Below are positions 1 to 37,915 of a stretch of 37,915 nucleotides of DNA, piece after piece. A program made the position numbers and the translations under genes. The number at the start of each line of letters is the position of its first letter. Position 1 is the first letter of the stretch. Origin of the DNA: Atractiella rhizophila. Its lineage: Eukaryota. Below the pieces are notes generated by a model, which worked only from the letters and a program-made list of their open reading frames with translations, did not search any database and had not been told where the DNA came from. The DNA is taken from NCBI GenBank assembly GCA_021432655.1, contig MU271628.1, positions 1 to 37,915 of the forward strand. The letters run 5' to 3'.

Positions 1-285
1 AGTGATATGGTGTCGCTGACTATTCTCAATCGAAAGACGTAGATATCCCATAGCTGCTTCTTTTCGCTCATCCCAATCTGTCTGTCTCTTCTCCACTTCA
101 AGTTGCTTCTGATAATCGATACTCGTAGGTTTCTCAGGAAGAGAATGGTCTACAGGACGAGTTTCTGTCCCAAGAATGATTCTCCCTGCTCGTTTCGTCT
201 GGAGAAAGGCAAAGATTTCTTCGGACCATATTGCGTAGTTTGTATCATTGAGTTTTTCAGAGACGAAAGTGGAAGCGTAAGACAT
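1..285 (-). CDS. gag: Copia Gag(-Pol) N-terminus, partial (absent from the ORF track because it runs off the window)
   Basis: ATG at 285, 95 open codons: MSYASTFVSEKLNDTNYAIWSEEIFAFLQTKRAGRIILGTETRP...DWDERKEAAMGYLRLSIENSQRHHIT. KLNxxNYxxW and W-x-E-R-x-E-x-A-x-G patterns are typical of Copia Gag. Confidence 0.85.
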   Translation of the reverse strand, partial: MSYASTFVSEKLNDTNYAIWSEEIFAFLQTKRAGRIILGTETRPVDHSLPEKPTSIDYQKQLEVEKRQTDWDERKEAAMGYLRLSIENSQRHHIT

Positions 286-777
286 CTTGAGACTAATCTG
301 CGGTTTATTGATAGGTTGTTTGGAATGAGATATACAGTTTGTAACCAAACTTAACAAGAACTCCAAAGTTGAGGGTTACTGCACTATTATAGGATGATTG
401 ACGTCCTTGCTATGCGATAAAGCAGTCTAAAAGACTGTCTGACAATATCACAAGGGCGTACTGTAAACAGAGGTCCCAAGAAGAAGGCCTATGGACTTCT
501 TCCGTGACTTGGTACGTTGCCTGGTGTAGAGACTTGTTTACAGTTTCCAAATGCAGCACTCCAACACAACTCCTTTATCCTTATCAAGATTTGATCACTC
601 ACTGTTGATAGTACCTTCAGCTCCTAGTCAGAATACGCCGATCCTGCTAGTCTAGGGTATGCACCGATCCCCTGCTGAAAATAATCTAATCTCCAACCCC
701 TGCTCCTTGTTGATACGGTCCAAAGTCTGTTGTTAGGTGCGGGTGCGAGATAAGGGTTTTCTCCCGGCTAGAGTGTT

Positions 778-789
778 GGGCTCATAACC
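778..789 (-). promoter_or_regulatory. Primer-binding site, Copia-type (tRNA-iMet fragment)
   Basis: Minus strand GGTTATGAGCCC directly abuts the LTR end ...CAACA. Confidence 0.85.
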
Positions 790-987
790 TGTTGAGACTA
801 GGATTCTTCCTATCACACTGGGAAGCGTACATTGCAGAAGAAACTCACCTAGGATTCTTCCTATCACACTGGGAAGCGTGAAGGGAAAAATTCCTTGTGA
901 GGGGGGTATATGTGTATTTTACATTGCGGGGCATTGCGGGGCATTCATGTGACCATAATTGTCACTGTTTGTCGCTTATCTCCAACA
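790..987 (-). repeat. Copia 5' LTR (198 bp) with an internal perfect 31-bp direct repeat (798-828, 849-879)
   Basis: TG...CA termini with imperfect inverted ends (TGTTGAGA / TCTCCAACA). CTAGGATTCTTCCTATCACACTGGGAAGCGT occurs twice, 20 bp apart. Confidence 0.85.
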
Positions 988-1921
988 AATATCAATATCA
1001 CAGTACACGGGAGGTTGAGTTTAGGATCCAGGGGAGCCACTCCAGGACGGCGAAGCAGAGAGTCCGGATGAAACACAGTTTGCTGTCTCCAAGGACTCAA
1101 AAACGAGTTCAAGTTATTGGATCCATGCCTCCCGGAGACTCATTAACCGACTCTGATGGGAGTCGTTTTTCTGGCTTTAGCTGTTGCTTCTGCTCCCTCT
1201 CCCGTTGGTATTGTTCCTTGAGCTTATGAGGAAAGAAGGTATAAAATTGCATCAGATAAAATAGTTGGACAAAATACAAAAGGCCAGCATCATCATATCT
1301 TAACTGGACCTCCCTCCCGGCTCCTTCATTCCTTCCTCACTTGCTAGTGTGCTCCACCTTTCTTGTCTCTACCTGGTAACCATGCCATGTTCTGTAGGGG
1401 GTTAAAGAAAGTGGGATCAATGTACAAGCCACATGTCAATAGTTGGGACGGCTGTGACGCGAATTGCGATTAATTAGCCACTTTCCCACTCCAAACGACT
1501 ACAGTTAGCCAATGTTTACAGTGGTAGTAAGAGAGATGGAAATGTTTGATAACATATCAGTGGCAGGGCTAATGAACTGACCACACCGTTTCTCCTCCAT
1601 GTTCCCTTTTTGAATAGGTGAGAGCTTGGCGAGGAAGTGATTGCTCCGGAACAACAACACTTCGCAACATATATCCAAAGGAGATGTATCAGATTCGACA
1701 TCGGGTGAACAGAGGTGCATTGATGGAGCAATTTGGAGTGAAGCACCTTCAGATTCACCAATCATCGTGTGCTTCTCCCTGGAAGGGGTTTGAAACCTTG
1801 AAGGTTATTGTAAACATACATATCTTCTGTGCAGGTGCCGTATATAACACATCCAATCCAGAGGACAATTCAGAGGTGAGGGAGTTGAGAAGGATGAAGA
1901 AGGAGACAAACACGAAAGACT

Positions 1922-2374
1922 TGTCAGGCTTGCCCCTACACATTACCGAAATGCACCATCTGAAGTCACGTGACCTACTTTGCCTCGTCATGGGATCACG
2001 TGCCTCCCCATCGCCGCTTTGCTCATGCTCACGCTGTCCACCGCTCAGCAAACCTTACACATTTCGCTGGTCTGCACCGTCCCATTTTCGTCTTACTATC
2101 CTTTCTCACTAGTACTGTTCGTATCTCTTATTTCCGAGTATCCCTTCATTGCTTTCCTGATCTAGTTATCTTACGTGTTTCAAGAAGTAGAGTTTATGGC
2201 AGTGTCTTTACATATGTATATATACCTTGAGATGTAGTGGTGGCGACCTTAGAGTATTCTCTTAGGTTTACCTCCACTACAGGTTAGTCTTCTCATGCCA
2301 TACTATTCGCTTAGGTTTACCTCCACTACAGACGCATCGCCCGTCAGCGACCGCACATAGTGTCAGCCCTAACA
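1922..2374 (+). repeat. Gypsy LTR copy 1 (5' LTR, 453 bp)
   Basis: TGTCAGG...CCCTAACA termini. Homologous to 3508-3997, 14392-14882, the split copy at 9318-14225, and the 3' half of 8238-8685. TATATATA at 2217-2224; 28-bp direct repeat at 2255-2282 and 2304-2331. Confidence 0.92.
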
Positions 2375-2434
2375 GAAGAACACACTCTCTCCATTTCAAA
2401 ACCAAACTTAGAAACGTCGGAGGTTTGGGGAGAT

Positions 2435-2960
2435 ATGGAAACGCGCGAACTGCTGACGAGTGAAGAACACATCCATCACTTAGAAAAGATGTTCCAAACT
2501 CTACACCTAACAACCGAAAAGCAGTTCAAAAAACACGAACAAGACCTCATACCAAGTTTCAACCAACAAAATGCGCATGAAATTGCGCAACTGAGGTCCG
2601 ATGTCCAAAACACAAACGACCGAATTTTGCAATTATTGGACTCCAGACTGCCCCCTCCTAGAGACAGTGGAACCACCTCTCCTTTCTTATCGCGAACAGA
2701 CCCAATACCTCAAACTTATTCTCCTCCGTCTATATCCCAGACTGCCCAAGTAGCACCGTATGCAGGTATCAAGCTCGCTCCACCTTCAATCTTCAAAGGA
2801 GCACCCAAATTTTCCACAGCCACTCGTCGACTATTTTCAAGCACGACCAATTTACGTTCCACACCTTGACCGTTGCCAAGCGCAATTCCCGACAGAAAAA
2901 TCGAAAAGCTCTAGTTACCCTTTCCTTTACATGAAACAAGGTAGCCATGCGGAAAAACTC
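2435..2960 (+). pseudogene. gag: Ty3/Gypsy gag N-terminal remnant (frameshifted, truncated)
   Basis: METRELL...IKLAPPSIFKG, then a shifted frame QPLVDYFQARP...QFPTEKSK...YMKQGSHAEK. Resembles fungal Gypsy Gag (KLxxPxxFxG; YFxxxP; FxxExxK). Lies just after the 5' LTR. Confidence 0.75.
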
Positions 2961-3384
2961 GGACCGCTGAAAACCGAGTTTCAGGCCGACTTCCTCCAAA
3001 ACGAGCAACGAATGTTCATGGGAACAATTTTAGACGAAGTTCAGAACGCAATGCCTGCAAGACAGACCACAAGCGCATCTGCACAGAAAATGAAAAAACT
3101 TCCCTCCAGCACCGAAACCTTGGGCAACCTCAGAAACCATTCGCACATTCCCATCGCCGAAGGGTTACCACACAAAATATACGAGAAAAGAAAACTCACC
3201 TCTGATAATGAACCTCATCACAAAATTTGACATACAAACGGTAGCACCCAATCCCCCACTCCAGCACATCAAAGAAATGCCCAAAGTTCACCTCCTTCGC
3301 TTTCTCCACGTCCCAGAAAATGGTGCTCTCCTTCCTATCCTTGTTCGCCAGAACGAAGTCGAAGAGTTGCGCATCGGTCGACAT
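2950..3384 (-). pseudogene. Antisense, apparently spliced gene of unknown function inside the Gypsy element
   Basis: AAAATGTC start at 3384. The 61-codon exon MSTDAQLFDFVLANKDRKESTIFWDVEKAKEVNFGHFFDVLEWGIGCYRLYVKFCDEVHYQ ends at AG|GTGAGT (3199). The downstream phase-compatible frame reads DGNVRMVSEVAQGFGAGGKFFHFLCRCACGLSCRHCVLNFV*NCSHEHSLLVLEEVG. Possible 5'UTR intron at 3479-3421 (GTGAGT...CAG). Confidence 0.5.
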
Positions 3385-3490
3385 TTTTGCAAGAGTAGAC
3401 GGAGGGTGATGGTGATAGAACTGGAAAATTTTTCGCCCAAGCTAGCCGCAAACCTTAACTTTAAAATTCCGTGACTCACGTACACGAGTC

Positions 3491-3507
3491 AGAAATTTGG
3501 GGGGTGT
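3491..3507 (+). promoter_or_regulatory. Polypurine-tract-like element before LTR copy 2
   Basis: AGAAATTTGGGGGGTGT directly precedes TGTCAGG; a similar AGAAACTGGCGGGTGT precedes LTR copy 3 (8222-8237). Confidence 0.7.
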
Positions 3508-3997
3508 TGTCAGGCTTGCCCCTACGCATTACCGAAATGCACCATCTGAAGTCACGTGACCTACTTTACCATGCCATAGGACCACGCGCCTGCCCATCGC
3601 CGCTTTGCTCACGTTCTCGCTGATCGCCGCCTTCCCCTGTCTCACACTAATCGCCGCTCAGCAAACCTTAACCATTTCGCCAGTCTGCACCGTCTCCATT
3701 ATTGCTTTATTGTCCTTTCTCACTTGTACTGCTCAGTATGTCTTATTTCCGAGTTTTCCTTTTATTGCTTTCCTGATCTAGCTATCTTACATGTTTCAAG
3801 AAACTTATGATACAGTTTATGGCAGTGCTTTTACATATGGATATATACATCGAGATGTAGTGGTGGTGACCTCAGAGTATTCTCTTAGGTTTACCTCCAC
3901 TACAGGTTAGTCTCCTCATGCCATACTATTCTCTTAGGTTTACCTCCACTACAGACGCATCGCCTATCGGCGACCGCACATAGTGTCAGCCCTAACA
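3508..3997 (+). repeat. Gypsy LTR copy 2 (490 bp)
   Basis: TGTCAGG...CCCTAACA; perfect 28-bp direct repeat at 3878-3905 and 3927-3954; preceded by a PPT-like tract. Confidence 0.92.
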
Positions 3998-4017
3998 ATG
4001 ACTCCCCATTTCCAAAA

Positions 4018-7000
4018 TTGTGTTTTCCATCTTGGAGACAAAGATGCGCAGATGTCGCAAAAATGTATGACAAAGTCCACTTACCTTCGGCAACGGCATC
4101 CCTAGTCAGTTCGAAAACAAAACTCAGAACCGCTTTTCATCACCCATACTCCCATTGCCGACACGCCACATTGGCATTCGTGGACAGCGGGGCAACCACT
4201 TCTTTCATTTCTCCAAAATTCATTTCTGAATACAACCTACCCGTCACTCAACTCCCTTCCCCGGTGCCCATTTGCAATATCGACGGATCCCTCAATCAGG
4301 GGGGTTCCATCCATTCTGTCGCTTATTTACCCATTTCGATCGCCGCCCATCACGAAGTTTGACAATCCGCTGTGGCGGAGTTGGGGACAGTCAACATGAC
4401 TCTAGGTCATGACTGGCTAAGACACCACAACCCAGAGATTAACTGGGTGTCAGGGAAAGTTGAGTTCTCTCGTTGCCCCACTAGTTGCAACTCGGTTGAT
4501 GTGTCTACCACACGAGACCAACTTCCATCGTCCTCTGCCTCAATACGTGCCGCCATGACAAAATCGCAGAAATTGGAGAAAGACGCCGCAGTGATGAGAC
4601 CAAAGAACGTTGTCGAAATACTGACGCAAATCGCCGATTTTGCAGACATTTTCGACGACGAAAATTCAAAAGCTCGCTTCCTCCGCGACGACCTTGGGAC
4701 CATGCCATCGACCTCAAACCAGAAGCTCAACCATATGCTGGTCCCATCTACCCCTTGAAAAGAGACGAACCAGCAGCACTCGACCAATTCATTGACCCTG
4801 AACTGAGCGCTGGTCGTATACGTCCTAGCACAGGTGAACACGGCGCTTCCATCTTTTTTACACACAAAAAAGACTCACCCGAACTTCGTCCCCTTTTCGA
4901 CTATCGTAAGTTGAATGAAGCCACAATCAAGGACAAAACTCCACTCCCTATCCAAGCCGACCTCTTCTCCATGGTCTCTGATAAGAAATTTTTCAGCAAG
5001 ATTGACCTGAGAAAGGGTTTCAACAACGTTCGCATCAAAGAAGGAGACAAGCACAAAGCGGCATTTCGCACAAATCGCGGACTTTTCGAATTATTGGTGA
5101 TGTATTTCGGTCTCTGCAACTCACTGGCGATTTTTCAGGCCTTCCTGAACTCTATTTTTCGCGCGATGATCGCCGCTGCGTTCATCTTCATATACATTGA
5201 CGACACCCTCATTGCGACAGAGACCGAAGAAGAACATTGGGAATGTGTTCGATAAGTTTGTCAAATTTTGCGCGAAAATGGGCTTTATGTTAACTTACAG
5301 AAATGTGTCTGGTGTCAAAACGAAGTAGCGTATCTAGGATTGATCATTACCAGCAGAGGGATCGAACCGGATCCAGTAAAGGTTGCAGGAGTGATGGATT
5401 GGCCGGAACCGAAAAACATGAAGGAAGTCCAAATGTTCCTTGGTTTCGCTAATTTCTATCGCCGCTTTTGCGACAGATTTAGTCACATCGCAAGACCTTT
5501 ATATGAACTGACCAAAAAAGAGATTTCCTGGGTCTGGGGGGTAGATGAACGACGTTCGTTCGCCGCTTTGAAGCAGCGCATGACTTCGGCACCCGTTTCG
5601 GCACATCCCGAACAAATAGGACGATTTTTGCTCGAAGTCGATGCGTCAAAATTTCGCGACAGGCGCCGTTTTGTCACAAATGAAACTAGATGGGAAGTTT
5701 CATCCTCTCGGTTTCGTATCAAAATCGCTCGACGCTGCCCAGAGGAACTATGACACCTATGACAAAGAAATGCTCGCGATTATGCGGGGACTGCATGAAT
5801 GGAGACACCTTCTTCAAGGTACTGATGAGCGATTTCTGATTTTTGACCGATCACAAAAATCTTGAGTATTTCAGAATGCCGCAGAAGTTGAATCGCCGAC
5901 AGGCACGCTGGATCACTGAACTTGCATCTTTCAACTTCACACTTTTACACCGTCCTGGGCGGAACTCCGCAAAACCAGATGCGCTCAGTCGGCGACTGGA
6001 TCACAAACCGGCGACTTGCGACAACTTTGACGTAGTGTTACTCCCAGAACGTTTTTTCAACACGGATCGTATCACGATCAACGCGACTGGGAGCACGGTT
6101 GCGCTCACAAGACAAATGTCGCAGTTGAGTATACTGGAAGGCGTGAAAAAGGTACCCGAACGAGAAGAACAAGTAGTCAAGGCCTTGAGAGAGATCCTAG
6201 ACGAACCGGTCGACGCGATTCGCTGACGGGAGTGGCAAGAAGTCGATGGTGCTATCTATTTTCGTGGAAAACTCTACATTCCCCGCGACGACGAAATTCG
6301 CTGCTCGATTTTGCAAGACCTGCACGATTCGCAAATCGCCAGTCATCCAGGCGTAAAATCGACGACGGCTCTCATAAGAAGGTACTACTGGTGGCCAGGT
6401 TTGGCGCATTTGGTTCGCCTCTATGTCGGCGCCTGTCACACTTGCCACAGAACGAAAAACTTTCCTTCCCCACCTGTCGGGTTTTTGCAACCAAATGACA
6501 TTCCCACACGTCGCTGGCAAATTGTCAGCATGGACTTGGTTGGACCACTCCCAGAATCTGGGGGGTTTGACACGATTTTCGTAATAGTAGACAGACTCTC
6601 AAAATGCACCCATCTCATCCGCACCCATTCGACGATGGATGCAGAGGGCCTCGCAAGACTTTTTCACGACCACGTATGGAAGCTACATGGACTTTTTGAT
6701 GTCGCAATTTTCGATTGTGGAAAAGAGTTTGTGTCTAAATTCACATCTGCACTTTTTCGCCTATTGGGTATCAAAGGCTCAACATCGACAGCCTATCATC
6801 CACAAAGTGATGGCCAGACTGAACGTATGAACCAAGAAGTTGAGCAATATTTGCGCATTTTCTGCAATCACCTTCAGGATAATTGGGTGGAAGGACTTCC
6901 CAACTCAGAATTTGCGCTCAACAATCGCGTTAGTTCGACGGGCGTAACTCCATTTTCGCTCGATTGCGGTCAACATCCCCGCGTGACCTTTGAAACCATC

Positions 7001-7703
7001 TCTGACGAGGACGTTCCCGCAGCGGCGCAATTCATCGAAAAGATGCAAATCGCTGACCGGGAAGCACAAGCAGCACTTGAACAAGCAGCAGATCTCATGG
7101 CAAAACATTATGACAGAAAACGCGCACTGGCGCCCGAATATCACGTCGGCGATTTCGTCTGGTTGAGCGCGAAAAACATCAAATCAACGAGACCCGTCAA
7201 AAAGTTAGACGACAAATGGCATGGCCCTTTTCGTGTTTTGCAAGTTTTGGGTCCCCTCAACATTAAACTCGAGTTGCCATCCTCATGGACATCCAGTGTT
7301 CTATGTGGGCCTAATACGAAAAGTCAACGAAGACGACATCCCGGGCAGAGTCCAGTTGCCCAAACCACCTCCAGAATTGGTGAATGGAATTGAAGAATGG
7401 GAAGTGGAAAAAATTGTTGATGGAAAATGGTTCGGTACCCGAAATATAGTTTTCAAATATCGCGTTCGATACAAAGGGTATTCACCATCTGAAGACGAGT
7501 GGATCAACATCGCAGATCTAGAAAATTCGCAGGATGCTATAAAAGACTATCACACTGCACACCCTCTTGCAGTTCGTCCCAATTTCATATCAAACTCAGC
7601 CAAAAATCGCCCAAATGCGCGTTTCGTAACCTTCGACGAAAACGCGCTAAAGGTTCTTCCTCACTTTAAGGGGTCTAACACCCCTGTATGCCTTGCCGGG
7701 TGA
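4018..7703 (+). pseudogene. pol: Ty3/Gypsy chromovirus pol (protease-RT-RNase H-integrase-chromodomain), broken by frameshifts and stops
   Basis: Protease AFVDSGATTSFI and LGHDWL. RT LRPLFDYRKLN, KIDLRKGF, YIDD. RNase H EVDAS.../DKEMLAI/TDHKNL. Integrase HxxxxxxHPG...CHTC, SMDLVGPL, YHPQSDGQTERMNQ, WHGPF. Chromodomain EEWEVEKIVD...YRVRYKGYSPSEDEW. Split over about 8 ORFs. Confidence 0.95.
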
Positions 7704-8020
7704 AGTCCTAGTCTTTGGTACTTAGGTTAAGGCAAGGCGCCGACTTGCTCCTCAACGGGCAGGTCGGCAACTTGGTCATTGGTGAGTCCATTCATCTCCT
7801 GTCAAAGACGAATGCTCATTGTGTTCTCACACCATCACCAATGTCGCATTTACGAAAATGGCCCTCAATCGTGAGGTATCCTCCCCCTTACTTTAAGAGG
7901 ATCTACTCCTCTGCACACCTCACTGGGTGAATCCCTAGTCACATTGTTGAACATAGGTCTAGGCGAGGCGCCGGTCTGTTCAACGGACAGATCGTGATCG
8001 GTTTGTTGGTGAGTTGTCCA
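7661..8020. repeat. Diverged direct repeat (~130 bp units at 7661-7790 and 7888-8020) between pol and the 3' LTR
   Basis: By-eye alignment shows shared blocks ACTTTAAG, GGGTGAA..CCTAGTC, TAGGT..AGGC.AGGCGCCG, TCAACGG.CAG.TCG and TTGGTGAGT. Confidence 0.75.
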
Positions 8021-8237
8021 GCTCGTTTTCGCAGGATGGACACTTATTACACCAAAACAACACCTGGTCAACTTCAAAAAAATTCCTTAAATTGCAAGGT
8101 ACATAATGTCTCTTTACTCTGACGATTTCATCTCCTTTCAAGCGGCCGCTTGCACTTTAGGCATTTTTGGCAAATAGGCAAACCTCACGAAGCAGAAGTT
8201 TCTGCCTGCAGCAAGCATCACAGAAACTGGCGGGTGT

Positions 8238-8685
8238 TGTCAGGTTTGCATCTTAGGCAAATCGGCGCCTGTTCGCCTGTTCGCATTCTACACAAATCTG
8301 GGAACTGTCGCCACTCTGAGTCTCCTGTCGCCTATTTGCATGCAGTGCAAATCGGCGCCGGGTCGCCTGTTCGCCCATTCGCCCATTTGCGCCTACATCA
8401 CCACTTAGCCCAATTGTCCCTATCCTCCTCTTATTAACTCCACGTAATCCCACTATCACTTCCCCTTTTAGTTCTCTTACATGTTTCATCTGCTCTCCTC
8501 TATGCTCTGTGGCAGTGTTATTCCGCTTGTATACATAGATCGGAGAGTAGTGGAGGTGACCTTAGAGTATTCTCTTAGGTTTATCTCCAATACAGGTTAG
8601 TCTTCATGCCATATCATGCTCTTAGGTTTATCTCCACTGCAGACACATGGCCCGTCGGCGACCGCACATAATGTCAGCCCTAACA
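8238..8685 (+). repeat. Gypsy LTR copy 3 (3' LTR, 448 bp; different subfamily with a distinct U3)
   Basis: TGTCAGG...CCCTAACA, preceded by the PPT-like tract. The 3' half aligns to the other LTRs. The 5' half differs and has two GCAAATCGGCGCC...TCGCCTGTTCGC repeats. Confidence 0.88.
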
Positions 8686-9512
8686 TGAACTCCCTCAGAT
8701 TTTGAATTTCCTGGACACCAAAGTCACTTTGCCGTGTAGATCCATGTATGGATCCACACTCCTCACAATATTCTGTTAACCCATCCGTCTATACAATGTA
8801 CACTGCTGTTGCAGGCTTATGCCATAAGTCTCAAGCTGTCAACTACCCTGTCTGTGTAGTGTTGCCAGCTTTCACCTCCAGCCTTGAGCTAACTGCGACA
8901 CATTAATTGGACCATAAGTGACCTTAAGTGCCAATATCTGTGAGATCAGCTCTCCCTCCCATTCTACACTTTGGGTTAGGGTCATGTTCTGGTTCCACAG
9001 CAATTTGACCACCATCACACTGTGGACCAGGTCCAGCGTACAATATTTACCTACATATACCTGCTACGTTGCAGTTAGACAAAGTTATCCAAAGCACAAC
9101 TCTGCAACCTCACTGTATGAACCTTGCCTGTTGATGTTACTACATCATATTGTCCGATAGTACTGCTTAATCTATATCGTTTCATTATGATTTCAGCTTA
9201 GGGTTATATAAAACCCTTCACTTATCAATAAGCTGTTTGATGGGAAGAGTGACAAAACTAAAAGCCCAGAAAACGAAATTCTAGTCCTAGTCCAATGCAA
9301 AGTGAGTAAGTTACTGCTGTTAGGGCTGACACTATGTACGGTCGCCGACGGGTGATGCATCTGTAGTGGAGATAAACCTAAGGATAATATGACAGAGAAG
9401 ACTAACCTGTAGTGGAGATAAACCTAAAATACTCTAAGGTCATCACCACTACGTCTCAATTTTATACTTACACAAGTGTGTCAATGGCCTTCGTCCCTCA
9501 GCCTCCCCAACC

Positions 9513-12500
9513 TAGAGGTGTCAACGAGTACAGGATTCGCTGGTACTCACGTTGCAGGTACTCGCCTACAACGAGTTGCGAGACAGCCGTTTGACTGTTT
9601 TCAGGAGACGGGTACCTCTTGTGCCGTACCCACACTGTGCGCAAATCATCCAAGCATTAGCCCAGGTATCCGTGCTGTGCTAGGCTCCTCCGCTGCCCCA
9701 ATGGTCCAATCCAACCAACCCTTCCCAACCACAAACGTCCAGCTGCTGCATGGACATCGACAGGGCTCTCTTAGAGTCGCAACAGCTCGCCTCTAGTTTT
9801 CTTTCATCTCAATTCGAATCCGAACAAGCGTCCTTTCGTCCCCTCCTCTTCATGACCAACAACGCTCGACACCAACCATCTATCTGTGATATTCTACATG
9901 TACGATGCTCGCGAGTGTCATCCGATGGCTTCTACGCCAGAGTTTGAGATTCTTTCCTTGTTCTTTTTGTCAAGTTATTTCTGTAGTAAGTCTTCCTTTA
10001 AAAGTCGCTTGTTGGACTAGTAGCTAACACCATCTTCAATCCAGAGTTGAATTCGCACTACGACATCATGTCTGAAGCTGAGGCAGAAGGTCCGGTTTTG
10101 CAGAACAATCCTTGCTCCGAATCCTCCTCCTCAACCCCAATCAGTTCTCAGAAGGATGACCTTGCCCCTACCATCAATGCCCCAATGAGAAAGTCGGCGA
10201 AGAAGCCTCATGATCCCGCTTTGGATTCAGCTTCAGACCTTTCTGATGATGAAAATGATTTCCGTAAGTCTACTTTGCTCATATTTCAAGAGCCGTTTGT
10301 TTACTACTGGTACAAGGTCGCCGTAAGTGCACCTGGGTCTCCAAGAAGATGAGGGAGCTCTACGCTCATTTTTGTATTGAAAAAGCGAAGGATACGAAAG
10401 GTTACAATCGGAGGACGCTTCAAGGAGAGTTATACATTGCATACTATTGCAAAGAGTGTGTTACTGCCTACTCATTTCCTTTCACTGACTTTCCGCTGTC
10501 CAGATCACCAGAAAGTCCTCCCCTTCTTCGCGCCATAAGCGATGTTACGACTACCAACCTGCGCAAGCACTTCAATAGGTGCATCCTAATGCCAATAACG
10601 ACATTCGCTCTGCTCTCAGCTGCACATACACTCGCGCCGCCTTTCGTGTTCTGTCAACGGAGTGGATTGTTGAGAGCGGACAGCCATTCTCGATTCTTTA
10701 GGACCGAAAACTTCAAGAGATTCTGTGCATGCTCTACAATGGAATTAATATCCATGGCCAGATGACTGTATCGCTGGACGTTAAGCGGTATTACGAGCTT
10801 TCGAAGGCAATTGTTGTGAAGGAACTCCAAGTTCGTTCTTTTTCACTCCGGGAATCAGTTAGTATAGTACTTATGATTGTATTGGCAATGGGATAGACTC
10901 ACAGGGGCACACTTCATTCAACAACTGACATCTGAATTGCTTCTAATCGCACAAATCTCCTTGTGTTGACGATACATTGGTACTAAGATGACATGCTCCA
11001 GCAATTCCTCATGGATTTAATCCCATAAGTTTCTGCTCGATTCGTGGCTTGGACCAAATACTTATTTTGCTCATGGTCAGTTTACATGGACGGCATACGG
11101 GCGAACTGCTTGCGAGAACGATAGCAGTGACATGGGATGAGTTTAAGATTTGTGGAAAGGTATGCAATGTTTTATCTTTTGCTCACTTCCGGAGCTGAAT
11201 CCGATTTTCTAGGTTATCACACTCGGCGGAGACAGTGCTTCCAACAACCTCTTAGCTGCTGAAAGACTCAGAACTGAGGTAAAGCGGATAACGGGGAAGG
11301 ACACGTTTTTAAGCAAGAATGCCTACTCTCAGTGCTTGGGGCATGTTTTGAATCTTGTTATGCTGGTAAGCTACTCTTTGTTTCTTTATTTGACTTCAAC
11401 TGCATGCTCATTCTGATACGGATGTGAGCAGGCTATGTACTCACTATTCCTCTATAAACGTGGCAAAGGAGAAGGTGATATCGATGAAGAAGAAGCGCTC
11501 TTTGGTGCAGTTCCAGAGAACGAGGTTGACGAAGGAGAAAACGATGCGATGCCGATGCGGAGGCTCTTCTCAACCAAGTCGGCGACCTTTTGAGCGAAAT
11601 GGAAGCTGAGGAAGAAGTCGAAGAAGAGTCGGAGTCGGAGGTGTCCAAACCCTTGGCTAAGTTAACAGAAGACGAAAAGAAAGCAGCGAAATTTCTATTA
11701 ACCAAGGTGCGTTATCTCAATGCTTTGCCTGAGCGCTCCCTCCTATTCACGCTTAACGATTTTAACTTAGGTTGTATGCATGGCAAAGGGGATTCATTTT
11801 TCCACACCGAAGGCAGAACTGCTAAAGTCGTGGGCGAAAGAGAATCAAGTCGAATATAAGGAGCTAGCACGGGCAGTAAGGTGTGTTAAAACTTGTTGTC
11901 GTTATAAATTCTAACGTCTTCTTGGTGCAGGCACCGCTGGAACGCTTACCATCTTTGGATCACCTCCGTCACCCATCTTCAAACAGCCATCAATGAAATT
12001 ACAAGTCGAAAGTACAAGGAGTATGGGCTGACAAAGTGGGATGTGGCGGATGAAGAGTGGACCGTCTTGGATGATTTGAAGACTTTGGAAAAGGTGAGTT
12101 TTCTGTTGCCGACATGGATACGATCTCGTAAGTAGCTAGCTGTTCTACGATGCCACTCTCTTCATCTCCCCGAAGGGAGTCCCTCTCGCTCACCTCGTCA
12201 TTCCTGTTATGGACAAGCTGCAAGCACACCTCGACAGCATTCGTTCGAACAAGAACATTTCGAAGATTGTGCGCCATGCTGTACTCACTGGGACGAATAT
12301 TCTCAATAAGTTTTACTCGCTCACCGACAACTCGCCTTTTTATCGCATGGCGATGTGTACGTATATTTACATTTATTCTCCTCGTGTACAGAGTATTAAC
12401 TGGTCTGTTACATAGATGCGGCCCCAAACTTCAAGCTCAAGTATTTCAGGTCTCAAAACTGGCCGGACGAGTGGATCGAGGAAGTGGAGCGCCTTACGAA

Positions 12501-13642
12501 AGAATACTTGGAGAAGAACTATCCTGAAGCACTCAGGATTTCCAAGAGCTTGAGCTCAAGAAGACCCACACAGAAATCTGTTCGTTTTGAGTTTGCTATT
12601 GATAGGAACTTTGTGCTAACAATCAATCTAGGCAGTTCAAGACAACTCGAGTTTTTTTGACGACCTTCTCAGCAGTAACAGCTGCACAAGCGCTAAACAC
12701 GACCCTTTGAAGAGTCTCTGGGATCAGTATAGTAGCGAAGGAGTTGTCAAGGATGTTGGAAATCCATTGCAATGGTGGGCAGCCCGCATGAAAGAGGCAG
12801 AGAAGAAGGGGCGCGTGGATTATCTTGTACAATGGGGTTTGGATGTTCTGTCCACACCAGGTAAGCTCGTATCCTTTATCTCTTTGCTCTTTGGCTCTGA
12901 CTAACTGTATCTACAAGTGACCTCAATCGACGTTGAACGAATCTTCTCCGTCACCGGCAATACCATCACTCCCCGCCGAAATTGACTCTCTCCGGAAAGT
13001 TCCCGTGCAGCAGTTGTCCTTGGTGCCTGGAGTAAATTTGATGGAGCTTTCTAGCGAGGAAAGAGTCTGAGGCGGAGTTGACTGGGGGTTGGGAGCGTGC
13101 AGGCAAGGGGTAGGGAAAGAAGAGAGGGCGGTCTGCTGCTGCAGATGAGATGGAAGATGGAGAGGGTATGAGTAGCAAGGTAGTCGTTATTGAAGACAAC
13201 TGACCTACTGCTACGTTGAAAAAAGTGTCTGAGGGCGTAAGGCTGGAAGGTCTTATTGCTTCGAGTTCTTCGGTCTGTCTTTTTTGCATCAGCGTAACTT
13301 AGAGGGACTATAGCTTTACTTGTTGGGTTTATTTCCTGCAAAATATCTACCGTACTGAAATTGGATGATCTTATAATAATAACATTTAAACTGGAAAAGA
13401 TATCAATTAAATTTCAACTCATAAGTACCCGTTCTATGACAAGTACTCATTAACTTGTGCTCGTGAGTACCCTGGCAAGACAACGAGTACTTTTTAGCTA
13501 CACGGGTATCTGTACTCGTCCATACTCATTTACAGCACGAGTACTCTCAGGTAATACTCGTGAGTCAAGGGTACTTGTGCTGTGCGAGTACAACGAGCGT
13601 TGAGCTGAGGTTTTACTTCCCAATTACTCGTCGGCAACTCTA
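9513..13642 (+). mobile_element. Full-length hAT-superfamily DNA transposon (4130 bp)
   Basis: 18-bp TIRs: TAGAGGTGTCAACGAGTA (9513-9530) vs reverse complement TAGAGTTGCCGACGAGTA (13625-13642), 15/18. 8-bp TSD CCCCAACC (9505-9512) / TCCCAACC (13643-13650). Subterminal GAGTAC/GTACTC motifs; internal transposase. Confidence 0.93.
9750..13203 (+). pseudogene. Multi-intron hAT transposase, decayed (BED-like finger, DDE core, dimerization domain); ends approximate
   Basis: Exon fragments: YYCKEC...TTTNLRKHFNRC; HGRHTGELLA; TLGGDSASNN; QCLGHVLNLV; RWN; FYSLTDNSPFYRMAM; NPLQWWAARM...WGLDVLSTP|VTSIDVERIFSVTGNTITPRRN*LSPES. In-frame stops and frameshifts present. Confidence 0.88.
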
Positions 13643-14391
13643 TCCCAACCCACTCACAAGGGGCATGGCCCCTCGAACCCCACAGTGATCAGATCATGTA
13701 AGAGTTCGAGTCCAGTAGGAAGTGTATTTTTTTAAACACTTGCAGAATAAAATTTCCTTGTAGGTTCAGAAAGGGGCAAGCATATGGGTCACAATGGCAT
13801 AATTTACTTCATGCTATTGTGCATGGCGAGGGAGGTGTAAGGGCTCAAAAATGCCTCTTATGACTCATGCCAAGAACTGATGAACCTTAGAGGATAGCAT
13901 ATGCATGGATACTGCCATGAACAGTAAAGTATATCTCATGAAACATGTAGAATAGCTAGATCAGGAAAGCAACAAAGAAAATAATTGGAAATAAAATATA
14001 ATAAGTAGGACAGTTAAAATGTTGTCAAAACGAAACAGTGACAGTGCAGACCGGCGAAATGTACAAGGTTTACTGAGCAGCCATTTGTATGAGAGGAGGG
14101 AAAGCGGTGGAGAGCGCGGGTATACGCAAAGCGGCAAGGGTAGACATGAGATCCTATGAAGTAGGAAGGTAGGTCATGTGACTTAGGCTGGCGCATTTCA
14201 GTAATGTGCAGGAGCAAGCCTGACAACTGCATCGCGCGCTGATCACCAAACTCATCAACCAACCGCTCTCCCAAGCTCACTCAGCTCTCCTTTCAACTAT
14301 CGCCCACTTTCTTTATCATCAATCCTCCAACCCAAGAATACATTCACTACCTGCAGCCACACCCACCAAAAAAAATTTGTGACCTTGAATG

Positions 14392-14882
14392 TGTCAGGCT
14401 TGCCCCTACGCATTACCGAAATACACCATTTGAAGTCACGTGACCTACTTTCACCACATCATAGGATCACGTGCCTGCCCATCGCCGCTTTGCTCACGTT
14501 CGTGCTGATCGCCACCTTCCCCTATCTCACACGAATCGCCGCTCAGCAAACCTTACACATTTCGCTGGTCTGCACCGTCTCCATTATTGCTTTATTGTCC
14601 TTTCTCACTTGTACTGCTCAGTATGTCTTATTTCCGAGTATTCCCTTTATTGCTTTCCTGATCTAGCTATCTTACATGTCTCAAGAAACGTATGTTACAG
14701 TTTATGGCAGTGCTTTTACATATGTATATATGCATCGAGATGTAGTGGTGGTGACCTCAGAGTATTCTCTTAGGTTTACCTCCACTACAGGTTAGTCTCC
14801 TCATGCCATAATATTCTCTTAGGTTTACCTCCACTACAGACGCATCGCCTGTCGGCGACCGCACATAGTGTCCGCCCTAACA
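14392..14882 (+). mobile_element. Gypsy solo LTR (491 bp)
   Basis: TGTCAGG...CCCTAACA; very similar to 3508-3997; 5-bp TSD GAATG (14387-14391) / GAAGG (14883-14887) with one mismatch. Confidence 0.92.
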
Positions 14883-15925
14883 GAAGGAAGGAGATGGCAC
14901 CAGAGGGCAGTCCGATGAGTAACAACGCCTTGCTAGACATGAACTTGGGTCTCTCTTTCTTCATTCCGGAAACTTCCAATCCACGTATTCGTTTTCTCTA
15001 TGAGCTTTCAGACTTGGGCACCTACTGTATTCTGCTGAACCCAGATCTCTTATGGATACTTGCCACAAGGGTCTCATAGAGGTGGTGGAAAGGGACGGTG
15101 TGGACGTGAACGTGGCCAAAACAACACTTTTCTTCAAAACCTTTGACAAACTTTGGAAACCTTTCTCCAGTCTGAATCAGAAAGACTTTGCGATGCCATA
15201 CTTCGCTCTCTACATTATAAGTTTGCGGACATTCTCTCTGACCTTTCAGTTGCCTCCAAGTTCGGAGACAATGTTTATCCTCCACTCCACATTGAGGAGC
15301 AAGCGGAACACATCCTAACCTTTGTGGCTCACAGGACTGGCACGCACCTCAAAGTTCCATCCGCAACTCATATTGCAAGCTATTGACATCTGGTGCCTCC
15401 CCTCCACTGACTGCCCGTTCTACAGCAGTTCATGTTGGTACAGCAACCCCACAAAAGAGTCAACTTTAAACCACCAGTGGTGAAAACGGCTCAAGCAGGA
15501 TGGACAGAATTGGGCATGCCAGTGTTCTACACCTAGCATACACCGGAAGAACTGGGCCAAGAAGTAAAGAGGGAAGTGATAGACGACGTGAGATGGGAAG
15601 AGGAGAGGGAGGAGGAACCAGAGGAGGAAGAGCAGAACGTAGTGGAAGCAATCCAATACGTCGTCGAGGCAACCAAACCGGAAGATTCAAGCGTCGTATG
15701 GAGGAGCACAACTTATCTGCACAACAGATCCAAGTCCTCCATATCTCCTTCGACAAGAACCACTAGAGGATTCAGAAACGCGTTAGGGGTTATCCAAACG
15801 AGTAATGTTACATTGCGATGATGCTTGAGAAAGGCTAACAAAATACAAACCATTGGAGGCGACGACACATACTTAAGGATATGGAGATGAAGATATAAAC
15901 AATCGCGAGAAACAGGTATCAGACA

Positions 15926-18900
15926 CTACGCAAGGTACTATTGTCACTGTCAGAGCACGCCGTGGTCAAAGGGATAGCAACATAGCAACATACCTTATAA
16001 CCGTCTCGTGTACCATTGACCTTTGTCCTCTCAACATATTCCTTTTCTAACAGCGTTTCCAAGGCTCGTTTGATATCTTTGGGTTGTGGCCTAAATCTGT
16101 CCTTGAGGGATGCAATGGTTTCCTACATCAGGTTTCAATAGACCTCTTCAAAAAGGAGTAGAGAGCTGCGAACGAGAACGAGAGCCTGATACTCCATTGT
16201 CTGATGCTTTTTCATCGATCTGACATTGAATGTGATCATCAGCGATACTCATCCATTCAGAGTGGAAAGAGACCCACCGAACAATACTCGCTTGAATGGT
16301 AAGTGAACGGTCCCTCCAGATGGCTTCTTCGACATCATCATCGTCGTTCTTCTCCTTCTGCACCTCTTTCTCCTTTCCGTTTCCTGCAGGTGCTTTGATT
16401 GCTCGATCAAGCTGTACTTTCACATTCTTGAACCTTGCATCTGCATGAACGTTTCATGAATTAGATTGTTTCGATGGAGAAAGACAAGAAGCAGACCGAG
16501 ATTCAGTTTGTAGTTGTCTTCCGCCAAAATGAGAACCCGAGCGTTAACCAGTCTATCCAACGCGGTCTCGACAGATTCATTTTCACCTTCGCTGCTTCGA
16601 TTCATTCCGATCTTGTCCTTTACCTCAGCGCGGGAAAAGGTGGTCGTCGATTCGTTGTTGAATTGGAGAAGGATCGTAGCCTGTAGGAGCGAAAGAGAGT
16701 AGAGGTATTTCTTCCCTTTGGTATACAAAGTCTGAAGCTCCACTGTTGAGACGTTCCACTGCCAAAGTAGGGTCCGATTGCTTCGGGGGACAAAGATCAG
16801 CATTCACCTCTACTGCAAAAGGGGAGAAGAAATAGTCACTTGAATTTCGTCTTATAAAAGGCCGTGAACGCCTGACATGTCTCCAACAGCTCTGGTGGAA
16901 GCACCAATTGCCATTCGCATTGTTTCAGAGAGTAGGTCCAGGAGGAGAAGACGTGCATGCTCAGGCCTGTCATTCTCACGCTCGGGAACGTGTTCCACTC
17001 AGATGGGGACGCAAGAATAGACAATCCCTTCTGCCGATTCTGAAAGGTGCTCGTTAAATCTTCAGATACCTTCGAGTCTGTATTACCGCATCAGTGGATC
17101 CATAGCGCGTTGAAAATCAACGACGGACCTCGAACTAACTGGCTTATCTTCCTAGTTTCTCCTACTGTCGATAGAGTGTTCACGAGTCTGTCCTCCTCTT
17201 CATGCGAGATGCTCTGCCCTTTCACTACTCGGCGGATGTAAAACCTAGCATGATAAGCAAGGAAGGCGTCTTTGTCTTCAAGAGCATTAAAAAAGCGCAT
17301 CTATCCCGCCATGACATCATCAACACCTCGTTTCTCCCCGTTGCGTGAATAGGGAGCGGAGAGACTCACGACGCCTTCAAAGTTGACTGTCTCGCCCTGG
17401 GATTGCGGACTTGCAGCCAGATTGGTTGAGAGGAGTCCATCGACATAAACCGCTAGGAGATAGGAAGGCGACATCTCCCCTGCGGTTTCTTTGGTATTGA
17501 CCAATTTATGGAAGGCCTTCTCGACGGCCATTCCCACACGAATATCATCTATCCATTTCATAAATCAGTTCTTGTTGTTCTGAGAGACCACGTGGTGACG
17601 AACCGTTGAAGAACTCCTTGGCTAATTGCAAACAGCTCCCTCTCAATGCGAGGAAGTACTTCATCCTCTCCCCTCCTTTTCTCTCCTTCCCTTCCTTGTT
17701 CCCTACTGCAACCACCAAATTCTCCAAATCCGTTGCCATCTCCTTCCCGCCTCCATCGTCGGCCTTCATCCAAGCGTCAGTCATGTCCTTCAATCCTACA
17801 CCCAGCCAAACCGTCGTCATTCATGCCAGACTCGCTTCATTGGAAGAAAGAAAATGTAGAAACGGACTTAGTATTCCTTCCCCCTCTCCGCTCTCCAGTC
17901 TTCCCTCCAAAGGCCAAACCATGTCGTCAAAACCAGGTATTTCTACAGCACCCAGAACGATCAGTGCAGAGAGGAAATCCCCAATCTTCCTCCGGACACC
18001 CTGGAAAGAACCGAGGAACGAGAGCCTGAGGTTCTTTTCTTCTGATGTGAGTGAGCGCTCGCCATCTTCAAGGTAGGAACGCAAAGTGGTTAGCGCCGGC
18101 CCAGATGTGGACGTGGAGGGTGAGGAGGATGAAGGGTAAATGGATGAGATGGAGCCGCGGTAAGTTCCGTAGAGGTGCCTGAGGAGCGGACGTTCGAATG
18201 TGTCCGAATAAATCTCGGGGTCCAGTTCATCTGTTCTATAACGTCAGCCTAGCTTCCCTGGGAGCTGTTCTCCACAGTCCTCGTGTGTGAAGGAGAGGAA
18301 CTGACAGAGACATTCGATGAAATCTTTCAGCGCCTCCAACTCCTCCAACCTCTCCAACCTATTTCCTCCATTTACATTCAAGGCTGATTCTCGTATGGAG
18401 GAGCTTGGTGTTTTCCCATCCTTCCAAGGAGGAAGGACCAATTTACCAGTCGAGGGAAAGATGATCTCTCCGTCATTTGCGCGGACGAATTCGAGGACGG
18501 ACTCTTCGAGTTTGCCAGAGATGGCAGAGTGCAGATCTTCTCGCCAGAGGTTGGTCATCATCTATGTATTCCATTCCGTCCGTCAGATCCATCATCTGAG
18601 CCATTAGAGCTAGAGACATACCTGCAAGATCGAACGAGGAGCTTCGTATCCATAATCCTTGAATACTGGTCGGAGTGTACTCTGCCTGGATGTGTCGTCA
18701 GGAAACAATATCTGGGGTATACCCCCCACTGCGTCGGCTGCAGTTTCATCCGGCAACTCCACATTGCTCTGCACGATGACCCTATCGAGGGCGTTCGCCT
18801 TCTCGAAGACTTGACGATAGGCGGAAGTGTATGTGGTGAAGATCTGGACCGGGGAGGAAAGGGTGAGGAGGGTGGTGAGGCTGAGGGTAAGGAAGGAAGA

Positions 18901-19666
18901 GAGGCAGGTCTCAATGTGTGTGAGGAGGTGGAGCGGTCCACCATGTGTTCCATATCTGTCGGTCACTTTTGATTCGATCAGCGAATGTGCCAGCGAGGAA
19001 TGGAGAACACACGATGGGAAAGTTCCGGGGACGATGGGGACTTGGATATGTATTCTTTCACCCAACTAATGTATCCATCAGCTCTCTTCTTTTAGAACAT
19101 ACAGGATAGATGCACCTTTTGATCATATCTTCGTCAACCACAGCCTCGCGATCTTCCAACCATCCCTCCAACCGTTCCCAAACAGTCTTTGCACTCTCCG
19201 CCCTCTTCTTCTCTCCCCTCACTCTATCTTTAGCCTTCACTTCTCCCACATTTCCCACTTTAGCCACGATCGGATCGGGTTTGACGACCGTTGGCGGAGG
19301 CAAGGGGGTTCCTTTTGTATCGACACCCTTCTGCTCCTTCGTCTTCGCGTCATTCTTCGTCGCAGGCGTAGTAGCGGCGACATTGACGGGCCTGGGTTTA
19401 CGTTTCAGTGCATGCAGCAGAAACGTGGGCAGAGTGCGAAGACGTCACCCGCCATCCGTCGACGCGCTGCTGCTCTTCAACCTTTTCGCTTTGGACGCTT
19501 TGGGAGGTTTTGGAGTCTTGGTCTTGGCTTTGCTGGTTGAGTCGACACGGGTGCCTGGTGGATAGGGATTGCGGATGCCTGTCAAGTAGAATCGACGCTT
19601 CTTTCGCGCTCCACGAGGAGCGATCGTGTCGTCGTGGTACCAGTCGTTCCAGGATAGAGAGGGCAT
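15926..19666 (-). CDS. Divergent cullin-family protein (multi-exon), most like cullin-1
   Basis: Cullin homology motifs YLLAVYVDGLL, FFNALEDKDAFLAYHARFYIRRVV, LPPELLETCQAFTAFYK and NRTLLWQWNVSTVEL. The spliced C-terminus reads DRSLTIQASIVR|SMKKHQTMEYQALVL|ETIASLKDRFRPQPKDIKRALETLLEKEYVER...GYK|YLA* (Nedd8 domain, canonical YLA end, stop at 15926-15928). N-terminal exon structure is less certain. Confidence 0.88.
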
Positions 19667-20207
19667 GTCTCAGCTGCTGGCCGTGGCGTATAGTAGATGC
19701 AGCTTAGAAGAATATGTAGCTGGGAATGAGATGACAAGAGATATCAGAGAGAATCAGAAGACTTTCATACCTCGGCAACTGACGCTTCCTCGTCGCCCTC
19801 GTTCGGCCGCTGCCTAAGTTTGCACCTTTGTTCAGTGATGGAGTGGTGAACTGTCAGGTCAATGTGCCCGCGCGGTGGGTCCCTTCGTCCGCCTGGAACC
19901 TGGATTCTCGGTTCTCGCTTTACCAGTTACCACGTTCACCTGGTGCAGTGTCGAATCATTTCGGCTGTGATACTGGCAGTGGTGTTATGACGTCTGCTTG
20001 GCAATTAGGCAGTGAGCGAGGAAGGGAGACGTTTTGGTGCCGTTATCAATTTCATATGCGCGTTCCCCAATGCGACACGTGCGAATCAGACAAACAAACA
20101 ACCAAACTGAATTATCAAGGCATACATCCCGATAAACTGAACTGAGCTTAAGGCCGAAGCTACAACAATGTACCTGTTTTATCTCTACCACTGGAGCCTC
20201 ATGACTG

Positions 20208-20737
20208 ATGGATGTTTGCAGGGAAGGAGCGATGTGGGAATTGAAGTTTCCCCTGCAGTTGGACCAGGAGCCTCCGCTCTATGATTCCACTTCTCACCCC
20301 AAGTATTGCTTCGGCTGGAAAATCCCTCGTGAAGTTCTCCAGAAATACGCGACAGAGCATTTTGGAAATGGCAATGTTGAAAACAGGGTCATGGAGGACC
20401 TCCTTCCTAGGTGGTGGGCGGAGGCGGGCTTGCCGTAAGCACTTTCTCCCATTCCGACACGCCCCGCAACTCTGCTATGTGCTTATTGGTTATTCCTTGG
20501 TGACAGGAAAGTGCAGTACGGCCCGATCCTTTACCTAGGGTACAGAGCTTACGCGATGCCTGTTAGGGTGGACGTAACATCTTGACGGAGAGGCGATCCT
20601 GTCGTCCTCGCAGTGGTCGTTCGATGGGCGCAGCTGACTGAGCTTATGTAGAGGCGGCTGGAGAGAGCTTGATGAGAGTCGGAAGGAGAAGTATACGTGG
20701 TTCTACGGCGATCGAAGCTCCCGTAATTTCTTTGTGA
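20208..20737 (+). pseudogene. Small hypothetical gene or pseudogene
   Basis: The ORF MWELKFPLQLDQEPPLYDSTSHPKYCFGWKIPREVLQKYA...WWAEAGLP ends at a GTAAGC donor, with an acceptor ...GTGACAG near 20506. The second part has stops in all frames; a paralogous remnant lies at 27666-27889. Confidence 0.4.
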
Positions 20738-21017
20738 AATTTGCGTAGTTCAAGAGTGAATATAGTAACATTCGTGTGAAATCGATTAGAGTCATTTCTA
20801 GCAGGTTTGGTGAGGACAGAAAGCTGGCGGTTCGGTTTGATTTGATAAGAAGGGCAACACAGGCACAGGCGCAGGGAGAGAGTACGTTAAATGGTATAAA
20901 AATGTCGGTAAAATACGCGTAAGGCGGGACGGTTTTATTATTGAATTCCTTGAAACAGTCGATTAAGCACTTTATCCAATGATCTAGCAACTTTAAGTGT
21001 GAATGGGGGAGACGTAA

Positions 21018-27129
<6,112 letters not shown>

Positions 27130-27665
27130 TGCGCTAATGCCCCCACCTCTGATAGATACCCAACTAGACCCATGTTCATGGATTTATGAAGGCATAAAAG
27201 CAGGGTCACAAATCGAGTCACTGTCAAACTAGTACGATGAAGAAATCGTCGCTAAATTGATAAGTTGGTACCGAGAATCCTCTTCTCTTCATTAATATCG
27301 GCGTTAGGAGTCACCCATCACTCTGAAGGATGACAAGAGGACAAATACAGGCCCTTGGGATGACAGCCCTGAGCGGTCGACGAGGCTACATAGATTGTAG
27401 ATGGCGTTGCATGGATTCCGATATGGAATACGATCATCCTCTAGTGAATCTGACGGTAGACGGATGAGAGACCTTAACTCCCGCTGTGCTTCTCTCCACT
27501 TCTGTTAGGGGAAAGCAGGCAATTTCTCTTTGTGTTGATGCCGTTCCTGCCGTTTCTATCTCTCCCGTGCTCTTTGTCGTGAGCGTGGCACAGGCCTGAA
27601 ATTGACTGAATGAGGTTTAGAGGTTTACGCTTGAGCACGCTCCTTAGCTGTTCTGACGCGCGTGA

Positions 27666-27889
27666 CGCCCCGCAACTCTGCTTTGTGGTTTTGGTATTCC
27701 TTGGTGGTGCAGTCGCCCCGACCCGTTTACCTAGCGCACAGAGATTGCGGATGCCTGTTAGGCAGGACGGAACTTCTTGAAGGAGAGGCGATCCTGTCGT
27801 CCTCGCAGTGGTCGTTCGATGGGAGCAGCTGGGTGAGCTTTGTGACTGCTGGAGTGAGCTGGATGAGAGACGGACCAAAGAGAAGTATA
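27666..27889 (+). repeat. Paralogous copy of 20458-20695 (3' flank carried in the ABC tandem duplication)
   Basis: Shared blocks GCCCCGCAACTCTGCT, GATGCCTGTTAGG, GGAGAGGCGATCCTGTCGTCCTCGCAGTGGTCGTTCGATGGG and GAGAAGTATA at an offset of about 7.2 kb. Confidence 0.85.
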
Positions 27890-28288
27890 GCCTGCGAATT
27901 CCCATACCTGTCTGCTGAGGTCGCCTTCTTTGCCGTGGTTTCAAGTTGGTGATTGCGCTGCCTCTTATAATGAAGCACGAATAATGTTCCGAGCTAGACC
28001 TCCCACTTTCACCAGCGCTGAATCATCCCAGCGAGCTTCGTCTTGAGAATTGAAAGCTGGATGATGTGCATAGGTTCTGGCCTCTTCTGGTCACGGTCAC
28101 CATTGCCGTTGTCGTAATCAGCTTCATCATCCCCTACCGAAGCAGACAAAATACCCGAAGCAAACAAAAAGGCGCAATGGGGTAGAGCTGGATGGTATAA
28201 ATATCCTTGCAAGGGAAGCCAGTTTTATTTCGAATTCCTTGAAACCATCAATCGTACTTTTAGCCATCATCCAGCAGGGGGACGAAAA

Positions 28289-34484
<6,196 letters not shown>

Positions 34485-35495
34485 CCTGGCTATCTAATAC
34501 CCCTGCAAATACTCTGACCTCGATATTGCTGGTATGGCCAACTTGGAGGACGTTGGAGGATTTTGTGATTTTCAGGTCTAAAAACAACGACAGGAGGCAA
34601 GTCACCAAGTCACGAGCTTGATTGCAGCCGTGACAGTTGTTCAGTTGTTCAGTTGTTCAGCGGGTGTTCTGCGGTGTGCGGTGTCGATATGCTATCCCGC
34701 TTCTAGTTATCCTTCCCAGTACCTTCTGTACCGGGGTTAGGAGTCACGCTAGAATGTCCAAATGGATGAGGGCAGGACAGCTCCTTTTATATGGCGCAAG
34801 TGGATCGATCACTGGCCGAACGTCGAACCGCCCGTTTGCTCAGGCTGCGAAGGTCGCGAATGGCGCGTAGGGATTGGCTCTCACCTATTTATCTGTCGAG
34901 TGTGTTAGACTGCAATACGGGACAAGTACAGATTCCCGCCGTTCTTCTCTGTCCATCGATGTTTAATATGTCTTATTTCTGTATGACCATTTCTGCTGCT
35001 GCTGGATGCCCGCTGAGCTTGTCTTCCCTCTGTGCTCACAGTTGCATCCAGTTAAGTTCGGTATATGATGATTAACTCCACTCTTCCTTCTCGCGCATTC
35101 AAGTTAGGAATATTGAGACGGTGGATGTCAGGCGAACGTCAGAGCCTCCTCCAACCAATGGAACATTAGCTGACCAGCTGGCAAACTGTGCACCTACGTG
35201 CCCAAGGTGATACCACCGAAGTAACTTTGGTTTTTGGGCTGTTGGGAGTCGAACGACACTGATCGCATCATCAGCTAATCTAATTCCGAAACATGCCACA
35301 TGCCTCCCCATCCGTTCAAACATCCACCCCGTGCGTCCCCTTTACGGCCTTAAAGTTTATAGGAGCATGACTGATTGCGTGAATCCATCTTCAAGTTCTT
35401 TACTCCTGATGCAACATCCATGCCTATTGCTCTCACACTCGTAAAAGTACACACATCCGAGATTTCATGACTTCGTTGACCAAGAACAAACACGT

Positions 35496-36146
35496 TCAAA
35501 CTTGCCTGAACATCCGACTATCGATCAGCGTGATTTTGAATAAGAAGGAACAGAGCAGACACACTTCATCACTTCTCCCTCTCCCACAGCACGTTGCAGC
35601 GCCTCCGTCCTCTTCTCAAAGTCCTTCCTCATCCTCCTTCTTTGTACGAATACGCCAGCGATGAGCTATCCGTCGAACAGGCATCAGCGCTGCGTCCGAA
35701 AGCGCAGTAGATGGGACACGCACGCCAAAGATCAAGCCCAGACCCAACCCTAAACCCAGCCCGAGACCAAGCGCTAGCTTCTCGTTTCCGTCGTTCGAAG
35801 AAGCCGCAGAACTGGAGGGGGAAGAAGTGGTCCATCCAACGACGCTCCAACCGTCCCCGGCCTCAGCTACAGTGCTCCATCCCTGATCTGAGACCCCGAC
35901 GCCACTCTGAACAGCTGATACCGTGCTCCATCCCACGGAGGAGAGGTCGTTCAAAGGAGAGGTTGGCACTGGGACGACAGTGGAAGCGACGGGACTCAAA
36001 TCCCCAATTGTGGACGCTGTCACCACGCATTGATGTTAGGATGAGGATGAAGACACAAAGGCAGGCAAAAATCACTCACCGTCTTGAGCTTTCACAAGCA
36101 GGACCTGCAAGAAGAGGAGGAGGATTGAAAATGCGCGAAAGAGCAT
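35496..36146 (-). CDS. Small type-I single-pass membrane protein (signal peptide, Ser/Thr-rich ectodomain, Leu-Gly TM, basic stop-transfer)
   Basis: Spliced model: MLFRAFSILLLFLQVLLVKAQD|ASTIGDLSPVASTVVPVPTS...GWSTV...SSSAASSNDGNEKLALGLGLGLGLGLGLIFG|LIAGVFVQRRRMRKDFEKRTEALQRAVGEGEVMK|QV*. Three short GT-AG introns keep the frame; the last exon is least certain. Confidence 0.72.
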
Positions 36147-37915
36147 GATCCCGCTTCTTCAATATTTCACACCGCCAAATTTAAATTGAAATGGGCGAGT
36201 TGTGCAGCAGAGATCTCGAGAAGGGAGACCTGAAGAGAGCTTCTGAGGCAGCTTCTTCTTATACCCACCGGTCCCAATTGATAAGGTTGTTATGGCGCAA
36301 GAACGAACCTGGCGCAGTCCATCCTGTTGACAAGCGGGGATTCAAGATTTGGAAGGATGGACCGCAACAAAGTGGGGGACAAAGAGAAGAAGCTGAGCAT
36401 GTGGGAGCGCGAGGAAGTCGATTTCATGCTCTCCGCTCGCCTCGATGAATGCGGCCAGACCAGTGCTGAGAGAAATGAGCGTGCTCCACTCAGAACGTAT
36501 TGTCACCCGGATCCAACAACAAACGTAGTCGCATCTGAAACAATTTTTTCAACTAGAGGAAGTTGCAATTTCCAACATTGAGGAGCAGAATTCATTGCGC
36601 TAAGACGCAATGAGAAGCTAATCCACAAAACCTCTGAGAAGGGCATGGAGGAAAGCAAGGTAAACGAGAGGAGAGAATCTCTGTCCGACAGTTCAGACTC
36701 TGACGCTGAGTTGCCACGGTTGAGTTTTCAACAGACTATTCACTCTATCAGCCGCCTATCCTCAATGTAATGAAATCGTGCTTGCAAAACCATTTGCTTC
36801 CTTGATAGAGCCGAACATGCAAATTAATCAAGGATTGAGCAAATGTCTGATGAGCTTTTTATGCCAGCCAAATGACAAAATCACTCCAGGAGCTGAGGCC
36901 ACCGAGGCTAACAATATTATGACATGGCAATGACACTTATTGAATACAATGAGCATGCGTAACATTGATGGATGCTCGAAGTTGCTCATGTGCGGACACT
37001 GCCAAAGTAAAATCTCCACGATCCAATGGTATTTTGATGGGCATATATGTGAAGCGATTTGCTTGTGCTTGGAAGCGCCAAAACTCCAGCAACTGCTCGC
37101 AAAAATGGTCGAATGGTTGGTAGTCCATGGGATGTCGTCGATGGAACTTGAATTGCATCCATCAAAATCTGAAAGGAGGTACAAAAAATCGCATGAAAAA
37201 CAGTTGACCAACATTACAATAAGCGTCAGTAGATGAAAAGGTGCACGACCCACACGACCTTCAAGGTATGATTGATATTGTACTAGTTTGAAGCAACAGC
37301 CTACCCTGAATTTACCATGGCACCCTCTGACATAACGTTTCCAAGTTATGATACTTCAGTCAGGCTGTTCGCACAGTTGTCATCAGCGATTCCCATCTCT
37401 CAAACTTGGAAGTCAGAGGCACAAAGCTTAAGCTCGCATGTGTTCAACTTGAAGGATCGAGTTAAAATCAGCACAACACTTGATCTCAAGTTTGCAAGTG
37501 AATCGCCCCTTTGTCTGTAGCGGCATGTTACTCGTTCCTGAGGAACATGATCTAAATCTGCAACACACATCTACAACGAACTGAAAGTCAAAGAACAGGT
37601 ACGAGCTCTAGGTAATGTGCACACAGCGAAGAACATGACGGTGGTCCAGAACAGGTCTACAACATCTATCAACAAGTTGAAGCTTCTTATTGAGATCCAA
37701 TGAAGGGGTATTAAAGCGGATACAAGGAACTCCAATGAAAAATTATACAATCTGGAAGTTAACAGATATCAGTATAATCAAGTCCAAGGGAAACGATACG
37801 GTAACCTCATGTAAACCACTCCCCTGGCTTCACAAAGCTCCTCCATCTCCATCTCCCAGTCCTCCTCTTGTCTTTGATGTAAGATCGTCAACCGCCTCAA
37901 CTCTTTCATCAATCC

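Follow-up and report, generated by a model that had tools for sequence, protein, structure and literature searches.

The window analysed here, 37,915 nt of the genome of the root fungus Atractiella rhizophila, carries six LTRs, which represent two independent families of one genome (five Gypsy LTRs and one Copia LTR) and are not to be counted as six independent cases. All are built to a common layout: a TATA-like box, about 35 nt, a first repeat ending in AG, the hexamer GT(T/G)AGT, a spacer, a second repeat ending in AG, and U5. An earlier sequence-only reading had described this layout for all six LTRs, and every coordinate was reproduced by direct reading and by a mechanical scan. The scan covered the whole window for exact direct repeats (minimum length 18 nt, period 35-90) and yielded six loci, all of which are the LTR sites, and no other short-period repeats. 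The repeat edges are sharp, with 28/28 or 31/31 identity and unrelated bases on either side, and repeat 1 starts 33-38 nt past the TATA-like box. At five of the six loci the exact repeat run itself ends in AG followed by GT; at the sixth, LTR C, mismatches break the exact run and alignment still gives CAG/GTTAGT. The other large repeat of the window (21.0-34.4 kb) comes from two ABC-transporter genes lying in tandem and not from LTRs.

Gypsy LTR A (TGTCAGG...CCCTAACA; 1922..2374, plus strand), delimited by direct reading and alignment, belongs to a chromovirus and acts as a 5' LTR, because a gag-like ORF comes next (gag-frame ATG at 2435). Its TATA-like box (TATATATA; 2217..2224, plus) lies 34 nt before position 2251 and 38 nt before repeat 1, and alignment of the Gypsy LTRs places equivalent boxes in LTRs B, C, D and E. 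The last 21 nt of U3 (2234..2254, plus), which we call the U3 arm, are complementary to repeat 1 and repeat 2 in predicted RNA folds. Repeat 1, the candidate exon 1 or R, occupies 2255..2282 (plus) and ends in CAG. The candidate 49-nt intron that follows (2283..2331, plus; GTTAGT...CAG) consists of a spacer at 2283-2303, with an ATG at 2295, and of repeat 2 at 2304-2331, which differs from repeat 1 by a single T/G mismatch. A U5 of 43 nt without ATG (2332..2374, plus) completes the LTR and is followed by a candidate self-priming PBS (2377..2386, plus), the putative partner of 2251-2260.

LTR B (3508..3997, plus) has repeat 1 at 3878-3905, a candidate intron of 49 nt at 3906-3954 and U5 at 3955-3997, and its repeats are identical (28/28). 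The internal region beyond it (3998..8237, plus) encodes a frameshifted RT, RNase H, an integrase with H2C2, rve and Tf2-1-type SH3 parts, and a chromodomain; the integrase domain matches are Integrase_H2C2, rve, SH3_Tf2-1 and Chromo. LTR C (8238..8685, plus; candidate intron of 47 nt at 8596-8642) has a U3 barely alignable with the other Gypsy LTRs, keeps the R-U5 module and carries private mismatches in its repeats. In LTR D, located from TATA to U5 at 9318..9452 (minus), U3 is not alignable and the exact repeat core is 21 nt long (repeat 1 core 9427-9407, candidate intron of 46 nt at 9406-9361). LTR E (14392..14883, plus; repeat 1 at 14763-14790, candidate intron of 49 nt at 14791-14839) is 93% identical to LTR B, and its repeats are again identical (28/28).

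The Copia-type 5' LTR (TGTTGG...TCTCAACA) lies on the minus strand at 790..987, its outer edge being set by the fall in contig depth at about 984. Its repeat 1 of 31 nt (849..879, minus) starts 33 nt after CATATAC, ends in TAG and is followed by a candidate 51-nt intron (798..848, minus; GTGAGT...CCTAG), in which a spacer at 848-829, with an ATG at 832, precedes repeat 2 at 828-798, identical to repeat 1 (31/31). U5 is 8 nt long (797-790, minus) and directly adjoined by the PBS (778..789, minus), which we take to match, at 789-778, the anticodon stem-loop of the initiator tRNA, in the Copia/Ty5 type of priming; no tRNA gene is present in the 37,915-nt window. Copia gag, 125 aa of which lie in the window, matches Retrotran_gag_3 weakly (20.1 bits, below the cut-off of 24.1). 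A predicted hairpin spans 844..901 (minus), where one arm, made of the U3 end and the initial 5 nt of repeat 1, pairs with the remainder of repeat 1 and with GUGAG of the donor.

The sequence-only reading had also stated that the two families share the layout and no sequence, and indeed Gypsy LTR B has at most 7 nt in a row in common with the Copia LTR. The motif AG/GTNNGT occurs at 40 of 75,830 positions on both strands (5.3e-4), a count that includes real host donors and the LTR sites themselves, and the chance of meeting it exactly at the repeat/spacer boundary in two independent families is about 3e-7. In a control set of 23 distant chromovirus contigs from IMG/VR such a repeat was found in none.

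As a host reference we used 25 introns exactly mapped in the window's own ABC-transporter gene (P0001). They are 28-78 nt long (median 58), and the candidates, at 46-51 nt, fall inside this range, which bears out the earlier remark that their sizes match those of host introns. Host donors follow GTNNGT; of the 25, 24 have G at +5 and 18 have T at +6, and host acceptors are CAG (16), TAG (8) and GAG (1); in all six LTRs the candidates conform to this pattern, the donor being GTTAGT or GTGAGT and the acceptor CAG or TAG. Some features are less typical: only 1 of the 25 host donors shares the A that the candidates have at +4, and host branch points, judged by eye, are mostly CTGAY, TTGAY or CTAAC, while the LTR candidates, sought 8-25 nt before the acceptor, are not among the commonest forms. 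These are TTTAC at 12 nt and CTTAG at 18 nt before AG in Gypsy, and GTGAT at 15 nt before AG in Copia, where three internal AGs lie nearer than that acceptor. Gypsy copies vary in the length of the candidate intron (49, 47 and 46 nt), and these indels leave GT, AG and the TTTAY-pyrimidine stretch intact. We consider it somewhat more probable than not that the candidate LTR introns are spliced.

The distribution of ATG in the leaders points in the same direction. Against a density of 0.018 ATG per position in the window, the Copia leader (repeat 1 up to the gag ATG, 595 nt) has outside the intron one ATG, inside the PBS, where about 9.8 would be expected, and its sole other ATG is in the intron spacer. 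The Gypsy A leader has none in 135 nt outside the intron and one inside. The only unconstrained upstream ATG of each leader is within the candidate intron.

It may be objected that short duplications are common in LTRs and that the repeats go back to an old duplication within R/U5, for instance when strand transfer slipped, or serve as a reiterated site for packaging or protein binding, with splice-like edges by coincidence and no role in RNA processing. The covariation of the Gypsy hairpin, which is not significant (the 4 distinct sequences contain a single compensatory pair, a score that 262 of 500 shuffles attain), agrees with such an origin. We nevertheless hold it highly improbable: it would have to meet an identical edge motif, expected at about 5e-4 per position, in two unrelated families, a host-like length in both, and in both a leader that is poor in ATG apart from the one in the spacer, while the control chromoviruses have no such repeat at all. 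A plain tandem duplication also predicts that the spacer resembles the bases after repeat 2, and by eye just 5 of 21 positions are alike.

For the Gypsy element the start of the RNA can be approached through priming. If 2381 and 2384 carry the letters found in the majority of other genomic copies, positions 2251-2260 and 2377-2386 form a perfect 10-nt complement, a length reached by 9 of 2000 shuffles; in the window copy as it stands the complement is just 6 nt and not significant. Self-priming is mentioned for fission yeast Tf1/Tf2-type chromoviruses (PMC7175516). The Gypsy element resembles them in its integrase with Tf2-1-type SH3 and chromodomain and in the lack of a TGG-type tRNA PBS after the LTR, and its relatives carry Tf2-like names in their source records. 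In self-priming elements roughly the first 11 nt of the RNA pair with a PBS right behind the 5' LTR; the candidate counterpart here is the 10-nt complement between the presumed RNA 5' end and bases 3-12 past the LTR, intact only with the majority letters. The Tf1-like complement would place the start of the Gypsy RNA 4 nt before repeat 1. Tf1 is not known to have a repeat or intron in R, and in this the Gypsy LTRs differ from it.

Predicted folds distinguish the two ends of the RNA. The Gypsy folds between U3 arm and repeat 1 are more stable than shuffles (z of -2.6 to -4.2 in A, B, E and C, and -1.7 in D), with 92.5% of cells paired in the hairpin against 39-53% when it is slid, and the Copia hairpin has dG -39.8 and z -5.5 (0 of 200 shuffles). 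In the 3' context repeat 1 is predicted to be unpaired at 0.20-0.27 and repeat 2 at 0.42-0.79 in five of the six LTRs, LTR C having the reverse pattern. According to this model, the U3/repeat-1 hairpin would leave repeat 2 as the accessible acceptor of strand transfer in those five.

Such a fold recalls the foamy virus LTR. Its major splice donor is found within R, ahead of the poly(A) signal; U1 binding suppresses the 5' site, while in the 3' LTR a different RNA structure blocks U1 (Schrom et al. 2013, PMC3694450). As there, the putative 5' splice site here is inside R and hence present at both RNA ends, and U3 sequence at the 3' end alone alters the local fold so that the two copies differ, which in our case is predicted from sequence. 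Unlike here, the foamy virus acceptor is a long way downstream and not part of the LTR, no segment is duplicated, and the role of the donor in the LTR is poly(A) control (PMC3694450); the A. rhizophila LTRs have candidate donor, branch-like site and acceptor within 46-51 nt of the LTR, and the end of the candidate intron repeats exon 1. On this precedent GT(T/G)AGT could be a landing site of U1 snRNP that keeps RNA 3' ends from forming too early at the 5' LTR, a U3-dependent fold hiding it at the 3' LTR so that polyadenylation proceeds, with no splicing to the nearby AG. The Copia donor behaves in prediction as this would require, being open in the 5' context (0.73 unpaired) and paired in the 3' context (0.34). 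The Gypsy donors do not: over the five LTRs they are unpaired at 0.30-0.54 in the 5' context and 0.51-0.70 in the 3' context, that is, with no 3' masking. It would stay unexplained why repeat 2 ends exactly on the acceptor AG, why there is a repeat at all and why the ATG is confined to the spacer, and no recognisable poly(A) signal was found downstream of the donor, fungal signals being too loose for calling by eye. We consider a role limited to U1 binding quite unlikely.

What we tentatively propose, and rate at somewhat less than an even chance, is that both families carry in their 5' leader, within the LTR, a host-type spliceosomal intron that is regenerated in each cycle. The sequence itself displays the anatomy and its conservation, the match to host intron signals, the leaders poor in ATG, and the predicted hairpins with their difference in accessibility; the start of the RNA, its splicing, its 3' end and the landing on repeat 2 are what we infer in this scheme. 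Transcription would start at repeat 1, or 4 nt before it; repeat 1 would serve as exon 1, and the segment from GT(T/G)AGT to the AG of repeat 2 would be spliced out of the 5' copy, which would clear the leader of upstream AUGs and, if host genes are a guide, license the mRNA through its intron. As the sequence of repeat 2 is that of exon 1, the spliced 5' end (repeat 1 and U5) would read like the unspliced stretch of repeat 2 and U5. The last bases of U3, which exist at the 3' end of the RNA only, would fold onto repeat 1, in Copia also onto the donor, disfavouring splicing or annealing at repeat 1 in the 3' LTR and keeping repeat 2 open. Minus-strand strong-stop cDNA made from the spliced RNA could then anneal to repeat 2, together with any U5 bases preceding the poly(A) site, and copy the spacer, repeat 1 and U3, so that the whole intron would be back in both new LTRs and the sequence of repeat 1 would overwrite repeat 2 in every cycle.

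Regeneration had been put forward in the sequence-only reading, and the core of that model gains from the host-like splice edges, the size within the host range, the TATA spacing with the Gypsy complement, the placement of ATG, the U3 hairpin and a C to T change that alignment finds in both repeats of the diverged LTRs C and D, to be counted as one single event. In the same vein, the 21-nt core of the repeat is identical within A, B, E and D, the preceding 7 nt having drifted in C and D. Its further demand that the RNA end exactly at repeat 2 is neither needed nor supported, as any poly(A) site in U5 would suffice provided that splicing spares the 3' copy. Counting against the proposal are the rare A at donor +4, the less common branch-point forms, the non-significant covariation, the unmasked Gypsy donors, the reverse accessibility in LTR C and the broken complement of the window copy. 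An ordinary reading, in which R is repeat 1 and poly(A) follows at once, would also give unremarkable U5 lengths of 59 nt (Copia) and 92 nt (Gypsy LTR A); under regeneration the Copia U5 is only 8 nt.

The intron may also be real and not be regenerated, spliced RNA being messenger only and unspliced RNA the template, with the repeats alike since each pairs with the U3 arm in alternative hairpins and not through copying. The splice signals, the size and the ATG evidence are compatible with this as well. The best-kept part of the repeat is moreover the part that pairs with the U3 arm. Nor is there, among the DNA joints listed, a single-repeat LTR, the expected by-product of a mis-landed jump, which 31-mer contigs could hardly show. 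We regard this explanation as unlikely all the same. The repeat stops exactly at the acceptor AG, it extends past the arm-pairing part in A, B, E and Copia, and 10 bases of the Copia repeat (the first 5 and the loop) are unpaired with U3; besides, no LTR retrotransposon is known to separate messenger from template RNA through a leader intron.

Other systems approach regeneration in parts. Penelope-like elements and Ogre are retroelements that keep a spliceosomal intron through retrotransposition, and there the retention is ascribed to unspliced or differently initiated templates and not to rebuilding by strand transfer. In the split-intron retroviral vectors that Ismail et al. reportedly engineered in 2000, reverse transcription is said to assemble a functional provirus intron that is absent as such from the producer-cell RNA; these are man-made, with donor and acceptor in different vector parts and no copy of exon 1 in the intron. 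Tandem duplication of an AGGT-containing segment can create introns whose end repeats the end of the upstream exon, as in the LTR candidates, but the intron start then also repeats the start of the downstream exon, whereas the spacer here is unrelated; birth by this route was considered and rejected on the agreement at 5/21 given above and on the sharp repeat edges. In maize, long-read RNA reveals canonical splicing in LTR-contained transcripts (bioRxiv 10.64898/2026.05.08.723830), so that there too an intron lies inside an LTR, ours being a candidate from sequence. The maize introns average 1303 bp in non-coding LTR-contained transcripts, and the available part of that report describes no exon-1 duplication and makes no proposal of regeneration; our case is a fungus and a candidate 50-nt leader intron of full-length RNA. 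The literature search returned no description of such a self-renewing LTR intron.

A broader version of the regeneration proposal is possible, and we offer it as rather speculative: a leader intron with a copy of exon 1 would have been built twice independently in R of the LTR elements of an intron-rich basidiomycete, spliced RNA would be the template, the first transfer would rebuild the intron in both LTRs, and the U3 hairpin, burying exon 1 in the 3' copy only, would steer the jump. Retroelements would thereby have a general means of passing for host genes wherever RNAs without introns are poorly expressed or treated as foreign. An extension to basidiomycetes at large would go beyond the two families of one genome studied here. 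Reverse transcription of spliced RNA normally erases introns, and retroelements and retrogenes are for this reason expected to be intronless; regeneration, if true, would account for retrotransposons thriving in fungi in which nearly all genes bear introns, and with it the R region and the first strand transfer would gain a new function. Ordinary RNA-seq reads would be blind to the splice, since splicing yields a sequence that unspliced repeat 2 plus U5 already presents. The layout would also provide a signature that can be searched in any genome, namely TATA, repeat-AG/GTNNGT, spacer, repeat-AG and U5. In the DNA contigs of this genome, from one sample, the summed word depth is 506,870 in the bin at 2232-2327, 26,000-39,000 in U3 and 144 in single-copy DNA; the R-U5 module is far more abundant than any one U3 and is therefore kept across many LTR subfamilies.

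Two retrotransposon families of Atractiella rhizophila (Basidiomycota, Pucciniomycotina) have LTRs in which a directly repeated segment borders a candidate intron, and this layout is real, convergent between them and not random. Both families lie in the leftmost 15 kb of the window, a nest of retrotransposon remains. The Gypsy chromovirus group is represented by five LTRs of the form TGTCAGG...CCCTAACA, namely A (1922-2374), B (3508-3997), C (8238-8685) and E (14392-14883), all on the plus strand, and the minus-strand D (about 9452-9318), and by an internal region (3998-8237) with frameshifted RT, RNase H, an integrase whose SH3 domain is of the Tf2-1 type, and a chromodomain. The Copia-type 5' LTR occupies 987-790 on the minus strand; a PBS adjoins it, and 500 nt further comes a gag ORF, whose Retrotran_gag_3 match is below the threshold.

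Throughout the window, exact direct repeats (18 nt or longer, period 35-90) were found at six loci; these are precisely the six LTR sites that the sequence-only reading had pointed out, with no others. The order is common to every LTR: a TATA-like box, 33-38 nt, repeat 1, GTTAGT or GTGAGT followed by some 15 further spacer bases, repeat 2 and U5, which is 43-44 nt long in Gypsy and 8 nt in Copia, while both repeats end in CAG in Gypsy and in TAG in Copia. The two repeats are identical in B and E (28/28) and in Copia (31/31), differ by one mismatch in A and retain a 21-nt exact core in D; their edges are sharp, and the flanking bases on either side are unrelated. It also held true that the families share this layout but no sequence, the longest common substring being 7 nt. 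The motif AG/GTNNGT is rare in the window (5.3e-4 of positions, or 40/75,830 with real donors counted in), and its standing exactly at the repeat/spacer edge in two families makes chance very unlikely, the independent sample being these two families and not six LTRs.

Origin by plain tandem duplication of AGGT was rejected, because the spacer is unrelated to the bases that follow repeat 2. That the repeats are a duplication without function looks improbable to us. The indels among the copies (49, 47 and 46 nt) lie within the candidate intron and spare its ends. In LTRs C and D a T replaces C at the same position in both repeats, a change treated here as a single event, and the U3 of these two LTRs is no longer alignable to that of A, B and E.

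For comparison with the host we took 25 introns obtained by exact mapping of a window-encoded ABC transporter (protein P0001) onto the DNA. They measure 28-78 nt (median 58), so that the candidate introns, at 46-51 nt, are indeed of host-like size, as had been suggested. The host donors have G at +5 in 24/25, T at +6 in 18/25 and A at +4 in 1/25, and the acceptors are CAG (16), TAG (8) and GAG (1); GTTAGT or GTGAGT with CAG or TAG matches this pattern except for the unusual A at +4. Branch points had been called weak; branch-like motifs do exist, but other forms are commoner in host introns, and the Copia candidate contains three internal AGs. At the level of sequence the LTR modules bear several independent signs of a spliced leader intron, and we consider it somewhat more likely than not that the candidate intron undergoes splicing in the first place.

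All features can be explained by the cycle of self-regeneration proposed from the sequence alone, given two amendments, one concerning the poly(A) site and the other the U3 arm, that is the last bases of U3 (2234..2254 in LTR A). We infer all RNA-level steps of it. Spliced repeat 1-U5 would be identical to unspliced repeat 2-U5, so that, with a poly(A) site anywhere in U5, strong-stop cDNA would match repeat 2 over a longer stretch than repeat 1; it would jump onto repeat 2 and then copy the spacer, repeat 1 and U3, by which the intron would be restored in both new LTRs. The earlier proposal demanded that the RNA 3' end be at repeat 2, which proved unnecessary, any poly(A) site in U5 being sufficient. 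Repeat 2 would be rewritten from repeat 1 every cycle, and this would explain both the sharp edges and the substitution shared by the repeats of C and D. Host-like splice signals would suit equally an intron that is real while unspliced RNA is the only template; we regard this as unlikely. The regeneration cycle forms a coherent and testable scheme that is still unproven; in its full form, splicing together with regeneration, we put it forward tentatively, at somewhat less than an even chance.

In the amended cycle the U3 arm would be the reason why the 3' copy of the LTR in the transcript behaves unlike the 5' copy. In both families, complementarity to repeat 1 extends over the final ~21-27 nt of U3. 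The predicted Copia fold of U3 with repeat 1 has -39.8 kcal/mol and z -5.5 (0/200 shuffles equal), and the predicted Gypsy folds have z -1.7 in D and between -2.6 and -4.2 in the other four LTRs. As the 5' arm of this hairpin is upstream of the presumed RNA start, the hairpin could form only in the 3'-LTR RNA copy. There the predicted unpaired probability is 0.20-0.27 for repeat 1 vs 0.42-0.79 for repeat 2 in 5/6 LTRs, and it is reversed in LTR C, whose repeat 1 has private mutations; a jump onto repeat 2 would require just this, an open repeat 2 and a buried repeat 1, as in the five. Covariation in the Gypsy hairpin is anecdotal, consisting of a single replacement of G-C by A-U in D and a single change from mismatch to pair in C, and is not significant (262/500 shuffles attain the same score).

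The predicted Copia stem also takes in GUGAG of the donor, which is predicted to be masked in the 3' context (0.34 unpaired vs 0.73 in the 5' context), whereas in the five Gypsy LTRs the donor is predicted to be, if anything, more open in the 3' context. Donor masking was therefore rejected as a mechanism common to both families and is kept for Copia only. Foamy viruses have splice donors inside R (PMC3694450), and by analogy a U1 site may control poly(A) use in the LTRs with no local splicing; to this we give little credence, and the candidate modules have, besides a donor, host-type CAG or TAG at the end of repeat 2.

The leaders may be viewed from the side of translation as well. The ATG density across the window is 0.018 per position, and the Copia leader, 595 nt from repeat 1 to the gag ATG, has two upstream ATGs only, one within the PBS and one within the spacer of the candidate intron, against an expectation of ~9.8 for the 544 nt that lie outside the intron. 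In the Gypsy A leader a single upstream ATG is present, also in the spacer, and 0 in the remaining 135 nt. The leaders are thus AUG-free except for the stretch proposed for removal and the ATG of the Copia PBS. If, as proposed for Copia, RNA starts exactly at repeat 1, the spliced RNA would be identical to a transcript starting at repeat 2. With such a start the splice (2283-2331, 798-848) would be invisible to ordinary short-read RNA-seq, and the intron would be overlooked by genome annotators. Direct repeats also induce reverse transcriptase to switch templates.

No TGG-type PBS was found after the Gypsy LTR. Most other genomic copies, as judged from DNA contigs, carry different letters at positions 2381 and 2384, and with these majority letters 2377-2386 is a perfect 10-nt complement of 2251-2260, which was reached by 9/2000 shuffles; in the window's own copy the complement is 6 nt only and not significant. 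The arrangement resembles Tf1-type self-priming and would put the start of the Gypsy RNA 4 nt upstream of repeat 1. In Tf1 self-priming an 11-nt primer is removed, and a similar removal would leave Gypsy RNA beginning at the 21-nt core, the best-kept part of the repeat. Self-priming is mentioned in PMC7175516.

Genomic abundance was compared over 600-3450 in two DNA contig sets from one sample, from which the assembly itself may derive. The summed depth of words is about 144 for single-copy DNA, about 21,000 for the Copia LTR and 26,000-39,000 for Gypsy U3, and it rises to 506,870 in the bin 2232-2327, which contains both repeats. The repeat-bearing module must then be common to many more LTRs than any single U3, as LTRs C and D also suggest. 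These contigs were built from 31-mers and average ~110 nt, so that with a 28-nt repeat a single-repeat LTR could hardly appear; the joints 2264>2315, 2267>2313 and 2302>2354 carry replaced letters, and none of the joints listed is a clean 49-nt skip, though the contigs could hardly show one. A joint from 2344 back to 2245, seen in one DNA contig in each of the two sets, marks a genomic LTR variant with an extra copy of ~100 nt that covers the U3 arm, the two repeats and the beginning of U5; this variant could be a product of misplaced strand transfer.

A pattern scan of viral_contigs for the R-U5 module gave 0 matches, and protein P0013 had no relative there. The U5 pattern found no relative among metagenome contigs; its 10 matches were all unrelated, bacterial-looking and dismissed as chance. 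As a control we used 23 distant chromovirus contigs of IMG/VR (L001, L012-L032), assembled as circles and with integrase 30-44% identical. The layout was present in 0/23, and thus is not a generic LTR feature; this control is silent on other basidiomycetes. All 23 are LTR retrotransposons of 4.6-7.1 kb with exact direct repeats of 27-123 nt at their termini; rather than viral genomes, these "viral" contigs seem to be elements that assembly collapsed into circles. One of them, L001, has by eye its own complement of 5'-end/PBS type adjoining the LTR end.

Engineered split-intron vectors and the intron-retaining Penelope and Ogre elements also invite comparison. Searches of open-access PMC papers and of bioRxiv brought up no description of an LTR intron with exon 1 repeated at its end, nor of the rebuilding of one in strand transfer. 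A 2026 maize preprint reports long introns in LTR-contained transcripts and presents them as the first evidence of its kind (bioRxiv 10.64898/2026.05.08.723830).

Scans for bacterial promoters and terminators and for tRNAs gave nothing informative. Pfam returned no match for four ORFs tried from ~10000-13000, where the stretch 12632-12904 resembles, by eye, a hAT transposase C-terminal dimerisation motif. The region 1922-8685 is a tandem LTR-internal-LTR-internal-LTR array (LTR A, gag fragment, LTR B, pol, LTR C); LTR B has a purine-rich tract upstream, as for a 3' LTR, and downstream sequence resembling a 5' leader, and the U3 of LTR C is quite unlike that of LTR B, an arrangement that suggests recombination between elements from different subfamilies.

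The second large repeat of the window, at 21.0-34.4 kb, was ruled out as LTRs, being a tandem pair of ABC-transporter genes; the window's own ABC-transporter protein has 1537 aa. These minus-strand paralogues (21.0-27.2 kb and 28.3-34.4 kb) share 76-87% identity along most of the gene but 95-99% in ~1 kb at their 3' ends (21016-22007 and 28287-29276; repeat families D2, D3 and D18), which looks like recent gene conversion between them.

Follow-up and report, generated by a model that had tools for sequence, protein, structure and literature searches.

The window analysed here is a stretch of 37,915 nucleotides (positions 1 to 37,915 of the forward strand) of contig MU271628.1 from Atractiella rhizophila (assembly GCA_021432655.1). 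Near its beginning, at 790–987 on the minus strand, lies the 5' LTR of a Copia family, here called family W (Table 1). The gag-type open reading frame downstream of this LTR matches PF14244 (E 0.00057, 20.1 bits, below the curated cut-off of 24.1), and an LTR 99% identical to that of the window bounds a 5.1-kb element with a Copia-like reverse transcriptase (RT). The W copy L262 is 5138 bp long, with LTRs 99.3% alike, a polypurine tract and a target duplication with one mismatch; its RT and the RT of a related element share 30% identity (E 2e-34). Judged by its LTR, primer site, polypurine tract, gag and RT sequences, the family W element is a Ty1/copia LTR retrotransposon. The 12-mer adjoining the LTR presumably resembles an initiator-tRNA fragment. 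No tRNA matching it was found in a search that intron-bearing tRNA genes escape, the sole genomic match outside LTRs being no tRNA. Within U3, a 10-nt tandem duplication at 920–945 is double in some W copies and single in others.

The stretches 1922–9460 and 13900–14890 of the window hold several Gypsy LTRs of two subfamilies, some of them head to head, along with a broken chromovirus gag-pol (RT, RNase H, integrase and chromodomain). A large direct duplication, with a spacing of ~7.3 kb and 76–99% likeness, spans 21100–35000, and eight open reading frames tested from 18388–37355 gave no Pfam match.

Table 1. Positions of the Copia family W and Gypsy features within the window.
Feature	Position	Strand	Remarks
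Copia family W 5' LTR	790–987	−	198 bp; ends TG...CA
TATA-like box CATATA	907–912	−	33 nt ahead of repeat 1; putative function
Pentamer upstream of hairpin	897–901	−	pairs with donor +1 to +5 (848–844)
Hairpin 5' arm	875–895	−	895–880 ahead of repeat 1 (putative U3); 879–875 within repeat 1
Hairpin 3' arm	851–870	−	within repeat 1
Repeat 1	849–879	−	31 nt; putative first exon; opens at C|A step
Splice-donor-like hexamer GTGAGT	843–848	−	same hexamer starts a predicted host tubulin intron
Intron-like unit, GT...AG	798–848	−	51 nt; 20-nt spacer and repeat 2; splicing predicted
Spacer hexamer common to families	831–836	−	candidate 3'-end or branch signal; motif defined after the fact
Repeat 2	798–828	−	31 nt, identical to repeat 1; TAG at end; putative strand-transfer acceptor
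LTR tail	790–797	−	8 nt; putative U5
Primer-binding-site-like 12-mer	778–789	−	common to many Copia families
Copia gag start	1–285	−	runs off contig end
Gypsy (chromovirus) 5' LTR with same module	1922–2374	+	arm 2233–2250; self-primer 2251–2260
Gypsy repeat 1	2261–2282	+	
Gypsy intron-like unit	2283–2331	+	
Gypsy repeat 2	2310–2331	+	

A U3-dependent hairpin at repeat 1 of family W

The initial annotation had described a hairpin of about 18 bp with two G-U wobbles, and folding bore this out. On the minus strand, 895–851 forms 18 pairs, with G-U at 888/857 and 877/868, at −20.4 kcal/mol (z −5.14), a value reached by none of 200 shuffles; the opposite strand gave −15.8 kcal/mol (z −2.72, 3/200 shuffles as good). 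As this 45-mer was picked by eye, its z-score is inflated through selection, and internal controls therefore weigh more. The region around repeat 2, which holds the same repeat without the upstream arm, had a z of 0.04, with 107/200 shuffles as good.

The CATATA box (912–907) lies, as annotated, 11 nt ahead of the 5' arm (895) and 33 nt ahead of repeat 1. The 3' arm had been placed within repeat 1 with its end 2 nt before the donor. This is correct for the core, but the stem itself does not end there: in a longer fold it continues past a 2x2 loop, and 901–897 pairs with 848–844, so that the donor itself is covered by five more pairs. On the 5' side of the stem, only 901–880 precedes repeat 1; the inner five nucleotides, 879–875, are inside the repeat. 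Because the outer arm is mostly upstream of the putative start site, the full stem would be possible at the RNA 3' end only.

An alignment of family W stems (30 loci, less four partial and one duplicate) contained 25 copies, in which 429 of 443 core stem cells were paired; 11 cells were changed with the pair kept and 14 broke it. The copies being closely related, covariation within family W is neutral and uninformative. The pentamer-donor pairing was kept in 79/80 cells of the 16 W copies that retain the spacer. The sense-strand preference put forward in the initial annotation was found in 22/25 W copies; as a general rule it failed, only 5/9 families having it, and we rejected strand bias as general evidence. 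No Rfam covariance model matched the hairpin/LTR region (600–2500) at E up to 1.

We computed the cost of opening each element of the structure. With U3 present, repeat 1 of family W requires 24.1 kcal/mol and repeat 2 only 10.7 kcal/mol, a gap reached by 0/100 upstream shuffles, whereas in an RNA beginning at the putative start site, without U3, the order is reversed (9.8 versus 12.5 kcal/mol). The donor costs 5.4 kcal/mol with upstream bases versus 1.4 kcal/mol without them, a modest effect matched by 8/100 upstream shuffles. According to these computations, the upstream arm would selectively close repeat 1 while repeat 2 remains open, and the U3-dependent hairpin would mask the donor in family W.

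The repeated sequence bounds an intron-like unit

Introns of 47–63 nt were predicted at 11/14 actin and tubulin junctions of the host, by a donor-biased score and with allelic copies included, and among the predicted host donors are the hexamers found in LTR families W and D. The host has the look of a fungus rich in introns. In the nine LTR families that carry such a unit, its length ranges from 49 to 74 nt, close to that of the predicted host introns, and all nine units end in AG exactly at the repeat end. With its GT...AG ends and its host-like donor and length, the unit bears the marks of a spliceosomal intron and is a predicted intron. Branch-point candidates were seen by eye, unscored, in the spacers of families A–D.

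RNA contigs of four runs with small word shares were compared with 1–2460. They cover parts of 12–810 only, leaving 821–2460 uncovered, so that the unit is not spanned; one of them (554–810) stops inside repeat 2. There were no splice joints in these contigs, which speak neither for nor against splicing of the uncovered unit.

A TATA-like hexamer stands 32–36 nt ahead of repeat 1 in six of the nine families (none in A, B or C), and repeat 1 opens at a pyrimidine-purine step in 7/8 Copia types. The TATA distance, together with the analogy with the Gypsy family, suggests that Copia transcription starts at repeat 1.

The module recurs in unlinked LTR families

The genome searched comprises 51 Mb in 1998 contigs and gave 39 matches; own-genome Copia ends were represented by 37 primer-site matches, 30 of them with loci. 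The module was detected as repeat-GT...repeat-AG within 9 nt of the LTR end. It is present in 15 of these 30 Copia 5' LTR ends, the others being one-repeat ends (4/30), one end broken by Ns and 10 ends of families E and F without the module (L031, L033, L038 and relatives); family E has a TATA-like box ~50 nt from the LTR end. The own-genome Gypsy family also carries the module. Among the matches listed, two of 121 metagenome ends contained it (L142 and L175, both preceding frames that are gag-like by eye), and it occurred in 0/3020 shuffles. In two matching viral contigs the module was not seen by eye. The initial annotation had proposed conservation in related Copia families as a check, and stem, donor and spacing indeed recur in further Copia families.

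By blastn, only A/B/C are linked together and D1 with D2, so that six LTR types remain unlinked: W, A/B/C, D, Gypsy, L142 and L175. Identity of the RT to the C2 query is 30% for W and 44% for D. Given the unlinked LTR types and this RT divergence, the design appears to span deep lineages, and both convergence and shared descent could account for it. An RT tree of 15/20 loci (five were left out for want of a sufficient RT match) groups D with A/B/C against W with E/F; being unrooted and carrying a long-branch warning, it was rejected as an arbiter of convergence. The Copia LTR had been said to share the geometry of the Gypsy LTR independently and without sequence similarity. The geometry and the lack of similarity stand, blastn giving no match; independence is no more than a possibility, in view of the unrooted tree and of a likeness between spacers.

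This likeness takes two forms. A hexamer occurs shortly before repeat 2 in 8/8 own-genome spacers; under a strict pattern it is found in 6/10, against a shuffle mean of 0.22 and a maximum of 3 in 20,000, for a motif defined after the fact and families that are not independent. Moreover, the Gypsy and Copia-B spacers match in 10/11 bases (1/300 shuffles, 8 comparisons). These likenesses could reflect common ancestry or a common host signal.

In L175, repeat 2 extends to the LTR end (last 110 nt examined), and AATAAA stands in the spacer 9 nt ahead of repeat 2, in the position that the shared hexamer takes in own-genome families; the putative intron of L175 may carry a 3'-end signal.

A different layout was observed in the metagenome Copia clusters L061, L070 and L074 (16, 11 and 7 ends), which have a strong donor and no repeat. 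Their donor is 48–53 nt before the first G of the primer site, and an AG spans the LTR/primer-site border. Among 55 metagenome cluster representatives, all four such donors are 48–63 nt from the primer-site G. This layout looks like a second design, in which a predicted intron would be spliceable only at the 5' LTR.

Donor closure and stem covariation differ among families

We examined how well the 28 nt ahead of repeat 1 pair with it. Pairing as good was reached by none of 300 shuffles in A, B, C and Gypsy, by 6 in W and D2, 10 in L142 and 17 in D1; in L175 it was no better than in shuffles (96/300). With U3 present, repeat 1 costs more to open than repeat 2 in 9/9 families. The number of upstream shuffles (of 100) reaching the gap was 0 in B and C, 2 in L142, 4 in A and L175, 9 in D1 and Gypsy, and 15 in D2. 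For donor closure the corresponding numbers were 0 in A, B and C, 4 in Gypsy, 5 in D1 and 8 in L142, while L175 (25/100) and D2 (78/100) did no better than shuffles. In 7/9 families the computed cost of opening the donor was higher by at least 1.4 kcal/mol with upstream bases; by computation, the donor is thus less accessible in their presence, as in foamy viruses.

The stem sequences differ between lineages. Families A/B/C have an unchanged 12-bp stem with differing loops and spacers, and the extension over the donor has C-G in A versus U-A in B/C at donor +4. Family D shows a C-G to G-C swap in L255, and D1 and D2 differ by a matched insertion on both stem arms; all three differences are compensatory. 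Fold-back repair can mimic covariation, and could have done so in A/B/C and D.

The A/B/C stems are perfect inverted repeats without strand bias, and their 19–22-nt pyrimidine loop leaves the start of repeat 1 unpaired. Such a loop, along with antisense pairing that is as strong or stronger in 4/9 families, would suit a hairpin with a different function (in dimerisation or packaging, in a pause of the RT at the R/U3 border or as a promoter structure at the DNA level), whether or not an intron is rebuilt. As every stem reaches or crosses the donor and its extension changes in step with the donor sequence, we regard this as very unlikely.

Repeat 2 of the Gypsy family tracks repeat 1 up to a sharp boundary

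In the Gypsy family, which has a chromodomain integrase, 12/46 LTR ends precede a 10-mer whose complement is found at positions −32 to −23 ahead of the donor. By this sequence the Gypsy neighbour is a self-priming element of the Tf1/sushi type, from which its probable RNA 5' end can be deduced. In the available text on Tf1, such a site pairs with the first RNA bases, which are then cleaved off as primer (PMC7175516, PMC4600332). Because the self-primer layout is Tf1-like, the Gypsy arm would lie upstream of the start and the strong-stop template would run from −22. Copying of spliced RNA, followed by a jump of the DNA onto repeat 2, predicts that repeat 2 is refreshed only from the template 5' end onward.

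In 33 two-repeat Gypsy copies, repeat 2 equals repeat 1 in 31–33 copies at each position from −22 to −1. Alleles are mirrored: C/C in 25 copies and T/T in 8 at −12, a linkage that probably represents one event inherited by a subfamily, and C/C in one copy at −10. At −32 to −23, a stretch of the length of the primer, repeat 1 shows no variation and repeat 2 varies independently. All four bases occur at −23 among 29 copies of one subfamily; no other site in −99 to −1 is as variable, and only 5 of 422 sites, this one included, have four alleles. The RT of Tf1 is described, in the part of the source available, as adding untemplated bases at template ends (PMC3185545). The boundary and the hot spot at the joint are as expected if spliced RNA was copied with a jump onto repeat 2.

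Similar tracking was seen in Copia elements. Each loop difference among Copia A, B and C appears in both repeats, with diverging spacers, and in L003 and L008 (family W) the two bases before repeat 2 are those before repeat 1. In family A (L035, L043, L049 and L057), one position of repeats 1/2 reads C/C, T/T, C/T and T/C; mixed alleles are expected if the jump onto repeat 2 sometimes occurs between two co-packaged RNAs. L036, L042 and L230 have additional partial copies of the repeat end (11–26 nt) directly before the LTR tail, possibly from off-register jumps.

One-repeat LTRs and loss of the unit

One-repeat LTRs make up 14/29 distinct W LTRs and 14 of the first 100 listed of 306 Gypsy LTRs. 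Copy counts in general are inflated by duplicates, as several host genes are present twice and some LTR copies have flanks in common (L020/L026, L295/L297). Since one-repeat LTRs are frequent, either any guard of the unit is leaky or DNA-level deletion is common. Both LTRs were seen in eight module-bearing elements: four have the unit in both, two in neither (one of these, L263, lacks a target duplication) and two at the 5' end only. The last two, L262 and L280, have near-identical LTRs, an asymmetry that simple reverse transcription does not yield and that needs later deletion, intermolecular transfer or assembly collapse. In a tree of 23 W LTRs (17/20 inner branches open), we counted 9 changes versus a shuffled mean of 7.7; one-repeat copies showed no clustering in this tree, which does not fix the number of losses. 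One-repeat copies also fit precise splicing, which is indistinguishable from deletion.

LTRs with one, two and three repeats coexist, and among solo LTRs with target duplications four have one repeat, three have two and one has three, as unequal crossover predicts. Part of the unit loss is therefore DNA-level. The entire module could then be a by-product: a tandem repeat churned by unequal crossover or template switching, its quasi-palindromes perfected by fold-back repair, with no role for GT/AG or hairpin. The perfect, strand-neutral inverted repeats of A/B/C agree with this, as would covariation mimicked by such repair. However, nothing would make DNA exchange halt at −22 in Gypsy, where the repeat likeness runs on to −28. 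Nor does it readily account for a 12-bp A/B/C stem that is kept through changes of loop and spacer, or for LTRs without blastn similarity that have their parts in an identical order. We hold this origin to be distinctly unlikely.

A model for an intron rebuilt at every copying cycle

We consider it fairly probable that the hairpin is a position-dependent switch serving an intron that is rebuilt at every copying cycle. The layout, its recurrence, the computed selective pairing and the Gypsy boundary with its hot spot are findings; the model further posits splicing, the 3' end, the Copia start site and the main job of the hairpin. Transcription would begin at repeat 1, giving an RNA 5' end without the outer arm, with an open donor from which the 51-nt unit would be spliced; in the spliced 5' end, repeat 1 would directly precede the LTR tail and primer site. 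In the copy at the RNA 3' end, which includes the upstream arm, that arm is computed to pair over repeat 1 and donor with repeat 2 left open, and this copy would stay unspliced and be cleaved in or right after repeat 2. Minus-strand strong-stop DNA (tail and repeat 1) would then jump onto repeat 2, a step supported by the Gypsy sequences, so that the new LTR would consist of U3, repeat 1, spacer, a fresh repeat 1 copy and tail. A jump onto repeat 1 instead would lose the unit. The benefit might be a 5' intron, given an intron-rich host in which mRNA accumulation may depend on introns.

L175 gives a hint from one case. Its AG needs the first base of the primer site and exists at the 5' LTR only, and its arm is the weakest. 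Because that base completes the AG, removal of the unit would restore the exact LTR end. A weak arm along with a 5'-only AG favours blocking of 3' splicing as the job of the hairpin.

Alternatively, the module might be a foamy-virus-like 3'-end switch without splicing. U1 bound to the open donor of the 5' LTR would prevent premature polyadenylation, and the hairpin would keep U1 off the 3' LTR; slippage of the RT from repeat 2 back to repeat 1, ahead of the strand transfer, would preserve the likeness of the repeats. This has a precedent in the accessible text of PMC3694450; the donor pairing covaries in A/B/C, the L175 spacer has AATAAA in the position of the shared hexamer, and RT slippage could also produce the tracked boundary. 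It leaves unexplained, however, why AG falls exactly at the repeat end in all nine units, why unit lengths are near those of predicted host introns, and why in L175 the AG is completed by the primer site such that removal restores the LTR end. We judge it rather unlikely.

Regarding the rebuilt intron, we lean, more guardedly, towards one design for the diverged Copia and the self-priming Gypsy elements. In it, the intron ends in a second copy of the first exon, a U3-dependent hairpin closes exon 1 and donor exclusively at the RNA 3' end, the intron may carry a 3'-end signal, and minus-strand transfer rebuilds the intron from spliced RNA in each cycle.

Significance and comparison with known systems

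An intron removed from the RNA that an LTR element copies is expected to be lost from the element. Some basidiomycetes are reported to need introns, in a gene-dependent manner, for mRNA accumulation (PMC3744415, available in part), and the combination of this need with intron loss on copying is a trap for retrotransposons. If our model is true, the module is a natural escape from this trap via ordinary splicing and ordinary strand transfer, and an example of intron DNA that is recreated, not lost, by reverse transcription. Moreover, the start site would be readable from DNA as the 5' edge of the tracked repeat, the one- and three-repeat LTR variants would be explained, and exact RNA ends could be predicted.

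The foamy virus LTR is a close parallel. As described in the accessible sections of Schrom et al. (2013; PMC3694450), its donor is inside R, and bases preceding the start refold the 3' LTR and hide the donor from U1; the module likewise hides a donor by a U3-dependent fold, here computed. There, the effect is on poly(A) site choice, independent of splicing, whereas we propose a splicing role, and those sections describe no short LTR intron or duplicated exon, both of which the module is predicted to have.

The Gypsy family resembles Tf1, Tf2 and Tj1 in its chromodomain integrase and in a primer site that complements part of its own LTR, over 10 nt versus 11 in Tf1 (PMC7175516, PMC4600332). The available portions of these texts mention no LTR intron or repeat, and the Copia element falls outside this parallel.

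Penelope and Chlamys elements retain a 5' UTR intron in or across the terminal repeat, the meaning of which is called unknown by the authors (10.1101/2021.04.23.441226). They do not belong to the LTR retrotransposons, and the portion of the source available mentions neither an exon-duplicating repeat nor a masking hairpin.

With fungal Ty1/copia elements, family W shares short LTRs, a primer site adjoining the LTR and gag-pol, and the available text has no occurrence of "intron" or "splic" (PMC5445492). The conserved hairpin site that replaces the primer site in GalEa is a different structure (PMC5445492).

A description of the module was not found in a literature survey of titles and abstract openings that covered few subscription papers and neither Repbase nor supplements. 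In split-intron retroviral vectors, reverse transcription shifts splice signals between LTRs so that a working intron arises in the next generation; these vectors are engineered, act in a single round, have the donor in U3 and do not duplicate an exon. The feature is real, and to the U3-dependent hiding of a donor already known from foamy virus it adds a duplicated exon.

Follow-up and report, generated by a model that had tools for sequence, protein, structure and literature searches.

The Gypsy LTR, its direct repeat and its hairpin

The window, by which we mean the whole stretch of 37,915 nt analysed here, contains degenerate copies of a Ty3/Gypsy chromovirus. Pfam domains between 4177 and 7703 follow one another in the order RVP_2, RVT_1 (1.5e-21), RT_RNaseH, Integrase_H2C2 (2.8e-17), rve, SH3_Tf2-1 and Chromo (4e-9), corresponding to a chromovirus pol (PR-RT-RNase H-IN and then a C-terminal chromodomain) whose reading frames are broken. 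The aligned Gypsy copies carry direct LTRs of the TG...CA type, delimited by TGTCAGG and CCTAACA, and the 3' part of the LTR under study recurs in self-BLAST at 3508-3997, 14392-14882, 8510-8685 and, on the minus strand, 9301-9459 (Table 1). We refer to the well-kept copies as LTR 1922, LTR 3508 and LTR 14392, and to the diverged copy ending at 8685 as LTR 8238. A diverged 5' part of the Gypsy LTR (69-74% identical) lies inverted at 13898-14226 on the minus strand, 166 bp upstream of LTR 14392, and belongs to a nested or rearranged cluster of LTR fragments. Elsewhere in the window, 21007-27081 and 28277-34415 form a tandem duplication with a unit of ~7.3 kb, 82% identical over 6.2 kb and 95-99% identical in the first kb, with one minus-strand ORF showing a weak ABC-transporter membrane-domain match.

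In DNA contigs from two runs of one sample, the summed depth over 2228-2374, the LTR core running from the TATA box to the LTR end, is 300,000-800,000, against ~90-230 for the single contigs listed and 7,000-120,000 for the U3 upstream of 2228. Contig loose ends before 2191 and 2234 represent other U3 variants joined to the same LTR core and, together with the contrast in depth, they indicate many subfamilies with a common core and different upstream U3.

Table 1. Features of the Gypsy LTR, of its copies, of the second LTR family and of related LTRs in metagenome loci
Feature	Position	Strand	Basis or remark
Ty3/Gypsy chromovirus LTR (LTR 1922)	1922..2374	+	453 bp, TGTCAGG...CCTAACA; copy alignments and self-BLAST
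TATA box TATATATA	2217..2224	+	direct reading; TATA-like in 5/5 aligned copies
Outer helix, 5' strand GAGA	2229..2232	+	weak, 4 pairs; in the MFE of longer contexts
Hairpin, 5' arm (probably the last 22 nt of U3)	2233..2254	+	folding, copy search, alignment
Hairpin, loop TATT	2255..2258	+	4 nt, opening the 28-nt repeat form; inferred RNA start
Hairpin, 3' arm (within repeat 1)	2259..2281	+	folding, copy search, alignment
Outer helix, 3' strand TCTY	2288..2291	+	MFE of longer contexts, five-copy alignment
Direct repeat, copy 1	2261..2282	+	22 nt, exact in LTR 1922; ends AG, then GT
Intron-like unit, 49 nt, GTTAGT...ACAG (splicing putative)	2283..2331	+	direct reading, repeat search
Direct repeat, copy 2	2310..2331	+	possible alternative partner of the 5' arm, at a spacing of 76 nt
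Hairpin in LTR 3508-3997	3856..3904	+	-27.2 kcal/mol
Hairpin in diverged LTR ending 8685 (LTR 8238)	8546..8594	+	-22.9 kcal/mol; pair equivalent to 2243:2271 is G-U
Hairpin in minus-strand LTR	9408..9453	-	-20.2 kcal/mol; pair equivalent to 2243:2271 is A-U; 3-nt deletion in the apical stem
Hairpin in LTR 14392-14882	14741..14789	+	copy search, alignment, window ranking
Second LTR, probably 5' LTR of a copia-type element	731-925	-	runs off the window start
Analogous hairpin of the second LTR	846..899	-	5' arm 899-875, loop 874-871, 3' arm 870-846
Direct repeat of the second LTR, 31 nt	798..879 (879-849, 828-798)	-	frames a 51-nt GTGAGT...TAG unit
Related chromovirus LTRs in metagenome loci	L042 251-628, L043 1077-1430, L061 5147-5565, L080 1516-1920		TGTCAAG...CATAACA ends

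The LTR core contains a direct repeat of 22-28 nt that frames a 49-nt GT..AG unit, the longer, exact 28-nt form being found in LTRs 3508 and 14392, where it starts with the TATT of the hairpin loop. The repeat word occurs at 10 places, two per LTR, against a chance expectation of 0.00, and in 5/5 LTRs both copies carry the same letter at a C/T site. Copy 1 ends in AG and is followed by GTTAGT, while copy 2 ends in ACAG and is followed by unrelated sequence; the unit therefore resembles a small intron whose end repeats the stretch preceding it. Its intron-like features (GTTAGT...TTTAC...ACAG) are contained within the 49 nt, and the donor-like CAG/GTTAGT lies 28 nt after the RNA start that we propose below. 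Loss of the unit is rare, with at least one contig skipping about one unit among those listed against depths of hundreds of thousands, so that either splicing of the unit never takes place or the presence of both copies is inherited stably. Each repeat copy also contains the quasi-palindrome AGGTTTACCT (2264-2273 and 2313-2322), and in RNA from the inferred start these two copies are predicted to pair together.

The initial annotation described a stem of ~20 bp at 2233-2281 whose 3' arm was the first copy of this repeat. The sequence reads as it had been quoted, it folds into a single imperfect hairpin of 20 pairs, and the 3' arm is indeed copy 1 of the direct repeat with its 49-nt period. Folded as RNA, the hairpin reaches -25 kcal/mol with a z of -6.55, and 0/200 dinucleotide shuffles were as good; the majority form, as in LTR 3508, is stronger (-27.2 kcal/mol). 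Among 25,244 overlapping 50-nt windows covering both strands, hairpins of the Gypsy LTR (-25 to -27.2 kcal/mol, z -6.1 to -6.6) rank 1st, 3rd and 4th. The 2nd rank belongs to a separate hairpin at 7729-7778 on the plus strand (-27.9 kcal/mol, z -4.24), located between the chromodomain ORF, just 5' of it, and the 3' LTR. An Rfam search of the whole window at gathering score returned 0 matches.

The 5' arm was found in 5/5 LTRs, starting at 2233, 3856, 8546, 9453 (minus strand) and 14741, with a chance expectation of 0.00, and the hairpin is kept in all five copies, two of which are ~85% identical subfamily copies. When the five copies are aligned, 24 pairs (the 20 of the stem and 4 of an outer helix) are 95.7% paired over 116 cells, whereas shifted registers are 38-56% paired. 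The hairpin is thus real and far beyond chance. The stem stops one base before the donor, and the outer helix, paired in 18/19 cells across the five copies with every change one-sided, is predicted to enclose the donor (G/GTTAG) in a 6-nt bulge. Although pairing of the 5' arm with copy 2 is possible, in the predicted folds the arm takes the nearby copy 1.

The sense RNA strand folds better than the antisense strand in 5/5 hairpins tested, namely -27.2/-23.5, -25/-23.8, -22.9/-17.1 and -20.2/-15.1 kcal/mol for the LTR hairpins and -23.3/-18.3 kcal/mol for the second family described below. Folded as DNA, the hairpin has no strand preference (-13.6 vs -14.8). That both strands fold about equally as DNA, and that each LTR has the word three times and in both orientations (one inverted and two direct copies), would fit an element acting at the DNA level, either as protein-binding sites or as a core-promoter palindrome. 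Such an element would hardly call, however, for 22-nt arms whose G-U oppositions make the antisense RNA fold weaker, and the second family, of unrelated sequence, keeps the complementarity rather than a shared motif; we regard this explanation as highly improbable.

A further inverted repeat spans R/U5 of the Gypsy LTR (2319-2368, 3942-3991 and 14826-14875) and includes the end of repeat 2. Its bias is opposite to that of the U3/R hairpin, the minus strand of 3938-3995 folding at -25.5 vs -12.4 kcal/mol, and it could matter for minus-strand DNA or antisense RNA. Because of this minus-strand bias, a strand bias due to G-U pairs is by itself an unreliable sign.

Variation within the stem

A compensatory base change had been claimed for one pair of the stem, 2243:2271 (alignment columns 55:83). 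The series itself was recovered exactly: three copies have G-C at this pair, LTR 8238 has G-U and the minus-strand copy has A-U. Its reading as covariation fared otherwise. Only this pair changed on both sides, and in one sequence, amounting to 1/24 pairs and 1/116 cells in the alignment of the five copies within the window, which is not significant, and 186/500 column shuffles score as high. The copy with A-U is decayed (7 C>T changes, and G>A at 2/30 G sites, in a 150-nt core), and LTR 8238 carries 3 G>A changes; from these decay rates, with two T-bearing copies and two G-U pairs in each, we estimate the chance of a neutral change from G-U to A-U at ~0.3. Pair-breaking changes also occur: two copies have one at hairpin position 1, LTR 8238 has one at position 45 and LTR 1922 one at position 12, besides the apical deletion of the minus-strand copy. 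Taken together, the single pair, the shuffles, the decay and the pair-breaking changes do not uphold the claim of covariation. Furthermore, since each arm is an inverted copy of the other, context-dependent transitions would be expected to hit mirrored sites on both strands. At position 9 of the hairpin in LTR 8238, a U-U opposition became A-U.

Variation among the DNA contigs (two runs, one sample) was read from 40 of 102 variant rows, and three common variants fall in the hairpin among these 40. The first, 2244 C>T, accounts for ~99% of depth and adds a U-A pair with A2270, the C being private to LTR 1922. The second, 2250 T>C (55-67% of depth), lies at a mismatch position. The third, 2271 C>T (40-56% of depth), changes G-C into G-U; it is a lineage-level variant, mirrored in repeat copy 2 at 2320 (~40%). 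The change 2243 G>A is absent from the same 40 of 102 rows, so that most T-bearing copies probably keep G-U. All three common variants are compatible with pairing, which carries little weight because a random transition would be compatible with a chance that we estimate at ~0.6. Among those 40 rows, variants are at least as dense in the hairpin as in its flanks.

RNA start, U3 and the donor

The initial annotation placed the 5' arm ~9 nt after the TATA box and upstream of the likely RNA start. The arm does begin 8 nt after the box, and it occupies the interval between the box and the start of the direct repeat, a position that fits a start at the hairpin apex. In both LTR families the repeat begins sharply 31-38 nt past the first T of the TATA box and within 2-7 nt of the apex. 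A TATA-directed start usually lies 31-38 nt after the box. If copy 2 derives from the 5' exon of the RNA, the start of the repeat marks the start of the RNA, which probably lies, judging from this arrangement, at the apex of the hairpin. With a start there, the 5' arm would be the last 22 nt of U3 and occur only in the 3' part of the RNA; we consider it probable that the arm is U3-only.

A start upstream of 2233 would instead make this an R-region hairpin present at both RNA ends, comparable to TAR of HIV-1 and acting on stability, translation or strand transfer. Hairpins in the R region are common in retroviruses, and metagenome LTRs of related chromoviruses have a pair of small hairpins directly after TATA. 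Set against this are the mere 8 nt that separate the TATA box from the arm and, in both families, the sharp beginning of the direct repeat at the apex, 31-38 nt after TATA, and we hold such a start to be quite improbable.

Tf1-type self-priming was considered as well and found no support. Elements of this type have an RNA whose first ~11 nt can pair with the sequence immediately following the 5' LTR; a search of the LTRs for 7-mer complements of the 45 nt past the LTR gave 0 in LTR 1922 and 0 in LTR 14392, with one match, 35 nt downstream, for LTR 3508. By eye, the inferred start TATTCTCTTAGG (2255-2266) of LTR 1922 is complementary at 10/12 positions to 2368-2379, the LTR end plus the next 5 nt. 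LTR 14392 shows a similar complementarity and the other copies do not, and it may be due to chance or be a trace of self-priming.

Starting from the probable apex start, we compared the predicted folds (partition function) with and without U3. In RNA that begins at the inferred start, repeat 1 has a mean unpaired probability of 0.54-0.71; once U3 is included this drops to 0.16-0.29, and it does so in 5/5 copies. The earlier proposal that the hairpin hides repeat 1 next to the donor therefore divides into two parts: masking of repeat 1, confined to RNA containing U3, is predicted in all five copies, while the donor is not predicted to become less accessible. In the three well-kept copies the unpaired probability of the donor 9-mer goes, without and with U3, from 0.44 to 0.66, from 0.37 to 0.39 and from 0.52 to 0.56, and in the two older copies it is predicted to be about unchanged.

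These predictions bear on a switch of the foamy virus type, in which the 5' donor would recruit U1 snRNP and silence the LTR poly(A) site, the hairpin at the 3' end would exclude U1 and permit polyadenylation, and the repeat would be secondary. As far as the relevant passages on foamy virus go, 13 nt of U3 refold the donor region and trigger polyadenylation at the 3' LTR (PMC3694450). In the Gypsy LTR a single base separates the end of the stem from the donor, which the weak outer helix would hold in its 6-nt bulge, and in the second family the donor GU is predicted to be paired at the stem base, with an unpaired probability of 0.01 when U3 is present. In the Gypsy family, however, the predictions give no loss of donor accessibility with U3, in the second family the donor is predicted to be mostly paired either way (unpaired 0.17 without U3 and 0.01 with it), and neither a poly(A) signal nor a poly(A) site could be located within the 43 nt past the acceptor. 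As the main role of the hairpin, this switch is in our judgement unlikely.

A second LTR family and the possible role of the fold

A second LTR with the same layout lies near the start of the window. Its assignment to a copia-type element is probable, with a weak match to Retrotran_gag_3 (copia-type gag) in 1-375 of the minus strand whose E of 5.7e-4 is below Pfam's cut-off. The analogous hairpin (-23.3 kcal/mol, z -5.44) was missed by a repeat search with 6-nt seeds and detected by folding. The order of parts is a TATA-like box, the 5' arm, an apex at the start of the repeat, repeat 1, a donor at the stem base and repeat 2; the loop lies 5-8 nt past the point where repeat 1 begins, the remainder of that repeat forms the 3' arm, and the donor GT (848-847) is inside the 3' arm. 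By eye, the two LTRs have no evident likeness save the last 7 nt, CCTAACA. Finding the parts arranged in this same order in a different sequence argues more strongly for a constrained design than does the pair 2243:2271.

The recurrence also bears on whether the 5' arm might be a functionless passenger, an inverted copy of the RNA 5' end left by fold-back or template switching of the nascent cDNA. As a fold-back at the RNA 5' end predicts, the axis of symmetry lies 2-7 nt from the start of the direct repeat in both families, and the direct repeats themselves look made by reverse transcription, copies 1 and 2 sharing the letter at the C/T site in 5/5 LTRs. Nevertheless, the same mismatches and G-U pairs are present in all copies, which points to an old arm that is not renewed; the arm is retained across subfamilies with different upstream U3 and is found in two unrelated families; and a fold-back strong-stop DNA would be unable to anneal to R. 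We therefore rate a by-product of reverse transcription as rather improbable. Indeed, every copy has kept the fixed mismatches (U-U, bulge, G-U) while the two direct repeats remain identical to each other, so that the 5' arm is not simply re-copied in each cycle.

The module was also sought outside the window, in 81 related chromovirus loci (1 viral contig and 80 metagenome contigs) with integrases 36-46% identical. An exact direct repeat of at least 14 nt with an AG/GT junction occurred in 0/81 loci, and the exact pattern of repeat 1 plus donor gave 0 matches in metagenome contigs. The LTRs of one related family included in Table 1, four LTR pairs in all, carry two adjoining small hairpins from ~28 nt after TATATAAGG, and are without the exact repeat module or intron-like unit. 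Within this 81-locus scan, the repeat-hairpin module appears confined to this genome or lineage.

The hairpin is a well-supported structural observation, and it is its function that we infer. Since retroelements copy themselves through RNA, a spliced intron should be lost from the progeny. Identical LTRs must, moreover, behave differently at the two RNA ends, and a fold formed only in RNA containing U3 would be a simple discriminator. We tentatively suggest, as a possibility falling somewhat short of probable, that the U3-dependent fold tells the 3' copy of R apart from its 5' counterpart. The hairpin of the sense-strand RNA would straddle the LTR's border between U3 and R. With transcription probably starting at the apex, RNA from the 5' LTR would carry the 3' arm alone, that is, the first exon-like repeat, free and proximal to the cap; the RNA 3' end would still contain U3, and there both arms could fold together. 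The hairpin would thereby mark the 3' copy of R as different and bury repeat 1 as far as the base preceding the donor. In this 3' copy the 49-nt unit would be likely to stay intact, being spliced less or unused as a landing site. Every new LTR would then inherit both repeats. An element with a spliced leader would need its 3' copy kept unspliced, and the sole difference between the two copies would be the upstream context. A side effect on the use of the poly(A) site, as in foamy viruses, is possible.

The initial annotation had proposed, in addition, that masking would steer strand transfer to repeat 2. The direction would be right, but on paper the steering appears unneeded, because strong-stop DNA made from a spliced 5' end would pair contiguously with repeat 2 and the sequence downstream of it.

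A broader reading is that Gypsy and Copia LTRs converged on a U3 arm resembling the 3' end of strong-stop DNA (here minus-strand strong-stop DNA), which would act as an intramolecular decoy on the first exon in the 3' copy of R only. The intron would escape both splicing and mis-registered transfer, and an element spliced at its 5' end would pass an intact intron to its daughters. This convergence is a speculative proposal that we think less likely to be right than wrong by a wide measure. If the U3-dependent distinction of the two R copies is true, it would extend discrimination between RNA ends to fungal Gypsy and Copia elements, help to explain how an LTR intron persists, and offer, in 22 nt of U3, a compact testable system for telling 5' and 3' LTRs apart.

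Stable hairpins located where R begins or at the splice donor, such as the TAR, poly(A) and SD hairpins of HIV-1, are known to affect strand transfer, polyadenylation and splicing, TAR being at the very 5' end of the RNA. Retroviral R hairpins are contained entirely in R or the leader and form at the RNA 5' end, whereas here the 5' arm needs U3 if the inferred start is right. In maize LTR retrotransposons, spliced LTR transcripts have been reported and called the first evidence of LTR introns (bioRxiv 10.64898/2026.05.08.723830). The maize work is alike in that LTRs can contain introns; it differs in that those introns average 1303 bp and occur in non-coding LTR transcripts, vs 49 nt here, the word 'hairpin' has 0 occurrences in the text of the preprint, and its passages that bear on these introns describe no duplicated exon. 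In the literature searched we came across no account of an LTR retrotransposon in which a U3-encoded arm pairs with a duplicated leader exon.

To our knowledge, a U3-dependent fold telling the LTR ends apart has been shown experimentally for foamy viruses only. There, according to the relevant passages of the study, 13 nt of U3 refold the region of the splice donor and switch on polyadenylation in the 3' LTR (Schrom et al. 2013, PMC3694450). As those passages present it, the foamy virus system has a splice donor within the LTR soon after the RNA start, U3 nucleotides confined to the 3' end that alter the adjoining fold, and a U3-dependent fold that tells two otherwise identical LTR copies apart; the Gypsy LTR would share these features, its donor being putative, its RNA start probable and its fold predicted. 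The foamy virus effect, on U1 binding and polyadenylation, was established by SHAPE and reporters, while ours comes from fold prediction. Unlike what those passages describe for foamy virus, the putative acceptor of the Gypsy LTR also lies within the LTR, the predicted accessibility of the donor is not lowered, and the U3 arm is predicted to pair with the whole of a short putative first exon that is duplicated inside the 49-nt unit.
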